Source: Candidatus Moraniibacteriota bacterium (lineage in GTDB: Bacteria; Patescibacteriota; Minisyncoccia; Moranbacterales; UBA1568). From it: 64,000 nucleotides of DNA. The notes under the pieces are model-generated. The model was given only the letters and a program-made list of their open reading frames with translations, searched no databases and was not told where the DNA came from. The stretch covers positions 537 through 64,536 of the forward strand of contig JBPOIB010000006.1 of the NCBI GenBank assembly GCA_052034935.1, given 5' to 3'. Position numbers and translations under genes: made by a program. Below, in pieces: positions 1-64,000 of this stretch (positions within the stretch are counted from its first letter, which is position 1; the number at the start of each line of letters is the position of its first letter).

Positions 1-611
1 ATTTGAATGTCCGCAAATATTCTGTTTGCACAAAATACTCACGGACACTTCAGTTGACGATGAAGAATGTTTGCGCAGACTTCACCGTTTGTATTGCTTG
101 CCATATCACGTCCCTTGACGAAACATGATACGACGACCTTACAACTTTGACTTTTAAGCATACTCGTCATAGCCCCGCGCATGCGGCCTACTTCTCAGAC
201 GTGCTTACAAAGACTTCAATGAATTGTTAAGTTTTCTTGCGCGGAAAGACGAAATCTCGGAGACAAGTTTCTCACCCAAACCTCTCTCTTTCCGAACAAT
301 CAGTTATCTAAAGTGCAACTGCTTTTCAAAACAAAACTTCGACCCGTGAGCCGAAGATTTTTCGTACCCAATCTGTGTCTATTCAGTTTCAGTTGAGTTT
401 CACAGTTGGCGTGTCTTTTTCCCGTTTCTAAAGCGGTTTTTCTATCTTATAGAAGCATCCGAATACTGTCAAGTATTTCACCAAAGAGGGGCCGAGACCC
501 TTCTGACCGAAGTGGAAATTCCTGGTTTTAAGCAAGAAAAAACGCTCACTGCTGGGGGCAATGAGCGGTCGAGGCGCCTGGTTTCGGGCGCTACTGGTTG
601 CGGTGGGATGG

Positions 612-1424
612 TCAGCCGCCGTCGTGCATGGCCGGATGGCCATGGTCGTGGCCATTGCCACGCGAACGCGGATCGCGCTCACGGCCACTGCCGGTGCGGC
701 GCGAGCGACCGGCGAGGGCAGCAGCGAGGAGGATCCCCAACCCGGGCGGCATGCCTTCCGGCAGACCATCTTCTTCTTCGGCGCCGAACAAGGCAGCCAG
801 CTCGGGCGGCATGCCCGGCGGCAGGCTGCTGCGTCGGCCCTGGCTCGCGCGTGACTGTTGCACCATGCCGACACAGCTGTTGATCAGGACGTGCAGCAAA
901 CGCATGCGCCGCGCATCGAGGGCACCGGTGCCACCGAGGATCATCTCCAGGACATGGCTTGTGTTGCGGATCTGTTGGCGGCCGTCACCTTCGTCCGGAC
1001 GCGCGAGGAGCGCTTCCAGCTTGGCGATCGTCCCCGGATCACCAGCGGTGCCGATCAGGTCGTCGGGATCGATGTACCAGCGGTCGGCCTCGGGCGCCGG
1101 CAGATCGCGGTACCACTGCAGCTGCTCGATGCCGGCACCCTGCTGAACGATGGTTTCGGGACCGACATGGCCGTACTGTCGGCCATCGTGATTGACGAAG
1201 GCCTCGGCATGGTCGTCCCAGCGCCAGGGACCCTTCGTGTCGCGCACGATGGACAGCGCTCCGACGGACTTCACCGAGAAGTCGAACCAGGTGCCGCCGC
1301 AGCTCGCGAGAACCAGGATCCGGTGGTTGCGATGCACCGGGCAATCGAGGTTGGTGATGGCGTCGCCCGGACGCAGATTCTGCATGATGCGGGAGAGACG
1401 GGCATGAGACTTGGGCTTGGGCAT
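612..1424 (-). CDS. Hypothetical protein in a high-GC pocket. The C-terminal region has tandem GMPP(E/G)L-type repeats.
   Basis: The ORF has balanced amino-acid composition (W/Y/K/N/F), unlike the D/G/R-rich opposite-strand ORF 858..1439. A GGAG lies 8 nt upstream of the ATG. The nucleotide motif cgggcggcatgcc is repeated in the 3' part. No recognisable domain. Confidence 0.45.
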   Translation of the reverse strand: MPKPKSHARLSRIMQNLRPGDAITNLDCPVHRNHRILVLASCGGTWFDFSVKSVGALSIVRDTKGPWRWDDHAEAFVNHDGRQYGHVGPETIVQQGAGIEQLQWYRDLPAPEADRWYIDPDDLIGTAGDPGTIAKLEALLARPDEGDGRQQIRNTSHVLEMILGGTGALDARRMRLLHVLINSCVGMVQQSRASQGRRSSLPPGMPPELAALFGAEEEDGLPEGMPPGLGILLAAALAGRSRRTGSGRERDPRSRGNGHDHGHPAMHDGG

Positions 1425-1544
1425 GGAGTGCTCCAGTAGGTTGTCGATGGACTGGGGTTCTGCTCAGGCTCTCGCTTGGCAGATGTATATCTAATCAGAT
1501 AAGCTCGATTCTGTCAAGACTAAAGAGATAGGTTATAGCGTGAG

Positions 1545-2699
1545 CTAACGTTTCCCAATTAAGAGATCAAGAAAGGCTTGGCCGGACTTCGACCAGGTGA
1601 AGTGCTGGCGCTCTACGAGTGCGCGAGCATGGAGTTTCATCTGAAAAGACTTGTCTTTGGTGATCTCGCGGAGCGCCTGGAGGATCTCATCCGGCCGATA
1701 CGGATCAATGAGGACGCCCGCTTCGCCGATCACTTCAGGCAATGCTGCCGAATGCGACGCGATGACCGGCGTGCCGCAAGACAGGGCTTCGAGCGGCGGA
1801 AAGCCGAAGCCCTCATAGAAGGACGGATAGATGAAAACGCTCGCGAGATTGTAGAGCGCCGGCTTGTCGGCATCATCGACGAAGCCAATCAGGTGGATTG
1901 CTTCTTTCACTGGCGACTCTTCGATCGCTTTGAACAGAGCTTCGTAGTTCCAGCCGGGCCGACCGGCAAGTACCAGCTCATACCTCGCCATTTCTCCAAT
2001 CGCGGTCCGCCGGAAAACCTCAAACGCTTTCAGGAGTGACTCGAGATTCTTGCGCGGCTCAATCGTGCCGAGATAGAGAAAGAATTTGTACGGGAGATGA
2101 TACTTCTCTTGGACCGCTAAGAGGGCGAGATCATTGCGGTTCATTGGAGCAAAACGCTCGTCGACGCCGCTTGGTATCACCCGGATTTTTTCACGCGGAA
2201 TCCCATAGATGCTCGAGAGATCATCCTGGGTCGATTCGGAAACAGCAATCACACGATCGGCGCGGCGGAGCAGTCCCCGGAAATTCACGGCGAAATGCCA
2301 CAACCGCTGCTTCCGGGAAAAGAACTCCGGAAAGAGCTCGAACGAAAGATCATGTGCGGTCACGAATACCTTCGTCTTTCTCGAGAAGGCCGCGAAGTTG
2401 AGGTTTGGCATGAAGAATACGTCGACCCCGCCGATGAGCCGGTCTAATTTCGGATAGCGGAAATACCAGAGTGAGAAATTGAGCAGTTTGTTCGGAATCC
2501 GGAAGCGCCGGACCCTGACATGGGCGAATCCGTCGACCCAAGACAAGTCGGGCTCAGCCTTGCCCCAGGCGTTATAAAAGAGGACGTACTCGTGTTCCCC
2601 TCCGGATCGGAAGAGCTCCTTCAAGAGGCCGATTGTGTATTCTTCCACGCCGGTCCGGCGGCCCGCCGCGAGCGAACGGATATCGATACCAATGCGCAT
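1545..2699 (-). CDS. Glycosyltransferase family 1 (GT4-type).
   Basis: N-terminal MRIGID motif. C-terminal EGFGFPPLEALSCGTPVIAS motif typical of GT4 retaining glycosyltransferases. Confidence 0.8.
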   Translation of the reverse strand: MRIGIDIRSLAAGRRTGVEEYTIGLLKELFRSGGEHEYVLFYNAWGKAEPDLSWVDGFAHVRVRRFRIPNKLLNFSLWYFRYPKLDRLIGGVDVFFMPNLNFAAFSRKTKVFVTAHDLSFELFPEFFSRKQRLWHFAVNFRGLLRRADRVIAVSESTQDDLSSIYGIPREKIRVIPSGVDERFAPMNRNDLALLAVQEKYHLPYKFFLYLGTIEPRKNLESLLKAFEVFRRTAIGEMARYELVLAGRPGWNYEALFKAIEESPVKEAIHLIGFVDDADKPALYNLASVFIYPSFYEGFGFPPLEALSCGTPVIASHSAALPEVIGEAGVLIDPYRPDEILQALREITKDKSFQMKLHARALVERQHFTWSKSGQAFLDLLIGKR

Positions 2700-2753
2700 A
2701 GTTAATCTTTCGTCTCTTACGTGCTCTGAAATACGGTGTTTGTTTCGGTGCAG

Positions 2754-3389
2754 CTAACGGCTTTTGGATTCATCCTGTCTCTGTCCGCCCTGCCAGTACC
2801 AGCGGATGAGCACCGCCCAGAACGCGATGAGCGCGCCTGAGACGAGCGCAATGAGAAGCGACTTCATGAGCGTAAACCGCCCGTCTTTCACGAAGGGATC
2901 AGTCGCGAGGAGCGTGAACCAATTACGTTCGCGCGCCTGCTCATTCAGACTCGCCGTATAGCGTTCCCCGGTTTCGAGCATGGCATCGGCGAGACGCTTC
3001 GCTTCAGTCGGTGTCTTCGCGCGATACTTCACCTGGATGAGCTGCGACGAGGTCCGCAAAGCCTGGACTTTGCCCTTGATGAAAAATTCGCTAGGCTCGG
3101 CAGAAAGTTCGGCGCGTTCGGCGATCATCTGCATGCCAATACCGGATTCGAGATAACGCGCGATGGTATCAGCCATCCGCTCGTCCGCCTGCAATCGGTA
3201 GAACTGATCATATCGGTAATCAACCGTATCCTCTGCGGCGATGCGCGTCACCGAAAGGAGCACCGTGCCGGTGTACCACTGAGCCTGGAGGCGGTAGCTG
3301 AGAAGGCCGCCGAGGAGAGCAGCAACAATGATCCCTGTGATAAGCCGTTTCTCTCGAGTGAAAATGGCGATGAATTCCCGGAGCTCCAT
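2754..3389 (-). CDS. Wzz-like polysaccharide chain-length determinant / polysaccharide co-polymerase-like membrane protein.
   Basis: TM helices at both ends flank a soluble coiled region. Located between two GT4 genes. The start was moved to the internal Met (MELREF) to avoid overlap with the next gene. Confidence 0.5.
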   Translation of the reverse strand: MELREFIAIFTREKRLITGIIVAALLGGLLSYRLQAQWYTGTVLLSVTRIAAEDTVDYRYDQFYRLQADERMADTIARYLESGIGMQMIAERAELSAEPSEFFIKGKVQALRTSSQLIQVKYRAKTPTEAKRLADAMLETGERYTASLNEQARERNWFTLLATDPFVKDGRFTLMKSLLIALVSGALIAFWAVLIRWYWQGGQRQDESKSR

Positions 3390-3408
3390 AGATATTAAAA
3401 AGTGATGG

Positions 3409-4536
3409 CTAGACTGTTTTCTTGCTGCCCTGCTCGGCCAGATGAGTCGCAACGAGCACCTCTACTGCGCTCTGTATCTTAGCCCGAAAAAGCGCCTTGT
3501 CAAACCGTTCGGCATGCTGGCGGATGAGTCCGCTATCGTACGTCTTGCTCTGGAATTTCCGGACCGCTTCCGACAAAGATTCTGGTGTCTGCTCATCGAA
3601 GAATTCCCCCATCTTCCCCTCTTCAAGGTGCTCCACGATATCACCGCCCCGATACGCGATAACTGGTCGCCCCGAAGCGAAGGCCTCTTCGGCGACGATG
3701 CCAAAATCCTCTTCCTGCGGAAAGATGAACGCTTGGCATTTGGCATAGTATTTGGGGAGTGCCTCGTCCGGGACACGGCCGAGAAACTCGATTGTCGGTC
3801 CGGCGATTTTTTTCAAGCGATCGAATTCCGGACCGCGGCCGATAATCTTGAGCGGCAGTTTCAGCCGATTGAAGGCCTCAATCGCGATGTCGTGGCGCTT
3901 GTAGGCGATGAGACGGCCAACCATGAGAAAATAATCCTGGCACTCACTTTCCGGAGCGACCGAAAACGAGGCAATGTCGACCGGTGGATGGATGACAACG
4001 GAGTCCTTGCGATAGTACTTGGCAATCCGTGCCTGAACGAATTTCGAGTTGGCGATGTAGTGGTCGACCCGATCAGCAGACGCTTTGTCCCAAAGCCGAA
4101 TCGGGTTCATGAAGAACGGCACAAGCTTCTTTATGAAGCGCGGAAAGCCGAAATCTTGCGTGTATTTCTGACAGTCATCCCAGGCATAACGCATCGGTGT
4201 ATGAACATAAGAAATATGAAGCGTCTCCGGTCGCGTGATAATCCCCTTCGCATAGCTGGAAGAATCCGAGAGAACGACATCGTATTTCGAGAAATCAAAG
4301 CTCTCAATCGCGGCCGGCATGAGCGGAGGAAACAACCGGTGATGCTTCCTTGCGAAACGCGACTTCTGAAGAAACGACGTGTATATCCGCTTGTCAGCGA
4401 ACTTGCCGTGCATCGCTTCCGGATCATGGAGGAGCGTATAAATCGGTGCGTACGGCCAGATCTCGGTAAACGCTTCGAGCACGCGCTCGGCGCCGCCGTA
4501 CTGCACCAGATAGTCATGGACGAGAGCGATTTTCAT
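3409..4536 (-). CDS. Glycosyltransferase family 1 (GT4-type).
   Basis: MKIALVHDYLVQYGGAERV N-terminus. EDFGIVAEEAFASGRPVIAY motif. Confidence 0.8.
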   Translation of the reverse strand: MKIALVHDYLVQYGGAERVLEAFTEIWPYAPIYTLLHDPEAMHGKFADKRIYTSFLQKSRFARKHHRLFPPLMPAAIESFDFSKYDVVLSDSSSYAKGIITRPETLHISYVHTPMRYAWDDCQKYTQDFGFPRFIKKLVPFFMNPIRLWDKASADRVDHYIANSKFVQARIAKYYRKDSVVIHPPVDIASFSVAPESECQDYFLMVGRLIAYKRHDIAIEAFNRLKLPLKIIGRGPEFDRLKKIAGPTIEFLGRVPDEALPKYYAKCQAFIFPQEEDFGIVAEEAFASGRPVIAYRGGDIVEHLEEGKMGEFFDEQTPESLSEAVRKFQSKTYDSGLIRQHAERFDKALFRAKIQSAVEVLVATHLAEQGSKKTV

Positions 4537-4539
4537 AGC

Positions 4540-4884
4540 TTAGCCGGTGATATGCTCATACTGTCCATACTTCCAGGCTGGCGCACAGCTGATAAAAAGC
4601 GACATATTTCCTTCCCAATAAAATTTTTCACCTGGTTCGATCAAGACTACGTCTCCGGGCTCGAGCGACGTTTCCTCCTCTTCTGTGACAAGCTTACCGG
4701 AACCGCTTACGATATATGCCGTCTCGGCCGAGACACGGTTCAAGACCCAGCCCTCGTCCGGATAGCGGCCACTGATTTTTGCAATCGCCGCATCAACCCG
4801 CTCATCTTCCAAACGATATTCCGACATGAGGCAGGTCTCGCCATGCTGAAACTTTTCCGCTTCTATCGATGCAATTTTTTTCAT
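4540..4884 (-). CDS. Cupin-domain protein (small cupin_2-like barrel).
   Basis: 114 aa with a GDVVLIEPGEKFYWEG motif typical of cupins. Adjacent to sugar-modifying genes. Confidence 0.55.
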   Translation of the reverse strand: MKKIASIEAEKFQHGETCLMSEYRLEDERVDAAIAKISGRYPDEGWVLNRVSAETAYIVSGSGKLVTEEEETSLEPGDVVLIEPGEKFYWEGNMSLFISCAPAWKYGQYEHITG

Positions 4885-5052
4885 ACAGCCTTATTGGGAG
4901 TGCTCATAAAAGGTTATCTCTATAGTACTCTACTTCACTCGCCGCCCGCGAGGCTCGACAAAATGAAGTTTCTATGGAATAATGTTTTTTCTCGTCTTGG
5001 GCCGAAGCTGTCGGAAGGGTTCCGAAAGCGTCCACCCCGAGAGGAGACTGCC

Positions 5053-5448
5053 ATGACTCGTCGCATTCGCGTCATCATCGAAACAAGAGGGCCTGTCCAG
5101 AACTACGAGGCGCACGTCGCCCGCCCTCTGGCCTGCATCGTGGCCAACGCGTTCGAGAACACGGTCGAGCCGGTCGAGCCGATCCTGCCCGAGCAGGTCG
5201 AGATCGAACATCGCGATGACATCTTGCTCGAGGAGATGATCGTGGTCGCCATCTCCATCGACACGAGCTACGACGACCACCACATCCGTGAGAAGGATGC
5301 GCTCAGTGCCCGGATCGCCCAAGCGATTCACCAGAACGGCATGTTCCGCTGCCGTGGTCACCACGAGCCCAACGTCCAAAACCCGACCAGCAGGGTTCGT
5401 CTCGAAATCAATCTGGGCGTCCGGCTGCCGAGTCTCGAAACAGCCTGA
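5053..5448 (+). CDS. Hypothetical small protein, member P0 of a six-member paralogous family (see findings).
   Basis: GAGGAGACTGCC lies directly upstream of the ATG, nearly identical to the sequence upstream of P4. High GC. Shares the N-terminal MTRRIRVIIE motif and the DDHHIREKDAL motif with P3/P4/P5. Lies inside a long antisense shadow ORF (3442..5448). Confidence 0.55.
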   Translation: MTRRIRVIIETRGPVQNYEAHVARPLACIVANAFENTVEPVEPILPEQVEIEHRDDILLEEMIVVAISIDTSYDDHHIREKDALSARIAQAIHQNGMFRCRGHHEPNVQNPTSRVRLEINLGVRLPSLETA

Positions 5449-5477
5449 AGCTTCGAGCGCCAAGCCGCCAACCCGAA

Positions 5478-5518
5478 CGCTCCCGGACCTCACATGGTTC
5501 TGGAGCGCTTTCTTTTTT
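5478..5518 (+). terminator. Rho-independent terminator after P0. Its T-run overlaps the stop codon of the convergent metalloprotease gene.
   Basis: CGCTCC...GGAGCG stem followed by CTTTCTTTTTT. Confidence 0.5.
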
Positions 5519-6467
5519 ATGCCGTAGCGAGTTCCCAAACTTTGCGAAGGTCCCGATAAAGCAAATCCCAGACGGTGACCGAACAGACTCCGATGAGGGC
5601 GGATTCATCTTCTTTTGAAAGGGCCAAGTTTTCTACGTTCTGCTCTCCCATCATCGGGTACATGATCGATTCCGGATTGTCGACGTGGCCAAGACCGAGC
5701 GCATGTCCCAACTCATGAGTGAGCACCATGCGCAGATGGTTCCGATCATCAAATTGGTAGATATCGATTCCTTCGCCGTTGTAGATGCCCTGATCGAAAG
5801 CCTCCCCAGTCCCGTAGACTTCGGTGAATTCATCGAGCTCAGCATTGTAACGGTCGATGATCTTTTCCTCTTCCTTCGCGTATCGATTGACGTCGGCAAC
5901 GAGTCCGTTCACCTTCTGACGCTTTGCCTCGAGCATGTTCTGATCGCGCTCGAGCGCCCGCTCCTCATCGCGAAGCCACTCAATTTCGTCTTCGTCCGTT
6001 CGGTCGCTCTCGTTCCATTTGATGACGCGGATATTGTAGCGCTTCAGCCTCGCTTCAAAAGCTGCAAGTGATGAATCATAGTCCTGCCGCGCCGACTTGA
6101 GCTCGGCTGCCAGTCGATTGTATTTTTCCTTGATACTCTCCTGCTTCGACTGAACGGTCGTAAGCTCCTGTTCCAGCTTCTGACTCTCAATGGTCCGTGC
6201 TTGACGTTCGTCGAAAATGAGATTGACTGGGAAAGCCGCCGTCTCATCGTAACGAAAGAGATCACGACGAACCGATATTTCCCATGGTTCTTCGGCTTCG
6301 GCGAGCGCCGCCTGAAAATCAGCTTTCGAGATACCAAAGCGTTCGTCGAATTGGCCGATGGTATACGCCAAGGCAATCCGGCACGGTACGCGTGACGATT
6401 CAAACGCATAGAGTCCGCCAAAAGCCGCGATGATGATGAGAATCCAGAGAGAAATCCGCTTGGTCAT
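5517..6467 (-). CDS. Matrixin-like (M10 family) zinc metalloprotease. Has an N-terminal TM anchor and a long coiled-coil region.
   Basis: HELGHALGLGH (HExxHxxGxxH) zinc-binding motif followed by a Met-turn-like IMYP. N-terminal hydrophobic helix. Confidence 0.65.
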   Translation of the reverse strand: MTKRISLWILIIIAAFGGLYAFESSRVPCRIALAYTIGQFDERFGISKADFQAALAEAEEPWEISVRRDLFRYDETAAFPVNLIFDERQARTIESQKLEQELTTVQSKQESIKEKYNRLAAELKSARQDYDSSLAAFEARLKRYNIRVIKWNESDRTDEDEIEWLRDEERALERDQNMLEAKRQKVNGLVADVNRYAKEEEKIIDRYNAELDEFTEVYGTGEAFDQGIYNGEGIDIYQFDDRNHLRMVLTHELGHALGLGHVDNPESIMYPMMGEQNVENLALSKEDESALIGVCSVTVWDLLYRDLRKVWELATA

Positions 6468-6496
6468 AGGTTTCCACTATCATAGCATTCTGGCTC

Positions 6497-6525
6497 TCTC
6501 AAGCCTTTGACAGCACAGTTTCACA
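6497..6525 (+). promoter_or_regulatory. Sigma-70-like promoter for the P1-P5 operon.
   Basis: TTGACA, a 17-nt spacer, then TAGTAT. GGAG precedes the P1 ATG at 6591. Confidence 0.5.
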
Positions 6526-6590
6526 TTGCTAGTATCCGCTCGAAGAATGACCTCTTCCCCTTCTTTAAAAACCCCTACCGGAGCTATCCT

Positions 6591-6893
6591 ATGCGTATCC
6601 GTATCATCGGTCCCGCCCTGGCTGATCCGGCCCAAAGGATCAGGTCCGAGCGACTTCTCGACTTTGTCGGTTGCACCCTCGAAGCGGATGGCCAGGCAGT
6701 CACTGCACTCCGCAGACTGCATCCGACGCTTCCGAATCACCCCCGGACCTACGGCGTCGCGATCGCCGATGTGCTGGAAGCGCTCGCTTTGAAACCGAGC
6801 ATTCACCCCGAAGCGATTCCTGCCTGGGGTGGACTCATCGAGAGTTGCCTCGTTTACTTCCCAGCCGACTCAGTCGAATCCCTCACTGATTGA
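6591..6893 (+). CDS. Hypothetical small protein, family member P1.
   Basis: Starts MRIRIIGP. The C-terminus IPAWGGLIESC is related to the P5 C-terminus IPVECGELIES. High GC. Confidence 0.55.
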   Translation: MRIRIIGPALADPAQRIRSERLLDFVGCTLEADGQAVTALRRLHPTLPNHPRTYGVAIADVLEALALKPSIHPEAIPAWGGLIESCLVYFPADSVESLTD

Positions 6894-6904
6894 AGGAGCC
6901 CATC

Positions 6905-7219
6905 ATGCCGAAGACATTCCGCATCGTCAAAGCTCCTCCTCAATTGGAGCGTTCACCTGAAGCCCTGGAGAGCCTTGTCGGTCTCGAATTCGAAGATGAT
7001 CCGGCGCGAGTCGAGGAGATCATCAATGCATTCCCCTACATCCCTCAAGTCCCGGATTGCTTCATCGCCGTCGACGCGAAAGTCATCCTGCGGGCGCTTT
7101 GGAAGTTCCGAAGCTACGCAGCCTACCGCTACTGGACCCAGTTCGCTTTCGTCTTCCCACTCCTGTACATCCCAGTTTGGTGTTGCGAGACGCTGGACGA
7201 CAACCCTCAAGGAGTCTGA
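6905..7219 (+). CDS. Hypothetical small protein, family member P2.
   Basis: AAGGAG lies upstream of the ATG. C-terminal YIPVWCCETLDD motif. Abuts P3 with a 0-nt gap. Confidence 0.5.
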   Translation: MPKTFRIVKAPPQLERSPEALESLVGLEFEDDPARVEEIINAFPYIPQVPDCFIAVDAKVILRALWKFRSYAAYRYWTQFAFVFPLLYIPVWCCETLDDNPQGV

Positions 7220-7535
7220 CATGGCCACGATTTACGTCTTCATCTATCAAGCCCCGAGGAGCGGAGTCCATCCAGAACTGGCGAAAAAGCTCCTCGGTCT
7301 CGTCGTGCCGGTCTGGGACTACCTCCTCATCGGCACCCAGGAAGCGCTCTACCCCTGGGAGGACGCGACGGTCTATTCGGTCTGCAATGACGACATCCGC
7401 GAAGCCCTCGTCTCGCACTACGGCCCGAATACCGCCGAAACCCTGTACCCCTTTCTCCCGGTCGGCCAGGCAACCAAAGTCCCGGTCGACTGTTGCGAGA
7501 TCCGCCCCTGCCCGCCAACCACGAGAGGAGACTGA
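7220..7535 (+). CDS. Hypothetical small protein, family member P3.
   Basis: DDIREAL motif. C-terminal VPVDCCEI motif. Ends 2 nt before P4. Confidence 0.55.
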
Positions 7536-7537
7536 CC

Positions 7538-7846
7538 GTGAAGAAGACCCTTATCATCCGTACGGCGCCAGTCGTGCGCATCAACTCCGCGCTCGCTGCC
7601 GCCATTGTCGGCATCACCATCGGTCTACGCCCGGAACTCTACGTCTGGACAACTGAACCGACCGACCCGACGCAGGGCGACTTCTACTACGTCCACAACG
7701 ATGACCTGCGCGAAGCGCTGACCGTACGCGACGGCATCACCGCCGCCTCGGCCTGGTTCGAATACCTGCCGCTCGGCCGTGTCACCAGCGTCGAGTGCGT
7801 CTGCTGCGAACTGATCGATTCCGCAGTCGAAACTGTCAGGACCTGA
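7538..7846 (+). CDS. Hypothetical small protein, family member P4 (GTG start).
   Basis: GAGAGGAGACTGACC followed by GTG. DDLREAL motif. C-terminal VECVCCELIDS motif. Ends 2 nt before P5. Confidence 0.5.
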   Translation: MKKTLIIRTAPVVRINSALAAAIVGITIGLRPELYVWTTEPTDPTQGDFYYVHNDDLREALTVRDGITAASAWFEYLPLGRVTSVECVCCELIDSAVETVRT

Positions 7847-7848
7847 TC

Positions 7849-8145
7849 ATGCGACGGATTCGAATTATCCGACCCATACCCCCGAGTGTACTCCGAGAAT
7901 CGGAAACGATGCGGCGAGCCCTTGTCGGAACAGTCGTACAGGTCGATGGTCCCGCCGTCGCCGCACGACGAGAGCGCTACCCGGGCATCGCTCCACGCGT
8001 TCCCGAGACGTATGAAGCGACGCTCGATGAAGTACTCCTCGCACTCGGCAAACTGGGACGCTATGAAGCTGAGATGGACTGGCGCATCGTCGCGCCACAT
8101 ATCGTCGGCATTCCAGTCGAATGCGGCGAACTCATCGAATCCTGA
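7849..8145 (+). CDS. Hypothetical small protein, family member P5.
   Basis: Starts MRRIRIIRP. DEVLLALGKL parallels DVLEALALKP in P1. C-terminal IPVECGELIES. Confidence 0.55.
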   Translation: MRRIRIIRPIPPSVLRESETMRRALVGTVVQVDGPAVAARRERYPGIAPRVPETYEATLDEVLLALGKLGRYEAEMDWRIVAPHIVGIPVECGELIES

Positions 8146-8165
8146 CCGCGCCATCGCGCGCACCA

Positions 8166-8201
8166 AGAGGCGACCCTGACCCGGTCTGCCTCTTTTCTTT
8201 T
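8166..8201 (+). terminator. Rho-independent terminator closing the P1-P5 operon.
   Basis: AGAGGC...GCCTCT stem followed by TTTCTTTTG. Confidence 0.5.
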
Positions 8202-8329
8202 GTCTTTACAAATCGGCTCGACAGTGGAAGAATAGCCTCTCGTCTCAAGTCAAGACTGCCGGAAATCTCTCCGTCGGTGCTCAGCCCAAGATGAGAAGCC
8301 CTTTGAAAACCATCCCCCAGGAGATCTCG

Positions 8330-8740
8330 ATGTCCACCCTTTGCCCCCTCCTTACCGTGTTCGTCGGACCCGATGTCGAAATGAACACCCCTACGCCGGC
8401 CGACGCCGCCAAGGTCGTTGCCCAGCTCGTCGCCCAGCTCATCAACCATCGCCGTGAAGAAGGCGAACGTTGCGGCGACAGCGACATTGCCGTCCGCTTC
8501 TTCCACGCAACCGAAGGCTCGGTCGTACTCCTCAACTGCGGCGATGTTTCGCTCACGCTCGAGCTCCACGAAGACGACGTTGACCGCCGTGATGAGGAAG
8601 GCCTGCGGGAATTCGTCGACGACATCTGTACGGCGATCACGAACCACGGCCCGTTCTCGAAGGGAGGCAATCCCGATGCCCTCGTCGTGCACTGCCAATT
8701 GGACTGGCGGCGGCACATGGCCCGCGAAATCCTGTTCTAA
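8330..8740 (+). CDS. Hypothetical protein (136 aa) in the same high-GC cluster.
   Basis: AGGAG lies 5 nt upstream of the ATG (MSTLCPLL). Acidic protein with no recognisable domain. The antisense ORF 8132..8782 was rejected. Confidence 0.45.
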   Translation: MSTLCPLLTVFVGPDVEMNTPTPADAAKVVAQLVAQLINHRREEGERCGDSDIAVRFFHATEGSVVLLNCGDVSLTLELHEDDVDRRDEEGLREFVDDICTAITNHGPFSKGGNPDALVVHCQLDWRRHMAREILF

Positions 8741-8770
8741 TTTCCCAGCCTGCGCCAACACGCGCAAAAA

Positions 8771-8802
8771 AGACGACCCCACAAAGGTCGTCTCGTTTTT
8801 TT
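8771..8802 (+). terminator. Hairpin plus T-run terminator between convergent genes.
   Basis: AGACGACC...GGTCGTCT stem followed by CGTTTTTTT. Confidence 0.5.
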
Positions 8803-9163
8803 ACTGAGTTTTCTTTGCTCGCCAGGAGAGAAGACCAAGACCGAGCGCGGACACGATTTCATACAACACCACCTGTGATGGCGGCACCATGAACATGGCA
8901 ATCGCTCCCTGCGGATCCGGATGGATATAGAAAATATCCGCGAGTGCCCAGCTCGCGAGTACGACGGTAATGAACACTGAGCCAATATTCACGTTCGGAT
9001 GTTCCGACTTCGCCGTCTGTATCACCATAAGGACGTAAGGTAAAAGCATCCATACAATAAAGACGCCATATGCCCCGAGGTTCGAAGGCTTTGCCAACGC
9101 AACGAACCATGCAGCCGACAAGACACCGTAAAGAATGAGCACTCCCGCCAGTATCTTACTCAT
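8801..9163 (-). CDS. Hypothetical integral membrane protein (3-4 TM).
   Basis: Hydrophobic helices throughout. No recognisable motif. Confidence 0.45.
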   Translation of the reverse strand: MSKILAGVLILYGVLSAAWFVALAKPSNLGAYGVFIVWMLLPYVLMVIQTAKSEHPNVNIGSVFITVVLASWALADIFYIHPDPQGAIAMFMVPPSQVVLYEIVSALGLGLLSWRAKKTQ

Positions 9164-9166
9164 AGA

Positions 9167-10153
9167 CTAAATACCGAAGTAGTCCTTATACCAGTCGACG
9201 AAATTCTTTATGCCGACATCGATGCGAGTGGTCGGTTTCCAGCCGAGTTTGCGGAGCTTGCGAATGTCCGCGACGGTCGACGGTACATCGCCAGGTTGGA
9301 TCGGCATCAGTTTTTTCTTGGCGACTTTGCCGACATTCTTTTCGATCACCTCGATGAAGCGCGTGAGCTTCTCTTCCCTGTCCCCACCAATATTCATCAC
9401 CGTGCAGGCGAGATTCGCATCGAGGCAGGTCAGGATGCCCGAGACGATATCGTCAACATAGGTAAAGTTCCGCGTCATGTTGCCGTGATTGTAGACTTTG
9501 ATAGTTTCGTCCGCAAAAATCGCGCGAGTAAAATCGAAGAGCGCCATGTCCGGTCGCCCCCACGGCCCGTAGACCGTGAAGAAGCGGAGTCCCGTCGTGG
9601 GGAGCCCATGGATATGACTGTAGACATGGGCCATGAGTTCGGTCGCTTTCTTTGTCGCAGCGTACGGCGAGATCGGCGTATCGACCGGATCGGCTTCGGA
9701 AAACGGCAGCTTCGTATTGTTGCCGTAGACGCTCGATGACGACGCGTAGAGAAAATTCTTCACACCGTACTTCACGGCAAGATCGAGCAGATAGGTTGTC
9801 CCCATCACATTCACATCGGCATACAGCGCCGGATCACGGAGACTATTCCGTACCCCCGCCATCGCCGCGAGATGGACCACTTTGTCCGGCCGCTCTTTCT
9901 TGAACAGCTTTTCGAGAAAAGCGCGGTCACGGATATCGCCGCGATAGAGCTTGAACTGGCCCTTGTAACCTTTCAGGAACTTCTTGATGCGATCTTCTTT
10001 GATCCGCGGATCATAGTAGTCATTGAAATTATCGATGAGTACCGGCATATCGCCGCGGTCCATCAGGGCCTTTGCGGTCGCCGAACCAATGAAGCCGGCT
10101 CCGCCTGTGATAAGCACCTTGATACCCTTCTTCGCCGCTTTCTTTTCCACCAT
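9167..10153 (-). CDS. NAD-dependent epimerase/dehydratase (short-chain dehydrogenase family, UDP-sugar 4-epimerase-like, e.g. UDP-glucuronate 4-epimerase).
   Basis: TGGAGFIGS Rossmann motif. YAATKKATE (YxxxK) catalytic motif. Confidence 0.8.
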   Translation of the reverse strand: MVEKKAAKKGIKVLITGGAGFIGSATAKALMDRGDMPVLIDNFNDYYDPRIKEDRIKKFLKGYKGQFKLYRGDIRDRAFLEKLFKKERPDKVVHLAAMAGVRNSLRDPALYADVNVMGTTYLLDLAVKYGVKNFLYASSSSVYGNNTKLPFSEADPVDTPISPYAATKKATELMAHVYSHIHGLPTTGLRFFTVYGPWGRPDMALFDFTRAIFADETIKVYNHGNMTRNFTYVDDIVSGILTCLDANLACTVMNIGGDREEKLTRFIEVIEKNVGKVAKKKLMPIQPGDVPSTVADIRKLRKLGWKPTTRIDVGIKNFVDWYKDYFGI

Positions 10154-10163
10154 ACGATCGTGA

Positions 10164-10958
10164 TTATTTCTTACGGATGAATTCTTGCGCTCGTTTCCAC
10201 AGTCCGCGCGGACCGCTTCGCATCAGTTCACGGTACGCATTCCCAGCGATCGCGAATACTCGGCCGACCGGAGAACCGGGACGGAAGAACGACCGCTGAA
10301 GGGCGGCCCGCTTCTCCATGTGCCGGATAAGCTTTTCAGTGATCCGTTCGGCTTCCTCCGACGTGAGCACTCCTTTGCGGAGCACGATCGCGAACCCGTT
10401 ACCAATCTTGTCATCGGTGTCCTGGAAATCGACGAGCGACCAGTCGAGTCCGATTGAGCGCACCAGGTCGAGAACGTCTTCGGTTACCCAATAGCTGCAG
10501 TGACCAGTTTCCGGATCCGGTTCGACAGCTAAAGTACCCACATGGCGCGCCTGAAGCTCGGCGAATGTCGTCGCTTCCTTGCCGCGATCGAATGTCCGCT
10601 CGCGATGAGGCACGATCATATAGACATACCCGTCCGGCTTCACGACGCGATACCACTCGGTCAGCGCCTTGATCGGATCAGCAAAGTGCTCGAGTACGTG
10701 TGATGAGACGACGAAATCGACGGATCCGTCCGGAAACAGCAGAGCATCCCCGGGCGCGACGACATCTATGGGTGCAACCTCGCCCGAAATATGAAGCTCG
10801 CGTTTTTTATACGTGCTGCGATTAAACTCATCCGCGATATCGACATTTTGGGTATTGAGGCCGAAGGGATTATGCGCCGAAGCGCCGATCTCGATGCCAA
10901 TAAGGCCGTCGAGATAACGATGGGCGAGCTTACTTTCAGGAAATATCCGTTTCGCCAT
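10164..10958 (-). CDS. Class I SAM-dependent methyltransferase.
   Basis: GIEIGASAHNPFG (motif I-like) and VDFVVSSHVLEHFADP (Methyltransf_11-like) motifs. Confidence 0.7.
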   Translation of the reverse strand: MAKRIFPESKLAHRYLDGLIGIEIGASAHNPFGLNTQNVDIADEFNRSTYKKRELHISGEVAPIDVVAPGDALLFPDGSVDFVVSSHVLEHFADPIKALTEWYRVVKPDGYVYMIVPHRERTFDRGKEATTFAELQARHVGTLAVEPDPETGHCSYWVTEDVLDLVRSIGLDWSLVDFQDTDDKIGNGFAIVLRKGVLTSEEAERITEKLIRHMEKRAALQRSFFRPGSPVGRVFAIAGNAYRELMRSGPRGLWKRAQEFIRKK

Positions 10959-10969
10959 AGTAGTAAGTG

Positions 10970-12148
10970 TTATCCGATACGCGAACGCAGGTAAGTGTAG
11001 TATGCCTCATTCGCCGCATTTTTCGTAGTCGAGTACTGGAGAGCTGTCTCACGAGCCGCTCCCCCCAGCTTTTCCCGGAGCGCTGCATCGGCGATCAGCC
11101 GTCCGATCTTTTCCGCCCATTCCTCGGTCGTCGCCGCGATGAATCCGTCTGTCCCGTCGGTGATCGCTTCGCGGAACGTCTGTGTCGCTGCCGCTACCGT
11201 CGGTACGCCGACGATTCCCGCCTCGAAGAATTTCAGTTCCGATTTCGATTCGCAGAACGAGTTGCCGATTTCGAGCGGGGCGAGGTTGATATCGAGCGAC
11301 GCGATGTTGCCGAAAAGTTCACGCCGCGGTACGAACGCAACCCGCTCGATGCGGTCCGCGTACTGCTGCAGCCGGTCCTCGGTATCGAGCGGTCCCGCGA
11401 GGACGAGCCGCATCTCCGGATACTTTTCGAAAAGCATAATGAGCGCTTCGGAAATCGTCGCGAAGTCCTTGTTGTGGCTCGGTGTCCCGGAAAGATAGCC
11501 GACCCGGACTATTCCGTTAGACTTCTCTTTCGTCTTTTTTTCCAGAGCCGCTTCGGCCCACCAGACATCTTCTTCGGTCAACCGATTCGGCACGATGAAC
11601 ACTTCCTTGCCTTTCTCGCGAAGCTTATCAGCAAGGAAGCTCGTGGTCGTGGTCGCCGTCTTCACATACGGGTCAGCAAGAATCTCACCCCCGACGCCAT
11701 GTTCATACAGCTTGCGCTCGAGCGCATTCATCTGCTGCCAATAATCCATATGCACCAAAAACGCCGGATCGTACACGAGGTCGTCTGTCTCGAAGATGAT
11801 CGTCTTGCCGAGTTCTTTCGCTCGCGCGACGAGCCGCGCCACCGAGGGTGTCATGAGGACACGGTGGAGGACGAAAACCTGGAACGTCTCAGCGTATGAT
11901 GCGAGCCGCGGATTATCCTGTACTGTGACCGATGCTTTGAATCCGTGTAGCTGGAGTTCTTCGGCCACGTGCCTCGTCCGATAGCGTGCACTATCCCCCA
12001 CACCGCCTGAGACGAAGAGAATATCGCCGGGTGCCACGGGAGCGAAGAGTGCAACAAACGCTTCCGAGACGCGCCGCCCGCCGCGGACCAATCCGTCGCG
12101 ACGAATCACACTCCAAGCTTTCCCGATTTTGATGAGGAGAGTATTCAT
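10970..12148 (-). CDS. Glycosyltransferase family 1 (GT4-type).
   Basis: C-terminal ESKSELKFFEAGIVGVPTVAA motif (E-x7-E-like GT4 region). Confidence 0.75.
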   Translation of the reverse strand: MNTLLIKIGKAWSVIRRDGLVRGGRRVSEAFVALFAPVAPGDILFVSGGVGDSARYRTRHVAEELQLHGFKASVTVQDNPRLASYAETFQVFVLHRVLMTPSVARLVARAKELGKTIIFETDDLVYDPAFLVHMDYWQQMNALERKLYEHGVGGEILADPYVKTATTTTSFLADKLREKGKEVFIVPNRLTEEDVWWAEAALEKKTKEKSNGIVRVGYLSGTPSHNKDFATISEALIMLFEKYPEMRLVLAGPLDTEDRLQQYADRIERVAFVPRRELFGNIASLDINLAPLEIGNSFCESKSELKFFEAGIVGVPTVAAATQTFREAITDGTDGFIAATTEEWAEKIGRLIADAALREKLGGAARETALQYSTTKNAANEAYYTYLRSRIG

Positions 12149-12154
12149 ACTTCT

Positions 12155-13360
12155 CTACGGCCGCATGACAGCGCGATAGACATCAGCGAGGATCTCGCCG
12201 GTCCGGTCCCACGAGAATTTCTCCCGGGCCCGGTCACGATTCGCTTCGCCTTTGCGCCTCCTCAGTTCTGGATCACGGAAAAGCCGGAGTACGGCATCAG
12301 CGAGGCCCGCATCAGAAATCTCGCGCGCATACTCCCCGCCTTCAGCGAGATACTCGCGATTATTCTCCGTATCGAAGCCGACGACCGGCAGCCCGGCACC
12401 CATGTACTGGAGCATTTTCCCGCTCGCCTGACCAACACCTTCCTCTTTCGGATCGATGCCGACATCGCTCATCGCGAGGATCTCGCGGAGTGAAAAATAC
12501 GGTAAGGGCGTAATCGGCGTCACCCGGTCCATCCACGGCTGGTCTTCGAAGTACAGGGCCACTTCGTTCCAGGGAAATCCCGCGACGATGATATGGGCTT
12601 TCGGATGTCCCGCGAGGATAGCCGGAATCGCGTTCACGAAGTGGCGGATGCCTTTGTTCGCGACGAGCGCACCAGTATACACCGCGACGAGCGCGTCTTC
12701 CGGAATGCCGTATTTCCGCCGGAGTGCGGCGCGCGGAAACTCGAGCACCTCCTCGCCGTCCGTTCCGACACCGTCAGGCACCGTGACCGGCTCATTCTTT
12801 TTTCTCATCGCTGAGATTTCCCGCGTGTTCTTCCACGAACTCGTCACCGCGCGGTCACCGAGATTGTCGACCACGCGCTCTACCCATTCGAATAAGCGTC
12901 TGAGCGGTCCCGACTGAAGATACGCATGCGACACCATTTCCTTCGTCAGGCTGCCATGAAAATCCCCGACGAGTTTCATCTTCCGCCAGAAAAGTGCTTT
13001 CTGTACCACCCAGCCGATGAGCACGCCTTCGTGCAAGTGCCCGTGGAGGATATCGGGCCGCGTCGTTCGCGCGAGGAAAAAGGTTTTGCGGATAAGCATC
13101 AGATCGAGGATGAGCTTCTGCCAGTCCGGACCGGCTTCGAGCTTCTTATACCAGAAAAGAAGCCGACGGATGCGGCGCACCTCGATCTTTTTCGCAAGCG
13201 GTTCCGGTAGGTCTTGACCGATATGATAAGTCGCAATCGTAACCGAAAAGCCGCGCCGCTCAAGGGCGAGCGCTTCTTCCAGAATACGGATATGTGTCCC
13301 CCGGTCCGAAAAGAACGGGGTCGGGGCGATCATGAGGATTTTTTTGCCTGTTTCAGCCAT
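12155..13360 (-). CDS. Glycosyltransferase family 1 (GT4-type).
   Basis: KKILMIAPTPFFSDRGTHIRI N-terminus. C-terminal GKMLQYMGAGLPVVG motif. The start was set at the internal Met (MAETGKK). Confidence 0.75.
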   Translation of the reverse strand: MAETGKKILMIAPTPFFSDRGTHIRILEEALALERRGFSVTIATYHIGQDLPEPLAKKIEVRRIRRLLFWYKKLEAGPDWQKLILDLMLIRKTFFLARTTRPDILHGHLHEGVLIGWVVQKALFWRKMKLVGDFHGSLTKEMVSHAYLQSGPLRRLFEWVERVVDNLGDRAVTSSWKNTREISAMRKKNEPVTVPDGVGTDGEEVLEFPRAALRRKYGIPEDALVAVYTGALVANKGIRHFVNAIPAILAGHPKAHIIVAGFPWNEVALYFEDQPWMDRVTPITPLPYFSLREILAMSDVGIDPKEEGVGQASGKMLQYMGAGLPVVGFDTENNREYLAEGGEYAREISDAGLADAVLRLFRDPELRRRKGEANRDRAREKFSWDRTGEILADVYRAVMRP

Positions 13361-13462
13361 ATGCCTCCAGTATACCCTAGGCAGATTTCCGAGGGAAAAA
13401 GAAAAACGCCAGGGAGCCGTTTGGCTCTCTGGCATTGTTTTCAGGCTCGGACTGACCGAACT

Positions 13463-14104
13463 CTAGTGCTGCTCTGTGGGCGAACCCGGTGCTGAAGAAG
13501 TCGGCACCACGCGAACCACACACGAGTTGCCGAGACACCGAATCAGGATGTTGTGCATCACCGTGATGAGGAACGCCTGCTCACGCTCACTGAGCCGCGT
13601 ATCCGTATCCCCACCCAGGATGAGCTGACAGCAGCGGACGAAGTTATCCTCCACTGCTCGCGTTCCCGAAGGAGACAGGAGAAAGTCGAGCTTCACCATC
13701 ATCTCGGTCTCGGCCTGGAGGATGGCGCTGGTCGCTTCGATGCCGATGACCGGATGCTCTGCCGTAAAGGCGACCATCTTCTGGTACAAGGCCGGCAAGG
13801 ATGGATGCTTCGACTTCTCGACGAGCGTGTCGAGATCGATCAGCATGTGTGGATCACCGTTCGCATCGATGAGCGAGTCCACTTCACTCGACCAGCGGTA
13901 CGGACCGCGAGGATGAGGAACGATGGACGGCAACGAACCGAACGGCAGGGACAGGACGATGGCTCCATCCGGCAGGCGGTCGAGGACGACGATCTGGTAA
14001 CCGGGCGGGACATGAGAACTGAGCGGACCGAGCACATCACCCGGCGCGATGCCCTCCATGCGGGCACGGAGTTCTTCGATCGCCTCACGAAGAGGGTCAG
14101 ACAT
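13463..14104 (-). CDS. Hypothetical protein (213 aa), high GC, no recognisable domain.
   Basis: Long ORF with balanced composition. The antisense 13553..14218 ORF is D/R/E-rich and was rejected. Confidence 0.45.
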   Translation of the reverse strand: MSDPLREAIEELRARMEGIAPGDVLGPLSSHVPPGYQIVVLDRLPDGAIVLSLPFGSLPSIVPHPRGPYRWSSEVDSLIDANGDPHMLIDLDTLVEKSKHPSLPALYQKMVAFTAEHPVIGIEATSAILQAETEMMVKLDFLLSPSGTRAVEDNFVRCCQLILGGDTDTRLSEREQAFLITVMHNILIRCLGNSCVVRVVPTSSAPGSPTEQH

Positions 14105-14213
14105 GGCACTATCTCCTCAAAACAGAGTTGTGGAAGGGATAAGGAATCTCACTTCTGCGAAAGACAGTTGTCTCGGGCAGAACCGTATCAAACTTTATTT
14201 TTTTTATTTTGTC

Positions 14214-14245
14214 AATAAAAAAAGACCTGCTTAGGTCTTTTTTTA
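14214..14245. terminator. Bidirectional rho-independent terminator.
   Basis: A-run, then GACCT-GCTT-AGGTC hairpin, then T-run. Confidence 0.55.
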
Positions 14246-14259
14246 TCTCTCGCTCAGCA

Positions 14260-14628
14260 CTAGATCGCTGCTCCATCACCGAGATTCATATTCGCTTTGT
14301 ATTGCTCGATCACCTCCGGATGCTTACCGGCTTTGCAGTCATCGACAAAAACCTTCTCGTACTCCCAATCCGTGAACGTCATATATGTCGGTGCCTGTTC
14401 ACAAACAGCATTGATATCAATCTTCGCACCCGGTATCGGCACTACTGCCGGCACTTCTTGCGGCAGTTCAACTAGCCCCCCAGCCGGGAGCGGAGCCGTC
14501 TTCACCGGTGCCATCGCCGGATGCGGCACCGGGGTCGCCTGCCACTTCTCTATGTACCAGAAAGAAACTCCCGAGATGAGAACCGAAAATCCGAGGAGCG
14601 AGAGTAGGACGACGAGCCGTGGATGCAT
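14260..14628 (-). CDS. Small membrane-anchored protein (N-terminal TM, Pro-rich linker).
   Basis: MHPRLVVLLSLLGFSVLISGVSFWYI hydrophobic N-terminus. Confidence 0.45.
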   Translation of the reverse strand: MHPRLVVLLSLLGFSVLISGVSFWYIEKWQATPVPHPAMAPVKTAPLPAGGLVELPQEVPAVVPIPGAKIDINAVCEQAPTYMTFTDWEYEKVFVDDCKAGKHPEVIEQYKANMNLGDGAAI

Positions 14629-14709
14629 AAGTATATATGTATGATATTTAGCTCCGGTATTCTACCAAATCCCTACTTGAAAAGAAAAGTCGCGCACTAT
14701 CCGACTGTT

Positions 14710-16485
14710 TTATCTGAGAATATCACGCAGCCGGCATCGGGCCGCCGAGGTTGAATCACACGGATAGACGGTATATGCATTAGCCCGAATGAGCTCGGCA
14801 CGCTTTTCCTCCGTCATAGGAATGAGTGAAGCGACATGAGACGGAGCGAGTATGAATACGACGAGCGTACCGAAATCAACCCGTTTGACTACTTGAAACC
14901 GTCCATCCGTCTCAACCGGCTGTGAGTCATCCTCAAGCATCTTGTCGGTGCGACGGACGACGACATATAGACCCTTCGGATCGTAGTATTCGTCTGACGG
15001 TGGCAGCATCGTTATGGCATGCCGGTACCAAAGTTCGACGGTGAGCGCTCGCTCCTCATACGCAGGCACACGCCCATAGACGACCATCGCACCACTTTCT
15101 CTCACGGCTGAAGCGATTGCGTCGCCCATCGCCTGGTACTGGCGCATATTGGCCCGGTAATACTCTTCCAAAACTGTCAGCTCGAAGTCAGGATCATAGT
15201 GTCCATCATACCGTGACGTCGTATTCACCCACTGTGCGCTCGCCACAATGGAGAGACCAAGCAGCACGGTGGCAATGACACCCGCAATTTTCTTCACTGG
15301 CCAAGAGAGCACACGGGTGAGCACCCAACCGTAGAGAAAAAGCGGGAGAAAATAAACGATATGGAAATAGCGAGGATCCGATGAAAGGGAAAGCGGCGTG
15401 ACGATTGTGAGCGAGACTATGGAGAGAATGCCCATCATTGTCCACCACGCTTTCACCTCGTGGGATGAGGCCCGAATCTCGCGCCACAGGAAATACCAAC
15501 CAGAAATGATAGCGCCCATACCGGCAGCGATCACCGCCATCAAACCAAGGTTGCGGCTGATGAGCGCCGAAAGTGATTTGGACGAATCGAGTCGGGCGAT
15601 ATCGGGCAGAATGTCATGAGATGAAAGCACAACGAGATGATACCAGACGATATCGTACGCCATCTTGAATACCGCCTTAGAGAGATCGAGCAGCGAGTCG
15701 ACGCGCCCAGCACCAGTCGCGAAAAAAGACTTCGTCACGGCGAACTGGGTCAGATATTCGCTAAGAAGCACTGGTAGAAAAAGAATGACGAGCACTCCCG
15801 AAGCGACGGCCCATTCCCCGGCGGTACGGAGCAGTCGCAGGCGCCACTGCCACAAGATGAGTGTGATCGGAACGATGGCAAAAGTGATCGCATGAAGCTG
15901 CATCAGGACTCCAGCCGCGAGAGCGAAAAGAGCCGCGACGAGCAATCGGTGCTCCTGCCTGAGATACAGCTGCCACGCAGCGAGGAGAAGAGCTGTGACG
16001 AAAAATGGAATGACGTTCGGATTCCAGGTGAAACGGGCGAGCGAGACGAAGATGAGTCCTCCGGCGACATGCGCCGTCAGGATGAGGCTCACCATGGGAC
16101 CGAAAAATCCGCGCGCCAGAAGAAAAAACAGGCCGATGGTCGCGATAGAAAGGATTGCCTCGATGAGGAGCACTCCATAGGGCTCGTCGATACCTGTCAA
16201 CGAAAGACCGGCGATCTGAAAATAGTTATGGATCGGTCCGAGGTGGAAATTCGTTCCCCCAGCCCGAGCACCGAGCAGTGGTAGATTGGCCATGCCTTCC
16301 GAAATGACTCCAGCCGCCATGCGGTAATCCCGCGCCTGATCGATACTCCAGAGCATAGCTCCAGGCATATCGTAGAGACGGAGCGCTGCGCCGCAAAGCA
16401 TGACCGCTATCACAACGATAGCCACTGCGTTTTTTGGTTGTTTTAGAAATGAGAGAACCGAATCGAAACGAAACATAGGCCGCAT
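14710..16485 (-). CDS. Polytopic membrane glycosyltransferase, GT39/GT83 (PMT / ArnT)-like.
   Basis: About 12 TM helices with an extracytoplasmic C-terminal domain. N-terminal region rich in D/R within the first loops. Located in the glycan locus. Confidence 0.55.
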   Translation of the reverse strand: MRPMFRFDSVLSFLKQPKNAVAIVVIAVMLCGAALRLYDMPGAMLWSIDQARDYRMAAGVISEGMANLPLLGARAGGTNFHLGPIHNYFQIAGLSLTGIDEPYGVLLIEAILSIATIGLFFLLARGFFGPMVSLILTAHVAGGLIFVSLARFTWNPNVIPFFVTALLLAAWQLYLRQEHRLLVAALFALAAGVLMQLHAITFAIVPITLILWQWRLRLLRTAGEWAVASGVLVILFLPVLLSEYLTQFAVTKSFFATGAGRVDSLLDLSKAVFKMAYDIVWYHLVVLSSHDILPDIARLDSSKSLSALISRNLGLMAVIAAGMGAIISGWYFLWREIRASSHEVKAWWTMMGILSIVSLTIVTPLSLSSDPRYFHIVYFLPLFLYGWVLTRVLSWPVKKIAGVIATVLLGLSIVASAQWVNTTSRYDGHYDPDFELTVLEEYYRANMRQYQAMGDAIASAVRESGAMVVYGRVPAYEERALTVELWYRHAITMLPPSDEYYDPKGLYVVVRRTDKMLEDDSQPVETDGRFQVVKRVDFGTLVVFILAPSHVASLIPMTEEKRAELIRANAYTVYPCDSTSAARCRLRDILR

Positions 16486-16684
16486 CTTGGCTGAGTATTT
16501 AGTAGGACGACACCGCCTTCACCCTAGCAAATCCCATCCGAAAAGAAAAAGTGGTTAAGGCTCAAACTAACAGAAGTCGTCTACCAAGATCATTGCGATT
16601 TTTTACTTACGCCACGATTTCTAGCGACGTCAAGACTGGCGAAGATTTCTAGATTTGCTAGATTAGGATGTTTAGAAATTCCCT

Positions 16685-18631
16685 ATGGCCATCCGCTCGA
16701 TTTTCTACACTTCACTCATCGCCACTCTCCTCCTCACCCCTCTGGATACGCTTGCTGCGGTAATCTTGAGCGAGGTTCAAATCGAGGGAGAAAAAGCAGC
16801 CGATGAATTCATCGAACTTTATAATGATAGCAACGATTCGGTAAACCTCTCCGGTTGGAGTCTGCGGCGAAAAAGTGCAGGTGACACAACGGCAAAAGGC
16901 AGCTCACTCAAAACATTTGGCAGTAGCGACGCCATTCCTGCTCACGGCTACTTTCTCTGGGCGAATAGCAGTAGCCTGTTCAAAGACTTGGCCGATACAA
17001 CGACCGGATCAAGCCTCTCCGACAACAACAGCCTCGCACTGTACGACAAAACGGGAGTGCTGATTGATTCCCTCGCCTGGGGCACGGGCCATGTACTCCC
17101 CTTTTCCCCAGCCTCATTCGATAATCCAGACAAAAACAAAAGTTTTACCCGCGACCTCGACACACTCGATTGGAGTGAGACCGACGAAACTTCACCCACA
17201 AATTCCCGTGGCGAATCATTCCCAACCGAAGAAGAACCGCCAGCGCCAGTCGGACCCGGACTTCAGTCCATACTTATCAATGAAGTTTTTCCCAATCCGA
17301 AGGAAAAAGATGATGCCGGGGAATTTATCGAGCTTTATAATCCTACCGACAAGATAGTTGACCTCTCTGATTGGGAAATCCGCGATGCATCAGCAAGTGG
17401 AAAATATATCTTCCCAAGCGGCAGCACTCTCCCCTCTCTCGGATATCTCGTCATCTCTGATAAAGAGTTCTCACTCTCGCTCAATAATTCCGACGAGACA
17501 GTATCGCTGTACGATCAATCAGGGCGACTGGTACACCAGGTAAAGTACGAGAAAACAAAAGAAGGTATCTCGCTCAATCTGGTCGGAAGCGGACTGCGGG
17601 GTGCGAGAAAGCCGACCCCCGGCAGCGCAAACAGCGAAAATATGAATCCGACTACCCGTGAGCGCGTCCCAAAAGAGGGCTACCGTGATTTCGCTATTGA
17701 ATTCCACGCGCGAGGCAAGGATAGCGACGGGGATAGTCTCAAATTCACCTGGGACTTCGGCGACGGCCGCAAGAGCTACAAAGAAAACACGACCCATAAA
17801 TACGAAAAGACTGGTCGTTACGTAGTCACCCTCACGACCGACGACGGCATCGATACAACAACTGAGAGCTTTGAGATCAAGATTGCAAAGTACGAAGCAC
17901 CGAAACTCCGCATCGTCGCTTTTGTGCCGAATCCGAAAGGCAAAGATAGCGACTTCGAATGGATCGAAATCGAGAATCGCGGCAAGAAGTCCGTTAATCT
18001 GAATGGCTTCAGTATCGCGACCGGTACCAAGAAAAAATCCGTGAGCAATCACCCGATCAGCAAAGACCTCATTATTCCTGGGAAATCAGTACGACGTATC
18101 ACGCGCAGCCATTCGCTCTTCACCCTGGGTAATGAACGCGGCATCATCGAGCTCCGTGCCCCGGACGGAGAAGTCATTCACGACGTAAAGTATAAATTCG
18201 ATAGATCACTCGACGATGATGTCGTCTTGAAGAAAGAAAAAGGGAAAGCGCTCACGCTCGTCACTCTACCTTCTGAAGCACAGAAATCTGAAGCTGAAAC
18301 TCCTGAGGAAAATCCCGATGCCAACACTCCATCAGCAGAAGAGACTATGCTAACGCCTCCACCAACCGAAGAGTCCACTGAAGCACCAGAAGCGCAAGCA
18401 CAACCGGCAGGTGATGCGAATGATACTCCGAAAGAAAGTTTGTCTAAAACTATTTCACCGTCTACAGGACTTCCACTTTCCGGTATTTCCTTCCTGGCCC
18501 GATTTTTCGGCGTGGAGCGAGGAGAAAACAAAAACATCCTCGCGCGGTGGGAGGATGTCTTGAATACCGTTTTGAACGAGTGGCTCGCCGATACGGCAGT
18601 GGCGACTAGGCGGCCGGAGGAGTCGGAGTAG
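16685..18631 (+). CDS. Secreted/surface protein with lamin-tail domains (LTD), a PKD domain and a Pro/Glu/Thr-rich C-terminal tail.
   Basis: Signal peptide. Repeated EFIELYN...LSGW(S/E)(L/I) LTD signature three times. FTWDFGDGRKSYKENTTHKYEKTGRYVVTLTTDDG PKD signature. Confidence 0.7.
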   Translation: MAIRSIFYTSLIATLLLTPLDTLAAVILSEVQIEGEKAADEFIELYNDSNDSVNLSGWSLRRKSAGDTTAKGSSLKTFGSSDAIPAHGYFLWANSSSLFKDLADTTTGSSLSDNNSLALYDKTGVLIDSLAWGTGHVLPFSPASFDNPDKNKSFTRDLDTLDWSETDETSPTNSRGESFPTEEEPPAPVGPGLQSILINEVFPNPKEKDDAGEFIELYNPTDKIVDLSDWEIRDASASGKYIFPSGSTLPSLGYLVISDKEFSLSLNNSDETVSLYDQSGRLVHQVKYEKTKEGISLNLVGSGLRGARKPTPGSANSENMNPTTRERVPKEGYRDFAIEFHARGKDSDGDSLKFTWDFGDGRKSYKENTTHKYEKTGRYVVTLTTDDGIDTTTESFEIKIAKYEAPKLRIVAFVPNPKGKDSDFEWIEIENRGKKSVNLNGFSIATGTKKKSVSNHPISKDLIIPGKSVRRITRSHSLFTLGNERGIIELRAPDGEVIHDVKYKFDRSLDDDVVLKKEKGKALTLVTLPSEAQKSEAETPEENPDANTPSAEETMLTPPPTEESTEAPEAQAQPAGDANDTPKESLSKTISPSTGLPLSGISFLARFFGVERGENKNILARWEDVLNTVLNEWLADTAVATRRPEESE

Positions 18632-19397
18632 TGTCTGACTTTGAAACTTCGGTTTTTTCCGGAGTCGGGGTAGCAGCCACCTCCGGTGCTTTTGACTCGA
18701 CGGCTGGAACCGTCGCAGCAACCGGAACTTCAACCGCCGGCGTGACTACGACTGCGGCCGGTGTGGCAGCAGCGAGATTGAACGCTTGGTCGTAAAGTGA
18801 GCGGTAAACGAAAATGAGCGCGAGCGAGACGACCGGCAGTGCGATGAAGAGTCCGACACCGAGTGCGAGCGTCCCAAGGATGATGATACCAATCGAGGCG
18901 AACGTGAAACCGACGATGAGCCACTTCACACCATCCGTCAGCTGGCCGCTCATCTTGAGCGAATCGAAGGCGCCGACTTTCTTATCAGCAATGAGGAAGC
19001 CGTAGAAGCAATATTTGATCATGAAGTAGAGACCCGGGATGATGAAGGCAACCAATCCGAGAATGACGATCATACCGTAGAGAATCGATGCACCGACATA
19101 GGACAACGTTTCTTCGTGCCAGAGGAAGAGATCGGTCCACTTCGGCTTCTCGCCATCGAAGAGGTGGATGGTGATGACGAGAAAGTTGAAGTTGAGCCAG
19201 ATGCGGAGCAACCCGCCGATGACCGCAAAAATACCCGAGGTCGGCTCAATCCCCTTGTACGGACCCTCCGAGAGAGCCGTAAAGACCGCACTCGCAAAGA
19301 AGATAGTTGCATACGCCGCGAGAAGAAAGACCCAGTGTTCTTTGAGCTTGGCCCAGCCGTCTGCGAATGCGTCCTTGAACGAAAAATTCTTGTTCAT
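18606..19397 (-). CDS. Membrane protein (several TM) with a Pro/Ala/Thr/Val-rich C-terminal tail.
   Basis: The start was moved to MNKNFSF because the longer ORF runs toward the tRNA-Gly gene. Convergent 26-nt overlap with the LTD gene. Confidence 0.5.
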   Translation of the reverse strand: MNKNFSFKDAFADGWAKLKEHWVFLLAAYATIFFASAVFTALSEGPYKGIEPTSGIFAVIGGLLRIWLNFNFLVITIHLFDGEKPKWTDLFLWHEETLSYVGASILYGMIVILGLVAFIIPGLYFMIKYCFYGFLIADKKVGAFDSLKMSGQLTDGVKWLIVGFTFASIGIIILGTLALGVGLFIALPVVSLALIFVYRSLYDQAFNLAAATPAAVVVTPAVEVPVAATVPAVESKAPEVAATPTPEKTEVSKSDTTPTPPAA

Positions 19398-19415
19398 AAT
19401 GTATTTATTGAAGTG

Positions 19416-19486
19416 AGCGGGTAACGGGAATCGAACCCGTCGCTTAACCTTGGGAAGGTCACGTATTACCACTATACTATACCCGC
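19416..19486 (-). tRNA. tRNA-Gly (anticodon CCC).
   Basis: Manual cloverleaf: acceptor GCGGGTA, anticodon loop TTCCCAA, T-arm ACGGGTTCGATTCCCGT. CCA not encoded. Confidence 0.85.
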
Positions 19487-19616
19487 GGCGGCGCCTGTTT
19501 CGGGGGTTAGCGCGTACTCTTTATAGCCTATGGAGCCGAGCAAATCAAGGGTTCGTCAAAGGAGCGAGTTCTTGATAGTATTGAGGGGTACGACCTAAAT
19601 TTTTTTCTCACTCGCC

Positions 19617-21080
19617 ATGCCTACATGGTTCACTTGGAAACGCTTTTTTGTAGTGCTCTTCCTCATCATTATTGCTGCCGGAGCGGGCGCAGCCTATTTC
19701 GCCAAGGACCATACCCAGGAGTTCGCCCTCCAATCCCTTGCCATCGTGACTAAAGTCTCCAAATTCCTCCCCATCGAGGAGGACACAAAGAAGGAGATCG
19801 AGGCAGTAAAACAGCTCGCCGATTTCGCCCTGAAAAAAGATGGGGTGCAGCGCACCTATCTCGTTTTGCTCCAGAATAACCATGAGCTTCGGCCGGGCGG
19901 CGGTTTCCTCGGCCAGTACGCGATTGTGAAGATCAAGGACGGCGAAGTCGTCTCGCTCTTTGTCGAGGATGCCAATCTTCTCGATCAGCGCATTACTGTC
20001 AAGGTCACGCCTCCGTATCCACTCACTAGAAAGCTTGGCTTGAAACGCTGGGAGATGCGCGATTCCAACTTTTCCCCTGACTTCCCGACCAATGCCGCGA
20101 AAGCTGAGTACTTTTATCGGCTCGCCGGCGGCGGACAGAAATTTGATGGCGTTATCGCCGTGAATGCCACCATCCTCGATGACGCGCTCGCCATCACCGG
20201 ACCGATTTCAGTCAGCTATGAGACGTTCGACTACGTCAATGGCAAGTTCGCTCCAAGGATGACCTCCGAGACATTTATGAGTGAGAACGGCGTACTGCGC
20301 CTAGAAGAAGCGGTCGAAAAGAAATTTCTCGTCACCGAAAGCAAGGACATCGAAGTACCGGCCGAGCTCAAACAGAAGCGCAAGAATGTTATGAAAGCTC
20401 TCGCGGCCGAGCTCACAAAACGACTCGCCAGCGTTGATAACATTCCGAAAGCGATCCAGCTCGCCCAAAGTGAGCTCGCTGAGAAAAACATTCAAATCTT
20501 CTTCAAGGACCCAGCACTTCAGACCATCGTTACCGGCGTGAAGTGGAATGGGGCTACCAACACCGACTGGACCAATGATTATCTCATGCTTGTCGACGCC
20601 AATCTCGGTGCCTTGAAGAGTGATGCTTTTGTCGACCGGCGCATCAATTATGAAGTCGACTTCACTGGGGAAAAGCCGATGGCGACCATGACGCACACCT
20701 ACAAGCATCGCGCGACTTACGGCGATTGGCGGACGAGCGACTACCATACGTACCTCCGCGCCTATGTTCCGAAGGGCTCCAAGCTCATCGAACGCAAGCT
20801 CGTCGGTTACCCGCTCACCGATGAGGCCTTCAATAAGACGTATTTCGGTGTCTTCGTCGACGCCGTCATGAATCGCGAAACACCAGGCATGATCAAGTAC
20901 GAGCTCCCTGATACGATCAAAGAGGAAGGCTACCAGCTCATGATCCAGAAGCAGTCCGGCGTCGGCACTATCCCGGTCACTATCACCATCAAGAAAAAAG
21001 ACGGCTCCGTGTTCACACAGTCTCTCGATCTAAAGAAAGATATCGTTCTCGGCTTCAAAGAGGTAGAAGAACGAAAATAG
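19617..21080 (+). CDS. DUF4012-like envelope-associated protein with an N-terminal TM anchor.
   Basis: N-terminal hydrophobic helix. Conserved NHELRPGGGFLG and GGGQKFDGVIAVN motifs. The DUF4012 assignment is from memory. Confidence 0.5.
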   Translation: MPTWFTWKRFFVVLFLIIIAAGAGAAYFAKDHTQEFALQSLAIVTKVSKFLPIEEDTKKEIEAVKQLADFALKKDGVQRTYLVLLQNNHELRPGGGFLGQYAIVKIKDGEVVSLFVEDANLLDQRITVKVTPPYPLTRKLGLKRWEMRDSNFSPDFPTNAAKAEYFYRLAGGGQKFDGVIAVNATILDDALAITGPISVSYETFDYVNGKFAPRMTSETFMSENGVLRLEEAVEKKFLVTESKDIEVPAELKQKRKNVMKALAAELTKRLASVDNIPKAIQLAQSELAEKNIQIFFKDPALQTIVTGVKWNGATNTDWTNDYLMLVDANLGALKSDAFVDRRINYEVDFTGEKPMATMTHTYKHRATYGDWRTSDYHTYLRAYVPKGSKLIERKLVGYPLTDEAFNKTYFGVFVDAVMNRETPGMIKYELPDTIKEEGYQLMIQKQSGVGTIPVTITIKKKDGSVFTQSLDLKKDIVLGFKEVEERK

Positions 21081-21190
21081 CCAGAATCGAGAAAAATAAG
21101 GGAGCAAATCATGGCTTTTTTATCATTTCTGTCCTATAGTCGGGATGGAAAAGGCTCCGCGAAAGCACTAACCATTCTGTACTTGACCCT

Positions 21191-22447
21191 ATGCAAGACG
21201 CTGCTGAAAAATCACCTGAATTGAACGAATTTGACCATCGCCGCCTCGGAGCTGAGCTCGGACTTTTTACCTTTTCCGACTTGGTCGGCTCCGGCCTCCC
21301 GCTTTGGCTCCCTAAAGGCGCGACGGTGAGACGTATCCTCGAACGCTTCGTCGTCGATACCGAGATTGCTTGGGGCTATTCCCACGTCTACACTCCTGAC
21401 ATTGCCAAGCTTGACCTCTACAAAACTTCAGGCCACTACCCATACTACAAGGACTCGATGTACGCGCCGATCGAAATCGACGAGCACGAGTTCATGCTTC
21501 GGCCGATGACCTGCCCGCACCATTTTGAGCTCTACAAGACAAGGCCGAGAAGCTACCGGGAACTGCCGATGCGGATTGCTGAACTCGCCAAACTCTACCG
21601 CTATGAAGGCTCCGGCGAACTTTCCGGTCTTGTCCGCGTCCGCAGCTTCTGCCTCGCGGATGCCCACATAGTCTGCACAGACCGCGACCAGGCAGCGAGC
21701 GAGGTAGACCGTGCGCTCGACCTCATCGAACACATCGCGACTATTTTCGGGCTCAAGCTCGGCGAAAATTACTCATACCGGCTTTCCCTCGGTGATCGCA
21801 CCGACGACAAGAAATACTACAAGAATGATGCGGCCTGGGATGAGGGCGAAGTAATGCTCCGAGAAGTGCTCACGAAGCGCGGTGGCGCATTCGTCGAAGC
21901 GGTCGGTGAAGCTGCTTTCTATGGACCGAAAATCGACATCCAGATGGTCGACGCGCGAGGTAAAGAAAATACCGCCTTCACTGTCCAATACGACTTCTGC
22001 ATGCCGGACCGCTTCGATCTCGCCTACATCGCTCCTGATGGCACCGAAAAAAGACCGGTCGTCGTCCATCGTTCCTCGGTCGGTGCCATCGAGCGTGTTA
22101 TGGCTTTTCTTATCGAGCATTACAAAGGTGCTTTCCCTCTCTGGCTCGCACCCGTCCAAGTGAAGGTACTGCCAATCAGTGAAAAGCACTCCGATTATGC
22201 TGAATCAGTGGTAGCAGAGCTCCTGAAAGTGGGCATCCGGGCCGAGCTCGACCAAAGCGACGAGTCGCTCGGGAAAAAAGTCCGGAATGCAAAGACTGAG
22301 AAGATCCCCTACTTCGTCGTTCTCGGCGACCAGGAAGTCACGGCTGGTACGCTCAGCGTCGAGCACCGGGCTGAGGGAAAGATTGGTGCACTTTCGCTCC
22401 CCGCTTTTCTCGCTCGGCTTGCCGAAGAAGTCAGCCAAAAAAAGTAA
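21191..22447 (+). CDS. thrS: Threonyl-tRNA synthetase, catalytic core plus anticodon-binding domain only (no N-terminal TGS/editing region).
   Basis: Class II motifs: MLRPMTCPHH, RVRSFCLADAHIV, GAFYGPKID. 418 aa versus about 640 aa for canonical ThrRS. Confidence 0.85.
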   Translation: MQDAAEKSPELNEFDHRRLGAELGLFTFSDLVGSGLPLWLPKGATVRRILERFVVDTEIAWGYSHVYTPDIAKLDLYKTSGHYPYYKDSMYAPIEIDEHEFMLRPMTCPHHFELYKTRPRSYRELPMRIAELAKLYRYEGSGELSGLVRVRSFCLADAHIVCTDRDQAASEVDRALDLIEHIATIFGLKLGENYSYRLSLGDRTDDKKYYKNDAAWDEGEVMLREVLTKRGGAFVEAVGEAAFYGPKIDIQMVDARGKENTAFTVQYDFCMPDRFDLAYIAPDGTEKRPVVVHRSSVGAIERVMAFLIEHYKGAFPLWLAPVQVKVLPISEKHSDYAESVVAELLKVGIRAELDQSDESLGKKVRNAKTEKIPYFVVLGDQEVTAGTLSVEHRAEGKIGALSLPAFLARLAEEVSQKK

Positions 22448-22459
22448 TCATCAAAGCCT

Positions 22460-22738
22460 ATGCTCTGGATTTTCGATGCTGCAACCGGGAAACGGGTCAC
22501 CAAGGAGGAATTCCGCGAATCAGTCATCCCAAGGCTTCGGAGCAGAGGGCTTTCCAATGACGATATCGATTTCGTCCGGACAGCTATCGATGGAGCACTA
22601 AACGAGGGCGGGATGCAGAGTGGCGTCACCGAAGAAGAAATCGAGCAGCTCATCGAGACTATGCAAAAGAATGCACCAGATCACTTCTCGGACGAGAACC
22701 TGAAGAAAGTCGAGGAGGAGCTCCGTCGCAAACTCTAG
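22460..22738 (+). CDS. Hypothetical small acidic protein.
   Basis: ORF only. No strong RBS. Confidence 0.3.
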   Translation: MLWIFDAATGKRVTKEEFRESVIPRLRSRGLSNDDIDFVRTAIDGALNEGGMQSGVTEEEIEQLIETMQKNAPDHFSDENLKKVEEELRRKL

Positions 22739-22748
22739 CTGAATCAAA

Positions 22749-22782
22749 AATCCCGGGACCGCTGAGAGTTCCGGGATTTTTT
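22749..22782. terminator. Bidirectional terminator hairpin.
   Basis: ATCCCGG...CCGGGAT stem followed by TTTTTT. Confidence 0.5.
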
Positions 22783-22808
22783 CTACTAAAAATAGGCCTC
22801 TCTCTTCT

Positions 22809-23396
22809 TCACTCGGAACACGCCGCCGGATTCCACCGGCCCCTCTCTTCTTGTCGTGCTGAATTTTCTGCTCGATCGAGAATCTCTTGCTTGGCCGTAT
22901 CGGGCTTGTATACAACCGATTCCGCATAGCCTCCTTGGACGAGTGTTTCATTGATGAAAACATCACCGAGATACGCATAGCGGAGAAGTCGCGCGTAACG
23001 GTCACGATCGGTCCGGTCACGTTCGAGTCGCACTCGCTTTCCCTCGATCAGAGTTTTCAGATACTCGCTTGATTCTTTCCCAAAGCACTCGATTTTGGTA
23101 TTTGGATTCACGGTTTCAGGCGTATCGATACCGATCAGCCGGACTCGTTCCCCTCCCTCAATCTCGAAGGTATCGCCATCAACCACTCGGACGACAAGTA
23201 CCTCGGGTGGGTCGCCTGGGACCGCAGGATGAGCTTGGGACGAAACTGTCTCATCCTTTGGTAGCGTCGCCAGGCTATTTCCGAAAAAGAGTGTCGCAAC
23301 GAAAGCGACGACTAAGAGGATCTGGTAGTTCCGTCTCCCCAAAAGCTGCCGCAAGAGAGCGGTTGACGCTTTAGCGTTGTTCAAAGTGTCGGACAT
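22809..23396 (-). CDS. Thermonuclease (staphylococcal nuclease, SNase-like) with an N-terminal TM/signal anchor.
   Basis: VRLIGIDTPE and YARLLRYAY...GGYAE motifs characteristic of SNase. Confidence 0.7.
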   Translation of the reverse strand: MSDTLNNAKASTALLRQLLGRRNYQILLVVAFVATLFFGNSLATLPKDETVSSQAHPAVPGDPPEVLVVRVVDGDTFEIEGGERVRLIGIDTPETVNPNTKIECFGKESSEYLKTLIEGKRVRLERDRTDRDRYARLLRYAYLGDVFINETLVQGGYAESVVYKPDTAKQEILDRAENSARQEERGRWNPAACSE

Positions 23397-25983
23397 AGTA
23401 TCGCTTCACGCACTCGGTTGTAACAAAGTAAAGCACCGAAAGAGCAAGAACCACAAGCATGATATGGCCGCTCTCAGGAGCAAAGCGGAACACCTTCGAG
23501 CCGAAAGAACTTTCAATGAGCACCAAAGCTGCTATAAGCGCCACAATCGAGAGCCCGATGAGCGTCCAAGACGGACGACGAGCAGAAAGGAAGAACAATT
23601 TTGTTCGAAGCGAAAAGATGAGAATGATCTCGGTAATGAGTGAGAGGAGAAACCAGGCCGTCTGGAGCGCCGCGGGACCTTCTTTGTAAAACATCGCGAA
23701 GAGGGCGAAGTCAAAGAGTGAGCTGACGAAACCGAAGAAAACGGTCATGAGCACGATCGATCCAACCTGGTATGAGCGCGGCCGTTCGAGCTCATCATGG
23801 TCGACATTGTCGGTCGCGACGGCCAGCATAGGGAAATCCGAAAGGAGGTTCAGGACGAGGATCTGGATCGGGAGAAGAGGAACAAAGGGAAGAAAGAGTG
23901 AGGCGAGAGCGACCGAATAAAAATTTCCGAAATTCGAAGTGAGTGTGATCCGCAGATACTTCAGAATATTGGCAAAGATGATCCTCCCCTCGCGCACGCC
24001 ATCGATAGCCGTTTCGAGATTGCGCTGCAACAGAACGATGTCGGCTGATTCTTTGGCGATATCAGCCGCGCCCTGTACCACGATACCGACATTGGCAAGT
24101 TTGAGGGCTGCAGCGTCATTAATCCCCTCGCCCAAAAATCCGACCTCATGCTTTTCCTGGAGCAGCCCGATGATGAGGTGCTTCTGCTGAGGGGAAACGC
24201 GGGCGAAGACATGGCATCTTTCGACCCGTTCCCGCTGCTCAGCCGATGACAATGCTTCGAGCTCCGCACCGGTAATTACTTCCTCGCGCACATCCGTTAT
24301 CAAACCGACTGCCTGTGCGACTGCGGCGGCCACATCCCGACTATCTCCGGTCACAATCTTCACGGCGATGCCGAGTAAGCGAGCATCAGCAATTGCCTTT
24401 TCGGCAGACTTTTTCAGCGGATCGAGGAAGGCAATCAGACCAACATACAAGAGTTTGTCTTCAAGCTCTGGAGCGATCAGTCGTTTCCGCGGAAGCGATC
24501 GGACAGCGACCGCGAGTACTCGTTTTCCTTCCTTGCCGGCGGCATTTCCCCACTCAACGAGCTCCTCTCGCTCTTTTTCAGAAAGATCATCGCAGCGGCC
24601 GAGAACCTCTTCGAATGCCCCACGAACGATTAGCGTCGTCTTGCGGTCAATCTGGGCGAGTACGCTGTTACGGCGGCGGCCCGGATCGAACGGGAGCGTA
24701 TCGATACGAGCGATACCGGCGATTCGGATCCGCTCTGCTTCGGTCACCGCGTGCCAGACGGCCAGATCAAACGGGTCACGGAGGAGCGAGCGATGGATGG
24801 GCGCTTCGACCGAAGCGACGCTCGCGAGGCGTAGGCAAAGTTCGCGATCCTTCGCATTCACATCGGCTACTGCTAGGGCATTCTCGGTCAATGTCCCCGT
24901 CTTGTCGGTGCAGAGCACGCTGATACTGCCGAGATCCTCGATCGCCGAAAGCCGTTTCACGACCACCTTCTTCTGGGCGAGGCGGAGTGACCCTCTCGAG
25001 AGCGTCACGGCCGTGATGACCGGCAGTGCCTCCGGTATCACCGAGACGGCAAGTGCGAGCGAGAAGATAAGTAGCTCAGCGATGTCTGTCTCTCCTCTCC
25101 GAAGCAGAACATTCGCGATGAAAATAAAGAAAAGTGTCCCGGCGACAAGGCGAAGGATGAAACGGCTGAAGTGGTTGATCCCTTTCTCGAAGCTACTTTC
25201 ATGCCGCGGTTCCTCGGTGAGTGTCGCGATATCACCGAGTGATGACTTTTTTCCCGTCGCGATTACTACGCCTTCGCCCCGACCCGAGACAACTACCGTT
25301 CCAGCGAAACCGATATTGACCCCATCGGACATATTCACTTTCGGAAATTTGAGTGCTTCATGGTGCTTGAACACGGAGACCGTTTCGCCGCTAATGACGC
25401 TCTCGTCAATGGTGAGCGAGCGGGTCAGAAAGAATCTGAGATCGGCAGCGAGGCGGTCACCCGCTTCGACGATGACGATGTCTCCGGGAACGACCTCATG
25501 GCTTTCAATCTGGATAATCTCTCCAGACCGGCGGACTCGCACATGGGAAATAAGGTACCGGCGCAGGAGCCGAATACTCCGTTCCGAGTGGTACTCCTGG
25601 TAGCTCTCAAGACCGATATTGATGAGGATGAAGAGAAGGATGAGGCTCGCCTCAAGACGTTCGCCAAGAGCGAACGACAGTGCAGCGGCGGCGAGAAGCA
25701 GATACAAAAACGACGACCGGAACCGGCGCTTGATGAGCGCTGGCCAGGGAGAGACCTCTTTGGACAGACGGTTCGGCCCATACTCAGTGAGACGCTCTTT
25801 GACTTCGGTTTGAGAGAGACCGCTCCGCCGTGAACGCATCTCGACGATCACGTCTTCTGGCTCAGGGAGAGTCATCTTTTTCCAGTACATATCCGATTGC
25901 ACGCCCCCCCATTCTCTCTCAAAGAAGACCAGGAAGCCGCTTTTAATGTGTTTTTGTTTTGTGCCTCCGAAACCGGGTTTCAC
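23371..25983 (-). CDS. P-type cation-transporting ATPase (P2/P3-like, Ca2+/Mg2+ type).
   Basis: CTDKTGTLT phosphorylation motif. TGDSRDVA and GEGINDAAALKLANVGIVV motifs. About 10 TM. The true start may be the internal Met near 25890. Confidence 0.85.
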   Translation of the reverse strand: MKPGFGGTKQKHIKSGFLVFFEREWGGVQSDMYWKKMTLPEPEDVIVEMRSRRSGLSQTEVKERLTEYGPNRLSKEVSPWPALIKRRFRSSFLYLLLAAAALSFALGERLEASLILLFILINIGLESYQEYHSERSIRLLRRYLISHVRVRRSGEIIQIESHEVVPGDIVIVEAGDRLAADLRFFLTRSLTIDESVISGETVSVFKHHEALKFPKVNMSDGVNIGFAGTVVVSGRGEGVVIATGKKSSLGDIATLTEEPRHESSFEKGINHFSRFILRLVAGTLFFIFIANVLLRRGETDIAELLIFSLALAVSVIPEALPVITAVTLSRGSLRLAQKKVVVKRLSAIEDLGSISVLCTDKTGTLTENALAVADVNAKDRELCLRLASVASVEAPIHRSLLRDPFDLAVWHAVTEAERIRIAGIARIDTLPFDPGRRRNSVLAQIDRKTTLIVRGAFEEVLGRCDDLSEKEREELVEWGNAAGKEGKRVLAVAVRSLPRKRLIAPELEDKLLYVGLIAFLDPLKKSAEKAIADARLLGIAVKIVTGDSRDVAAAVAQAVGLITDVREEVITGAELEALSSAEQRERVERCHVFARVSPQQKHLIIGLLQEKHEVGFLGEGINDAAALKLANVGIVVQGAADIAKESADIVLLQRNLETAIDGVREGRIIFANILKYLRITLTSNFGNFYSVALASLFLPFVPLLPIQILVLNLLSDFPMLAVATDNVDHDELERPRSYQVGSIVLMTVFFGFVSSLFDFALFAMFYKEGPAALQTAWFLLSLITEIILIFSLRTKLFFLSARRPSWTLIGLSIVALIAALVLIESSFGSKVFRFAPESGHIMLVVLALSVLYFVTTECVKRYYVRHFEQR

Positions 25984-26321
25984 CCCGTAGTATAGAAACG
26001 CTTATGATTCGCTTTCTCCTGGAGTGCCACTACCGCCTTGAAGTCATCACCCTCAACCATTTTGTTTTTCCGCTCATGTCCGCAGAGGATGCAGCGATGG
26101 AGAATTTTCCACGAATCACCGAAAGGCTCAACTGTGATTGGCTCCATGAGTCCGCCGCAATCAGCTGCCCGGTCGCCTGGATGAATATCGACATGCTGAC
26201 TGTAGAGGCAGCGCGGACAATGATTGGTATAACCCGTTCCCTCGACGGAAAGCGAACAATGCCCGCAGACAAAATCTTCGGCGCGTCGCTGAAACCGCTT
26301 CGTGGAGGACTCTTCCTGCAT
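25980..26321 (-). CDS. RNHCP-domain zinc-ribbon protein.
   Basis: YTNHCPRCLYSQHV motif plus additional Cys pairs (CGHC, CILCGHE). Confidence 0.55.
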   Translation of the reverse strand: MQEESSTKRFQRRAEDFVCGHCSLSVEGTGYTNHCPRCLYSQHVDIHPGDRAADCGGLMEPITVEPFGDSWKILHRCILCGHERKNKMVEGDDFKAVVALQEKANHKRFYTTG

Positions 26322-26348
26322 ACTGTTAGTATACCATCGCTCCCCGGT

Positions 26349-27605
26349 CTATTTTCTAATTATTTCATTGATGACATCCTCGTCCTGACAGGAATACTTC
26401 CGATGGGCCGAATAGTATCGTTTCTTCGGACCATAGCAGCCATCATTTTCCCGATGGAGCGTCGCCAAAAGCGGGAGGAGAAAACCGACATTCTGTTTCT
26501 TGAACCGACTATGCAGACGACTCATCGTCTCAGCCCGCTTCTCCTTGCTCATCCGGGTGAAAACACTCATATCGTCTCCGATTTTTCCGCTCCAGTCGAA
26601 ATGAACGAAAACGTTTTTCGCTTTGTCCTTGTAGAGCGGATGCCAAAGCAAGGCCCAGCACCAATCGCCCGGCCCCTGCCACCAGCGGCTGTGACACGGA
26701 TTGTCCTGGACATCGCCATTACTGTTGATCCCCACGCCACCCTCGATGAAATCAAAGTAGCTGAGATACGTCGGGTCGGTGATGTCATTGGTTTGCGCGC
26801 CGATGATGATTTCCATTCCCCGGAATTCGGCGTACTCGCGCATATCGCGAATGATTTCAGGGATGATCGCCTGCGTTAAATCCTTCTTCTCCTGGTAAAA
26901 GATCTGCCCGAAGAGAAAGCTCTGTATACCCATATCCATCGCCCGCTCCGTGATGTATTTCAGGTATTTTCGATACTCCTCACTCTCAAACGATGGCTTA
27001 CAACTATGTTCCCCCCAATAATTCTTCGACCCATCCCGACACATATCCTTGAAGTTGAAATCCCGCTCTTCCGCTGGAAAGTAATAATCCTCGTTCGTCG
27101 CGATCGCCTCGGCGATGAACATACCGTATACGGCCGGCTCTGTCCGTTCGACCTTGGACAGGATTTCCCGGGCGTCCTTGAAGTCGGGTGCTTGGAGCCA
27201 AGTCTCAAGCGCTCGATGAAAATAGTAGCACTCCGAACGGCTGACCAGCGCAGCAGAGCTGTTGATATCATCGCCGTAACCAGAGAGGAAACCATCCGCG
27301 ACGCAGCCTTCCTCCTTCATCTGCTCTATCGAAGGCGGCGGTGGCGGTGGCAGCGGTGGCAGATCAAGAAGTTTCTCAATCGGCGTTTCAGTCGTATCTT
27401 CAACGAGCTCCATCACCGGCTCCGGCGTGACCCACTCCGACAAGGGCTGTGGGTTGGGTGCAAAATCTGATTCTGAAAGCTTTTTTGGCTTCACAAAAAA
27501 GTATGTCCCGCCAACTGCAAAACAGATGATGAGTCCCACCATCACTGCCTGAAGAGAGAGAAGACGCTTTTCCCTCCGGTCCATTTTTTGACGAAAGGCA
27601 AGCAT
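26349..27605 (-). CDS. Hypothetical membrane-anchored extracytoplasmic protein (Pro-rich linker, Trp/Cys-rich domain).
   Basis: Start placed at MLAF, downstream of the tRNA-Gly gene. One TM, PPPPPPS linker, no recognisable catalytic motif. Confidence 0.45.
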   Translation of the reverse strand: MLAFRQKMDRREKRLLSLQAVMVGLIICFAVGGTYFFVKPKKLSESDFAPNPQPLSEWVTPEPVMELVEDTTETPIEKLLDLPPLPPPPPPSIEQMKEEGCVADGFLSGYGDDINSSAALVSRSECYYFHRALETWLQAPDFKDAREILSKVERTEPAVYGMFIAEAIATNEDYYFPAEERDFNFKDMCRDGSKNYWGEHSCKPSFESEEYRKYLKYITERAMDMGIQSFLFGQIFYQEKKDLTQAIIPEIIRDMREYAEFRGMEIIIGAQTNDITDPTYLSYFDFIEGGVGINSNGDVQDNPCHSRWWQGPGDWCWALLWHPLYKDKAKNVFVHFDWSGKIGDDMSVFTRMSKEKRAETMSRLHSRFKKQNVGFLLPLLATLHRENDGCYGPKKRYYSAHRKYSCQDEDVINEIIRK

Positions 27606-27674
27606 ATTGGTCCCACTAGTATAGCGCGAAAAGAAAAAAGCCTCGAGCGAGGCTTTTTTATATTTTATTACTTG

Positions 27675-27747
27675 AGCGAGAGACGGGAATCGAACCCGCG
27701 TAGTCAGCTTGGAAGGCTGATGCACTACCATTGTGCTACTCTCGCGG
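27675..27747 (-). tRNA. tRNA-Gly (anticodon TCC).
   Basis: Acceptor GCGAGAG, anticodon loop CTTCCAA, T-arm GCGGGTTCGATTCCCGT. CCA not encoded. Confidence 0.85.
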
Positions 27748-27752
27748 AATAT

Positions 27753-28502
27753 TTATTTGGTTGCCTGATTGGCTGACGCCATGCCGGTGAAGGGATCATT
27801 GACGAATCGTTCTTTGGAAACGCCAAGGGAAACAAGCATCGTCTCCATCGCTTCGATGAAAGCTGGTGCTCCGACGAGATAGTACCAATTTCCCGCCAGC
27901 TCTTCGGCCGGAAGATATTTTTTGAGCATATCTTCGCAGATGTATCCGCGCTCGTCGTTCGTCCCGGTACACGGGATCGTTTCCTGGGAAAAAGTCGTTA
28001 CATACTGGTAGTCCGGGAGACTAAGACTTTTCAGTTCGTCATTGAATGCTGCATCTTTGATCATTCGGTTCGAGTAGAAGAAGATCATCGGACGAGCCAG
28101 TCCATCATGCGCCGATTGGACCAGGATGCTCCGGATCGGGGTCACACCGATGCCACCGGCGAGAAAGACAATCCGCTTATCATCGGCTGCATGCGAGAGG
28201 GTGAAGTGACCGATCGGCTTCGTCGCCTGGGCGACTTCGCCCGGCTCGAGTGCCATCAAGGTCTGTTTGTAGCCGCTCTCGGTGATCCGGACCGCGAACA
28301 TCAGATCTTCCTCGCAAGGCGCCGAAGAGATCGAGAGCGAACGCACCGGCCCCCGCTTATCCGCTGCGACGAGACGTGGTAAAACGAGCGCCACATACTG
28401 CCCCGCCTCGAAGACAAAATCAGCCGGTTTCTCGAAATGAAACGCCCAGGTGCCATCAGCAATCTGGGACTTCGATTTGAATTTCAGGGAAAAATTAGCC
28501 AT
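27753..28502 (-). CDS. FNR-like FAD/NAD(P)-binding oxidoreductase (ferredoxin-NADP reductase family).
   Basis: RSLSISS (RxYS-like FAD motif) and VFLAGGIGVTPIRS NAD-binding motif. Start set at MANFSL. Confidence 0.65.
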   Translation of the reverse strand: MANFSLKFKSKSQIADGTWAFHFEKPADFVFEAGQYVALVLPRLVAADKRGPVRSLSISSAPCEEDLMFAVRITESGYKQTLMALEPGEVAQATKPIGHFTLSHAADDKRIVFLAGGIGVTPIRSILVQSAHDGLARPMIFFYSNRMIKDAAFNDELKSLSLPDYQYVTTFSQETIPCTGTNDERGYICEDMLKKYLPAEELAGNWYYLVGAPAFIEAMETMLVSLGVSKERFVNDPFTGMASANQATK

Positions 28503-28567
28503 AACGAGCCTATTGTAGCCATTCCGGCAGGCGAAGTCAAAGCTTCTCACGGGCCGCTCACCCAGCT

Positions 28568-29047
28568 ATGATGCAGAGAGAATCAGCTGTCATAACCTCC
28601 TCCTCTATGAAAATCCATGAACTTGGTCATGTTGTCCTCTATGTTTCTGACCTCGAACGCTCCCGCGCTTTCTACCGCGATACTCTCGGCTTCCCCGAGA
28701 TCGAAAGCGAGATGCGCGGCGGTGCCCTCTTCACTACCGGCCGCACCCACCATGAGCTGCTCCTCATCGAAATCGGCGGTATTCCCCGGCCCAAACATGT
28801 CCCGGAACCAGGTCTCTACCATATCGGACTGAAGATTGGGGATACCGATGAAGAGCTCCGCCAGGCACAGCAGGAACTCGAAAGAGCAGGTGTCACTATT
28901 GTCGGCACCGCCGATCACACCGTCACCCATAGCCTCTACATCCTCGATCCGGACAGCAATGAACTCGAGCTCTATGCTGATGTCTCCGATGTCTGGAAAA
29001 CCGATCCTTCCGCCGTTGCTCGCCCAACTCAGCATCTCGAACTGTAA
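28568..29047 (+). CDS. VOC-family protein (glyoxalase/bleomycin resistance/extradiol dioxygenase fold).
   Basis: HVVLYVSDLERSRAFYRDTLGF and HIGLKIGD motifs. Possible alternative start at MKIHELG (28607). Confidence 0.7.
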   Translation: MMQRESAVITSSSMKIHELGHVVLYVSDLERSRAFYRDTLGFPEIESEMRGGALFTTGRTHHELLLIEIGGIPRPKHVPEPGLYHIGLKIGDTDEELRQAQQELERAGVTIVGTADHTVTHSLYILDPDSNELELYADVSDVWKTDPSAVARPTQHLEL

Positions 29048-29339
29048 AAAAGTTTCATATAAAAATTGAAAGGCCCCAACGATGGATCTCGTGTGGGGCC
29101 AGTCTTGAATTCAACTGAGCGGGGCGAGGTTCTTGGAACCCCAGGACCGTGTCATTGAGTAGCCCGAGTAAGACTACTTTAAGTCGATGAAGGCTTACGC
29201 TCCTAGGAGGAACAACCTTTCTTCGAGCTCCGGATTAGTTGCGATCCGGGCGTTTGCTGGAACGGGAATAGACCATCCCTCTTCTCCTCAATGGTTGATG
29301 CGACGCTTGTTGCCGCGTTGTGATGACACAGGGTCACCG

Positions 29340-29573
29340 TCATGTGGGGCGCGCACGCTCCAGTGCCAGCATTCCGTGGGCCAGAACCACGTGCTCGACG
29401 ATGGCGACAGCGGGCGCGGCCGGAGCAGGACTCAGGAGCAGTCCTTCCCCTGGCAGCGCAGCCTGGCCGTCCGATCGGCGATCAACCGCGATCGACTCAT
29501 GCTGGGCGAATCTCGCCGAGAAGAGTACGAAAGCGACAGATGCCGCGACGGACAGGCAACGGGCGAGACTCAT
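29340..29573 (-). CDS. Small secreted protein (signal peptide), high GC.
   Basis: AGGAGG lies upstream of the ATG. N-terminus MSLARCLSVAASVAFVLFSA. Confidence 0.45.
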   Translation of the reverse strand: MSLARCLSVAASVAFVLFSARFAQHESIAVDRRSDGQAALPGEGLLLSPAPAAPAVAIVEHVVLAHGMLALERARPT

Positions 29574-29667
29574 GGGCCTCCTTTCTCTTACGCGGGCCCA
29601 ATCACGAGCGATGTTTTCCGTCAGTCAGACCGACGGAGCATCTCGCAAGTGAACGACCCAGCCGCCG

Positions 29668-29943
29668 CACGTTCAGGCCTGGAAGGCCATCGGCACAGCG
29701 TTGGCCACCAGGCTGCCCAGCACCAGCGTGGTGCCGGCGCCGATGCGGCCGTTCTTGACGTCGAACGTGATGACCAGCGCGCCGAAGTGGTTCTTGGCGG
29801 CGACGTGGTTCACAGCAGCAGGTCCTTCTCGAAGTTGCGCAGGCCCGCGGTCTTGGTGGGGCTGGCGCTCGGGCTCGTCGCGACCAGCGCGGTGGCGATG
29901 CCCAGCTTTGCGTGGGAACGGTTCAGGTTCGGGGGGTCGTGCA
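29668..29943 (-). pseudogene. Frameshifted paralog of the small secreted protein at 30390..30746.
   Basis: N-terminus MHDPPNLNRSHAKLGIATALVATSPSAS is homologous to MNRSRSHVSLAALSALCLAASAS. The frame ends at 29810, and the homologous sequence continues in the +1 frame to about 29668. Confidence 0.4.
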
Positions 29944-30137
29944 TGGATTGCTCCAGGTTGGTTGCAGGAAATCCCGACGCTATCATCACGAGGATGCGAG
30001 CGGACGGGCAGCTATCGCTTTCAAAGAAAGCAACACTTGTCCGTCCACTCAAATATGTATTGCAGAGATAAAAAGAACTTGATTCGGATAGTAGCAAAGA
30101 TGCATTTACCGTTCAAGTCGTTTTGACTTGAAAAAAG

Positions 30138-30166
30138 AAAATATCACGTACGACCAAATCTGTCAA
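30138..30166 (-). promoter_or_regulatory. Sigma-70-like promoter (copy A) driving the 29943 paralog.
   Basis: Minus strand reads TTGACA, a 17-nt spacer, then TATTTT. Lies within a ~110-nt AT-rich block duplicated at 30870..30985. Confidence 0.4.
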
Positions 30167-30389
30167 TATAAAGGTCGGATGCGCTGTAAAAAAATGACGC
30201 CCCGGAACCGCAATGGATCCCGGGGCAATCAGCCGGTCGCCGCTACCTGGCAGGAGACGATCGTCTTCGATGCCGGTGGGCTTTCTGGCTGGCGTAGCGC
30301 TGTGCAGTCATGAGTGAAAACCTCCTTCGGGGTTGTGGGTCAGCTCGCTGACCCAGGGTTGACTTGGCGTCGAGCCGGCGCGGCAGCGT

Positions 30390-30746
30390 CTACTGCAGGT
30401 AGGCCTGGCGTCCCGCGGCGGCCACCAGCGCGGCGTTCAGGCCGATGCCCGCGTCGTCGTGCTTGCCAGCGCCCAGGTCGCAGTCGCCGTCGATCTCGTC
30501 GCTCTTGCGCACGCCGCTGAAGCTGCTGATGATCGCCGCCTTGGCCATCGTGCCGGCACCCACCGCGCTCTGCATGCCGCCGTCGCTGATGTAGCTGTTG
30601 CCGCTCTTGACCATCGGATCGATGCCGGCCGGGTCGTTCATGTCGACGAAACGGGTGTTCTTCAGCGCGGCCGAGGGCGAGGCGGAAGCGGCCAGGCACA
30701 GGGCGGACAGGGCCGCCAGGGAAACGTGGGAACGGGAACGGTTCAT
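30390..30746 (-). CDS. Small secreted protein (signal peptide; Gly/Ala/Asp-rich mature part), high GC.
   Basis: AAGGAGAG lies upstream of the ATG. Signal peptide MNRSRSHVSLAALSALCLAASASPSAA. Confidence 0.5.
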   Translation of the reverse strand: MNRSRSHVSLAALSALCLAASASPSAALKNTRFVDMNDPAGIDPMVKSGNSYISDGGMQSAVGAGTMAKAAIISSFSGVRKSDEIDGDCDLGAGKHDDAGIGLNAALVAAAGRQAYLQ

Positions 30747-30951
30747 GGGAGCTCTCCTTGGGGAGTGGTGCGCTCTGCAGGCGCAGGAATCATCCGTCAC
30801 GAGTACGGATGGCAGACACTATCGCTCAAGCTTTCTCGCGACACTGTCTGCCACGCGTCTTCGTGGTTCTCATACACACATAAAAAGGAACTTGATTCAG
30901 ATACTAACAAAGATGCCAGCACTGTTCAAGCTTTAAAAAACTTGAAAAAAG

Positions 30952-30980
30952 AGTATAGCACGTTAAACTACCCCTGTCAA
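30952..30980 (-). promoter_or_regulatory. Consensus sigma-70-like promoter (copy B), followed by a ~200-nt leader.
   Basis: Minus strand reads TTGACA, spacer ggggtagtttaacgtgc (17 nt), then TATACT. Confidence 0.5.
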
Positions 30981-31014
30981 TGGTCGACGATGGCTTGTTT
31001 TAGCGCTCTTATAG

Positions 31015-32034
31015 CTAGACGATATCCTTTAGGATACTCTCATAGTCCCCGATTTCGAGGAGAAGCATCAGGACTTTGGCCAGCTTTTTCGAGTCATGCC
31101 GGATGAAGGCGCGGGTCGCTGCGATTTTATCCTCACGCCGGCGGACGATTCGTTCCTCACTGAGAAGGTCAGCCTGGATGACGCGATATGACCGCGGCTT
31201 TTCAGTACGGAGAAATGGGACGATATTCCCCTCTGCAGCGTATTTTTTCAAGAGATGCTTCGGCGGGAGTACGGTATTGTACGTCACGAAGTCAATCCGC
31301 TCACTCCCAATGAGGTGATTGATTGCACCCACATAATCCTCGAGTGTGAAGCTATCTGTCTGGCCGTGTTTGCTGACGAGGTTGCAGTTATAAACCACTT
31401 TCGCCTTCGTCCTCCGCAAAGCTTCGGCAATGCCCGGAACGAGGAAATTTGGAATAATACCGCAGTAATGACTCCCCGGCCCGATAATGACGAGGTCGGC
31501 ATCGAGGATTCGCCTCACCGCGAGCGGATTCGCCTTCGGTTTCGGCTTGAGGGATACTTTTTTTACGCCGACTTTCTCGAATTTCGTATTCACGTTGATC
31601 TCGTGTTCACCAGCGAGGAGCTTGCCATTGGCAAGCTCCATATAGAGACGCGTATCGGAGAGCGTCACCGGAATCACTTCACCCCGTACATTCAGAATCT
31701 GGGAGGCCTCCTTTACTCCGGCACCAAAGTTTCCAGTGATCTTTTCGAGCGCGGAAAGGAGAATATTACCGAAACTGTGGCCCTCGAGACCACCATTGGT
31801 AAAGCGATAGTTCATGAGTTGTCGCAACATGTCTGGCGTCTCAGAAAGTGCGACGAGACACTGTCGAACATCGCCCGGCGGTAAAACGCCGAGTTCATCG
31901 CGTAAGACTCCGGTGGAACCACCATCATCGGCCATCGACACAATCGCCGAGATCTCGATTGGATATTCCTTTAAACCAGAAAGGAGCATGAAGCTCCCCG
32001 TTCCACCGCCGATCGTAACAACCTTCTTTTTCAT
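31015..32034 (-). CDS. yvcK: YvcK / gluconeogenesis-factor family protein (UPF0052, CofD-like fold).
   Basis: MKKKVVTIGGGTGSF and SMADDGGSTG motifs. Confidence 0.75.
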   Translation of the reverse strand: MKKKVVTIGGGTGSFMLLSGLKEYPIEISAIVSMADDGGSTGVLRDELGVLPPGDVRQCLVALSETPDMLRQLMNYRFTNGGLEGHSFGNILLSALEKITGNFGAGVKEASQILNVRGEVIPVTLSDTRLYMELANGKLLAGEHEINVNTKFEKVGVKKVSLKPKPKANPLAVRRILDADLVIIGPGSHYCGIIPNFLVPGIAEALRRTKAKVVYNCNLVSKHGQTDSFTLEDYVGAINHLIGSERIDFVTYNTVLPPKHLLKKYAAEGNIVPFLRTEKPRSYRVIQADLLSEERIVRRREDKIAATRAFIRHDSKKLAKVLMLLLEIGDYESILKDIV

Positions 32035-32083
32035 ATCAAATCCTGACTACCGCACAGATGAAAGTTGCAGCTAAATTTAAGTG

Positions 32084-32154
32084 TCGGAGCACCCGGAATC
32101 GAACCGGGACTATCTGCTCCCAAAGCAGACGTACTACCACTATACTATGCTCCG
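32084..32154 (-). tRNA. tRNA-Pro (anticodon TGG).
   Basis: Acceptor CGGAGCA, anticodon loop TTTGGGA, T-arm CCGGTTCGATTCCGG. Confidence 0.85.
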
Positions 32155-32261
32155 AAATGGCTTATTGTTGCCAACTTCTGCATCTTACCCTTTTTCCCCT
32201 TCTGAAAGCAAAATCCCGCCTGAGCAGGATTTCGCCTCTATCTTTTACTTCGTCACCGCCT

Positions 32262-32543
32262 TTATTTCACAGCTTCCTTGAGACCCTTGCCCGCGGTAAA
32301 TTTCGGTACGGTCATCGCCGGAATCATGATCTTGGCCTTGGTCTGAGGATTGATACCCTCACGTGCGGCACGATTCGAGACTTTGAAGGTTCCAAAACCG
32401 GTCATCGTCACTTTATTCCCCTTGCGGAGCTCGCCCGTCACCACATCCTCGAACGCTTCGAGCACGAGCTCGACATCCTTCTTGGAGAGACTAGTCTTGT
32501 CGACGATTCCGTGCACCAATGAATCCTTATTCACATTGCCCAT
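32262..32543 (-). CDS. hup: DNA-binding protein HU.
   Basis: 93 aa with GFGTFKV...R..RNPQT-like arm (GFGTFKVSNRAAREGINPQTKAKI). The longer upstream extension was rejected. Confidence 0.85.
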   Translation of the reverse strand: MGNVNKDSLVHGIVDKTSLSKKDVELVLEAFEDVVTGELRKGNKVTMTGFGTFKVSNRAAREGINPQTKAKIMIPAMTVPKFTAGKGLKEAVK

Positions 32544-32739
32544 AATTGTTCCACCTGCCTTCCTAGTTTTAATTTCGTTCACTTTTGAAAGGAGGATAAT
32601 CTCCTTTCCCCGAGAATAAGCCATAATCGAAAACTTGGCAAGCTTTTTTGGCTCTACTGCGGCATTTCTGTCAAGTCTGTAAAAACAAAATCTAAAGGCC
32701 CTAAGCACTCGTTCCGGGGCCTCGCTTTTTCTAAGACTC

Positions 32740-34266
32740 TTACCTGGCGTACTCGACGGCGCGGGTCTCGCGGAAGACGACAACTTTGATCTCGCCCGGG
32801 TACTGGAGCTCTTCCTGGATGCGTTTGGAGACATCACGGGCGAGAGACATCGCGCCGTAGTCGTCGGTCTTCTCGGGATTCACGAAGATGCGCACCTCTC
32901 GGCCGGCCTGAATCGCATAAGATTTTTCCACCTGCGGGAAGGTATTGATGAGCGATTCGAGCTCTTCGAGGCGCTTGATGTACTTTTCCGCGGTTTCCTT
33001 GCGGGCGCCTGGCCGAGCAGCCGACAGAGCATCAGCCGCCGTCACGATATAGCTCTCGATCGTCGCATGCGGGTATTCGTCGTGGTGCGACTTCATGCCA
33101 TCGATGACGTTCTGGGTGATGCCGAACTTCTCGAGGATGCGCATCCCGATCTTCACGTGCGTTCCTTCGATCTCGTGATCGACGGCCTTGCCAATATCAT
33201 GCATCAAACCAGCCTTGCGAGCCGTCGCAACATCAGCACCGAGCTCAGCCGCAAGTGCGGCTGAAAGATAGGATACTTCGAGTGAATGAAGGAGCACGTT
33301 CTGCTTGTAGCTGTAGCGATAGCGGAGCCGACCGAGGATATAGAGGAGTTTCGGATGAAGTCCCGGGACACCGGCTTCGTAGGCAGCCGCCTCACCAGCT
33401 TCCTTAATCTTGTTGTCTATTTCCTTGCGCCCCTCAGCGACCGCTTCCTCGATACGAGCGGGGTGGATGCGACCATCGCTAATGAGCTTTTCGAGCGCGA
33501 TGCGAGCGACTTCGCGTCGGACCGGATCGAAGCCGGAAATGATGATGGATTCCGGGGTGTCATCGACGATGAGTTCCACTCCGGTTTCTTTCTCCAGCGC
33601 CCGAATGTTCCGACCCTCCTTACCAATGATCTTTCCCTTGATGTCATCTGACGGGATAGTAATAGTCGTCGTCGTAAATTCGGCGACATGGGTGCGGGAA
33701 TACTTCTGAATCACGGTCGCCATGATCTGAAACGAGCGCTTCTCAAGCTCATCATGAGCTTCATTCTCAAGCCGCGTCATCCGAGCCACGAGCGCATCCT
33801 TGCTCTCATCTTCGACGAGCTTCATGATACGTTTCTCGGCTTCTTCACGAGACAGCTGAGCCAAACGCTGAAGTTCTTCGATTTCCTTCTCTTTGAGCGT
33901 TTCGACTTCAGCCTTGATTGCCTGTATTTCCTCCGCCTTGCCGAGCAGTCGCTTCTTTTCGTCTTCGATAGATTTTGCCTCTTTCTCGACCTGCTCTTCG
34001 CGTTTTTCAAGCCGCGATTCAACATGGGCGATTTTTTCTTCCCGGGTTTTTTCGTTCTTTTTTGCTTCTTCGAGAATTTCGACGGCTTTATTCTTGGCAT
34101 CGATCGTCAGCGTGCCAGCCTTCTTTTCGGCCTCGTCGATGATTTTCGCCGCCTGACCTTCTGCGGTCGAAAGCTGCTTCTTGGCGAGGTTCTGGCGAAT
34201 GAGGTAGCCGATGAACGCACCAGCCCCCAGCGAGGCAAGAGCGATCAGAATGATAAGAGGAGTCAT
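32740..34266 (-). CDS. rny: Ribonuclease Y.
   Basis: N-terminal TM, coiled coil, KH domain (GKIIGKEGRNIRALE) and HD domain (LLHSLEV...LMHDIGKA). Confidence 0.85.
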   Translation of the reverse strand: MTPLIILIALASLGAGAFIGYLIRQNLAKKQLSTAEGQAAKIIDEAEKKAGTLTIDAKNKAVEILEEAKKNEKTREEKIAHVESRLEKREEQVEKEAKSIEDEKKRLLGKAEEIQAIKAEVETLKEKEIEELQRLAQLSREEAEKRIMKLVEDESKDALVARMTRLENEAHDELEKRSFQIMATVIQKYSRTHVAEFTTTTITIPSDDIKGKIIGKEGRNIRALEKETGVELIVDDTPESIIISGFDPVRREVARIALEKLISDGRIHPARIEEAVAEGRKEIDNKIKEAGEAAAYEAGVPGLHPKLLYILGRLRYRYSYKQNVLLHSLEVSYLSAALAAELGADVATARKAGLMHDIGKAVDHEIEGTHVKIGMRILEKFGITQNVIDGMKSHHDEYPHATIESYIVTAADALSAARPGARKETAEKYIKRLEELESLINTFPQVEKSYAIQAGREVRIFVNPEKTDDYGAMSLARDVSKRIQEELQYPGEIKVVVFRETRAVEYAR

Positions 34267-34575
34267 ACTTCAAGAGGCGCTTTTCGGGCGTCGCTCCTGT
34301 TTACGCAATAGTGGCCGCAAAGACCCGGAGCGCGAGGCTCCCGCTTCTCAATACCTTATGAGCGAGCGTTAGATGGGTATAAAGTTGGGTGAAAAACGAG
34401 GGAAATCCGACGAATCATAGCAACCTCTTCTTTGGGACTACTGGAAAAAAGCGACACGTGAAGAGCTGTTTGAGAATTAGTATCTGCAGTCAAAGCTTAC
34501 CTCTTTCTCCGGCTTTTGTCAAAAGGCATGAGCTGCTATACTACGCTCTAGAAAGCCAAAAAATAACATAAAATC

Positions 34576-36153
34576 ATGCTTCGACCGCTTGTCCTCATCG
34601 TCCTCGACGGCTGGGGAATCGCCAATACGACCCAGGGCAACCCGATCCGCGAGGCGAAATTGCCGACCTTCGACAAATTCAACCGATTCTACCCAATGAC
34701 CACGCTTCAGGCTTCCGGCATTTCGGTCGGTTTGCCGTGGAATACGGCTGGCAATTCTGAAGTCGGACATATGACCATGGGTGCCGGGCGCATCATCTAC
34801 CAGAACATGCCACGTATCGCCCTTTCTATCCAGGACGGGACTTTCAATACCAACCCCGCCTTCCTCGAGGCGATCGATACCGTCAAAAAGAAAGACTCGA
34901 CCCTTCATCTCATGGGACTCATCAGTCCCGGATCGGTCCACTCCCACAAGGACCACCTCCTGGCATTGCTCCGGCTCGCCAAAGAGCAGGGTTTGAAAAA
35001 AGTAGTTGTCCATGCCTTTATGGATGGGCGGGACTCTCCGCCGACATCCGGTATCGGACACCTCCGCGAACTGACGCGCGAAATACGCCTCGCCGGCATC
35101 GGCGAAATCGGCAGCCTCATCGGCCGCAACTTCGCTATGGATCGCAACAACAACTGGGACCGGGTCGAGAAAGCCTACAATATGCTCACGAAAGGCATCG
35201 GCGAGCGAACCGATGATCCGTTGCTTCATCTCGAACAGTCCTATGCCAAAAACATTACCGATGAGTATATTGAGCCCACTGTCATTGAGAAGAACGGTCA
35301 GCCGATCGGTCTCGTTCAAGACGGCGATGCAGTCATCTTCTTCAACTTCCGTGAGGACCGGGCACGCGAGATTACCAAAGCATTCGTCGTGCCGGACTTC
35401 GACGGCTTCGTCCGGGAAAAGAAGCTCGATATCTACTTCGTGACGATGACCGAATATGAAAAGGGTCTCCCGGTTCACATCGCGTTCCCACCAGAAGAAG
35501 TCACTGACAGTCTCGGCGAAGTCCTCTCAAAAGCCGGGATGCGGCAGCTCCGGATCGCTGAAACAGAGAAATACGCCCACGTTACCTACTTCTTCAACGG
35601 CGGCAACGAAGAGGCCTTCCCGAATGAAGATCGCATCCTCATCCCCTCGCCAAACGTTGCCCATTTCGACGAACAGCCGGAGATGAGCGCACCCGAAGTG
35701 ACCGACACCGTCATCAAGAAGATTCAGGAGAATATCTATGACTTCATCCTCGTGAATTACGCGAACCCGGATATGGTGGGTCACACCGGCAATGAAGAGG
35801 CGTCCATCCAAGCAGTCCAAGCGACCGACAAAAGCCTCTCACGCCTGGTTCCAGCCATTCTCGGAGCTGGCGGCGGTGTACTCATTACTTCGGACCACGG
35901 CAACGTCGAAGAAGTCCTCAATCTCCAGACGGGCGAACGCGATACCGAACACTCGACGAATCCGATTCCGCTCTGGTATATCACGCCGACCAATCACCGC
36001 GAGAAAGCTTCTGAAGAAATGGTGCGCGAGCAGAATGAAGTCCATGGACTCCTTTCCGATGTTGCCCCGACGATTCTCGCTGTCTTTGGGTTGCCCCAGC
36101 CAGAAGCAATGAACGGTTCATCTCTTCTCCCGCTCCTTGACCCGAAAAAGTGA
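34576..36153 (+). CDS. gpmI: 2,3-bisphosphoglycerate-independent phosphoglycerate mutase.
   Basis: LDGWGI N-terminus. SHKDH and DGRD motifs. Length 525 aa. Confidence 0.9.
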   Translation: MLRPLVLIVLDGWGIANTTQGNPIREAKLPTFDKFNRFYPMTTLQASGISVGLPWNTAGNSEVGHMTMGAGRIIYQNMPRIALSIQDGTFNTNPAFLEAIDTVKKKDSTLHLMGLISPGSVHSHKDHLLALLRLAKEQGLKKVVVHAFMDGRDSPPTSGIGHLRELTREIRLAGIGEIGSLIGRNFAMDRNNNWDRVEKAYNMLTKGIGERTDDPLLHLEQSYAKNITDEYIEPTVIEKNGQPIGLVQDGDAVIFFNFREDRAREITKAFVVPDFDGFVREKKLDIYFVTMTEYEKGLPVHIAFPPEEVTDSLGEVLSKAGMRQLRIAETEKYAHVTYFFNGGNEEAFPNEDRILIPSPNVAHFDEQPEMSAPEVTDTVIKKIQENIYDFILVNYANPDMVGHTGNEEASIQAVQATDKSLSRLVPAILGAGGGVLITSDHGNVEEVLNLQTGERDTEHSTNPIPLWYITPTNHREKASEEMVREQNEVHGLLSDVAPTILAVFGLPQPEAMNGSSLLPLLDPKK

Positions 36154-36351
36154 CTTGACCCCGTTAGCAATGAAAGGTTTCTGGGAATTAAAAAGCATCA
36201 CCTCCTTATCCTGTTTTGTGGCTTGATTTAAAGAAAAAAGTGTTAAAATATATTTCTCACGGGGTTTGACGAATCGTCCGTTTCAGGCTACAAAAGGAAG
36301 GCTTCACGCTCGTTCCGCCAGCCGGCGGATCAGTGGATAGAAATATAGTAT

Positions 36352-36424
36352 GCGCTCGTAGCTCAGTGGATAGAGTACCTGGCTTCGAACCAGAGGGTCG
36401 GGGGTTCGATTCCCTCCGAGCGCA
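36352..36424 (+). tRNA. tRNA-Arg (anticodon TCG).
   Basis: Acceptor GCGCTCG, anticodon stem-loop CCTGG-CTTCGAA-CCAGA, T-arm GGGGGTTCGATTCCCTC. CCA not encoded. Confidence 0.8.
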
Positions 36425-36604
36425 CAAGTGAATGAAATGAACGCGGGTGTTCGGAGCAAGCCGGCTGCCTGGCTTGCGAAGGGATGAGAAAGGCGGAACG
36501 CTGTTTCGCAAGCATGCGAAACCGTGAGCTGGGGGCGCAGAAATTCATGAGCGACGGCGAGTGAATTATCCGTGGCCGATTCCCTCCGAGCGCACAAGTG
36601 ATAC
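36425..36604 (+). repeat. tRNA-linked conserved ~150-nt element. It ends with a direct duplicate of the last ~24 nt of tRNA-Arg(TCG) (GATTCCCTCCGAGCGCACAAGTGA).
   Basis: The same 24-mer appears twice, at 36405..36428 and 36581..36604. The spacer is homologous to the one downstream of tRNA-Arg(GCG). It contains a GCAAGCC...GGCTTGC hairpin and a TTTCGCAagcaTGCGAAA palindrome. Confidence 0.5.
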
Positions 36605-36616
36605 AACCAAAAGACT

Positions 36617-36706
36617 GGAGGAGTGGCCGAGCGGTTGAAGGCAACAGTCTTGAAAACTGTCGTACCAGAAATGGTATCGTGAGTTCGAATCTCACCTCCT
36701 CCGCCA
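36617..36706 (+). tRNA. tRNA-Ser (anticodon TGA), with long variable arm and encoded CCA.
   Basis: Acceptor GGAGGAG, anticodon loop CTTGAAA, T-arm GTGAGTTCGAATCTCAC, then CTCCTCC-G-CCA. Confidence 0.85.
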
Positions 36707-36810
36707 ATCATAAAAAGAGCTGCCCTTGCGCGGTTCTTTTTTATTTAATCCGACTTGAGCACTCAGAAATAATCCAAAGTTTATGGTATAGTGAGAAAAA
36801 AGGAATCTCT

Positions 36811-37293
36811 ATGCAATCACGACCTGTCTCTGGCACCCCGCTCATCGTCTGGCGCGCGCCAGAACATATCCATCTGCGACCCAACCCGCGCGGCCTGATG
36901 ATCGCTACTATCGCGCTCGCCCTCATCATTGCGTACGCTGTCTTCACCAACAGCCCGCTCATGGCGATTACCTTCATCCTTTTTGGAGTAGTCGGCTACC
37001 TCTTCGTCACCCGCGATCCGCGCGAATTTGAGTTTGCCATCACTGACAAAGGCATCGTCGGTGGCAAGACACTCTATGCCTTTGAAGATCTGAACTCCTT
37101 CTTCATCTACGAAGAGCCACCGCTCGAAGGAGTCCTCAGCATTCACTCAAATGGTATGCTCGCCCCCTATATCCACATCCCGATTGCCGGAATCGACGAC
37201 CAGGAGATTCGGGAAATCCTTCAGAACTTCCTCCCTGAGGAAAAGCACGAACCAACCATCATTGACACCCTCGAGAAAATGCTGCATATTTGA
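36811..37293 (+). CDS. Hypothetical membrane protein (2 TM), 160 aa.
   Basis: Start moved to MQSRPV, downstream of the tRNA-Ser gene. Hydrophobic helices IATIALALIIAYAVF and MAITFILFGVVGYLFV. Confidence 0.5.
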   Translation: MQSRPVSGTPLIVWRAPEHIHLRPNPRGLMIATIALALIIAYAVFTNSPLMAITFILFGVVGYLFVTRDPREFEFAITDKGIVGGKTLYAFEDLNSFFIYEEPPLEGVLSIHSNGMLAPYIHIPIAGIDDQEIREILQNFLPEEKHEPTIIDTLEKMLHI

Positions 37294-37357
37294 TTGGTCC
37301 TGAAGCCGTTCCCAGTAAGCATTTTGATGCTGTGATAAGCCTCAGTGGCCATTTTTT

Positions 37358-37430
37358 GCGCTCGTAGCTCAGTGGATAGAGCATCTGGTTGCGGTCCAGA
37401 GGGTCGCAGGTTCGATTCCTGCCGAGCGCA
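37358..37430 (+). tRNA. tRNA-Arg (anticodon GCG, unusual for bacteria).
   Basis: Acceptor GCGCTCG, anticodon stem-loop TCTGG-TTGCGGT-CCAGA, T-arm GCAGGTTCGATTCCTGC. CCA not encoded. Confidence 0.75.
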
Positions 37431-37585
37431 CATCGGAGCAAGCCAACTGTTTGGCTTGCGTCAGGAGTCGAAAGGCGGAGTGATGCACGAGTTTGCGAAG
37501 CAAGGCGAGTGCCACGAGCCGGGGTCGAGAGAAATTTCCGTCAGGGAATTTACTCGTGACCGATTCCTGCCGAGCGCACACGTGC
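37431..37585 (+). repeat. Second copy of the tRNA-linked element. It ends with a duplicate of the 3' end of tRNA-Arg(GCG) (GATTCCTGCCGAGCGCACA).
   Basis: The 19-mer appears at 37411..37429 and 37562..37580. The spacer shares blocks with 36425..36580 (TCGGAGCAAGCC, GGCTTGCG, GAAAGGCGGA, AGAAATT). Confidence 0.5.
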
Positions 37586-37597
37586 GATTGTCGAACT

Positions 37598-37669
37598 GTC
37601 CTCGTCGTATAATGGATAAGACATCGCCCTCCGAAGGCGGAAATGCAGGTTCGATTCCTGCCGAGGACA
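37598..37669 (+). tRNA. tRNA-Arg (anticodon CCG).
   Basis: Acceptor GTCCTCG, anticodon loop CTCCGAA, T-arm GCAGGTTCGATTCCTGC. Confidence 0.8.
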
Positions 37670-37846
37670 CAACCATGCAGACCTCAGGTCTGCTATACCA
37701 AGAAAATCTTCCTAAAAAATGAATGAAACGTCCCTTGACTGAGGCGTTTTTTTCGTATATAGTGATGCCGCACGTCACCCGATGACGGAGCTGGCTCTTT
37801 ACAAAAAGAATACTTTTACCAACCCTCCGATAGAAGGAGACCGACA

Positions 37847-38230
37847 ATGACTTCCCTTCCCGCTGTGCGCCATGTTGCGCTCAAGCCGTGCCGGGGAGAA
37901 GAAAACCCGGCGCTCCACTTCCATTACGAGGAACCGCTCGAAGAACATCATCGCGGGACAATCCTGGTCGCGCTCGGCACTTTCGTGCTCCAGGGAAAGG
38001 GCGCTGCCTTCGAGCCAATTTTCGGAGAAGACCAGGTCCTCTTTCGGCCGACCAGGGCTGGAAAGAGCCACCGCCTAGACCATGGGCCGTATGTCGACCT
38101 TTCCCGACACTTGGGCCACGAACCGCCAAACGGCGAAATCCAGTTCCTCAGCGAAGAAGAATGCCCCCTGGCTGAGACAGCCCCTGAACCAATCCGCCAC
38201 GTTGGCAGAGAAAGAAGCATGGTCCACTGA
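37847..38230 (+). CDS. Hypothetical protein (127 aa), high GC.
   Basis: GAAGGAGACC lies upstream of the ATG. No recognisable domain. Confidence 0.45.
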   Translation: MTSLPAVRHVALKPCRGEENPALHFHYEEPLEEHHRGTILVALGTFVLQGKGAAFEPIFGEDQVLFRPTRAGKSHRLDHGPYVDLSRHLGHEPPNGEIQFLSEEECPLAETAPEPIRHVGRERSMVH

Positions 38231-38426
38231 GGCCGCCCCTCCCTCACACGCACCTCCACACCCTCTTGCAATCGCATTTGCTCGAGGGTGTTCTCATTTT
38301 TCGATACAAAACCACAGACTCAGATAACTTGACAATCTGCAGATATTACTGGATACTGAGTAGGTTACTTAACAAAAGAATGGGCTGTTCTCAAAGGGGC
38401 TCTCAAATCTATTCGAGGGCTCAAAC

Positions 38427-38748
38427 AATGATCGTTATTACTCCGCTTCCGGGCAATACCGGATTTTCAACCGACGCACCATTCCGCTATGGCGCCGAGA
38501 GGTCCTATGATGCCATCAAGGGCATCCAGTACAAGCACCACCCCCCAGCCGTTCGCTTCACCATCGGTGCCACGGCCGACGGCTTCCTGCAACTCACCTG
38601 CCAAGGCTGCACCGACCAGAAGTTGATGCGCCGGGACGCTCTCGCGCTCATGAAAGCGCTTGACCTGCTCCCCAGTAACACCAAGCAACTCCCCACCGCC
38701 ATCCGCGTGGATGGCAAGTTCGTCTCTCGGTCAGCGCAAGCCGACTGA
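38427..38748 (+). CDS. Hypothetical protein (107 aa).
   Basis: ORF only. Start set at the internal Met MIVITPLPG. Confidence 0.35.
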
Positions 38749-38871
38749 ACAAGACTCGCCCCTTTCCCAGCCCTCGCCATGAACATGGCTTCACGAGGCC
38801 CGACCACCATATCGGCCTCTTTTTTTGTCCAAATTTTCCATACGCTATACTAGAGCCACTGATTCTCCCCT

Positions 38872-40965
38872 ATGCCCGAACTCAGCTTCACGACCCGGCT
38901 CGACACCCTTCCAACAATTAAGAAAACCTACTGGTACGGTTTGAAACGTCTCGGTATCGAAACTGTCCGCGATCTCTTTTACCATTTCCCGAGCCGCTAC
39001 GAGGACTACTCAGTCATCACCTCCATCGCCGAGCTCACCCCCGATACGAAAGTAACGGTCGAGGGCCTCGTCACCAAGCTCTCGGCCGGCAAAACTTGGA
39101 AACGAAAGCTTCTTCTGACCGAAGCCACAATCGAGGACGAGACCGGAACGCTTCGCGCTATCTGGTTCAATCAGCGTTTCGTCCAGACCGTTTTGAAGGA
39201 AGGCCAATCTGTCCGGCTCTCCGGAAAAATAGCGAGTGATCGCGGCGGGCTCGTGATGCAGTCCCCGGCGTTCGAGCGGGCCGAACGAGTCGCAACCCAT
39301 ACCGGCCGTGTCGTCCCCGCCTATCCAGAGACCGCTGGTCTGACCTCGAAATTCATCCGTTGGCAGATCGCTACTCTTTTTGAAAAACTGAAAACGATTC
39401 CCGATCCCATCTCAACCGATCTTATCGCTGATCTCCACCTCCCCGACCTCCGGACCGCTCTCGCGTATATTCATTTCCCGACTCAGGAGAAGCAAGTACT
39501 CCTCGCCGAGAAACGCTTCGCCTTCGAAGAAATGTTTTTCCTCCAACTGAAAAGCCTACAGGTCAAAGAGACCGCTGCCACAGGCAAAGCTACTGCTGTT
39601 TTACTCCGCCCTGAAGAAAAGAAAAAATTTCTCGAGTCCCTCAGCTTCACTCTCACGAACGCCCAACAAAAAGCGATCGCTGAAATCCTGAATGATCTCG
39701 AACGGTCACACCCTATGAATCGACTTTTGAACGGTGATGTCGGCAGCGGCAAGACCGTCGTCGCAGCGACCGCCATGCACGCAGTCACAGAAAGCGGATA
39801 TCAAGCGACGCTGCTCGCTCCGACCGAAGTGCTCGCCTTCCAGCATGCTGCCTCTTTTGAAAAACTCTTCGCCCCACTTGGCAAAAATGTCGCCCTCCTG
39901 ACCGGGAGTTCGGCTCTCCTCTCTGGTAAACCCATTAGCAAGAAGGCTCTTCTCCAAGCGATTGCCGCTGGTATCCCTGATATTGTCATCGGCACCCATG
40001 CGCTCCTCGAGGACCGGGTTCACTTCCACTCGCTCGCGCTTGTTGTCGTGGATGAACAACATCGCTTTGGCGTCGCGCAACGGGCGAGACTCCAAGAAAA
40101 AGCTTTTCAAAGCGAGGACGGATCAGATACAACCATTCCCCACTTTCTCACCATGACCGCGACGCCGATTCCGCGGACGCTCGCCCTCACCCTCTTCGGC
40201 AATCTCGACTTATCACTCCTCGACGAAATGCCGCGCAATCGTAAGCCGATCATCACCCGAGTCGCCGCAAGTGATGCTGCCCGAGAGAAGGTCTATGCCT
40301 TCATCGAACAAGAGCTAAAAAAAGGTCGCCAAGCTTTCGTTATCCTCCCCTTGGTTGAAACCAGTAAAGCGATGGAGGAGGTGAAGGCTGCTACGACGGA
40401 ACACCAGCGTCTCGCAGAACAGGTTTTTTCAAGCCGCTTGGTCGGACTCCTTCATGGCCGGATGAAAGCGAAGGAGAAAGAGGAAATCATGCGAGACTTC
40501 AAAGAGCGCAAACTCGATATCCTCGTCTCAACCGCCGTCGTTGAAGTTGGTATCGATATACCGAATGCAACCGTGATGCTCATCGAGGGCGCGGAGCGCT
40601 TCGGCCTCTCCCAGCTCCACCAGTTCAGAGGGCGAGTCGGACGAGGTACCGACCAGAGCTACTGTTTTCTCTTCCCGAGCGACGGCAAGAGTCCGGAAAG
40701 TGCCCGACTCCAGGCATTGGAAAAAACGAATAGTGGCTTTGAGCTCGCCGAAATCGACCTGAAGCTGCGTGGTCCCGGCGCCTTCCTCGGGACACGCCAG
40801 TCCGGCCTCCCGGATATCGCCATGGAACACCTGTCGAATGTAAAGCTCATTCAGATCGCGCGTGAAAAAGCAGCGAGTGTCCTCGCGACTGATCCCACAC
40901 TCACAAAGCATCCCCTTCTCAAAAAAGCTTTGCAGACCTTCGAGGAGCGAATACACTTGGAATAG
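38872..40965 (+). CDS. recG: ATP-dependent DNA helicase RecG.
   Basis: N-terminal wedge domain. Walker A GDVGSGKT, VDEQHRFG, helicase C motifs (QLHQFRGRVGRG). Confidence 0.9.
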   Translation: MPELSFTTRLDTLPTIKKTYWYGLKRLGIETVRDLFYHFPSRYEDYSVITSIAELTPDTKVTVEGLVTKLSAGKTWKRKLLLTEATIEDETGTLRAIWFNQRFVQTVLKEGQSVRLSGKIASDRGGLVMQSPAFERAERVATHTGRVVPAYPETAGLTSKFIRWQIATLFEKLKTIPDPISTDLIADLHLPDLRTALAYIHFPTQEKQVLLAEKRFAFEEMFFLQLKSLQVKETAATGKATAVLLRPEEKKKFLESLSFTLTNAQQKAIAEILNDLERSHPMNRLLNGDVGSGKTVVAATAMHAVTESGYQATLLAPTEVLAFQHAASFEKLFAPLGKNVALLTGSSALLSGKPISKKALLQAIAAGIPDIVIGTHALLEDRVHFHSLALVVVDEQHRFGVAQRARLQEKAFQSEDGSDTTIPHFLTMTATPIPRTLALTLFGNLDLSLLDEMPRNRKPIITRVAASDAAREKVYAFIEQELKKGRQAFVILPLVETSKAMEEVKAATTEHQRLAEQVFSSRLVGLLHGRMKAKEKEEIMRDFKERKLDILVSTAVVEVGIDIPNATVMLIEGAERFGLSQLHQFRGRVGRGTDQSYCFLFPSDGKSPESARLQALEKTNSGFELAEIDLKLRGPGAFLGTRQSGLPDIAMEHLSNVKLIQIAREKAASVLATDPTLTKHPLLKKALQTFEERIHLE

Positions 40966-40993
40966 TGTTGATTATCCTCTTACCACAGCCCTT

Positions 40994-41326
40994 ATGCACC
41001 AACCCGTTTTTCCATCATCCAAAGACTATTTCGACATGGCTGCCAAATTACATGCCCTCATTATTGCCGAATTTAACAACGCCTCGACGAGTGATCTCCC
41101 TGTTGTTTACCCGCGGCTCGTCATTATGTATGAATTCTTTCGTCTCATTCGCGGCGAGGCTTTCTTGACTGTACGACCCAGTGTCGAGGAAAAACAGCAG
41201 CAGTTGTACGCCATGGAAGATGAAATAGGAACTCGGCTGAAACACGTAAGACAGACGCTTAGTCCGCAAGATGAGTCTCTGCGCTTCCATATCGATGAAG
41301 CGAAACACTTCTTCGATATCAGTTAG
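40994..41326 (+). CDS. Hypothetical protein (110 aa).
   Basis: ORF only. Confidence 0.35.
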   Translation: MHQPVFPSSKDYFDMAAKLHALIIAEFNNASTSDLPVVYPRLVIMYEFFRLIRGEAFLTVRPSVEEKQQQLYAMEDEIGTRLKHVRQTLSPQDESLRFHIDEAKHFFDIS

Positions 41327-41341
41327 GACGCCTTCGAAAAA

Positions 41342-43054
41342 CTATTTGCGCATTTTTTCGGTGACCCAGAACTCACCGAAATAACGCTTGGTAAGAAGAC
41401 GGGTTTGAGAATCGATTGCGGGGATAGCAGAAAGGAAGGCGACCAGTGGCACGAGTATCCACTGGAAGAACATGAGGAAAGTCCGCGCCCAGTGATAGCG
41501 CTTCGGTCGTGGTGGTAGCGTGAGGAGCGACATCGGAATTGAGACGAGCAGCCCAGCCATCCCGAGCGTCATGAGCGTCCGGGTGAAGAACGGCAAGTTA
41601 TGAGCGAGTACGCTTTCCTTGAACATCTCGCCGCCGAGAAAGAGTGGGAGCCAACCGAGAAAGGTCAAAAGAAAAGAAGTTGTCGCCCACGAGTAGTGAC
41701 CTTCAAGCATCTCGAAGAGGATGCGGAGTTTCGTCCGGACTTTGATGCCTGCATCGGGCCAAATCGCGCGCATCGTCACCGGAAAATTCTCGATGCCGTA
41801 TGCCCAACGTCTTTTCTGCTTGTATTGATTCACAATCGTTTTCCAGTATGTCGGGGCGAGCACAGCGTCGAGCGACACCGGCAGGTGCACCGGCTGCACA
41901 CGATAGTCGCCATGGAAGTATGAAAGGCATTTCCAGTAGATGACGGAGTCTTCGCTAATCATATTGACCGGCCAGAAATTCACTTTGACGAGCGTATCGA
42001 ACGGTTCGGAATGCGAAGAGAACGTCACCATCTCGCGTCGCGTCGATTGGTAGAGGTGCCAGAACGACGAACCGGTCACGACAAGCCGGACGAAAGCATT
42101 CGTGTCCCAGAGATTGTTGTGGTACATCGGGAGCGGCTGATACGCGCGCTGAAGCCGCTTCGGATCAGTCGTGTAGTGGTACGTCAATGCCGGGAAGTAG
42201 TCCGGGTGCACGACCGAGTCGCAGTCGAAGTTTGAGAAGATGACGCGTTTGTAGTCGATTCCCTTGCTATCGAGATACTTCATGAGCTCGCGCGCCGCGA
42301 ACGTTGCGTTGGAGGCCTTGCATTTCATCTCGCCTGTCTCGACGATATGCGTCGTCACGAGGAAATCTCGGAAAAGATGGCCGAATTTCTTCTGGAGTGC
42401 TTCGACTTTCGGCAGCCGCGTCGCCGGATCTTCGCGCTCTTCAGTGGCGAGGAGAACGATGATTTGGTCGAGTGGGAAGCGCGACTTGGCCAAGGACTCG
42501 ACGGCCGGTTCAATCACTTCGACCGGTTCCCCAGCCGTCGGCAAGAGCACAACATGAACCACTTCACGCCAGTCCATAATCTGTTTTTCGACTGGCACCA
42601 GCTTCTTTGTCTCGGCCAGAATGCGTTTGGTCCGAGCGATTCTCTGACGCAGACCGCGGCGCTTCCGCCATTCGCCGATACCCCGCGATGCTTTGATTTC
42701 TGTTTTCAGTGCAACAATCCGCGCCGTCAGTTTTTCGATATATTCGGTCGGATGAAGGGACTCCTCATAGCGCTCTTTCCAGTCGATACGTTTGCCTTCA
42801 GCGATGTTCCACTGCGCCTGAAGTGAGAAGATGGAGATGTAGATCGCACGGTAGATCCAATACGTATCGAAGACAATGATGAAGACCGCCGCCGCAACTG
42901 GCGCAAATACGGAAAGGAAGATCATGCCGATGAGCGTCGTCCAAGTCAGCGTTCCCGGTATCATCTCGAGCGCACGCTGAACGAACCGTTCCTTCGGGAC
43001 GGTCGTTTTCGGATCAGGGAAGGCGAATGGCGTCGAATCGGCCCGTACTGTCAT
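41342..43054 (-). CDS. Processive family-2 glycosyltransferase, cellulose-synthase-like. Polytopic membrane protein.
   Basis: DxD-type motifs. Q(Y)KQKRRWAYG (QxxRW) motif. Multiple TM helices N- and C-terminal. Confidence 0.7.
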   Translation of the reverse strand: MTVRADSTPFAFPDPKTTVPKERFVQRALEMIPGTLTWTTLIGMIFLSVFAPVAAAVFIIVFDTYWIYRAIYISIFSLQAQWNIAEGKRIDWKERYEESLHPTEYIEKLTARIVALKTEIKASRGIGEWRKRRGLRQRIARTKRILAETKKLVPVEKQIMDWREVVHVVLLPTAGEPVEVIEPAVESLAKSRFPLDQIIVLLATEEREDPATRLPKVEALQKKFGHLFRDFLVTTHIVETGEMKCKASNATFAARELMKYLDSKGIDYKRVIFSNFDCDSVVHPDYFPALTYHYTTDPKRLQRAYQPLPMYHNNLWDTNAFVRLVVTGSSFWHLYQSTRREMVTFSSHSEPFDTLVKVNFWPVNMISEDSVIYWKCLSYFHGDYRVQPVHLPVSLDAVLAPTYWKTIVNQYKQKRRWAYGIENFPVTMRAIWPDAGIKVRTKLRILFEMLEGHYSWATTSFLLTFLGWLPLFLGGEMFKESVLAHNLPFFTRTLMTLGMAGLLVSIPMSLLTLPPRPKRYHWARTFLMFFQWILVPLVAFLSAIPAIDSQTRLLTKRYFGEFWVTEKMRK

Positions 43055-43115
43055 ATGATTCAGTATACGGCATCTCCTGGAAGGGAGCGTGGTATGATAG
43101 CAGCATTACTGATTT

Positions 43116-44375
43116 GTGACAACGCTTGCTATGCCATTTCCAAAAGACTTTCTCTGGGGCGCCGCGACTGCTTCGCACCAAGTCGAAGGCAATAACCATA
43201 ACGACTGGAGCGAATGGGAGAAAGCGAATGCCGAACGTCTTGCCAGCGAATCGAAACAATCGTTCTGGTGGAATCCGAATTGGCAGAAATTCGAGCCCGA
43301 AGCGACGGACCCAGCCAACTACCTGTCCGGTACGGCCTGCGATCACTGGAACCGCTACGCCGAAGATTTTGATATCCTGAAAGATCTCGGCCTCGATGCC
43401 TATCGGTTCTCGATTGAATGGTCACGCATCGAACCCGAAGAAGGAAAATTCGACGAGGCCTCTCTCGAACACTATCGAGAAATGATCGCCGCGCTTCGGG
43501 CGAGAAATATCAAGCCCTTCGTGACCCTCTGGCATTGGACGCTCCCCCTCTGGCTCGCGAAAAAAGGAGGTGTTGATGCATCTCATTTTACCGACTGTTT
43601 CGTACGCTACGCAAAAAAAGTAGCCGAAACCATCGGCCAAGACGTACATTTTTGGGTAACGCTCAATGAGCCCGATGTATACACAGGCCATAGCCGTCTG
43701 CGTGGCGCCTGGCCGCCGCAAGAAAAAAGTTATTCTTCAGCCTTCCGTATCTACCGCAAACTTGCCCGGACGCATCGCCTTACTTATCGCGCAATAAAAA
43801 ACATGTACCCATCGGCCCAGATCGGAATCGCGAAGCACAATATTTGGTTCGAAGCAGCCAACGGACGGTGGATCAATCGAGTTCTTAAAGCCTGTATCGA
43901 TCAGCTCTGGAACTACTGGTTTCTGCAGATGATAAGCGCTGAGCAAGACTTCATCGGCCTCAACCACTACAACCATCATCGGATCGACGGCTGGTTCAAT
44001 CGGAACGAGAATAAGGTTCAGACTGATTTCGGCTGGGAATATTATCCCAACTCCCTCTATCACGCACTCGTTGAATTACGAAAATATCAGAAACCAATTT
44101 ATATCACTGAAAACGGAATCGCTGATGCCTCGGACGAACTCCGCCGGAAGTTCATCCCCGCGGCAGTGAGCGCCGTCGAAAAAGCAATCGCCGATGGCAT
44201 CGACGTTCGTGGTTATTTCTACTGGTCGCTGCTCGATAACTTCGAATGGGACAAAGGCTACTGGCTGAAATTCGGCCTCGTCGCTGTCGACCGGTCGACG
44301 CAAAAGCGCACTGTCCGAGAAAGTGCCCGGCAGTATTCAGCACTCGTTGCGAAATACCGATCCGAAGAAAAATAA
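43116..44375 (+). CDS. Glycoside hydrolase family 1 beta-glucosidase.
   Basis: FLWGAATASHQVEG and LNEP nucleophile region, ITENG catalytic motif. Confidence 0.85.
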   Translation: MTTLAMPFPKDFLWGAATASHQVEGNNHNDWSEWEKANAERLASESKQSFWWNPNWQKFEPEATDPANYLSGTACDHWNRYAEDFDILKDLGLDAYRFSIEWSRIEPEEGKFDEASLEHYREMIAALRARNIKPFVTLWHWTLPLWLAKKGGVDASHFTDCFVRYAKKVAETIGQDVHFWVTLNEPDVYTGHSRLRGAWPPQEKSYSSAFRIYRKLARTHRLTYRAIKNMYPSAQIGIAKHNIWFEAANGRWINRVLKACIDQLWNYWFLQMISAEQDFIGLNHYNHHRIDGWFNRNENKVQTDFGWEYYPNSLYHALVELRKYQKPIYITENGIADASDELRRKFIPAAVSAVEKAIADGIDVRGYFYWSLLDNFEWDKGYWLKFGLVAVDRSTQKRTVRESARQYSALVAKYRSEEK

Positions 44376-44388
44376 CGCCTAAAAATTC

Positions 44389-44432
44389 AAAGTCCCTGGC
44401 ACGCAGTACGTGGCAGGGACTTCTTTTGAACG
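44389..44432. terminator. Imperfect hairpin terminator between convergent genes.
   Basis: AGTCCCTGGCAC...GTGGCAGGGACT stem followed by TCTTTTG. Confidence 0.4.
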
Positions 44433-44441
44433 CCGATTGAA

Positions 44442-44699
44442 TCAGCGGCGCTGACTGGTCGGACTTGGGAGACCGAGCACCTGAGCATCGACATCGTCGT
44501 CACCGTAGAGGTAGTCCTCTGACTCCTTCTTGACGACACGCTTGTAGGCGCGCTGCGCTGCGAACATCGCTCGAGCTTGGCGCGACCAGGGTACCCGACG
44601 GAACATCCGCCACGAAGCCCAGGCGAAAACAAGTATGCCGAGTGCAATCCAGAACAAGATGCCCGAGTATTGGAAAAACGTACGGAGATCGTCGGTCAT
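44442..44699 (-). CDS. Small membrane protein (1 TM).
   Basis: ILFWIALGILVFAWASW hydrophobic helix. Confidence 0.4.
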   Translation of the reverse strand: MTDDLRTFFQYSGILFWIALGILVFAWASWRMFRRVPWSRQARAMFAAQRAYKRVVKKESEDYLYGDDDVDAQVLGLPSPTSQRR

Positions 44700-44884
44700 G
44701 TAACCCTCTCAAGTTGCGGTTTGGTTGTGGGCAAAGGAACAAATACGACTAGAAGAGTATAGCATGAAAAACTACTGTTGTCAATCATCGGCTTTATACT
44801 CACTCCCCTTGATAAATCAGGCTGATATGCTACAGTAGCGATGCCTTCAACGAGGCTTTTTTTGTCGAAAAAGCAGAACTGAAT

Positions 44885-44945
44885 GGCCCCAGCATCCTCT
44901 GCCATGCAGACGGGTCTACCGGTTAGGACTGTCCTAACCGATTGA
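44885..44945 (+). pseudogene. tRNA-Glu 5'-fragment-like sequence (degenerate partial duplicate).
   Basis: ATGGCCCCA...TCTACCGGTTAGGAC parallels ATGGCCCCATCGTCTATCGGTTAGGAC of the intact tRNA-Glu 110 nt downstream. Followed by a GGTTAGGAC/GTCCTAACC hairpin. Confidence 0.4.
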
Positions 44946-44994
44946 AAGATAAGCGCCAGAAGTTATTCGCCAGCCTGCAGATTCCAGCAGACAT

Positions 44995-45066
44995 GGCCCC
45001 ATCGTCTATCGGTTAGGACGCCAGGTTTTCATCCTGGTAAGAGGGGTTCGATTCCCCTTGGGGCTA
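44995..45066 (+). tRNA. tRNA-Glu (anticodon TTC).
   Basis: Acceptor GGCCCCA, anticodon loop TTTTCAT, T-arm AGGGGTTCGATTCCCCT. Confidence 0.85.
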
Positions 45067-45190
45067 CGTGAGGTATAAATCCCGCTTTATGCGGGGTTTT
45101 ATTTTATAATTTCAGGGGAAAGCATCCTCTATTTTTTTACTTTTCTGAAGCGTATATACTAAAAATGTTCATCTAACCCAGGAGGTCTTT

Positions 45191-45427
45191 ATGCCGCCAG
45201 TTCCCTGGCAGTATTTACTGCCCTTCTCCGGATCCGATGACGACGACCAGTCGAACAAACCGGCCCCGCCGATCTCCGATTTCGATAACAGCTCCATACT
45301 CGGAATCGCTGATCCCAAAGAACGTGCCGAGCAGATTGCTCGTGCTCTCGCCGCGGGAGTGCCAGGAGCTAACATCAAGACGCTCGCCGCGTCCGTGCTC
45401 GATGGAATTCTCGGTCGCGACCACTGA
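45191..45427 (+). CDS. Hypothetical small acidic protein (78 aa).
   Basis: CCAGGAGG lies upstream of the ATG. Confidence 0.4.
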   Translation: MPPVPWQYLLPFSGSDDDDQSNKPAPPISDFDNSSILGIADPKERAEQIARALAAGVPGANIKTLAASVLDGILGRDH

Positions 45428-45610
45428 TGCAGAGATCCCATCTTCTTCCCCTCTCGCTCTGAATCAGAGCCGGAGGGATTGTTTTTACTTTTTTTGTTTC
45501 ACTGACTTTCATATAAAAGTTCGCTATTTATCGTAAGGGAGAGTATACTAGAAGAACTAGAGAGCTCTTAATATACAACCGTATGGTTCTACCCGTTCTC
45601 CTCGAACCGT

Positions 45611-45994
45611 GTGTTTGTAATTATTAGTCTCAATCCTATGGATGCAATGTCATCTGGCAGCACGCAGCCCCTCTATCGCGGGACGCAGATCGTCTGGTAT
45701 ATTCTCGGCCTCGTCGAAGTCCTTCTCGCTTTCCGTCTCGTACTGAAGCTTCTCGGCGCCAATGCCGGTGCTGGGTTCACGAACTTCATCTACGCCGTGA
45801 CCGGGCCATTTGCGGCGCCGTTCACTTCCGTTTTCCGCGTCTCCAAAGCTCAAGGCAGCATCTTTGAATGGACCACTATTCTCGCAATGTTCGTCTATTT
45901 CGTCATCGCTTGGGGCATCATCAAGCTCCTCGTAATGAGCATGAGCGTCTCCACACCAGAGGCTGCCGTGAAACTTGATCAAGAAAACAACTAA
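45611..45994 (+). CDS. YggT-family membrane protein.
   Basis: Two-TM architecture with VWYILGLVEVLLAFRLVLKLLGAN characteristic of YggT/Ycf19. Confidence 0.6.
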   Translation: MFVIISLNPMDAMSSGSTQPLYRGTQIVWYILGLVEVLLAFRLVLKLLGANAGAGFTNFIYAVTGPFAAPFTSVFRVSKAQGSIFEWTTILAMFVYFVIAWGIIKLLVMSMSVSTPEAAVKLDQENN

Positions 45995-46008
45995 CACTCA
46001 CCACACCT

Positions 46009-46257
46009 ATGAGCCTTTTCGTTTACATCATCTTCGGTGGCATCGTCGGCTGGGTCGCATCGCTCGTCATGAAGACGGACGGTGAGCAAGGGATTCTCCT
46101 TAATGTGATTGTCGGTATCATCGGCGCTTCCCTCGGTAGTTATCTCGTCAGCTTCTTCGGCTACGGCGGCGTAAGCGGCTTCAATCTCTGGAGCTTTCTC
46201 GTAGCCCTCATCGGTGCGGTCGTTCTCATCGCAATTGTCAAATCCATTCGACGCTAA
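46009..46257 (+). CDS. GlsB/YeaQ/YmgE family (transglycosylase-associated) small membrane protein.
   Basis: IIFGGIVGWVASLVM and IVGIIGASLGSYL motifs. Confidence 0.75.
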   Translation: MSLFVYIIFGGIVGWVASLVMKTDGEQGILLNVIVGIIGASLGSYLVSFFGYGGVSGFNLWSFLVALIGAVVLIAIVKSIRR

Positions 46258-46282
46258 GTCGGTCGGCAATTCCACGGTCAAA

Positions 46283-46312
46283 AACCCTCTCTTCTGGAGG
46301 GTTTTTGATTTT
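46283..46312 (+). terminator. Rho-independent terminator.
   Basis: AACCCTC...GAGGGTT stem followed by TTTGATTTT. Confidence 0.55.
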
Positions 46313-46335
46313 CCTGGTACACTGCCCCCGATAAT

Positions 46336-46914
46336 ATGTTTCTCGACATCAAACTTGGGCTCCTCTGGGGCTTTCTGGTAGGACTCTTTTTCGAACAAAC
46401 ACTGACACCGGGATGGCTACTTGCTGGAGTCATTTTCGCTTTGATCCCTGATATCGACTTCTGGATCGAGTACACAATGCGTGGCACCGTCGGCGGCAAA
46501 ACTATGGGTACCCATCGCGCGCTTCTGCATAATCCGATTACCTACATTCCGGTCGCCCTGTTTATCGGCACCTACTTCGGACCGGCCTGGATGACACTCT
46601 TCGCACTCGGAGTCTTCGGACATTTCATCCATGATCTCTCCGGCATGGGCCTCGGCATCCGGCTTTTCTGGCCATTCTCAGATCGCTGGTACAAGTTTTT
46701 CTCAAGCAAAGACGGCGAGATTCATTTCGACTTCGATCATTTCCTCTGTTCGTGGTCGCCCGAAGAAATGAAAGCGCTTGTCGCAACCCGAGGTAACGAT
46801 AACTGGATCAAAGAGGAGCTTAGCTATCTATATCGGCATCGATTTTCGATTGTCCTCAAACTTGTTGCCGTGTTTGTCGGTATCGCCGTGCTTATCGCTA
46901 TTCTCCCACTCTGA
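46336..46914 (+). CDS. Membrane-bound metal-dependent hydrolase (YdjM/DUF457-like).
   Basis: Four TM with conserved His residues (GTHRALLHNP, GHFIHD). Confidence 0.55.
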   Translation: MFLDIKLGLLWGFLVGLFFEQTLTPGWLLAGVIFALIPDIDFWIEYTMRGTVGGKTMGTHRALLHNPITYIPVALFIGTYFGPAWMTLFALGVFGHFIHDLSGMGLGIRLFWPFSDRWYKFFSSKDGEIHFDFDHFLCSWSPEEMKALVATRGNDNWIKEELSYLYRHRFSIVLKLVAVFVGIAVLIAILPL

Positions 46915-46970
46915 AAAGCCTTGTCGTTTCCTGTTCCACCCGGTAGAGTGGGGTTGCTCCGAATTTCCTT

Positions 46971-48038
46971 ATGCTGAGAATCCTTGCTATCGAAACCTCC
47001 TGTGACGAGACGGCCGCCGCTGTCATCGGTCTTGATGGTGCCTCTCCCGCTGTACTCTCAAGCATCGTGTCCTCTCAGGCTGAGCTCCATGCAAAATGGG
47101 GTGGGGTGATACCCAATCTCGCCGCCCGCGAACATGTGAAAAATATCCTCCCGGTGGTGGAAAGTGCCCTTCATGAAGCTGCCGTAACACCGAACGACAT
47201 CGAAGCAGTCATCGTCACGAAAGGACCGGGACTCATTCCGGCGCTTTTGGTCGGAGTCTCGGCCGCCAAGACACTCGCCCTTGCCTGGCAGAAACCGCTC
47301 CTCGGCGTAAATCACCTCGAGGGCCACATCTATGCCAATCTCTTTACGCCTGGTGCTGAACTTCGCTTCCCGCTTCTCGCGCTGATCGTTTCCGGGGGAC
47401 ACACCCAGCTCATCCTCATGCGCGACCACTTCGAGTATGAACTCCTCGGCGAGACTGATGATGATGCGGCGGGCGAAGCCTTTGATAAAGTGGCTAAGAT
47501 GCTCGGCCTCCCCTACCCCGGTGGTCCGGAGATTGGCAAACGCGCTGACGCGTATCGCACCACCAGAGAGCGCGCACCAGCAAAAAGATTTCCCCGCCCC
47601 ATGCTTGACGCTGACAACTATCGTTTCTCTTTTTCCGGACTCAAGACATCAGTCCTCTACTCGCTCAAGAAAGAACCAGCAGAAAAATTGAATGATCCGG
47701 ATTTTGTTGCCGAGACAGCGTATGAATTCCAAGAGGCGGTCGTTGATACCCTCGTTGGGAAAACTGAACGCGCCATTCAAGAATTCCAGCCAAAAACACT
47801 TGTCATCGCCGGTGGTGTCTCAGCTAATATACGCCTCCGCGAGCAAATGGAGGGTATGGTCACCGCTTATTCCGACTGCCAATTCCTCATGCCACCCTTC
47901 CAATTCTCGCTCGATAATGCCGCGATGATCGGTGCAGCCGGGGTCCTCCGCTATGTCCGGATGACCGAAGAAGAACGTGCGGCGGCGAAAGAGAATGCTT
48001 TCTCGCTCGAACCCTCAGCCCATTTCCCACTGGCATAA
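46971..48038 (+). CDS. tsaD: tRNA N6-adenosine threonylcarbamoyltransferase TsaD (Kae1/Qri7 family).
   Basis: MLRILAIETSCDETAAAVI N-terminus. HLEGH and SGGVSAN motifs. Confidence 0.9.
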   Translation: MLRILAIETSCDETAAAVIGLDGASPAVLSSIVSSQAELHAKWGGVIPNLAAREHVKNILPVVESALHEAAVTPNDIEAVIVTKGPGLIPALLVGVSAAKTLALAWQKPLLGVNHLEGHIYANLFTPGAELRFPLLALIVSGGHTQLILMRDHFEYELLGETDDDAAGEAFDKVAKMLGLPYPGGPEIGKRADAYRTTRERAPAKRFPRPMLDADNYRFSFSGLKTSVLYSLKKEPAEKLNDPDFVAETAYEFQEAVVDTLVGKTERAIQEFQPKTLVIAGGVSANIRLREQMEGMVTAYSDCQFLMPPFQFSLDNAAMIGAAGVLRYVRMTEEERAAAKENAFSLEPSAHFPLA

Positions 48039-48068
48039 TTCACACTCAGCAATACACATAGACCCCAA

Positions 48069-48803
48069 ATGATTATCCAGGCAATCAAAACTGAACGTGT
48101 CACACCGGAAAAACAGTCTTTACTCCACTTTCTGGATGACTCGCTTTCAGATTTTTCAGATGGCTCTATCCTTGTCATCACCTCAAAAATTGTCGCTCTT
48201 TGCGAGGGACGTTTTATTCCAAAGACGAGCGGCATTACCGATGAGACAGTCGCTGCCGAGGCCGACTACTACTTGCCGAAAGAGGCGAGCCCATACGGTG
48301 TCCCGCTCACCATCCGCGACAACACCTTCGTCGCGAGAGCGGGAATCGATGCATCCAATACCGATGGTGTCTATTCTCTTCTCCCGATCGACAGCTACGC
48401 GACGGCGCGCTTGGTTCGAGAATATCTGATGGGACGATTCAAGGTAAACAATATCGGTGTCATCATTTCTGACAGCCACTCGACCCCGCTCCGTCGTGGC
48501 GTCACCGGGGTCGCGATCGGCTGGAGTGGTTTCATCGGACTGAAGAGCTACGAAAATACACCCGACATCTTCGGTCACACATTCACTACCCACACCAATA
48601 TCGTCGATGCCCTCGCAACGTCAGCCGTACTTACTATGGGTGAAGGGGCCGAGCAAACACCACTCGCTACCATTACCGATGTTCCCTTTGTTGAATTCAA
48701 TACTGACTCACCGACCGCTGAAGAGCTCGCCTACTTCAAACCGAAGCTCGAGGATGACCTCTTTGCGCCACTCATGAATTATTCAACGCTTCGAAAAGGG
48801 TAG
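48069..48803 (+). CDS. CofE-family (F420-0:gamma-glutamyl ligase-like) protein.
   Basis: ILVITSKIVALCEGR, AGIDASN and GVIISDSHSTPLRRGVTGVAIGWSG blocks align with archaeal CofE as recalled. Confidence 0.65.
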   Translation: MIIQAIKTERVTPEKQSLLHFLDDSLSDFSDGSILVITSKIVALCEGRFIPKTSGITDETVAAEADYYLPKEASPYGVPLTIRDNTFVARAGIDASNTDGVYSLLPIDSYATARLVREYLMGRFKVNNIGVIISDSHSTPLRRGVTGVAIGWSGFIGLKSYENTPDIFGHTFTTHTNIVDALATSAVLTMGEGAEQTPLATITDVPFVEFNTDSPTAEELAYFKPKLEDDLFAPLMNYSTLRKG

Positions 48804-48853
48804 CGACTATAGGTCTCTTTTTCCTTGAATCCAAGCCTTTTTCGTGGTATTTT

Positions 48854-51520
48854 TTGGATATGTCTGAGCAGAAAGAAAATCTCGAATTCCCCAAGGCCTA
48901 TGACCCAAAAGCCTGGGAGTCCAGTATCCTCGCCCGTTGGGATAAGGCCGACTTCGCTAACCCCGATACCTGCATCAAAGCCGGGGTGACCAAACCTGAT
49001 GCGGAGCCATTTTCCATCGTCCTCCCCCCACCGAATGTCACCGGCACCCTTCACATCGGCCATGCGGCGATGCTTGCCATCGAGGATACGATTGTCCGAT
49101 ACAAACGGATGTCCGGCTATCGCACGCTCTGGCTCCCCGGCACCGACCATGCTGCTATCGCGACCGAAAGCAAAGTCGAAAAAATCCTCCGCGAGACCGA
49201 AAATAAATCCCGCCACGATCTCGGCCGCAAAGAATTTTTGAAGCGAGTTATTGATTTCGCTCAAGACAGCCATGACACCATCGTCGGCCAAGTGAAACGC
49301 ATGGGATCGTCCGTTGACTGGTCACGTGAAGCCTACACATTTGATGAAAAGCGTAGCCTCGCCGTCCGAACCGCGTTCAAGAAAATGTACGACGCCGGTA
49401 TCATCTATCGCGGCAATCGCATCGTGAACTGGGACCCGGTGGGACAGACAACCATCTCCGATGATGAAGTCGTCCACCAGGAAGAGACAGCGAGATTCTA
49501 CTACCTCAAGTACGGACCGTTCGAAATCGCGACGGCCCGGCCCGAGACCAAGTTCGGCGATAAGTACGTCGTCATGCATCCGGATGATCTTCGCTACGCC
49601 GACTATACCGACGGCCAGAAATTCACCCTCGAATGGATCAATGGCCCGATTGAGGCGACTGTCATCAAGGATACGGCAATCGATATGACATTCGGTACTG
49701 GCGTCATGACGATCACGCCCTGGCACAGCATGGCCGATTTCGAGATCGCCGAACGGCACGGACTCGACATGGAACCGATTATTGACCTCTCTGGTAAACT
49801 CCTCCCCGTCGCCGGTGAATTCGCCGGCATGCCGATTACGGAAGCGCGCGAAAAAATTGTCGCCAAGCTCGAAGAAAAAGGGCTCGTCACGAAAATCGAA
49901 GAAGGCTACGTCCACCAGATCGCAACCGCCGAGCGCACCGGCGCCACCATCGAACCGCAAGTCATGCGCCAGTGGTTCATCAGCGTCAATCGGGAATTCG
50001 AGCGTAATGGGAAAATGGTGACACTCAAGTCGCTCATGCAAGACGCAATCCGCTCGAAAAAGATCGCCATCCTGCCCGAGCGCTTCGAAAAGAATTATTT
50101 CTACTGGATTGATAATCTCCGGGACTGGTGCATTAGCCGTCAGATCTGGTTCGGCCATCAGATTCCCGTTTGGTACCGTGGCGATGAAACCTATTGTGGC
50201 ATCGAAGCGCCGGAGGGCGATGGTTGGCAACAGGATCCCGATACGCTCGACACGTGGTTCTCGTCCGGGCTTTGGACGTTCTCGACCCTCGGCTGGCCTG
50301 ATGAGGGAGAATGGACAAAGCATCGCGACTATCACCCGACCGCCCTTCTTGAGACCGGTTACGATATCCTCTTCTTCTGGGTGGCTCGCATGATTCTCAT
50401 GTCCGAGTACCTCCTCGGCGAGATCCCTTTTAAAACTGTCTACCTCCACGGCCTCGTCCGCGACGGTCAAGGCCGCAAGATGTCGAAGTCGCTCGGCAAC
50501 ACCATCAACCCGCTTGATGTCGCCGATGAATTCGGTGCCGATGCCCTCCGGCTTTCCCTCATCGTCGGCTCTACCCCAGGCAATGACGTGAAGGTTGGGC
50601 CGGAAAAATTCACCGCCTCACGAAATTTCGTGAACAAGCTCTGGAATATGGGACGGTATATCAAGTCATCTGTCGCGCCCGAGTTCTTGGAATGGGATCT
50701 CGTTGCCAAACTCCCCGATCATCTTTCTGCTACTGATGAATGGATACTCGATCGGCTCGCGACCGTACAAAACAAAGTATCTCATCGGCTAGATGTTTAC
50801 GATCTTTCTCTCGCCGCTGAAATACTCCGTGATTTCACCTGGAATGAATTCGCTGACTGGTACATTGAAGTCCACAAAATCGAAAAGAACGATGCTGTGC
50901 TTATCACTGTTTACAACCAGCTCCTCAAGCTCTGGCATCCTTTCATGCCCTTCGTCACGGAATCGCTCCGCTCATCGCTATACCCAAACGAAGATGTACT
51001 GCTCGCTACTTCGCCCTGGCAGACACCAAATATGATTCGTGCCTCTAGTGAGACAAGTGTCGAAAAATTCATTACTATTGTCGAGCTCATCCAGAGAATC
51101 AGGAATGTCCGCGCCGTGTACCATATCGACCCAAAAGAAGCGCTCTCGCTCACGCTCGTCGGCGATGAATCAGTCCTCGCTCCGTTCGCACCGATCATCG
51201 AACGGCTCGGCCGCATCTCAGAAGTCATCATCACCGAGGTCGCAGCTCAACCGAAGGCGACGGCCAGCATCGCTCTCGGTGAGCTTCATGCCTTCGTCCA
51301 TCTCGGCGACGTGATTGATGTTGCGGCCGAAAGGTCCCGACTCGAGAAAGAACGAGTGAACCTGGAAAAATATATCGCTGGACTGGAGACTCGACTTGCT
51401 GATACCCGTTTCACCGAAAAAGCGCCAGCCGCGGTCATCGAAGCGCAACGTACTTCCCTCGCTGAAGCGAAAGGGAGGGTCGCTATACTTACGACCTCCA
51501 TAAGCGAACTCTCAGAATAA
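48854..51520 (+). CDS. valS: Valyl-tRNA synthetase.
   Basis: PPPNVTGTLHIGHA (HIGH) and KMSKSLGN (KMSKS) motifs. C-terminal coiled coil. TAATG overlap with the next ORF. Confidence 0.9.
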   Translation: MDMSEQKENLEFPKAYDPKAWESSILARWDKADFANPDTCIKAGVTKPDAEPFSIVLPPPNVTGTLHIGHAAMLAIEDTIVRYKRMSGYRTLWLPGTDHAAIATESKVEKILRETENKSRHDLGRKEFLKRVIDFAQDSHDTIVGQVKRMGSSVDWSREAYTFDEKRSLAVRTAFKKMYDAGIIYRGNRIVNWDPVGQTTISDDEVVHQEETARFYYLKYGPFEIATARPETKFGDKYVVMHPDDLRYADYTDGQKFTLEWINGPIEATVIKDTAIDMTFGTGVMTITPWHSMADFEIAERHGLDMEPIIDLSGKLLPVAGEFAGMPITEAREKIVAKLEEKGLVTKIEEGYVHQIATAERTGATIEPQVMRQWFISVNREFERNGKMVTLKSLMQDAIRSKKIAILPERFEKNYFYWIDNLRDWCISRQIWFGHQIPVWYRGDETYCGIEAPEGDGWQQDPDTLDTWFSSGLWTFSTLGWPDEGEWTKHRDYHPTALLETGYDILFFWVARMILMSEYLLGEIPFKTVYLHGLVRDGQGRKMSKSLGNTINPLDVADEFGADALRLSLIVGSTPGNDVKVGPEKFTASRNFVNKLWNMGRYIKSSVAPEFLEWDLVAKLPDHLSATDEWILDRLATVQNKVSHRLDVYDLSLAAEILRDFTWNEFADWYIEVHKIEKNDAVLITVYNQLLKLWHPFMPFVTESLRSSLYPNEDVLLATSPWQTPNMIRASSETSVEKFITIVELIQRIRNVRAVYHIDPKEALSLTLVGDESVLAPFAPIIERLGRISEVIITEVAAQPKATASIALGELHAFVHLGDVIDVAAERSRLEKERVNLEKYIAGLETRLADTRFTEKAPAAVIEAQRTSLAEAKGRVAILTTSISELSE

Positions 51521-51957
51521 TGTTCGGACTCGCTCTCATTTATGGTTTTCTTGCAGCGACTGCAGCGCTCCTGGTTCAAGTCGTCGCTCTGTTCGTGTTT
51601 GATTTTTCATTTACGTCCTCCCCATCACTCGGCCTCTTTCTCGCGGCGGCAGCCCTTGAGGAGGGGTCGCGACTCGTTTTTCTTCTGCAGCTTGCGAAAC
51701 ATCATCCGAACGCAACCTCGCTTATCCATGCTTTCTTGTTCGGCATCGGATTCGTCGTCGCAGAACTCGCGCTCCTTGCTCTTACCCCGACCGACCTCCC
51801 GGAGATCTTCCTCATAGCCCGGACAGCACTCATCCATCTCCTTGGGACATTCATCATTTATATCGGTCTTCGTTCCAAAAAGATGTACCCTCTCGCGCCG
51901 CTCATTGCCGTCATTCTCGCCATCCTCGCCCACACCCTCTACAACCACTCCCTCTAG
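51520..51957 (+). CDS. Hypothetical membrane protein (4 TM).
   Basis: Hydrophobic helices. Translationally coupled to valS. Confidence 0.45.
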   Translation: MFGLALIYGFLAATAALLVQVVALFVFDFSFTSSPSLGLFLAAAALEEGSRLVFLLQLAKHHPNATSLIHAFLFGIGFVVAELALLALTPTDLPEIFLIARTALIHLLGTFIIYIGLRSKKMYPLAPLIAVILAILAHTLYNHSL

Positions 51958-52031
51958 CCCTGGTTGACCTTGCAGTAAGCCCCCTCTTTCCTCTATACTG
52001 AAGCTGATATTCGCGCATCAATTAAAGCACT

Positions 52032-52595
52032 ATGATGAAACAGAAACGTTCCTTTTTTGAGCGATTAACTGGCGCCCGAGAGCTTGATCAATCCCCTCTG
52101 TACCAGGAGGAAAGCGTCAGCATCTACTCCCAGGAAGAAGAGACTCCTCTCCAGATGAATACCGAGCCGACCTATGTTCGGGAAGCCCCCGAAGAGCCGA
52201 CATGGAGCACACCCTCTTATTCTGCTGCCTCCCCAGTCGGCGGCAGTATGGCTGATGATAATGCTGAGGGGCAACTCACCATCGATGTCTACCAGACCGA
52301 CAACGATATCGTGATCAAATCGACGATTGCCGGCGTAAAGCCTGAGGATTTGGATGTCTCGATCAACAACGACATGGTAACCGTCAAAGGCGAGCGGAAA
52401 AACGAAGAAATCGTCGAGAACGGCAACTACTATTACCAGGAATGCTACTGGGGATCCTTCTCCCGGTCCGTCCTCCTTCCTGTCGATGTCATCCCGGAAA
52501 AAGCTGATGCTGCGCTCAAAAACGGGATTCTTACCATCCGGCTTCCGAAAGCTGATACGACCAAAACAAAGAAAATCCAGGTGAGAGGTTTTTAA
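52032..52595 (+). CDS. Hsp20/alpha-crystallin small heat-shock protein.
   Basis: QLTIDVYQTDNDIVIKSTIAGVKPEDLDVSINNDMVTVKGER and GILTIRLPK, typical of the ACD fold. Confidence 0.75.
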   Translation: MMKQKRSFFERLTGARELDQSPLYQEESVSIYSQEEETPLQMNTEPTYVREAPEEPTWSTPSYSAASPVGGSMADDNAEGQLTIDVYQTDNDIVIKSTIAGVKPEDLDVSINNDMVTVKGERKNEEIVENGNYYYQECYWGSFSRSVLLPVDVIPEKADAALKNGILTIRLPKADTTKTKKIQVRGF

Positions 52596-52602
52596 TCTTC
52601 GC

Positions 52603-53886
52603 ATGCTCTACGGTAGCACTCGATACGATCGGTTGTTCTCTCGGGCGGCGCTCATCGCCGCTCTTGTTTTTCTCGTACCGAAAATGGCGAGCGCACTCAT
52701 CATTCCCGAAGACGTAACTCTCGAAACCAGTACCTACGCGCAGGTCATGGATCGCCAGGAGATTCTTTCCTGGTACGATGAGGAGAAGCATTTCGCCCTC
52801 GACTTAAATCGCCGCCCTGAGTTTGAATTGACTGACTCTCTGTGCGCGCCATTCCGAATTTTCTGTGTTGCTTTCCTCTCGCGCGAAACCAAATCCCACC
52901 TCGTTCTCTCCCGCTCTCTTGCAATCGACAAAGAGGCTCTCAAGGTAAGCATTGGTCTCTTCGCGGAAAAAGCCGATCGCGACCCGAAAAATGCCCGCTT
53001 CAAAGTCGAGGATTCAAAGGTCAGCATCGCTACCCCAGCGGAAAATGGAATTGTCGTCCATCCTGAACGGAGCCTGGAGGCCCTCGAATCCGGATTACTT
53101 TCGGCCGATTCCGAACGTGCCCATATCACGCTCGTGAGCGAGCAGGTTCCGGCTAAAATCTCAGCCGAGACACTCTCAACACTCGGCATTTCCGAACTCA
53201 TCGGAACGGCCACGACCGATTTCCGCGGCTCGCCGAAAAATCGGATTTACAACATCGAACGCGCTATCCAGGAATTCGACGGTATTGTCATTGAGCCCGA
53301 TGCCGTCTTCTCCTTCGTCGACTACCTCGGTGAAGTCGACGGTGAGCACGGTTATCTGCCCGAGCTTGTGATCAAGAACAATAAGACGGAGCCTGAATTC
53401 GGCGGTGGCATCTGCCAAGTCTCGACAACTGTCTTCCGGGCCGCCCTTCAGTCAGGTCTCAAGATCACCGAACGACGAAACCATGCGTACGCCGTCCAGT
53501 ACTACAAACCGTACGGACTCGATGCGACTATCTATATCCCGAAACCTGATCTCCAGTTCAAAAATAACACCCCTGGCGCCGTCCTGCTCGTTCCGGAGAT
53601 AAACGGCACGCGGCTCACTTTCTCGATGTTCGGTACGCGTGACGGACGGACCACGACTATCGACGGACCGCACATCCTTGAAAGTAACCCTGATGGCAGC
53701 ATGAGAACCGTCTTTACCCATACTGTTACTGACAGTAATGGGAAAACCTTCATCAACGATACTTTCTGGAGCAACTATAAGTCTCCGAGCCTCTTTCCGC
53801 ACCCCGGGGACGAACCGACCTACACTTCCAAACCGAAAGGCTGGTCGAATAAGCAGTGGGCCGAGTACAAGAAAATTCGCCCCTAG
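52603..53886 (+). CDS. VanW-family protein.
   Basis: N-terminal TM. GGGICQVSTTVFRAALQSGL motif characteristic of VanW. Confidence 0.7.
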   Translation: MLYGSTRYDRLFSRAALIAALVFLVPKMASALIIPEDVTLETSTYAQVMDRQEILSWYDEEKHFALDLNRRPEFELTDSLCAPFRIFCVAFLSRETKSHLVLSRSLAIDKEALKVSIGLFAEKADRDPKNARFKVEDSKVSIATPAENGIVVHPERSLEALESGLLSADSERAHITLVSEQVPAKISAETLSTLGISELIGTATTDFRGSPKNRIYNIERAIQEFDGIVIEPDAVFSFVDYLGEVDGEHGYLPELVIKNNKTEPEFGGGICQVSTTVFRAALQSGLKITERRNHAYAVQYYKPYGLDATIYIPKPDLQFKNNTPGAVLLVPEINGTRLTFSMFGTRDGRTTTIDGPHILESNPDGSMRTVFTHTVTDSNGKTFINDTFWSNYKSPSLFPHPGDEPTYTSKPKGWSNKQWAEYKKIRP

Positions 53887-53961
53887 CCATTACCCTCTTC
53901 ATTGACGAACGGGCATTTTTTCGCTAATCTAGAGCCACTGTTTGACAGCGTTTTTTTGTTT

Positions 53962-54034
53962 GGGTGCATAGCTCAGTCGGTAGAGCAGTGGCCTCTTAAG
54001 CCAACGGTCGTAGGTTCGATTCCTACTGCACCCA
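53962..54034 (+). tRNA. tRNA-Lys (anticodon CTT).
   Basis: Acceptor GGGTGCA, anticodon loop CTCTTAA, T-arm GTAGGTTCGATTCCTAC. Confidence 0.85.
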
Positions 54035-54071
54035 CCCCCAAGAGCCTTCTTTGCAATCAAGTATCTAGAGT

Positions 54072-54143
54072 GGTGGCTATCGTCTAATGGTAAGACAACG
54101 GTTTGTGGTACCGTGAACGAGGGTCCGATTCCCTCTAGCTACC
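54072..54143 (+). tRNA. tRNA-His (anticodon GTG) with encoded G-1.
   Basis: G-1 plus acceptor GTGGCTA, anticodon loop TTGTGGT, T-arm GAGGGTCCGATTCCCTC, C73. Confidence 0.8.
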
Positions 54144-54172
54144 CCTGTGGATATTTGATTGCCGGACAAAAC

Positions 54173-54244
54173 GTCCCTGTAGCTCAATGGATAGAGCAGG
54201 AGTCTTCTAAGCTCTTGATGAAGGTTCGATTCCTTCCGGGGACA
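54173..54244 (+). tRNA. tRNA-Arg (anticodon TCT).
   Basis: Acceptor GTCCCTG, anticodon loop CTTCTAA, T-arm GAAGGTTCGATTCCTTC. Confidence 0.85.
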
Positions 54245-54382
54245 CTCTTTTCTTCCCGCAGGGAGTTTTTTGTTTCCTGATCACTCTCTAGAGAAGCAGG
54301 CTTATCGAGGTTGACAGCCTCGCATCGAGACCCTTGGAAAAGCGCTATAATAGCAGCAGTAACCACTAATGCTTCAAGTAAT

Positions 54383-54802
54383 ATGTTCTCAAAAACATGC
54401 GCGACAGCCTCCTGGACCCCGACTGCGGCGCGCGTTTTTCTCGCGCTTCTCTTCGTCGTCGGCGGATTCGGAAAACTCATGGCTTTCGAAGGAACGGTCG
54501 GGTACATCGGCTCCCTGGTGAATGAGCCGGCTGCTCCGTTACTAACAGTACTTGCAATCATTTTCGAACTCGGCGGCGGACTGATGCTCCTCTTCAACTG
54601 GAAAACGTCACTCGGCGTCGATATGCTCATCGCCTTTACGGTCGTCGCTACCATACTCGGCCACACGACCTTTACCGGTGATGCGATGGCTGATCAGATG
54701 CAGTACACCGCTATTCTGAAAAATCTCGCCATCATCGGCGGACTTCTCCTCATGGCCAGACTTGCCTGTGGGGAAAATCGGACCGAAACCACTGCAGCCT
54801 AA
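54383..54802 (+). CDS. DoxX-family membrane protein.
   Basis: RVFLALLFVVGGFGKL and ELGGGLMLLF motifs. 4 TM. Confidence 0.7.
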   Translation: MFSKTCATASWTPTAARVFLALLFVVGGFGKLMAFEGTVGYIGSLVNEPAAPLLTVLAIIFELGGGLMLLFNWKTSLGVDMLIAFTVVATILGHTTFTGDAMADQMQYTAILKNLAIIGGLLLMARLACGENRTETTAA

Positions 54803-54824
54803 GTCGATTTTGTACGGAACAGAT

Positions 54825-54849
54825 AAAAACCGCCAGGTTGGCGGTTTTT
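54825..54849. terminator. Bidirectional rho-independent terminator between DoxX and clpP.
   Basis: AAAAACCGCC-aggtt-GGCGGTTTTT. Confidence 0.6.
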
Positions 54850-54891
54850 ATCTGCCCAAAATAGTTCCCTCCACTTTTTCGTATCCGAAGA

Positions 54892-55485
54892 CTACGCGAG
54901 TACCTTATCGACAATACCGTACGTCTTGGCCTCATCAGCAGTCATGAAGTAGTCACGTTCCGTATCAGCTTCAATCTTGGCGAGCTTCTGGCCCGTATGT
55001 TTCGCGAGAATACGATTCAGCCGATCCCGCACCTTCAGGATATGTTTGGCATGGATATCGATATCGGTTGCCTGACCTTCGACACCACCCAAAACCTGAT
55101 GGATCATCACCTCGGCATTCGGCAGCGCAAAGCGCTTCCCTTTAGCTCCCGCCGAAAGAAGGACCGAGGCGGCTGAGGCGGCCAGACCGATACAGATTGT
55201 TTCGACATCCGGCTTTACGTGCTGCATCGTATCATAGATTGCCATGGCCGATGTGACCGAACCCCCGGGAGAATTGATGTAGATCTTGATATCGTCTTTA
55301 GCGCTCTGCGACTGGAGGAAGAGCAACTGCGCAATAACCGTATTCGCGACCGAATCATCAATCTGCGAACCGATAAAGATAATCCGATCCTTGAGGAGCC
55401 GCGAATAGATATCATAGGCGCGCTCGCCCATTGCGGTCTTTTCAATCACCATCGGCACGAGATAGTTGTTCTGGAGCTCTTTCAT
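54892..55485 (-). CDS. clpP: ATP-dependent Clp protease proteolytic subunit.
   Basis: VPMVIE, GSQIDD, catalytic [11 protein letters not shown] (Ser) and MIHQ (His) motifs. Start set at MKELQNN. Confidence 0.9.
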
Positions 55486-55519
55486 ATTCGGTAGTATTAC
55501 GGACAGAACCGATCCATCA

Positions 55520-56815
55520 TTACGCTTTGACGCCTTCAAGCCACGTCAGTACCCGGTCATTCACGAGTTGGCCCCGGACCGAAGTATAGAGTTTCGTCAT
55601 GTCGAGATTCTGCTCGACGTTCTTGATATTCTTGTAGTACTGGAAGACCTTGTTCATCTCGGCCTCGACCTCCTCGGCACTCGGTTCGATCGATTCGTCC
55701 CCGGCCAATTTTTGGAGGATGAGTTCAGCCGCAACACGCTTCTTCGCTTGCGGTTCCCACTCGACTCTCATCTCGGCCTCGGTCTTCTTCGTCTCAGCGA
55801 GGTACTTTTCCCACTCGAAACCCATCGATTCTACCTGGGAACGGAATTGACCGAGCATTCGATTTGCTTCTTCTTCGACAAGTACAGCTGGATACTCCAT
55901 CTCCGTTGCAGCGATGAGGGCATCGAGAATAGCGGCGCGGCGCGCTTCCTTAGCACCTCGCTTCTTCTCTTCGAGCATCCCCTCTTTCATATTTTTCTTC
56001 AACTCGGCGAGACTTTCGAACTTGCCAACTGTCTTGACGAACGCATCATCAATGACGGGTGGACGACGCTCCTCCACCGACTTCAGTACGACATCAAACT
56101 TCGCCTTTTTCCCCGCGAGATGCTTCGCGTGATACTCGGCCGGAAAAGTCAGCTCGAAAGATTTCTCAGCGCCTTTTTCCAAACCGATCACCTGTTCTTC
56201 GAAGCCCGGGATAAAGGTACCCGAACCGAGAACAAGCGCGTGATCCTTACTTGTCCCTCCTTCAATAACGACACCATCAACGGTTACGGTGAAATCAACC
56301 TTGACTGTATCGCCTGAAATAGCTGGTCGGCCGACTGGAACGAACGCCGCCCGCATCTTGGCAAGCTCAGCGATTTCTTTGTCGACTTCCTCATCAGTCA
56401 CGACGATCTCCGCCTTATCGGCCGTTTCATTGATCTTGGAAACTTCCTTCTTCCATTCCTTGAGGACAACCTCCGGCAGGACGTCAGTCACGACGGTATA
56501 GACGAGCGGTTCACCCTGTTTGACCGCATCAAATTTCACTTCCGGTCGGCCAATTGCCTCAGCCTTCGCTTCGAGGAGCGCCTTCGGATAGCTATGATGG
56601 ACCGCGTGCTCAGCTGTCTCGACGAGAATTGCCTCCGTACCGAAACGCTGCTCCAGCACCGCTTCCGGTACTTTCCCCTGCCGGAAACCGGCGAGGTTGA
56701 TATTCTTCGCCATGTGCTCGACCGCATGTTCCTTGTGACTCTGCCATTCGTCCCACGGGAGCGTAACGGTGATTTCCCAACGCGAGGCCGGGAGCTTCTT
56801 GATGATTACTTCCAT
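55520..56815 (-). CDS. tig: Trigger factor.
   Basis: N-terminal ribosome-binding region (GFRQGKVP), FKBP-like middle domain, C-terminal arm. 431 aa. Confidence 0.9.
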
Positions 56816-56836
56816 AGAATATCTTCCGATCCTTGA

Positions 56837-57379
56837 TTACTTCTTCTTGCTGAATTCTGCGTTATAGAGCTTGACCGAGCGCTTGACCGCCGCGATCGCA
56901 TCTTTCCGCCCCTTGAACCCCTGGACAACAACCTCATTCTTCTTCCCCTTCAATACCTTGTAGGTCTCAAAAAAGTGCTGGTATTCCTTCAGGTTATGCT
57001 TATTGATATCCGAGAGGTCCAACACATCATCCCAGCGCTTGTCATCAACCGGGACCGCAATTACCTTGTAGTCGGAATCCCCACCATCAATCATCTCCAT
57101 GATAGCGACCGGACGGGCGTTCACGAGGATGCCCGGCGCAAGCGGAAACGTCGAAAGGATGATCACATCGAGAGCATCACCATCATCCCAAAGCGTCTGC
57201 GGCGCAAAACCGTAGTCGACCGGATATGGCGCTGCCGAGTAGTTGGCACGGTCGAGCTTGATGAGACCGGTCTCCTTGTCGATCTCGTACTTGTTCGGTG
57301 AGCCCTTCGGGATCTCGATGATGACATTAATCTCTTCCGGAGCGTTATCGCCGAGCTTCACATCATGCCACAAGTTCAT
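56837..57379 (-). CDS. ppa: Inorganic pyrophosphatase (family I).
   Basis: IIEIPKGS, YPVDYGF and DGDALDVI signature motifs. Confidence 0.9.
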   Translation of the reverse strand: MNLWHDVKLGDNAPEEINVIIEIPKGSPNKYEIDKETGLIKLDRANYSAAPYPVDYGFAPQTLWDDGDALDVIILSTFPLAPGILVNARPVAIMEMIDGGDSDYKVIAVPVDDKRWDDVLDLSDINKHNLKEYQHFFETYKVLKGKKNEVVVQGFKGRKDAIAAVKRSVKLYNAEFSKKK

Positions 57380-57416
57380 AGGAATATCTTAGGAAATTAT
57401 CCAGGTATCGCACCCT

Positions 57417-58724
57417 CTACTCTGCCTTCTCTTCCGAGATCGTTTCGGTCGGGACTTCAGCAATCGGAGCAGTCGCTTCGGAAACCGACTCAGCATCAAT
57501 CGCACCGTCTTCGGCCGCGAGGTCCGCTTCCTCCTCCGGGCTCATCACGTCGATGCGCCAGCCGGTGAGTTTGGCTGCAAGTCGGACGTTCTGGCCACGC
57601 TTCCCGATAGCGAGTGAGAGCTGGTCAGCCGGTACCGTGACGATTGCCTGCTGTTCTTCGGGCCGGAGTTCGACCGCGAGCACTTTGGCCGGCGAGAGTG
57701 CAGCGCTGATGAACTTCTGGACGTCCTCGTTCCACTCGATGATATCGATCTTCTCTCCGCCGAGCTCATCAATGACGGTCTGGACACGCGTCCCCTTCTG
57801 GCCGACGCAGGAACCGATCGGGTCGACGCCGTCTTCATTCGCTGAAACTGCGATCTTACTCCGTGACCCGGCTTCGCGTGCGATCGCCTTGATTTCGACG
57901 GTGCCTGTCGCGATCTCCGGCACTTCGAGTGAGAAGAGGTGTCGCACCATCTCGGGATGCGTACGGGAAAGGATAAGTCCCGGACCCTTCGGATCAGACT
58001 CGACCCGGGTGAGGAATACCTTCACATGCTGTCCGATGCGGTAGTTCTCGCCCGGAATCTGCTCCGATGGGAAAATGATACCCGTCGATTTTCCGAGGTC
58101 GACAAAGACATTGCGGCCCTCGATCCGCTGCACGATGCCGTTCACCGCCTGGCCTTCCTTCTCCTTGTATTCGGTGAACATCGTCTCGCGCTCGGCTTCA
58201 CGGATACGCTGGATGATGACCTGCTTCGCCGTCTGAGCCGCGACCCGGCCGAAATCCTCATGATTCTCAAGCGGGAGCTCGATAATATCGCCTACCTTGG
58301 CATCAGCCTTGATCGCCTTCGCCGCTTCGAGCGTCAAATCACGCTCCGCGTTATAGCGTGGCAGACGATCCTCATCAACGACTTCTTCCGGAGCGGCTGA
58401 CCGGCGGGCACCCGGCTTTTCCGACTCTTCCTCTTCGGCCACCTCAGGCACGGTGAAATCGCGCATCGACTCATCGACAACCTCTTTCACCAGGAAAAAA
58501 TCTGCCGACTTGGTTACCTCGTCGAATTTCGATTTGATGATCTGACCTTTCTTGCCATAGTCCTTCTTGTAGGCGGCGGCGAGGGCGGCTTCGACGATTT
58601 CGAATACTTTGTCGCGGGGAAGATTCTTCTCCTCAGCGATCTGCATGACCGCGCTGCCGAACTCTCCGAGCCGACCGGAAAGACTTTCGGATTCAGCCGC
58701 TACGGCCGCTTTCTTCTTGGGCAT
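57417..58724 (-). CDS. nusA: Transcription termination/antitermination factor NusA.
   Basis: N-terminal domain, S1 domain (GQHVKVFLTRVE...) and two KH domains (IDIIEW, GKRGQNVRLAAKLTGWRIDV). Confidence 0.9.
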   Translation of the reverse strand: MPKKKAAVAAESESLSGRLGEFGSAVMQIAEEKNLPRDKVFEIVEAALAAAYKKDYGKKGQIIKSKFDEVTKSADFFLVKEVVDESMRDFTVPEVAEEEESEKPGARRSAAPEEVVDEDRLPRYNAERDLTLEAAKAIKADAKVGDIIELPLENHEDFGRVAAQTAKQVIIQRIREAERETMFTEYKEKEGQAVNGIVQRIEGRNVFVDLGKSTGIIFPSEQIPGENYRIGQHVKVFLTRVESDPKGPGLILSRTHPEMVRHLFSLEVPEIATGTVEIKAIAREAGSRSKIAVSANEDGVDPIGSCVGQKGTRVQTVIDELGGEKIDIIEWNEDVQKFISAALSPAKVLAVELRPEEQQAIVTVPADQLSLAIGKRGQNVRLAAKLTGWRIDVMSPEEEADLAAEDGAIDAESVSEATAPIAEVPTETISEEKAE

Positions 58725-59091
58725 ATGAAAATGTGATTACTATCTTATGAATTTACCTCTCTGAGAGGGCGGATTTTGAACAAAAAAAGCCCGCTTCCGC
58801 GAACTCCGACTGCCCTCATCCTTGCCCCACTAGTCTACGCGGAAAACCCCAACCTGTCAATCGGTTTTGAAGAACACAAATCACCCGCAAAATACCCTCA
58901 TTTTAGCCTTTATCCAAGCCTCAAATCTCTCCCTTTCTACCATTGACTTTTCTACGTTTTTATGCTAGTATAGACTGTTGTGAAATACGGGTCGGTACCC
59001 GACACCACAACTGAGCGGCAGTACGTCGCTCACGGGTACCTTTACAATCAACCTCACACTCAACTGATCGCAAGATCAAGGAGATCAATCA

Positions 59092-60110
59092 TGGCAATCG
59101 ACATGTTCAAAGGGATGTTCAAGGAGATCAGTGTTCTGGAGATCCTGAACTTGTTCCAGATGTCCAGTATGAAAGGGCTGATGGAAAAGATCGGCATCGG
59201 CGGCAAGAGAAGTGTCAGCAATGATCCTTCAGCCGATGCAAGCACTACCGCCAACGAAGGCGGCAAGGGCAACATCGACGAGCACAATGCGCTCATCGCC
59301 ATGGCCGAAGCCCATTTTGCCGGCAGCGGTGCTCCGGCGAAACTCACGATCACCCGTAGCTGCTTCAGGAAACTCATGGCTATCTTCAAGCTCCTCCGCG
59401 AACAAGGCAAGAGCGGCGGGGCGGAGAAACTGATGCATATCATCGGCCATGAGAGCCACTTGCAGGGTACGGCCGTCAGCCAACGGACCAGCGGTCCCAA
59501 GGGTCAAAAGCCCGAGGGAGAAGCGCCGGCTCCGAGGATTGACATCCACAACGTGCGGGAACGTACGAACCCGGCGGGACAACTCATCATCCGTTTCCTC
59601 ACCGACATCGAGCCCCAAGAAGCCGTCGACCTCCTCACGGCCGCGTCCATCACGGACAACGGCAAGGACAAGACGGCGGCGGCGGCAAAGGCGGCGAAAG
59701 AAAAACTTGATGAAGGCTGGCAAGCCATCGCGAAGTGGTGGTATGACGGGAATCGCGACCTGCAGATCCACAGTGCCTGGGCCAGAATCGTCCTCGCTGA
59801 CGACAAGGCTATGGAACGGATCCTCAAAAGCGACAGAGCTCTCGAACTCTGGAACTCGTTCCAACTCGAGAGCAATGACCCCGTACGGGCCCGACGCTAC
59901 ATCGAACAGCTTGAAGGCTACATCTGGGAACAGGTCAATGCCCATCAAGACGCCTCGACCGAAGAACCGAAGCAAGTTCCGACATCTTCGCCCAGTCGCT
60001 TCCAATGGCTGCCGCGCAAGGTACCGTGGATGTTCATCGTCTGGGGTACCGCCGGTTTCTTCGTCCTCCTCACCATCCTGACTCAACACCTCAAGTCCCT
60101 CGGGAACTGA
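59092..60110 (+). CDS. Hypothetical protein with a C-terminal TM anchor, high GC.
   Basis: AAGGAGATCAATC lies upstream of the ATG (MAIDMF). Single C-terminal hydrophobic helix WMFIVWGTAGFFVLLTIL. No recognisable domain. Confidence 0.5.
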
Positions 60111-60136
60111 GGGGGCAACAACTTCAAGGAGATTCC

Positions 60137-61684
60137 ATGATTCAGCAACAGAACCCCCAAACCTCGCTCCTGCGAGCAGTGGGGCCGACACTCCGGGTCA
60201 ACTGGTTCGCCAGAGCCTGGGGCGGATCGACCGGGCTGCGTACCGCCCTCTGGTACGTTTTCGGCGGCCTCATCGCCCTCATCGCCATCGCGGTGTGGGC
60301 AAAGACGATGGGCTGGACAGCCATACCCTGGACCATCGGCGGCGGAGCACTCATCGCGGCCATCGTGATGGGGACGCCGTTCGCTCTCGGAGCCACTCCC
60401 CCGATCTGGTTCGCGGGGTTCATCCGGCATCAAGCCGGTGGAGACCCCTGGCTCTCGGCGGAAGATGGCGTCACGGGAGGCAATGACTATGTGAAGGGAC
60501 TGTGGGGGTTCTTCAAGAGCCTCCTCTTCTACACCCCGCTGGTTTTCTTCGGTATCGGCTTCTTCCGGATCGAAGGCAACCTGCTCGGCGTCATCCCCTT
60601 CCTCGGTGTTTCGCTGGCGCTCATCATCCACTACGCCGGCACGCAGGGCACGTTCTTCCGCAATCTGGTGGTGCTCATCTATACGGGCATCATCCTGTGG
60701 ATCCTCGGGACCTGGATTCCCCCGGTCGCCGAGCGGCAGCAGCAATTCACTCACTGGTGGACGCTGAACGTGTCGCGCAATGCGGCCGACCAAGCCAGCG
60801 ACGAGCAGAACGCCGACCAGCACGCCAAGAACGTGCTGGACGCCGACAACTGCTTCGCTGGCCTGAAGAAGATGGTCCAGCCCACCCAGGAAGACAAGGA
60901 CCGCTGTGAAGCGCTCCGGAAGTCCGTCGGCAGTTACGTCTACAAGAACGCTGCCGAACAACAGCGGGCCGAAGCCAATGCGAGGCTGCGCCAAGCGCGC
61001 GTCGACGCAGCGGCCGCCTGCTGGAAGGGAATCACTGGTAGCTCCAAGCCGGAAGCGATCGCCCAGTGCGAAGCGCTCGAAAAGGAGATCGACCAGCCTC
61101 CGGTCACAGCGACACCGTCTGCTCCCCCGCCCCCACAAGGGACGACGGGTGCCGGTGGAACCACCCCTACGACCACGACCACCAGCAGCGAAGGGCCTTG
61201 GAACTGCGAAAAGACGTACCGGGAACTCGAGTTCGATCCGCGCCTGAAAGCAGGCCGAGTCGACCTCGAACCCCTCCCTCCGGGAAGGTACGAGATCACC
61301 GTCACCGGCAAGCGGCAACAGCCCTTCTACGTGATGAACAGCGTCGGCCGAGCCGAGCATGCTGCAACGTGTCTGAGCGACCCCGAGGGCAACCTCGAAG
61401 GCTGCACGGACCCACGCGGCACGCCGATCGACTGGAAAGCCGATCCGGCGAAGCTCGCCCATTGGCCCGGTGAGGGCAGACTGCCCGACCCGAGCCGGGC
61501 TCATGGCACCGTGATGGCGCATATCTGGGGACACATCATCCCCGTCGGAAGCGCCGTTCGCATCGGTACATCGGAAGAGCGCCCAATCGCACTCGACCTG
61601 AACGCCGATCGCTACCCGCTGAACTGGAGCGGCACCGGAGCATTCGCTGTGAAGATCAAGCAATGTGAGGCGACACGCACCTAA
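60137..61684 (+). CDS. Hypothetical polytopic membrane protein (about 6 TM) with a C-terminal Cys-containing extracytoplasmic domain, high GC.
   Basis: AAGGAGATTCC lies upstream of the ATG (MIQQQN). Hydrophobic helices through residue ~230. Pro/Thr/Gly linker (PPPPQGTTGAGGTTPTTTTT). Confidence 0.5.
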   Translation: MIQQQNPQTSLLRAVGPTLRVNWFARAWGGSTGLRTALWYVFGGLIALIAIAVWAKTMGWTAIPWTIGGGALIAAIVMGTPFALGATPPIWFAGFIRHQAGGDPWLSAEDGVTGGNDYVKGLWGFFKSLLFYTPLVFFGIGFFRIEGNLLGVIPFLGVSLALIIHYAGTQGTFFRNLVVLIYTGIILWILGTWIPPVAERQQQFTHWWTLNVSRNAADQASDEQNADQHAKNVLDADNCFAGLKKMVQPTQEDKDRCEALRKSVGSYVYKNAAEQQRAEANARLRQARVDAAAACWKGITGSSKPEAIAQCEALEKEIDQPPVTATPSAPPPPQGTTGAGGTTPTTTTTSSEGPWNCEKTYRELEFDPRLKAGRVDLEPLPPGRYEITVTGKRQQPFYVMNSVGRAEHAATCLSDPEGNLEGCTDPRGTPIDWKADPAKLAHWPGEGRLPDPSRAHGTVMAHIWGHIIPVGSAVRIGTSEERPIALDLNADRYPLNWSGTGAFAVKIKQCEATRT

Positions 61685-61872
61685 ACCGTCATCGAACGGT
61701 AAGGCAAACGAAACGGGCTGGAGAGCAATCTCCCGCCCGTTTTTTCTTTATCCCGTTAGAAGGAAAACTACTGGGCTAATACTCTTTTTCAAACTCTGTC
61801 GTTCAAAAAACAGATGTCACGGAAAAAATACCACCTCAAGATTTCTAACGGGATTTCTATACCCTCGCTCGT

Positions 61873-63900
61873 TTAGAAGAACCCCACGACGAGCCGAACC
61901 AGTACGATCGAGGCCAGCGAAACCGTAATCCCAATGATTGAGTACTTCACGATATTCTTTCCGGTATCGATACGACTCTCGTCCCCGGCTGCGGTCAGGT
62001 ACATGAAGGCTCCGATGACGAGCATGATGAGCGCGATGACACCGATGACCGAGAGGATAAAGTTGACCACACCCATCGTCATGTCGAGAAGTGATGGTCC
62101 GGCCGGAACTAACGGCGTGATGATACCGAGCATGGTTCCAATCTCTCGGAAGAACATCGGAGCGGCGATGCCGAGTGCAAGGCCGATGAGCGCGCCCAGG
62201 ATGCATTTCTTGCCCAGTTCCACCCGGCCCGTATCGCCGGCTGAGGTGATATAGAGAAAGGCACCGATGACGATGAAGATGATAGCGAGGATAGCAATCA
62301 GGTTCTGGAGCTCGGTCAGAAATTTCGCGATGAGTGCCGGAAGGTCCGCCGTAAAGAGCGGGTTCGGATACTTGACCGTCACCGGAGATGATGGCGGACC
62401 GGGTGGAACAGGAGGAACCACTTTCGGCGTACAGCAATCCATCACCGGACCGCAAGAAAGATCGAATTCTGTCTCTTCAGTCGTCCCGTCACAAGCAACC
62501 CGACACACTCCAGCACCACCGGATGTTCCTCCGACGCAAGCACCAACCGGAGGAGGGGCCACCTTGGGTGTGCAGCAATCCTCTACACCACAGGCGAAGT
62601 CGAATTCTGATGTTTCTGTAGCAGGATTACAGGCTGGACGGCACACTCCAGCGGCGCCGGACGTTCCACCCACGCAGGCAGCAGGGGCAGCGGCAGCACA
62701 GATACTTCCGTCCCAAGCTGATCCGGCGATACAGGTAGCATCCGACGAAGCTGTATCAATGATAGCCCCATTATTCCAGAGATCAAACCGTACGGTGGCA
62801 CCATAGCTCAAAGTACGCGTCTCGCCAGCCGAAGAAGCCGCTAGAGAAAAAGCGACCGCGTCCTGATCAACCCGCGGATTGACCGGAGCAGGAATGTTCC
62901 AACTTACTGAAATATCGCAGGCGCTCTGGCCCACCGGAATATCGCAACCAAACGGGACAGTGAACGTCGGTGATCCCGGCGGTCCGTACGAGACACAACA
63001 ATAGGTCGATCCGCCCCCGCAGGTCGCAGGGATATACGTCCCATCGACCGTCTCAGCGACATCCGGAGGAGTACACGAGAATCCACAGGTCCCCATATTG
63101 CCGCTATCGGCGCTCCGACAGGCGCTGCCAGGCACCGGAACGGGGGCAGCACACTGGCTCCCATCCCAGACATCGCTTCCGACGCACTGAGCACTCGACG
63201 GTTGCATGCTATACAACGGACCATCCAAAAGCTCGAGGATGTTCAATCCATGACTCAAAACGACGACTGTTCCCGGAGAGGATGCTGCACCGGAAACCGA
63301 ACTGCCGTCGTGGACAATCGATGGATTGAGCGGATTGGAAATGGACCAGCTGATAGTGATCGAACAATTGCTTCCGCCAGTGGGGATACTGCAGTTCGCC
63401 GGAACATTGAAGAAATCAAGGATTGGTTGGCAGCAGACCGCCCCGCCGAAACAAGCAGTGTCGGCAGCGCCGCCACCCACGCAGGCCGCGGGCAACTGGC
63501 AGGTGCCGTTTCCGCCCGAGCAGGCGGCACCGATGTTCGGCGGCGGGAGGCAGCAGATCTGTGCAGGCTGGCCACAAGATTCGAATGACTGAACATCGCC
63601 ATTATAGCCGCAGACTGGTTCACCCGGAAAACGAGTGTAGAGATCGCTCCGACACAGGCCGCCGGCATTCGTACAATCATTGACGCTTTGAGCCATTTGG
63701 CAACAAATCAAGGACCCGTTCGAATTAAACGGACAGGTGTGGGTAAAAATCGGATTTTCCCCTGCACCACAGCCAGAAATCCAACCCGGACGACACGCAG
63801 CGCCGATATCTTCACAGGCCTGAGCACTCACGCCATTCGGCGTAAACGTGATAAAAGCAAGTGCCAGAATAATGCTCGTGAAAAAATTCTTGAAGCGCAT
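61873..63900 (-). CDS. Secreted Cys-rich modular protein ending in two tandem T4SS-pilin-like (TrbC/VirB2-type) helix-loop-helix domains.
   Basis: Signal peptide. About six repeats of a C..G..C...CC.P module. Two CxIPxxxxxCxIxxSWxIxxPxNP modules. C-terminal motifs IVIGAFLYITSAGDTGRVELGKK and LVIGAFMYLTAAGDESRIDTGKN, each between two hydrophobic helices. Confidence 0.6.
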   Translation of the reverse strand: MRFKNFFTSIILALAFITFTPNGVSAQACEDIGAACRPGWISGCGAGENPIFTHTCPFNSNGSLICCQMAQSVNDCTNAGGLCRSDLYTRFPGEPVCGYNGDVQSFESCGQPAQICCLPPPNIGAACSGGNGTCQLPAACVGGGAADTACFGGAVCCQPILDFFNVPANCSIPTGGSNCSITISWSISNPLNPSIVHDGSSVSGAASSPGTVVVLSHGLNILELLDGPLYSMQPSSAQCVGSDVWDGSQCAAPVPVPGSACRSADSGNMGTCGFSCTPPDVAETVDGTYIPATCGGGSTYCCVSYGPPGSPTFTVPFGCDIPVGQSACDISVSWNIPAPVNPRVDQDAVAFSLAASSAGETRTLSYGATVRFDLWNNGAIIDTASSDATCIAGSAWDGSICAAAAPAACVGGTSGAAGVCRPACNPATETSEFDFACGVEDCCTPKVAPPPVGACVGGTSGGAGVCRVACDGTTEETEFDLSCGPVMDCCTPKVVPPVPPGPPSSPVTVKYPNPLFTADLPALIAKFLTELQNLIAILAIIFIVIGAFLYITSAGDTGRVELGKKCILGALIGLALGIAAPMFFREIGTMLGIITPLVPAGPSLLDMTMGVVNFILSVIGVIALIMLVIGAFMYLTAAGDESRIDTGKNIVKYSIIGITVSLASIVLVRLVVGFF

Positions 63901-63911
63901 GGTGTTTTCTA

Positions 63912-64000
63912 CAAGAAATTTGCAATCTGCCGGACCAGGACGATGGAAGCGAGAGCGATGGTGATGCCGATGATCGAGTATTTCGCGATCTTCTTCCCGG
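63912..64000 (-). CDS. 3' end of a further paralogous gene with the same C-terminal pilin-like domain (continues beyond the window).
   Basis: Nucleotides 63930..64000 are near-identical in pattern to 61880..61960 (ggtgatgccgatgatcgagtatttcgcgatcttcttcccgg versus gtaatcccaatgattgagtacttcacgatattctttccgg). Confidence 0.4.

Follow-up and report, generated by a model that had tools for sequence, protein, structure and literature searches.

On the basis of sequence and profile comparisons, five tandem genes (P1 to P5) of a Candidatus Moraniibacteriota genome represent a previously undescribed protein family, which has so far been seen in only one subclade of Candidatus Moranbacteria/Moraniibacteriota. 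We analyzed these genes in a stretch of 64,000 nucleotides (i.e., the window) and compared them with related loci, which are designated by L numbers. A CPR origin of the genome is supported by ValS, which shows 77% identity to Candidatus Moraniibacteriota. The explanation that we favor overall, with a probability of roughly 40%, is that this new family resides in an inserted cassette and comprises diversified, non-enzymatic binding proteins. The genomes of CPR bacteria (Patescibacteria) are small, and most of their genes are unannotated. The anatomy of the array and its setting, which we describe with high confidence, is presented in Table 1.

Table 1. Features of the array and its neighbors in the window
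Feature	Coordinates	Strand	Description
P0	5053..5448	+	131 aa; other unannotated family; orthologs (38 to 95% identity) in L001, L002, L010, L012, and L013
M10 protease gene	5517..6467	-	Membrane-anchored matrixin-like (M10) metalloprotease; PF00413, 3.2e-12 (47 bits; cut-off, 24)
Promoter-like site	6507..6535	+	TTGACA-17-TAGTAT; consensus scan, 10/12 matches; TG precedes -10
P1	6591..6893	+	Array member, subfamily B; 100 aa; family HMM, 1.6e-23
P2	6905..7219	+	Array member, subfamily C; 104 aa; IPVWCCE; family HMM, 2.6e-30
P3	7221..7535	+	Array member, subfamily A; 104 aa; VPVDCCE; family HMM, 8e-25
P4	7538..7846	+	Array member, subfamily A; 102 aa; GTG start; VECVCCE; family-HMM hit
P5	7849..8145	+	Array member, subfamily B; 98 aa; IPVECGE; family HMM, 8.8e-27
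Terminator-like site	8165..8202	+	GC-rich hairpin, then UUUUCUUUUG; directly 3' of P5
P6	8330..8740	+	Acidic, 136 aa; third unannotated family; orthologs 76 to 80% identical; HMM hits in L013

The preliminary description had regarded six open reading frames (ORFs), P0 to P5, as paralogs. This relationship holds for P1 to P5, whose similarity is significant in pairwise alignments: BLASTP linked P3 with P4 (1.5e-10) and P1 with P5 (2e-4), single-linkage clustering with orthologs from related loci (93% identity between P1 and its L012 ortholog; 54% between P2 and L001 positions 2165 to 2479) brought all array members into one cluster, and full-length profile-profile alignments joined subfamilies B and C (1.5e-11), B and D (8e-14), and A and B (2e-5). 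By these comparisons, P1 to P5 are truly homologous (i.e., five tandem paralogs of one protein family). P0 was rejected as a sixth paralog: no BLAST link to the array was found, hhalign gave P = 0.46, and the family HMM produced no hit at an E value of ≤1. The DD block thought to be common to P0, P3, and P4 (the "DDILLEE" match) is a by-eye coincidence. Judged by the same comparisons, P0, which had no hit in Pfam, is a real conserved gene and not a member of the array family.

P3 starts one base later than previously placed. Three of the intergenic gaps from P1 to P5 (11, 1, 2, and 2 nt) lie within the 0 to 2 nt that had been claimed for all of them, but the first does not. The G+C content of the genes in this region is raised, as had been proposed, but only modestly (0.56 to 0.62 versus 0.54 to 0.58 in the flanking glycosyltransferase [GT] genes). 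All five array copies are acidic, and none of them carries an N-terminal hydrophobic segment or signal peptide; only P4 (residues 12 to 30; KD, 1.85) exceeds the usual hydrophobicity threshold of 1.6, and no consistent transmembrane-like segment was found family-wide. The acidic protein P6 is conserved, its true start is the one originally assigned (8330), and its gene is preceded by a promoter-like site (8205 to 8233) and followed by a terminator-like site (8771 to 8803; 8771 to 8793 in the terminator scan).

P1 to P5 look like a separate operon, and the consensus promoter and the terminator noted earlier were both recovered. The promoter-like site, whose call is a consensus match and no proof of function, falls in the 123 bp that separate P1 from the divergent M10 gene, and a Shine-Dalgarno-like GGAG/AGGA motif is found ahead of every array start codon. 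The hairpin after P5 (8165 to 8194), together with its U-run, scored -23.7 kcal/mol (z = -3.7; more exactly, -3.67). A simple hairpin scan missed it, most likely owing to an unpaired base in the 3' arm; the 7-base loop is inside the 3- to 8-base range of that scan. P0 and P4 do share the upstream resemblance noted earlier (i.e., an identical 13-nt stretch, CGAGAGGAGACTG), but it is just Shine-Dalgarno context.

That the array proteins contain no recognizable domain was borne out by Pfam-A, NCBIfam, PHROGs, and PADLOC, in which P1 to P5 had no match above the cut-offs (best E values, 0.08 to 0.3; ~12 to 13 bits), and by the PDB sequences, which yielded no match to the family. A word search of 5.8 billion proteins retrieved 12 clusters of the family, while an exhaustive HMMER search of 1.84 billion representatives gave 54 hits (about 51 clusters); three of these hits were long proteins with short partial matches, and the two inspected were spurious. 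The named sources of the clusters were Candidatus Moraniibacteriota (CPR). The alignment assembled here can seed a new family entry, and the family stands out for its confidently predicted fold, its defined insertion site, and its clear hypervariability between strains.

An array protein is predicted to be an acidic, cytoplasmic single domain of ~100 residues with an SH3-like barrel. In the P5 model (pLDDT, 96), the whole chain, including the Cys-Cys-Glu (CCE) segment, forms one compact, partly open five-stranded barrel, with the RT/n-Src/distal order and a 3-10 turn preceding beta5 that characterize the SH3-like class; the RT-type loop is long, the n-Src position holds a helix, and the distal loop is replaced by a helical hairpin. 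The P4 sequence is identical to that of database protein P0001 (AF2 pLDDT, 79). Only Leu66 is near-invariant across the family (98%), hydrophobic residues, Gly, or Pro occupy most of the best-conserved columns, and the differences in entropy between loops and core are modest.

The CCE block had been described as shared family-wide and as a possible metal, redox, or thioester-type active site, which would make the array proteins small enzymes or metalloproteins. Cys92 is the most conserved polar-type residue in the C-terminal half (77%), and it often stands after Asp and before Cys and Glu. However, the block is not invariant: Cys93 is kept in 54% of the members (Ala in 30%) and Glu94 in 61%, the motif of P1 is degenerate (FPADSVE, with DSVE in place of CCE), P5 has CGE, and other members have YA, SS, QA, or CT. 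The family alignment offers no further conserved His or Cys able to complete a metal site, the libraries searched revealed no similarity to any enzyme family, and the model places the CCE residues in the 3-10 turn and the last strand (beta5). Invariant catalytic or ligand residues, as a Cys-dependent enzyme or metal site would have, were not found across the family. Given this partial conservation and the loss in P1, a Cys-based active site is unlikely, and we regard the array proteins as very improbable enzymes or metalloproteins. The conserved Cys and Glu residues are probably structural elements of the turn and strand.

The P5 model also bears on the explanation that the array proteins are RiPP precursors of the NHLP/Nif11 type, which would be processed by the nearby protease and/or glycosyltransferases. 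Such precursors have a long conserved leader followed by a short variable, Cys-containing C-terminal core. The tandem paralogs of about 100 aa each, their variable tails beyond the Cys motif (277 insert residues after alignment position 98), and the closeness of a protease and glycosyltransferases are consistent with this idea, but the CCE segment belongs to the compact domain, many members stop directly after the motif (e.g., P5 ends in ...CGELIES), and the leader families of NCBIfam and Pfam had no hit. Furthermore, neither YcaO, LanM, radical-SAM, nor any other maturase was detected in the cassette, no maturase was found at any locus examined, and the GT cluster is unchanged where the array is absent. 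A RiPP function is thus hardly credible.

The array varies strongly among strains, as a check across related loci revealed: 2, 3, 4, or 5 copies are present per locus, and fused two-domain genes also occur. Between the window and L010, the flanks are 94 to 96% identical; P3 and P4 are 51% and 65% identical to their counterparts, the position of P2 is taken by a member of only 25% identity, and the third L010 copy is closer to a member from a distant genome (68%) than to its counterpart in the window. The dN/dS ratios, which are based on few substitutions, range from 0.13 to 0.75 in the array (i.e., <1 for every copy) versus 0.04 to 0.11 in the neighboring genes, and together with the codon-position substitution patterns they back the coding of P1 to P5 on the + strand. 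The ORFs, Shine-Dalgarno sites, and fold-defining residues are kept in all copies, even where the M10 proteins are only 60% identical. The copy-number variation, fusions, and allele replacement fit the earlier, generic idea of a lineage-specific expansion or an immunity-like diversified array.

The divergent neighbor of the array is, as first described, a matrixin-like protease with a coiled coil, and it lies outside the array family. It has a transmembrane helix (residues 5 to 23), a coiled-coil insertion (~86 to 215), and the motif HELGHALGLGH followed by a Met-turn (SIMYP); these motifs and the PF00413 score place it among the matrixins. The array starts 110 to 125 bp from the M10 start codon, in divergent orientation, in the window and nine related loci, which are all of the array-bearing loci with enough sequence (L001, L002, L003/4, L005, L010, L011, L012, L013, and L015). 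This constancy would be expected if the array proteins were partners of the protease (i.e., inhibitors, immunity proteins, pro-domain-like chaperones, or substrates), co-regulated from a shared divergent promoter region. However, the protease family outnumbers the array family about tenfold (467 versus about 51 clusters), and in L016 and L017, whose proteases are 42 to 55% identical, the epimerase gene directly adjoins the M10 gene on the same strand, the glycan/GT cluster is unchanged, and the array-family HMM had no match at an E value of ≤1. The protease also evolves slowly (95 to 96% identity between strains), in contrast to the replaced middle array copies. Its N-terminal helix should place the catalytic part outside the cell, whereas the array proteins have no signal peptide. 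Given the size of the protease family, its occurrence without the array, and the different compartments, a functional tie is doubtful, and we consider a partnership with the protease improbable; the positional link could still stem from a shared divergent promoter region that co-regulates both. The far wider M10 family and the relatives without the array show that the cassette is an insertion in one subclade.

The epimerase-M10 junction also holds other cargo (i.e., SLFN_AlbA_2, an SDH_protease/NfeD-like gene, a membrane protein gene, and an RNase_T-like gene), and SLFN_AlbA_2, a defense-type cargo, occurs near the array in L010 and L012. Within ~5 kb of the array, we found genes for GT4/GT1, cupin, Wzz-like, M10, epimerase, methyltransferase, and small unknown proteins; neither a toxin gene (i.e., large and secreted, with a variable C-terminal toxin domain) nor an effector gene was among them. 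The gathering of unrelated cargo, the dN/dS ratios of <1 everywhere, and the lack of a partner gene among the neighbors would be compatible with a neutral or near-neutral expansion, in which an insertion hotspot holds drifting duplicates of a small protein that is structural or regulatory and plays no part in conflict. This possibility is rather unlikely, as the intact genes described above and an allele replacement with phylogenetic incongruence differ from simple decay.

The array operon, on the strand opposite the M10 gene, very probably belongs to a small-gene cassette (P0, the array, x126, and P6) that has entered a conserved cell-envelope glycan cluster around its M10 gene; the array and P6 lie at the epimerase-M10 junction. 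Under the binding-protein explanation that we favor, the array proteins would be binding modules without enzymatic activity, the specificity of which may have diversified through duplication, fusion, and allele replacement; they may act in an interaction or conflict process as a set of binders of the immunity or adaptor type, rather than as enzymes or M10 partners. The functional part of this explanation (i.e., a rapidly diversifying array of non-enzymatic binding proteins) is proposed tentatively. A more speculative reading, which we hold as doubtful, is that of a new kind of hypervariable CPR cassette, in which duplication, fusion, and allele exchange between strains would have turned an SH3-like scaffold into a repertoire of specific binders that neutralize or recognize variable partners (e.g., toxins, phage proteins, or host-cell factors). 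If true, this would be an immunity or recognition system not described before, in which the co-inserted P0, x126, and P6 may take part. To our knowledge, little is known about how CPR episymbionts handle competitors, phages, and hosts. As a possible conflict or recognition module of Moranbacteria, the array is a concrete candidate that can be tested; were it merely a drifting lineage-specific expansion, its value would be in annotation only.

Compared with known SH3-like small beta-barrels (eukaryotic SH3, Spt5/NusG KOW, bacterial SH3b, and PetP/PsaE-type), the array protein aligns over only half of its length, with 4 to 21% sequence identity and no match to SH3, KOW, or Tudor profiles; it has three inserted helices (35 to 43, 59 to 68, and 72 to 81), and its distal hairpin is swapped for a helical one. 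The protease resembles bacterial matrixins (MEROPS M10, PF00413) in its HExxHxxGxxH zinc motif and Met-turn, and its best PDB sequence hits are matrilysin (MMP-7) and MMP-8/12. It differs in having a coiled coil of ~130 residues inside the catalytic domain and an N-terminal membrane anchor, and only its C-terminal third aligns with solved MMPs. Polymorphic-toxin and contact-dependent inhibition loci carry arrays of diversified immunity genes. Unlike those arrays, that of Moranbacteria has no adjacent toxin gene with a variable C-terminal domain and no match to PADLOC or a known Imm family, and its only neighboring enzyme is a conserved membrane-anchored protease that is also found without it. 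It nevertheless resembles them in consisting of tandem, small, cytoplasmic, acidic, and variable paralogs, in its strain-variable copy number (2 to 5) and gene fusions, in the replacement of alleles within near-identical flanks, and in its location in an insertion hotspot beside defense-type cargo.

On the basis of sequence comparisons, we judge that the array comprises five paralogs (P1 to P5) rather than six. The preliminary description had counted the upstream 131-amino-acid (aa) protein P0 as a sixth member and had named proper alignments as the test of paralogy; the similarity is significant among P1 to P5 but does not extend to P0. Within the window, BLASTP directly links two pairs only (P3-P4, 1.5e-10; P1-P5, 2e-4), and the remaining links are supplied by orthologs (e.g., P5 versus the ortholog of P2 in the related locus L001, 2e-6). 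Profile alignments (hhalign) between subfamilies A (P3/P4), B (P1/P5), C (P2), and D are full-length and colinear (B-D, 8e-14; B-C, 1.5e-11; A-B, 2e-5; A-D, 1.6e-4; A-C, 2e-3). The array proteins of all loci formed one single-linkage cluster, outside which fell P0, the downstream acidic 136-aa protein P6, and a further small family, x126. A search of all 64 kb of the window with the family hidden Markov model (HMM) recovered five copies and no more. P0 was rejected as a member, as it had no BLASTP link, no HMM match in the window even at an E of ≤1, and an hhalign P of 0.46 against the family. A distant relationship between P0 and P6 is possible (hhalign P of 3e-4 over 87 columns; probability, 38%).

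Coordinates of genes, signals, and rejected reading frames in the window and in related loci
Feature	Locus	Position	Strand	Remarks
P1	window	6591-6893	+	ORF listing
P2	window	6905-7219	+	ORF listing
P3	window	7221-7535	+	ORF listing
P4	window	7538-7846	+	ORF listing; GTG start
P5	window	7849-8145	+	ORF listing
P0	window	5053-5448	+ frame	gene separate from P1-P5
P6	window	8330-8740	+ frame	true start 8330; gene separate from P1-P5
M10 protease gene	window	5517-6467	minus	between P0 and P1
Promoter-like site TTGACA-17-TAGTAT	window	6507-6535		consensus match
Terminator-like GC-rich hairpin, then UUUUCUUUUG	window	8165-8194		-23.7 kcal/mol; z -3.7 versus shuffles
Cassette small-family gene	L001	3244-3624		
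Cassette small-family genes	L010	5141-5512, 5552-5962		
Cassette small-family gene	L011	5354-5734		
Variable region 3' of P6	window	8740-9170		
Variable region 3' of P6	L012	8040-9490		
Variable region 3' of P6	L010	5960-7050		
120-aa membrane protein	window	8801-9163	minus	3' of P6
Rejected ORFs	window	4972-5538, 7687-8166, 8132-8782	minus	antisense
Wrong-strand call over P6	L002	7582-7997		antisense shadow ORF
Wrong-strand call over P6	L012	7434-8063		antisense shadow ORF
Wrong-strand call over P0	L001	1-431		antisense shadow ORF
Second high-GC pocket	window	500-1450		GC 0.66
270-aa ORF	window	612-1424	minus	in second high-GC pocket; GC3 0.79
675-aa protein	window	61873-63900	minus	C-terminal Mbov_0395 match

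P1 to P5 look like a single transcription unit, because the ORFs are packed (gaps of 11, 1, 2, and 2 nucleotides [nt]), a GGAG, AGGAG, or AGGA motif lies 6 to 9 nt upstream of every start, and both the promoter-like site before P1 and the terminator after P5 that had been proposed were found. The claimed spacing of 0 to 2 nt holds for three of the gaps but not for P1-P2, and the proposed P3 start at 7220 is out of frame. At the level of consensus signals only, the organization is operon-like. The GC content of the supposed high-GC pocket is raised, but modestly only (array genes, 0.56 to 0.62 versus 0.54 to 0.58 in the flanking glycosyltransferase genes; GC3, 0.57 to 0.79 versus 0.60 to 0.70), and says little about origin. 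The second pocket in the window is stronger, and its 270-aa ORF has no Pfam match.

The family is new and narrowly distributed. No match of P1 to P5 in Pfam, NCBIfam, PHROGs, or PADLOC reached the threshold, in agreement with the initial failure to recognize a domain, and no PDB sequence matched the family profile. A word-indexed search of 5.8 billion proteins yielded 12 family clusters, and an exhaustive HMMER scan (E ≤ 1e-3) of 1.84 billion 50%-identity representatives yielded 54 matches. Three of these are long proteins that match over short partial stretches only (the two inspected were spurious); nearly all the others are 91 to 134 aa long, with three fused two-domain proteins of 191 to 202 aa. 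Literature searches found no description of the family. Many unknown families of this kind exist in CPR genomes. A phage origin is unsupported (no PHROGs match and no BFVD structural match below an E of 0.1), as is a role as a defense-system component, since the sole PADLOC matches were coiled-coil noise on the protease.

Among the other products of the window are RNase Y, RecG, ValS, and many proteins that could not be annotated; its ValS has its closest named relatives in Candidatus Moraniibacteriota (77% identity), and the family-bearing locus L015 (GTDB genome set) is named as a Candidatus Moraniibacteriota MAG. The 675-aa protein carries a match to Mbov_0395 (pilin-like conjugal transfer) that lies below the cut-off (NCBIfam E of 4e-8). 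L001 (GCA_041730415.1, JBGSBW010000003.1) is labeled "Undibacterium sp.," a betaproteobacterium. We reject this label because the L001 ValS is 81% identical to that of the window and the Moranbacteria cassette is present; mis-binning or mislabeling of a CPR contig is the probable cause.

The family core is predicted to be an SH3-like barrel to which helices have been added, and it is without a close solved relative. The AlphaFold2 model of P5, built with a 57-sequence family alignment (pLDDT, 96; pTM, 0.87), contains strands at residues 2-6, 29-32, 54-58, 85-89, and 93-97, helices at 19-23, 35-43, 59-68, and 72-81, and a 3-10 turn at 90-92; an independent P4 model (16 sequences; pLDDT, 79) has the same order of elements. 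One rival reading takes the small proteins to be RiPP precursors. Column conservation in the 57-sequence alignment is highest for residues that are mostly in the core or in turns (Leu66, 98%; Pro11, 91%; Pro45, 89%; Gly27, 88%; Ile6, 82%; Ala74, 79%; Cys92, 77%; Pro89, 75%; Asp61, 68%; Glu94, 61%; Cys93, 54%, with Ala in 30%). A Cys-based enzyme, the rival that follows from the metal, redox, or thioester site proposed earlier on the Cys-Cys-Glu motif, would draw on the frequency of Cys92. Conservation across the three residues is too low for such an active site: the motif position reads D-S-V-E in P1, C-G-E in P5, and YA, SS, QA, or CT in other members. Since these residues are variable and, in the P5 model, make up the 3-10 turn and the point where the last strand begins, a family-wide catalytic or metal-binding role is unlikely. 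Glu94 (beta5) may pair with the conserved Arg5 (beta1), the two co-occurring in 24 of the 57 sequences.

The array varies unusually in copy number and allele; its layouts were obtained by contig look-ups and HMM scans. Five copies are present in the window and L012, five followed by x126 and P6 in L001, five (the last called short) followed by x126 and a P6 variant in L010, four followed by x126 and P6 in L013, three followed by x126 in L011 and L015, and two followed by P6 in L002; L003/L004 and L005 have four genes, one being a two-domain fusion. In all these layouts, the divergent M10 gene starts ~110 to 125 bp from the array start, and epimerase-methyltransferase-glycosyltransferase (GT) genes lie downstream. 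A distant single-copy member (L008) occupies a different site, after an MliC-domain protein. The unannotated P0 (~125 to 131 aa), x126 (~123 to 126 aa; absent from the window), and P6 (~135 aa) accompany the array and form a single cassette with it. L012 carries a true P6 ortholog (93% identical) and a paralogous 136-aa P6-like gene.

The matrixin-like Zn-protease with a coiled coil noted between P0 and P1 was borne out (HELGHALGLGH, Met-turn, coiled-coil insertion). Its family, also marked by a transmembrane (TM) anchor, comprises 467 clusters at an E of ≤1e-10, with named sources in Moraniibacteriota, Yanofskybacteria, and the Parcubacteria group; a genome-contig profile scan with the protease alignment gave no match. 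In the window, a coiled coil of ~130 residues is inserted inside the catalytic domain behind an N-terminal membrane anchor, an architecture kept across the 467 CPR protein clusters. This conservation and the location within a glycosyltransferase/epimerase/Wzz-like cluster suggest a cell-envelope role. Loci L017 and L016, with proteases 55% and 42% identical to that of the window, share a one-strand order (GT-GT-epimerase-M10-GT4-Wzz-like-GT4), and the array, P0, x126, and P6 were not found there at an E of ≤1. The protease hence belongs to a conserved cell-envelope glycan cluster, and the M10 genes without these companions indicate that the cassette was inserted later, in one subclade, between the epimerase and M10 genes. 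This epimerase/M10 junction behaves as an insertion hotspot, since its cargo differs among genomes (SLFN_AlbA_2, SDH_protease/NfeD-like, RNase_T-like, or a small membrane protein). Gene content 3' of P6 also differs between close strains, with the 120-aa membrane protein in the window and an extra divergent P6-like gene and a SLFN_AlbA_2 (Schlafen/AlbA_2) protein in L012 and L010.

That the array proteins are partners of the protease is a rival that the M10-array adjacency in these layouts favors and the array-free M10 loci weigh against. The catalytic part of M10 should be extracytoplasmic because of a TM helix at residues 5-23. No array protein has an N-terminal hydrophobic segment, and no TM-like segment is consistent across the family; P4 residues 12-30 exceed the usual threshold of 1.6 (KD, 1.85), but form a helix plus a strand in the model and are not hydrophobic in other members.

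Substitutions relative to orthologs fall mostly at third codon positions of the plus-strand frames. Long ORFs also occur on the antisense strand of this GC-rich region; considered as alternative genes, they were rejected as shadow ORFs, because the plus-frame products are those conserved as proteins in relatives. Such ORFs were called as genes over P6 in L002 and L012 and over P0 in L001; a frameshift breaks the P6 frame of L002, so that either the assembly is in error there or the gene is a pseudogene. Between the window and the close strain L012, whose nt identity stays uniform at 94.5% across the array, dN/dS is 0.13 to 0.75 in the array genes versus 0.04 to 0.11 in neighboring glycosyltransferase, epimerase, and methyltransferase genes, which indicates purifying but relaxed selection. 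A neutral expansion is the strongest of the rival readings. Between the same strains (window 3400-13400), dS is very uneven (0.03 to 0.18 in the array, P0, and M10 versus 0.45 to 0.80 in the genes for the epimerase, methyltransferase, and GTs), a hint that the cassette has recently recombined or swept between strains.

Against L010, nt identity is 94% from the cupin gene to the P2 start, alignable DNA is absent over P2, and identity is 74% over P3-P5 and 90% again in the epimerase gene; the protein identities are 96% (M10), 95% (P0), 92% (P1), 25% (P2), 51% (P3), 65% (P4), and 90% (P5). The third L010 copy shares 68% identity with one of the L002 copies, although the L002 protease is only 69% identical to that of the window, and this phylogenetic incongruence points to allele exchange. 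Indels cluster in the RT-type loop, the n-Src region, and the C-terminal tails; in entropy, the segments differ modestly.

We infer that the P1-P5 proteins would be non-enzymatic binders with diversified specificity. The family is new and well supported, its variation between strains is intriguing, and it combines a predicted SH3-like scaffold with a tandem array of diversified copies. Although no cognate toxin was found for P1-P5, these proteins resemble immunity/adaptor proteins in their behavior.

Follow-up and report, generated by a model that had tools for sequence, protein, structure and literature searches.

The minus strand between positions 31010 and 29060 of the window (the whole 64-kb stretch of DNA that was analysed) is organized, as read from its sequence, as two tandem transcription units, each with its own terminator (Table 1). 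Each unit begins with a TTGACA-17-TATNNT promoter carrying an extended -10 element, runs through a leader of ~200 nt that holds two conserved structured modules, and continues into high-GC open reading frames (ORFs). We refer to the two units together as the island. It lies in a slot between a CofD/YvcK gene and a glyoxalase gene, and its neighbours also include HU and FNR-like genes. More than 10 assemblies of relatives, independent of one another, have the island in this same slot; the nearest named relatives are Candidatus Moranbacteria. The slot holds the island in L001-L005 and L012-L023 and a reduced form in L024-L026. Its content varies: L013 and L016-18 have an additional 200-aa gene, and L012 has a DUF1328 gene. 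The only run or assembly accession of the relatives that could be traced in the literature, SRR10961543, is an activated-sludge metagenome (PMC7387413), and a search for contigs encoding the CofD protein of the window gave no match.

Table 1. Features of the island, in the order of transcription; positions are those of the window.
Feature	Position	Strand	Description
Promoter A	30952..30980	-	TTGACA, 17-nt spacer, TG-extended -10 TATACT; scored 11/12 with TG
Leader A module 1	30874..30952	-	hairpins P1 and P2, then conserved single-stranded GAAUCAAGUUC; R1 91 bits
Leader A module 2	30805..30859	-	long imperfect hairpin, conserved GUG/UAG internal region; R2 43.9 bits
Gene 1	30390..30746	-	118-aa orphan; Shine-Dalgarno (SD) AAGGAG at 30759-30754
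Mini-ORF 1	30243..30311	-	22 aa, MTAQRYASQKAHRHRRRSSPAR; strong SD GAAGGAGG; ends 16 nt before terminator A
Intrinsic terminator, unit A	30188..30227	-	12-bp stem, 8 GC pairs, T7 run
Promoter B	30138..30166	-	TTGACA-17-TG-TATTTT
Leader B module 1	30062..30138	-	paralogue of leader A module 1; R1 88.3 bits
Leader B module 2 hairpin	29996..30052	-	R2 71 bits
Gene 2a	29810..29944	-	44-aa ORF; GC3 0.93
Gene 2b	29673..29813	-	46-aa ORF, GTG start overlapping 2a stop (GTGA); GC3 0.96-0.98
Gene 3	29340..29573	-	77-aa ORF; SD AAAGGAGG
Mini-ORF 2	29235..29276	-	13 aa; SD GAGGAG; 3' tail of unit B
Terminator-like hairpin, end of unit B	29061..29100	-	GGCCCCA...TGGGGCC plus T-rich run; read from sequence

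Promoters and leader RNAs

The original prediction had described duplicated consensus promoters, and both are present, each with a TG-extended -10. A search of the 64 kb for TTGACA-N17-TATNNT found three sites where 0.05 were expected, and promoters A and B appear to rank among the three strongest in the window. In a comparison of 13 distinct promoters, orthologous or paralogous, the -35 element is invariant and the spacer is 17 nt throughout, while the spacer sequence is free to vary. A T6 run that was considered as a site of UTP-sensitive reiterative transcription lacks conservation (L003 has GCTCCTTC), and the idea was therefore rejected. The terminator-like hairpin at the end of unit B is kept in L001, L003, L004 and L016, and it is absent from the terminator scan because its loop exceeds 8 nt; the same scan, which misses such loops, called no intrinsic terminator inside the leaders.

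The AT-rich blocks upstream of the genes, which had been called alike by eye, proved to be homologous on alignment. Positions 30070-30167 and 30883-30981, which lie 813-814 nt apart, share 76-81% identity, and blastn between the two blocks within the window gave 74.8% identity over 103 nt (E=2.8e-11). The TTCAAG-N10-CTTGAA inverted repeat reported for both copies is exact in copy A, and copy B has N9. In leader A this repeat forms hairpin P1 (UUCAAG/CUUGAA) near the inferred 5' end; P1 starts 8 nt past the -10 hexamer, at or within 1-2 nt of a typically placed start site. Under the covariance model of module 1 (R1), 97.9% of the cells were paired, compared with 22-46% in slid controls, and three pairs had compensatory changes. 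Under the model of module 2 (R2), 90.5% of the cells were paired, with changes on both sides in 7 of the 15 pairs; in leader A this module matches inverted repeat I1 of a repeat scan. Folding of the whole leaders, a check that had been proposed for them, gave stable structures for both (z=-6.3 for A and -4.7 for B). The earlier view of a duplicated promoter-leader unit that is conserved and structured is borne out, the structure by covariation across the relatives. The module 2 hairpin was also inspected for a K-turn or loop-E motif, which was rejected because tandem G·A pairs are absent.

Across the lineages the leaders fall into two orthologous groups, A-type and B-type. R1 finds two copies per locus, except for a single one in the reduced slot of L025/L026 and zero in L024; the rest of the window has no copy. 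The whole window scanned against Rfam 15 at the gathering score gave tRNAs only, and positions 29000-31200 at E<=10 gave only two chance-level matches (E>=1). A leader-pattern scan of GTDB and JGI metagenome contigs returned chance matches only, in AT-rich unrelated DNA. With a relaxed pattern, viral contigs gave 105 matches, and among the 80 loci examined none fitted R1.

Small proteins encoded by the island

The three small minus-strand ORF sites reported initially each have an SD-like GGAG, as claimed, but the middle site consists of two ORFs and not of one frameshifted ORF. The frame-specific GC3 of 0.92-0.98, the in-frame indels and the SDs indicate that the ORFs are coding; about 11 indels within them are all multiples of 3, and the intergenic indels are not. 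The estimate of ~65% GC holds (coding GC of the island ~0.65-0.70 vs ~0.52 for the window). An opposite-strand ORF at 29187..30071, which had been named as the rival gene, has neither an RBS nor GC3 periodicity, and its homologous pieces lie in different frames in relatives; antisense ORFs of the island are not conserved among them. As had been stated, the proteins have no recognisable domain: Pfam, NCBIfam, PHROGs, PADLOC and PDB gave no match.

All three sites had been said to encode signal-peptide proteins. Gene 1 has the clear prediction of a classical Sec-type signal peptide. Such peptides have a positive n-region, a hydrophobic h-region of 10-15 residues and small residues at -3/-1 for SPase I, and the gene 1 N-terminus reads MNRSRSH / VSLAALSALCLAA / SASPSAA. 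By eye, an n-region, an h-region and AXA were seen in all 7 members of the family alignment, whose pattern is M(N/K)(R/K)xRS, then LAALASVMLSS/LLALMAIAPLS, then ASA/ANA/ALA/AQA. The Cys of the window copy lacks both conservation and a lipobox. Gene 1 has GC1/2/3 of 0.62/0.52/0.92. A PDB profile search found no match, and the AF2 model of gene 1 from the 7-sequence alignment reached a pLDDT of 47, so that no function can be read from the fold. Gene 3 (GC3 0.68; dN/dS 0.5-0.7) has a hydrophobic N-terminal segment that is probably a signal peptide or membrane anchor. For the middle site the claim did not hold, because 2a is not signal-like in relatives, where Asp and polar residues interrupt the putative core (L016 AKLAAVTTDACPS, L023 LGITVADVCPS), and 2b has no N-terminal signal. 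Nor is a secreted gene 1 paralogue a convincing reading of 2a/2b, given the missing signals and a protein-level likeness that is weak: BLASTP found no match at E<=100, and the 44% identity over 32 N-terminal residues was obtained with composition correction off in a tiny database. Otherwise this paralogy is supported only by 25 nt that match collinearly (76%) where the ORFs start.

The middle site had been described as one frameshifted copy. In every related assembly examined, however, 2a and 2b are split and overlap by 4 nt, GTGA (L001, L003, L004, L005, L016-18 and L023, and also at the contig-truncated junction of L012). A pseudogene or sequencing error was rejected, as the split occurs in all assemblies although their cofD genes differ by about 4-20%. 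By this comparison, 2a and 2b are two short genes whose overlap is conserved. The junction (GAC CUG CUG CUG UGA / GUG AAC) holds no slippery heptamer for a programmed -1 frameshift. The 2a protein is conserved only at an N-terminal HDPPN motif and a C-terminal FEKDLLL, and in L003 its N-terminus is unrelated. The FEKDLLL codons supply an AAGGA SD-like sequence and the spacing for 2b, and the position of this sequence, 9 nt 5' of the GUG, fits reinitiation or translational coupling. Gene 2b encodes the best-conserved protein of the island (NHFGALVITFDVKNGRIGAGT), with homologues P0032 and P0033.

Downstream of gene 1, an SD-led, basic or Pro-rich ORF of 17-22 aa occupies the position of mini-ORF 1 in all lineages, and in L024 its KAHRHRR motif is retained via synonymous changes. 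Other lineages also have an SD-led short ORF after gene 3, with an FHCRDP motif.

Codon usage and divergence of the island

The island genes have a GC3 of 0.87-0.98 (~0.94), compared with ~0.6 (0.63) for the flanking genes. All 20 of their leucine codons are CTG, whereas the flanks use CTC for 57% and CTG for 14% of leucines. This foreign codon usage holds in all lineages, where flanking synonymous sites are near saturation. Substitutions in the island are evenly spread over codon positions because the codon bias leaves few synonymous options. A low dS due to RNA-level constraint or recent origin was rejected as the main cause, since the same-codon fraction at conserved residues (0.73-0.96) is about what the codon bias of the island predicts (0.71-0.77). 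The window has no tRNA-Leu gene.

Amino acid identity of gene 1 is 32-86% where that of CofD is 90-99%. Some NG86 comparisons gave dN/dS values >1, which are inflated by the extreme codon bias; relative to flanking dS, the island proteins are fast-evolving by these estimates, and positive selection is not demonstrable. Identity rankings among the relatives are incongruent between genes. Between the window and L004 there are 0 mismatches in the 1074 nt from gene 1 to gene 2b, but 34 in 1020 in cofD and 16 in 771 in the NAD-binding gene. The comparisons indicate that the alleles of the island are shuffled by recombination. Searched exhaustively with a profile, 1.84 billion representatives yielded only 6 clusters, all of those with readable context in the same slot, and no homologue of an island protein was found outside the CofD-glyoxalase slot and this lineage. 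The conservation of one slot across the lineage, the foreign codon usage, the rapid protein evolution with allele shuffling and the SD-led mini-ORFs had not been noted in the original prediction.

Interpretation of the island

The reading that we favour, with about even confidence, is that this Candidatus Moranbacteria-like (CPR) genome carries a lineage-specific, recombination-shuffled expression island, a cassette for variable secreted or small proteins. An ancient duplication would have produced two cassettes, each with a sigma-70 promoter that is close to consensus and has an extended -10, and with a structured leader of ~200 nt in which a hairpin pair near the 5' end is followed by a conserved single-stranded stretch and a long imperfect hairpin. 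Unit A would yield the predicted Sec-secreted orphan and an SD-led mini-ORF, and unit B the translationally coupled 2a/2b pair, the 77-aa protein with its probable signal peptide or anchor, and a mini-ORF. Both cassettes would be strongly expressed, and in this organism, whose RNase Y gene lies in the window, the 5' hairpin and GC-rich body may stabilise the mRNA. The products may be secreted or displayed on the surface and subject to diversifying or relaxed selection, as would be expected of factors through which an episymbiont interacts with its host or neighbours.

This scheme gives no reason why a GC3 of ~0.94 and near-exclusive CTG persist. A tentative addition, in our opinion an unlikely one, is that the foreign codon usage is itself functional, with selection maintaining the synonymous sites of the island genes against a genomic preference for CTC and a genomic GC3 of ~0.6. 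If so, the tRNA pool could gate expression in a bldA-like manner, or the GC-rich message could be unusually nuclease-resistant; together with the two-module leader, this would give CPR bacteria an expression system dedicated to variable secreted proteins. The codon usage would also be accommodated if the locus were an ordinary horizontally acquired island, in which Proteobacteria- or Actinobacteria-like high-GC genes sit behind resident promoters as drifting accessory genes. The variable content of the slot agrees with such an origin, which we nevertheless consider improbable. No donor family was found among the 1.84 billion representatives, and the island and both leader types occur in all lineages despite near-saturated flanking synonymous sites, whereas neutral foreign codon usage should have drifted towards that of the host. 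The composition is atypical, as in a mobile island, but the integrase, flanking direct repeats and junction tRNA of such an island are all absent. The DUF1328 gene of L012 was rejected as a sign of a proteobacterial donor because a DUF1328 gene also lies outside the slot in L025/L026, between the glyoxalase and NAD-binding genes.

That the leaders switch the island on conditionally, as ligand- or protein-responsive regulators (riboswitch, attenuator or sRNA target), is somewhat less probable than acquisition. Their unpaired stretches (UAUCNGAA..GUUC) are strongly conserved in sequence, in addition to the structure, GAAC/GUUC and CUUGA/UCAAG could pair alternatively with P1/P2, and the UUCCUU stretch of the A-type is complementary to the SD; because the ~17 distinct leader sequences come from one narrow lineage, covariation cannot resolve such alternative folds. 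Against the attenuator or riboswitch label first given to them, Rfam has no match even at E<=10 and the U-run after module 1 is missing from the B-type leaders of L012, L014 and L016. Slighter again is the prospect of a bacteriocin or toxin-immunity cluster, with 2a and 2b as a two-peptide toxin, gene 3 as membrane immunity and gene 1 as a secreted accessory or toxin. The adjacent pair of ~45-aa ORFs before a small protein with a hydrophobic N-terminus, and an own promoter and terminator, resemble class IIb two-peptide operons, and fast protein evolution, allele exchange and strong promoters would suit a toxin locus. Neither 2a nor 2b, however, has the double-glycine leader of both class IIb peptides or another recognisable leader, no ABC transporter/C39 peptidase or modification gene lies nearby, the Pfam, NCBIfam, PADLOC and PHROGs searches matched no family, and the two ORFs overlap at GTGA, with 2a conserved in sequence mainly where it encodes the SD for 2b. 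A reading of the high-GC stretches as non-coding RNA or assembly chimeras, with ORFs that are artefacts of GC richness, is hardly credible. High GC does open ORFs in several frames, and substitutions are even over codon positions, but the same junctions recur in more than 10 independent assemblies, and GC3 is frame-specific, ORF indels are multiples of 3 and each ORF has an SD.

The expression island that we favour has partial counterparts in known systems. The leaders of E. coli ompA, B. subtilis aprE and Lactobacillus slpA are long structured 5' UTRs that stabilise the messages of highly expressed secreted or surface genes. As predicted from its sequence, the island shares with them a strong promoter, a leader of ~100-200 nt with its first nucleotides in a hairpin, a strong SD and a signal-peptide gene. 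Unlike theirs, its leader is duplicated, serves tiny orphan ORFs and includes another long hairpin, which covaries, as well as a conserved box that is single-stranded, and there is no sequence or Rfam relationship. Pilin and antigen loci are hypervariable loci for surface or secreted proteins that are shuffled by recombination in a fixed chromosomal slot. The island resembles these in its conserved flanks, divergent alleles and incongruent genealogies, with one pair identical despite diverged flanks, but it has no silent cassettes, repeats or invertases, its products are orphans of 44-118 aa, and it keeps its foreign codon usage. Codon-gated expression is exemplified by bldA/TTA in Streptomyces. 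By analogy, the island is a small gene set marked by its leucine codon, CTG in place of the CTC of the genome; unlike TTA, CTG is not rare, and the shift to codons ending in G or C affects every amino acid.

Moranbacteria and other CPR bacteria are believed to depend on other cells or to live attached to them, and we know of almost no molecules that they display or secrete. The island offers concrete candidates, which are small, fast-evolving and lineage-exchanged, one of them with a predicted secretion signal. It may also serve as a clean natural case of foreign codon usage that outlasts neutral drift, which bears on synonymous-site selection in small genomes. The conserved, covarying 5' leader RNA is new and gives a search handle for further genomes.

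Organisation of the island and its relatives

This expression island is conserved and confined to its lineage, and is marked by a new structured leader and unusual codon usage. It is organised as two units in tandem, A and then B (see the table). The GC content is 65-70% in the island ORFs and about 40% in the two blocks upstream of them, against a window average of about 52%.

Features of the island and its neighbours
Feature	Position	Strand	Remarks
Island	31010-29060	minus	flanked by CofD/YvcK-like gene and glyoxalase gene
CofD/YvcK-like gene	31015-32034	minus	
Unit A promoter	30980-30952	minus	TTGACA-17-TG-TATACT
Unit A leader	about 200 nt	minus	between promoter and gene 1
Gene 1	30746-30390	minus	118 aa; SD AAGGAG
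Unit A mini-ORF	30311-30243	minus	22 aa; SD GAAGGAGG
Unit A intrinsic terminator	30227-30188	minus	
Unit B promoter	30166-30138	minus	TTGACA-17-TG-TATTTT; leader next
Gene 2a	29944-29810	minus	44 aa
Gene 2b	29813-29673	minus	46 aa; GTG start overlaps TGA of 2a
Gene 3	29573-29340	minus	77 aa
Unit B mini-ORF	29276-29235	minus	13 aa; SD-led
Unit B terminator-like hairpin	29100-29061	minus	
Glyoxalase gene	28568-29047	plus	

Among 5.8 billion clustered proteins, just two are close relatives of gene 1, and a profile search of all 1.84 billion representatives gave six clusters in total (104-123 aa). All gene 1 homologues with readable context occupy the same CofD-to-glyoxalase slot, immediately after CofD (related loci L001-L005 and L012-L022; L023 was added through a gene 2b search). 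Some slots hold extra genes, a 200-aa secreted-looking one in L013 and L016-L018 and a DUF1328 gene in L012. In distant relatives (CofD identity 87% and 80%) the slot is reduced to one or two leader-driven units, whose ORFs of 55-57 aa have an N-terminal 'HDPP/GPP' in common with 2a. CofD homologues at 77-82% identity carry the names Candidatus Moranbacteria or Moraniibacteriota, and one sample with a related locus was activated sludge (PMC7387413). The threonyl-tRNA synthetase (21191-22447, plus strand) has only 418 aa and lacks its N-terminal domains, the model match beginning at position 167; this and the many orphan proteins in the window fit a reduced CPR genome. L023 is contig JBGSBW010000003.1 of GCA_041730415.1, a MAG labelled Undibacterium sp. 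at NCBI. Its gene order (RecG, iPGM, RNase Y, HU, CofD, island) follows that of the window and its gene content is Moranbacteria-like, so the contig is probably mis-binned.

Duplicated promoters and coding status

The original prediction was largely right, and the duplication of the promoter and leader that it proposed is real. Two direct repeats (30070-30117/30883-30930, 81%; 30126-30167/30940-30981, 76%) have copies spaced 813-814 nt apart, and blastn aligned the blocks at 74.8% over 103 nt (E=2.8e-11). A third collinear match (25 nt, 76%) lies at the ORF starts and suggests that the old duplication extended as far as the beginning of the ORF. The reading as three secreted paralogues did not hold. 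Gene 1 and 2a+2b were not similar by BLASTP, and the best that a permissive search gave was 44% across 32 residues at the N-terminus, so the coding parts are at most weakly supported as paralogues. The A-type and B-type leaders (those of units A and B and their counterparts) fall into two orthologous groups, indicating that the duplication is older than these lineages.

TTGACA-N17-TATNNT occurs three times in 64 kb against 0.05 expected, and two of the three sites are the island promoters. All 13 distinct promoters compared keep TTGACA and TATNNT with a spacing of exactly 17 nt, and the sequence of the spacer itself drifts freely. The third site (44756-44784, minus strand) is 82% identical to promoter A over 33 nt, including part of the spacer; behind it, ORF 44442-44699 (minus strand) encodes an 85-aa membrane-looking orphan (MTDDLRTFFQYSGILFWIALGILVF...) with its own terminator.

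GC by codon position in gene 1 is 0.62/0.52/0.92, and GC3 is 0.93 in 2a and 0.96-0.98 in 2b. An SD precedes each island ORF, and all of the roughly 11 indels within ORFs are multiples of three, whereas intergenic indels are not. Neither of the ORFs on the opposite strand (29187-30071 and 30459-31106) has an RBS or shows GC3 periodicity, and in relatives the stretches homologous to them lie in differing frames; the possibility that 29187-30071 is the genuine gene, raised in the original prediction against itself, is therefore set aside.

The supposed frameshifted copy is the 2a/2b pair. Its split, with a 4-nt overlap (…CTG CTG TGA / GTG A…), is common to every lineage examined, which rules out both a sequencing error and a pseudogene. 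The junction contains no slippery heptamer. Across lineages 2a retains only an N-terminal HDPPN and a C-terminal (F/C)(E/K)KDLLL, and the latter encodes an SD-like AAGGA 9 nt ahead of the 2b start; we infer that translation of 2b would be coupled to that of 2a. 2b is the best-conserved island protein (nucleotide identity 75-93%). The charged n-region, hydrophobic core and AXA site of gene 1 are kept in all its homologues, and the gene 3 N-terminus is hydrophobic. As predicted, the island proteins had no recognisable domain, nor any defence, phage or PDB match, and an AF2 model of gene 1 was uninformative.

Directly ahead of its terminator, each unit ends in a mini-ORF of 7-22 aa with a strong SD; these mini-ORFs occupy the same places in L001, L003, L012, L013, L016, L023, L024 and L025. 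Their peptides are basic and in many cases rich in Pro (RGPCPP, QGPQPPP, HPP-stop), and KAHRHRR is preserved between the window and L024 via synonymous changes. The mini-ORFs may encode genuine micro-proteins or may be 3' elements coupled to translation. An untranslated tail of about 240 nt (29100-29339, minus strand) separates gene 3 from the terminator. This tail matches L001 at 96% identity but can hardly be aligned at all with its counterparts in L003, L004 and L016, which reach up to about 450 nt, and it had zero Rfam matches.

Structured leaders

The leaders fold well beyond shuffled sequences (z=-6.3 and -4.7), and comparison across relatives showed two conserved modules with pair changes on both sides. 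Module 1 spans 79 nt, with two hairpins and, after them, GAAUCAAGUUC, which is unpaired and conserved; 97.9% of cells were paired, compared with 22-46% for slid partners, and both-side changes occurred at three pairs. By its covariance model, each full locus carries exactly two copies, the reduced slot of L025 and L026 one and L024 none, and the window has none beyond the two island copies. Module 2, a long imperfect hairpin, had 90.5% of cells paired and compensatory changes at 7 of 15 pairs; the units of the distant L024 and L025 contain it too. Rfam held nothing comparable to these leaders.

The first hairpin of module 1 starts 8 nt past the -10 hexamer, and would therefore lie within 0-2 nt of a transcription start at the typical distance. 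A parallel for a stabilising role comes from the ompA, aprE and S-layer leaders, and by this parallel we infer that the island leaders would stabilise their mRNAs; alternatively, they may be regulatory.

The SD repeatedly precedes its own complement just upstream of the start codon (AAGGAGAGCUCCCAUG, AAGGAGUGCUCCAUG, GGAGGCUCCAUG; 30744-30760, 29942-29957 and 29571-29585, and in orthologues), an arrangement that could fold into a small hairpin sequestering the SD. A separate leader precedes the extra 200-aa gene (L016 6630-6800, also L013/L014), and the models detected neither module 1 nor module 2 in it; by eye, it contains a hairpin resembling module 2 (CAGGCAGUAUGA...CAUAGUGCCUG).

Divergence, allele exchange and codon usage

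Flanking genes showed dN/dS of 0.02-0.16 with dS reaching saturation, and protein identity remained at 90-99% for CofD while dropping to 32-86% for gene 1. NG86 dN/dS for genes 1, 2a and 2b was 1.2-3.8, an inflated figure, since conserved residues use the same codon in 73-96% of cases, close to the 71-77% that the extreme codon bias of the island would itself predict. The island proteins thus evolve fast, and dN/dS above 1 is no demonstration of positive selection.

Alleles are also exchanged between lineages. From gene 1 through gene 2b, the window and L004 had 0/1074 mismatches, whereas cofD differed at 34/1020 positions, the NAD-binding gene at 16/771 and gene 3 at 15/233. Identity rankings were discordant among cofD, gene 1, gene 2b and both leaders. 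In L004, the 3' end of gene 3 resembles the L001 allele, forming a mosaic junction, and the glyoxalase gene is missing between the island and the NAD-binding gene (L004 2750-3060 versus window 28560-29300).

Island leucines are CTG in 20/20 cases in the window and about 130/150 across lineages, and GAC, AAC and AAG are nearly exclusive; flanking genes use CTC for about 50-57% of leucines and CTG for ~14%, favour GAT and AAT, and split AAA/AAG near-evenly. The island preference therefore differs in kind, not merely in GC. It is retained in every lineage, though flanking synonymous sites are largely randomised, and the databases searched contained no outside donor family. Island GC3 could have been raised by GC-biased gene conversion at a recombination hotspot, but this leaves CTG over CTC unaccounted for. 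Selection on synonymous sites, for tRNA gating or mRNA stability or structure, may act in the island genes, and we regard it as the most interesting of the remaining readings. Elsewhere in the window, a 270-aa high-GC orphan ORF (612-1424, minus strand; GC3 0.79; CTG 13, CTC 10), without a Pfam or NCBIfam match, has a promoter-like TTGACA near 1515 and intermediate codon usage, short of the extreme island type.

Follow-up and report, generated by a model that had tools for sequence, protein, structure and literature searches.

A covarying RNA family located 3′ of tRNA and tmRNA genes and bounded by duplicated tRNA 3′ ends: a candidate RNA-guided mobile element of Patescibacteria and Elusimicrobia

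R2-type non-LTR retrotransposons are eukaryotic, target the 28S rDNA and possess an HDV-like ribozyme and a known reverse transcriptase/endonuclease. Together with their non-autonomous SIDE derivatives, they resemble the element presented here in many traits: they insert into one conserved RNA gene, they have no promoter of their own and are co-transcribed with the host RNA gene and cut from the joint transcript, they move by way of a structured RNA, the 3′ junction is precise and the 5′ junction variable, and both truncated copies and short ORF-less parasites are found. Unlike R2, the element has a bacterial host, no known reverse transcriptase, an explicit antisense guide and a target duplication of 18–29 nt anchored at C56. 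Mobile group II introns also carry complements of the insertion site in their RNA (EBS/IBS logic), and retargeting accompanies changes in those complementary sequences; in contrast to them, the element has no domain V/VI, splicing signature or intron-encoded protein, is only ~150 nt long, and duplicates its target, whereas group II introns interrupt theirs. Concerning the elements that integrases mobilise at tRNA and tmRNA genes, and those of their derivatives that lack an integrase (CIMEs and tycheposon satellites), the common traits are the T-loop-to-3′-end repeats at tRNA and tmRNA genes, the intact tRNA, the tandem arrays and the precisely empty sites. These have a fixed attP for one tRNA and no structured-RNA core, whereas the element is a single covarying RNA core family found at at least 14 tRNA species, with locally exact repeats and no integrase found.

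Casposons duplicate 14–15 bp of their target and CRISPR spacer integration the whole repeat; some casposons are located at the 3′ ends of tRNA genes. As in the element, integration is staggered and duplicates a long target, and new units are added at the proximal copy, which leads to arrays. Casposons are 8–20 kb long and contain terminal inverted repeats, Cas1 and PolB; the element differs by having neither terminal inverted repeats nor genes, a variable duplication length and an RNA fold. The IS110 bridge/seek RNA and the TnpB/IscB omega RNA are likewise structured RNAs of ~150–180 nt, part of which matches the flanking target. Bridge and omega RNAs have a recombinase or nuclease gene in the same element and no 20-nt target duplication, and their guides are loop-borne (IS110) or a free 3′/5′ tail (omega RNA), whereas the guide of the element is bipartite, antisense and closed by the duplicated target, with no protein gene linked to it. 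Finally, in tmRNA and tRNA-like RNAs the 5′ and 3′ ends pair as the acceptor/T-arm-like helix of a real tRNA with the bulk of the molecule in between, as in the element; unlike tmRNA, the element contains no T-loop, D-loop or reading frame, and its left guide often pairs with the discriminator and CCA.

The window, i.e. the whole stretch of 64,000 nt that was analysed, from a Moraniibacteriota genome, contains the element at only two of its 12 tRNAs. The features of the first locus are the following (all on the + strand):

36227..36254, +: promoter-like site upstream of the tRNA-Arg(TCG)/element/tRNA-Ser unit (weak; 9/12 matches in a consensus scan)
36352..36425, +: tRNA-Arg(TCG), the intact target gene and proximal host of the element (ARAGORN; Rfam tRNA model, 67.9 bits)
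36407..36431, +: proximal 25-nt direct repeat, from C56 of the tRNA to the discriminator plus CAAGTGA
36432..36455, +: 5′ arm and left guide (folds, family alignment, specificity test)
36456..36477, +: P2 hairpin GCAAGCC-GGCTGCCT-GGCTTGC, between the two guide halves
36478..36488, +: right guide GAAGGGATGAG, pairing partner of the T-loop and the 3′ strand of the T-stem in the repeat (helix 2 of the covariation analysis; own- versus other-tRNA test)
36488..36576, +: conserved RNA core (covariance model match, covariation, consensus)
36577..36601, +: distal 25-nt repeat copy (target duplication)
36617..36706, +: tRNA-Ser(TGA), downstream member of the tRNA-Arg/element/tRNA-Ser transcription unit (ARAGORN, Rfam)
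36712..36741, +: intrinsic terminator closing this unit

The exact repeat of this locus is CGATTCCCTCCGAGCGCACAAGTGA (25 nt; 36407–36431 and 36577–36601); its copies start 170 nt apart and enclose an insert of 145 nt, and the distal copy is separated from the tRNA-Ser by 15 nt. An exact duplicate of the tRNA-Arg(TCG) 3′ end had been reported in the initial annotation and is real, as is the repeat at tRNA-Arg(GCG) (20 nt). Its measurements are corrected by those given here: the 24-mer it placed at 36581..36604 is found 3 nt further upstream (36578–36601), and its spacing of ~176 nt and its gap of 12 nt to the tRNA-Ser(TGA) were slightly off. For an exact 25-mer to occur again within 200 nt, the chance expectation is ~2e-13 (200 x 4^-25). 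The core consists, in this order, of the junction GAAAGGCGGA, P3 (36492–36530), a GAGCU-GGGG junction, P4, the P5 hairpin (36537–36574) and a 3′ terminal GUGGC. The GCAAGCC...GGCTTGC hairpin and the palindrome TTTCGCAAGCATGCGAAA that had been noticed earlier are both present, the former as P2 and the latter at the apex of P3 (36505–36522). The distal repeat closes the RNA by pairing with the left and right guides; TCGGAG of the left guide is complementary to CTCCGA of the tRNA 3′ strand. At this locus no terminator separates the element from the tRNA-Arg before it or from the tRNA that follows.

The comparison with the second locus (37358..37669), which had been proposed as a check, reveals a homologous insert in the same layout of tRNA, insert and tRNA-3′-end duplicate:

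37358..37431, +: tRNA-Arg(GCG), host of the second element copy (ARAGORN, Rfam)
37413..37432, +: proximal 20-nt repeat CGATTCCTGCCGAGCGCACA
37433..37560, +: second element copy, homologous to the insert of the first locus (covariance model match 37416–37582, 119.3 bits with model R1; alignments)
37561..37580, +: distal 20-nt repeat (exact repeat search; the orthologous site of the relative L069 is empty)
37598..37670, +: tRNA-Arg(CCG), downstream member of the second unit (ARAGORN, Rfam)

The 5′ arm and the greater part of the left guide are missing from this copy; P2 (37438–37459), the right guide (37460–37470), GAAAGGCGG (37470–37478) and GUGAC (37556–37560) are present. Both copies of the window show the traits of the family, i.e. 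a same-strand position directly 3′ of a tRNA, an antisense guide in two parts with P2 between them, the core and the repeat start at C56.

Pattern scans of GTDB species genomes and JGI metagenomes yielded 20 and 28 real loci, respectively, and the covariance model of the family (R1), which scores real loci at 58–160 bits (141.9 bits at the first locus of the window, 36434–36598), finds more than 50 copies in Patescibacteria and Elusimicrobia. All copies are located directly 3′ of a tRNA or tmRNA gene and on the strand of that gene. The hosts comprise at least 14 tRNA species as well as tmRNA; among them are Val, Arg (TCG/GCG/CCG), Lys, Glu, Gln, Thr, Phe, Gly, Ser, Tyr, Pro and Met. The element is ORF-less and about 130–170 nt long, with a core of roughly 110 nt defined by GAAAGGCGGA...GAGCCGGGG...GUGAC. 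The absence of a conserved ORF, already pointed out in the initial annotation, follows from the lengths of the variable hairpins, which differ among members by non-multiples of three. Rfam 15 covariance models, among them those of self-cleaving ribozymes, T-box, tmRNA, Y RNA and omega RNA, at permissive thresholds (E <= 10 or E <= 5) do not match the element in the window and six other loci, where the tRNA and tmRNA genes are the only matches. A full-text literature search found no description of the element; the nearest paper (PMC13011429) is on group I introns of patescibacterial tRNAs. The family is thus apparently undescribed.

Looking at the element from 5′ to 3′, its parts are a 5′ arm (short, and in some copies a palindromic terminator-like hairpin), the left guide, P2, the right guide, and the core (GAAAGGCGGA, P3, GAGCCGGGG, P4/P5, GUGAC). 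Directly behind it follows the duplicate of the tRNA 3′ end, which extends from C56 to a point 0–14 nt beyond the tRNA. The left guide is complementary to the acceptor 3′ strand, and the right guide to the T-stem 3′ strand and the T-loop. The fold is common to the family: 94.8% of the cells are paired, versus 27–41% when the partners are slid, and 27 of the 33 pairs show compensatory changes on both sides, a number which none of 500 shuffles reached. Since G:U pairs are abundant, the fold fits the tRNA strand only. P2 is paired in 100% of 45 sequences, although its seeming invariance, like that of GAAAGGCGG, is partly an artefact of the search pattern; compensatory variants of P2 exist in copies outside the search-pattern selection. 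This bears out the proposal that the insert could be a structured RNA re-using the tRNA 3′ arm: its 5′ part pairs with the duplicated 3′ end within a covarying fold.

The guides are specific to their own tRNA. For the right guide the median of the longest pairing run is 9 with the own tRNA versus 6 with other tRNAs (p = 2e-16), and for the left guide 6 versus 4 (p = 4e-7). In the tmRNA copies the left guide has an A, and not a G, opposite U70; it is therefore a true antisense, and an origin by tRNA gene duplication, with the left guide copied from the tRNA 5′ strand, is rejected. The frequent pairing of the left guide with the discriminator and CCA also speaks against such a copy. The left guide of some insertions that look young (L039, L007) is weak or missing, so guidance may rest mostly on the semi-universal T-loop. 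A kissing interaction between the P2 and P3 loops is rejected: there is no covariation, and the P2 loops differ in Elusimicrobia while the P3 loop is constant.

Concerning the boundaries, the repeat starts exactly at C56 of the T-loop in at least 24 loci, so that this boundary is fixed, and the distal repeat is preceded by a constant GUGAC|C56 junction. The position of the right end is variable (−10 to +14, counted from the end of the tRNA), giving a target duplication of 18–29 nt or longer. Repeats which extend beyond CCA into the genomic trailer are found in L053, L002 and the window, and template switching on a mature tRNA is therefore rejected as their source.

The two loci of the window are part of a conserved synteny (iPGM / Arg-TCG / Ser / hypothetical 160-aa protein / Arg-GCG / Arg-CCG / RecG), which allows filled and empty sites to be compared among close relatives. 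In L069 (88% amino acid identity) the first locus is filled and the second is empty, in L070 both are filled, and in L071 and L073 no copy is detectable by the model at either locus. The filled and empty forms of the second locus differ by the element plus the 20-nt repeat. The initial suggestion that a duplicated tRNA 3′ end around a short insert marks an insertion element thus agrees with the filled and precisely empty sites that the search in relatives provided, while a deletion remnant does not account for the same ~130–170-nt RNA at many tRNAs of two phyla. The difference between filled and empty sites could equally be explained by precise loss through recombination between the repeats.

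Cores that are 87–92% identical are found at different tRNAs (Gly vs Val; Val vs Ser); their right guides are rewritten, and the repeat beside each of them equals the local tRNA exactly. In tandem arrays, the proximal unit is intact and the distal, older units are degenerate or truncated. Truncation at the 5′ end is seen in the second copy of the window, L019b, L005b/c and the L075 fragment, and at the 3′ end in two copies (L074b, L035). Based on seven Elusimicrobia tRNA-Val loci of the same synteny, the core is under purifying selection: none of the junction nucleotides varies and changes in the stems are compensated, while the flanking spacer drifts and the acceptor half of the distal repeat decays.

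No proteins apart from syntenic ones are shared by the neighbourhoods of about 60 loci in an all-against-all ORF clustering. Among the ~46 ORFs of the window there is no reverse transcriptase, integrase, transposase or Cas1, and no Phage_integrase or recombinase domain; a reverse transcriptase partner was found in neither the window nor the loci. No gene is linked to the element. Its position inside tRNA operons has the geometry of co-transcription. Across the family, terminators are often found between the tRNA and the element, and where such a palindromic terminator is present, expression of the element needs read-through.

We give about an even chance to the reading that the family is a non-autonomous, target-duplicating and probably RNA-guided mobile element, ORF-less, located 3′ of tRNA/tmRNA genes and co-transcribed with the tRNA. 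The element would be transcribed by read-through from the tRNA promoter and freed by tRNA-processing enzymes (RNase Z on the 5′ side, RNase P or Z on the 3′ side). It would spread by target-duplicating insertion: one strand would be opened precisely at T-loop position 55/56, where the conserved GUGAC 3′ end would be joined, and the other at a variable point just past the tRNA, the geometry of target-primed reverse transcription or of a staggered-cut integrase. Base pairing of the RNA guides would select the tRNA gene, and the catalytic partner would presumably be supplied in trans. The duplication of variable length, the precise 3′ junction and the variable or truncated 5′ ends are those of a non-LTR/SINE-like retroelement using target-primed reverse transcription. 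We infer reverse transcription, or any other chemistry, purely from such traits, and neither the window nor the loci yielded an enzyme for it. Group II introns, one obvious source of a reverse transcriptase, are reported to be missing from Patescibacteria (PMC13011429).

More tentatively, and as a possibility rather than an expectation, the family may be a minimal protein-less RNA-guided mobile element, whose core pairs with the T-arm/acceptor 3′ strand of the tRNA gene, joins GUGAC at 55/56 and is copied into DNA behind the tRNA. The helper would be a host or trans-encoded polymerase or integrase, or possibly the own chemistry of the element, and expression and processing would depend entirely on the tRNA promoter and RNase Z/P. 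If the protein-less reading is true, ultra-small bacteria would contain a programmable retroelement or integrator of a new class, which homes to tRNAs.

If the mobile-element reading is true, the bacteria whose genomes are the smallest known, and in which each retained 150 nt calls for explanation, would possess a new class of structured RNA as well as a mobile element of a new type. A parasite or domesticated RNA would live on the tRNA expression and processing machinery and leave the tRNA unharmed by duplicating its 3′ end. Should an RNA indeed guide the targeting, the two-part guide with its constant hairpin would interest genome engineers as a compact address system that is reprogrammed in nature. 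In CPR and Elusimicrobia genomes, att-site and genomic-island finders as well as tRNA operon annotation will be misled by the duplicated tRNA 3′ ends and the ~150-nt spacers. The family also offers a testable handle (RNA-seq ends, filled/empty alleles) on the mobile-element biology of uncultivated lineages.

It is rather unlikely, in our judgement, that the element is instead a small RNA maintained by the host, i.e. a domesticated or native tRNA-linked RNA that is not actively mobile. Such an RNA could take two forms. In the first it pairs with the duplicated 3′ end as an acceptor/T-arm mimic: the left guide takes the place of the acceptor 5′ strand, P2 that of the D and anticodon arms and the right guide that of the T-stem 5′ strand, and the core is located in the T-loop. 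In the second the guides pair, in cis or in trans, with the 3′ strand of the real tRNA. The RNA would have a role in tRNA maturation, sensing or sequestration, and would have spread by duplication and gene conversion. The seven syntenic tRNA-Val loci of Elusimicrobia, with their invariant junction, compensated stems and drifting spacer and distal acceptor half, resemble an RNA kept by the host more than an element that is purely selfish. The left guide still matches the genuine tRNA where the distal acceptor half has decayed (L025, L023), and in L009 it covaries with a change in the acceptor stem; the place of the element inside tRNA operons is one of co-transcription, and minimum-free-energy folds show an alternative pairing of four segments (tRNA with guide or guide with distal copy). 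Against a host function, the element is found on only two of the 12 tRNAs of the window, close relatives lack it at the same sites without a visible replacement, many copies are truncated or degenerate or form tandem arrays, and no associated gene points to a pathway. Also, even a host RNA would require some mechanism of insertion to account for the exact C56-bounded target duplications at 14 or more tRNA species.

Less likely still is a miniature integrative element (attL/attR, CIME-like), as envisaged in the initial annotation, in which a tyrosine integrase of the T-loop sublocation class would act from elsewhere, the repeats would be att cores and the RNA would be cargo. T-loop-to-3′-end identity blocks and tmRNA targets are reportedly typical of integrase att sites, and the repeat does extend from C56 to or past the tRNA 3′ end, with tmRNA among the targets; precisely empty sites and tandem accretion also agree with integration. 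However, conservative recombination would graft the tRNA 3′ end of the element itself onto the host gene. An exact repeat of the local tRNA at each site is automatic with a target-duplicating mechanism, but not with an attP-bearing element, and here near-identical cores at different tRNA species (Gly vs Val, Val vs Ser) each have an exact local copy, which is not the pattern of one attP for one tRNA. The constant GUGAC before the distal repeat forms no T-stem-like inverted repeat, the right repeat boundary is variable, and the insert covaries in the manner of an RNA with G:U pairs and not in that of conserved protein-binding arms. No integrase is found in the window or the ~60 loci, and a circle of ~150 bp would be an implausible recombination substrate. 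Of the att proposal, the repeat from T-loop to 3′ end is thus retained, and the local copies at at least 14 tRNA species and the missing integrase speak against the remainder.

We regard as very improbable a T-loop intron or alternative 3′ half, by which the tRNA would consist of nucleotides 1–55 plus the distal copy after removal of ~170 nt. In whole-unit minimum-free-energy folds the distal copy is indeed the partner of the tRNA 5′ acceptor strand, and tRNA introns are plentiful in Patescibacteria, where group I introns are located in the tRNA anticodon loops (PMC13011429). However, the proximal tRNA is always intact and the distal copy is decayed or interrupted in many loci, terminators often separate the tRNA from the element, the spliced product would be a tRNA which is already encoded, and there is no group I or group II signature in Rfam (E <= 10 or E <= 5), so both intron classes are rejected. 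A chance repeat or lineage-specific deletion scar without biological coherence, which only the small insert size favours, is practically dismissed by the chance expectation of the repeat, the second homologous locus in the window and the more than 50 homologous covarying copies in two phyla.

Other identities were also rejected. A MITE (DDE-transposon derivative), with its terminal inverted repeats and short target duplication of constant length, does not agree with the lack of an inverted repeat joining the element ends, or with a duplication of 18–29 nt or longer with a variable right end. By hand comparison, none of the hammerhead, hairpin-ribozyme, HDV, group II domain V, RNase P P4 and T-box motifs fits. 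A TnpB-like omega RNA whose guide is the distal copy would be directed at the proximal tRNA gene, which is intact, and TnpB is absent. Phage or plasmid origin is not supported: two patterns gave 0 real matches to the element in IMG/VR, and blastn left it unmatched in phage and plasmid collections. A T-box or other cis-regulatory leader is rejected, as no functionally linked gene (e.g. an aminoacyl-tRNA synthetase) is located downstream.

As to minor sequence motifs, the GAUGAG...GAAA of the first locus is not conserved across the family, and GAGCC is the 3′ strand of P3 and not the start of a domain-V-like hairpin. The features found downstream of the element are tRNAs, terminators or unrelated genes; in Elusimicrobia the recurrent downstream gene encodes an OPT transporter.

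Both copies of the element in the window follow a tRNA-Arg gene, carry an insert that can be aligned between them and share one layout: tRNA, insert, then a duplicate of the tRNA 3′ end.

Features of the two copies in the window
36352-36425: tRNA-Arg(TCG), host of locus 1 (ARAGORN and Rfam tRNA model)
36407-36431: proximal copy of the locus 1 direct repeat, CGATTCCCTCCGAGCGCACAAGTGA, 25 nt
36456-36477: hairpin (P2) of locus 1
36505-36522: palindrome of locus 1
36577-36601: distal copy of CGATTCCCTCCGAGCGCACAAGTGA, exact match
36617-36706: tRNA-Ser(TGA) (ARAGORN and Rfam tRNA model)
37358-37431: tRNA-Arg(GCG), host of locus 2
37413-37432: proximal copy of the 20-nt locus 2 repeat
37561-37580: distal copy of the locus 2 repeat

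The locus 1 repeat runs from T-loop position C56 to the discriminator and continues with CAAGTGA. The two copies start 170 nt apart, the distal one lies 15 nt before tRNA-Ser, and an exact 25-nt repeat within 200 nt has a chance expectation of about 2e-13. The exact duplicate of the tRNA-Arg(TCG) 3′ end reported in the initial annotation is present, although its position (36581-36604) was off by 3 nt. The hairpin and the palindrome described in the insert were both recovered. The element contains no ORF, as had been proposed: across the family, hairpins differ in length by numbers that are not multiples of three. The locus 2 element lacks the 5′ arm present in two relatives (L021 and L070).

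We searched for relatives with the pattern GCAAGCC-N6-10-GGCTTGC-N8-12-GAAAGGCGG. It gave 23 loci in GTDB species genomes, 20 of them real, and 31 in JGI metagenomes (28 real). In all real loci with sufficient flank, the motif comes directly after a tRNA or tmRNA gene and lies on that gene's strand. The host tRNAs are those for Val (TAC/CAC/GAC), Arg (TCG/GCG/CCG), Gly (TCC/GCC), Lys, Glu, Gln, Thr, Phe, Ser, Tyr, Pro and Met. The element is found in Elusimicrobia and in Patescibacteria (Moranii-, Nomura-, Vogel- and Paceibacterota, Saccharibacteria). In a 4.7-kb contig labelled Bdellovibrionales (L004, CAYYET010000073.1), the tRNA-Arg(TCG) and the element core show 94% identity to a Moraniibacteriota copy (L008); this is probably CPR sequence that was mis-binned, and not a sign that the element occurs in Bdellovibrionota. 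No match to the element was found in Rfam 15, IMG/VR or the phage and plasmid collections, and literature searches gave no description of it.

Concerning the fold, RNAalifold predicted 33 pairs from 19 copies, 19 of the 33 with compensatory changes, and the covariance model scores the window copies at 141.9 bits (locus 1) and 119.3 bits (locus 2). In an alignment of 45 copies, whose fitting to the covariance model somewhat inflates the pairing figures, 94.8% of the pair cells are standard pairs vs 27-41% with the partners slid, both-sided changes occur in 27 of the 33 pairs, and the observed values are reached by none of 500 shuffles. G:U pairs are frequent (22/45 at one position) and are compatible with the tRNA strand only. 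The element encodes a structured RNA on the tRNA strand, and its copies almost certainly constitute a real RNA family. The consensus begins with the left guide and A, P2 and G, the right guide, GAAAGGCGGA and P3, whose internal loop is GGA/GA and whose apex varies in length (15-140 nt); these are followed by GAGCCGGGG, P4/P5 with an apex that is often GAGCGACGGCGAG, GUGAC and the repeat from C56. Part of the invariance of P2 and GAAAGGCGG is due to ascertainment, since the search pattern required both. Copies found by proximity or synteny alone contain compensated P2 stems (GCGGGAC/GUCCCGC, AUGGGCC/GGCCCAU, GUGAGCC/GGCUCAC, GUAUACC/GGUAUGC) and also a flipped P3. A divergent subfamily (L074 4580-4800, L075 3330-3390) has GGACGUCGGA in place of GAAAGGCGGA, GUAUACC/GGUAUGC as P2, a 3′ end GAGGGA|GAUUCC and a 29-nt repeat starting at G57, not C56; in L075 its fragments are nested behind a canonical copy.

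The segments flanking P2 are complementary to a single contiguous tRNA stretch. For the left guide this is the acceptor 3′ strand, often together with the discriminator and CCA; for the right guide it is the 3′ strand of the T-stem plus the T-loop's 3′ half. Both guides are tRNA-specific: the median longest pairing run is 9 with the own tRNA vs 6 with other tRNAs for the right guide (p = 2e-16), and 6 vs 4 for the left (p = 4e-7). Opposite U70, the left guide of tmRNA copies has an A, so it is antisense; this rules out that it is a copy of the tRNA 5′ strand. When folded as a single molecule, the RNA is closed by pairing of the guides with the distal repeat; in an alternative fold of the full unit the guides pair with the proximal copy. 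Many CPR copies have a palindromic terminator-like hairpin between the tRNA and the left guide, and at filled CPR sites the tRNA 3′ end, hairpin and left guide form a continuous palindrome of ~60-70 nt. This hairpin may be either native or element-borne. Native CPR tRNA terminators are long A-tract/T-tract palindromes directly after the tRNA (L005 1130-1790, minus strand; L019 7140-7720).

The element very probably originated by insertion and still undergoes it. The repeat starts exactly at C56 (following GGTT) in at least 24 loci, and the distal copy is preceded by a constant GUGAC or GUGGC; the repeat end ranges from decayed (-10) to +14 beyond the tRNA. Relatives were located via the neighbouring 160-aa protein, and they keep the order iPGM, Arg-TCG, Ser, hypothetical 160-aa protein, Arg-GCG, Arg-CCG, RecG.

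State of the sites in the relatives
L069 (88% aa identity): filled at locus 1; empty at locus 2, where the two tRNAs are 25 nt apart
L070: locus 1 and locus 2 both filled
L071: no copy detected by the model at either site; gaps of 72-104 nt
L073: no copy detected by the model at either site; gaps of 17-78 nt
L074: a copy following Arg-CCG
L075: a copy following Arg-GCG, and nested fragments

At locus 2 the element together with the 20-nt repeat accounts for the difference between filled and empty forms. Arg-GCG sites are also empty in two more distant CPR genomes (L019, L005). Cores group by host and tRNA, yet close cores are also found at different tRNAs (Gly-GCC vs Val-GAC 92% identity, Val vs Ser 87%). 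In the Gly/Val pair the identity block starts at P2 and reaches the 3′ end; 5/11 nt of the right guide have been rewritten, and the 5′ arm is unrelated. Tandem units are present in L024, L012 and L031; in L005, L019 and L075 an intact proximal unit is followed by degenerate, mostly 5′-truncated units.

After tRNA-Arg(GCG) in L076 (3186-3305), 53 nt are perfectly repeated in tandem (2.3 copies, 100% identity), each unit consisting of the tRNA 3′ end (from GATTCC on) and a further 35 nt (TAAGGTTCCCCGCCATAGGCGGACCAGCAGACTGG). The 35-nt part resembles an internally deleted element (AGGCGGACC...CAGCAG), and the repeat may be an extreme mini-derivative using the T-loop repeat logic. L069 (3220-3320) has, after tRNA-Arg(CCG), a ~75-nt insert without model match and then a partial tRNA 3′-end copy (CTGCCGAGGACGC), probably a decayed or different element. 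The tRNA neighbourhoods of L070 and L072 are rearranged. L070 (3330-3530) has a tRNA-Arg(CCG) copy with a disrupted T-arm, then a second gene that is intact and differs in its acceptor stem. L072 (1857-2078, 3153-3706) contains a truncated tRNA-Ser fragment and gaps of 220 and 550 nt without model match. Judging from these two relatives, the lineage appears to have rearrangement hot spots at its tRNA 3′ regions.

Each known kind of element fails at least one defining feature. Unlike integrase elements, the element is not restricted to a single tRNA and has no integrase or protein-binding arms. It differs from MITEs in having no terminal inverted repeats and no short duplication of fixed length, and from casposons in having neither genes nor such inverted repeats; group I/II introns have a catalytic core and interrupt their host gene, features that are missing here. 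Omega and bridge RNAs have a linked nuclease or recombinase, also absent here, and, unlike the element, make no long duplication. SINE/SIDE-like elements are the best anatomical fit; no reverse transcriptase was found for the element. We therefore regard the element as a new kind and its RNA as a new class, judging from individual loci and from relatives sought by exact-pattern scans.

Under conservative attP x attB recombination every new host tRNA would receive the tRNA 3′ end carried by the element itself; the repeats seen, locally exact at many tRNA species, point to target duplication instead. We infer the insertion mechanism as a whole, any enzyme named for it being a candidate only. One break would be fixed at 55/56, where the constant 3′ end of the element would be joined, and the other would vary just beyond the tRNA. 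Target-primed reverse transcription, with R2 and its SIDE derivatives as nearest analogues, would match this break geometry, the truncated copies and the conserved sense-strand RNA; a Cas1-type staggered-cut integrase would produce the same pattern. The guides might choose the tRNA gene through base pairing, like EBS/IBS of group II introns, but an RNA-guided mechanism is a tentative and rather doubtful proposal. We hold the chances of the full statement, a mobile, guide-directed, trans-mobilised element, to be evenly balanced. Alternatively or in addition, the host may use the RNA as a tRNA-like or anti-tRNA molecule, as suggested by seven syntenic Elusimicrobia tRNA-Val loci: the core is under purifying selection while the acceptor half of the distal repeat decays, and the left guide follows the genuine tRNA, with a compensatory change in L009.

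Beyond local synteny, no protein family is shared among the loci; an OPT transporter gene is a recurrent neighbour in Elusimicrobia. None of the ~46 window ORFs is a reverse transcriptase, integrase, transposase, Cas1 or HUH enzyme. Both window copies sit within tRNA operons, with a promoter-like site upstream, a terminator after tRNA-Ser and none before or after the element, which must thus be transcribed with the tRNAs. Based on established tRNA processing, RNase Z and RNase P would release the element RNA.

Two further observations concern the tRNA genes. The usual bacterial tRNA-Arg anticodon is ACG, deaminated and read as ICG; here it is GCG (window 37358-37431, L019 3259-3331, L005 6080-6154, L069-L076), which hints that A34-to-I editing is absent in these Patescibacteria. 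A second, atypical tRNA-Lys(CTT) at 60791-60864 (minus strand), predicted by ARAGORN, lies within an opposite-strand 559-aa ORF (60005-61684) and may be a false positive.
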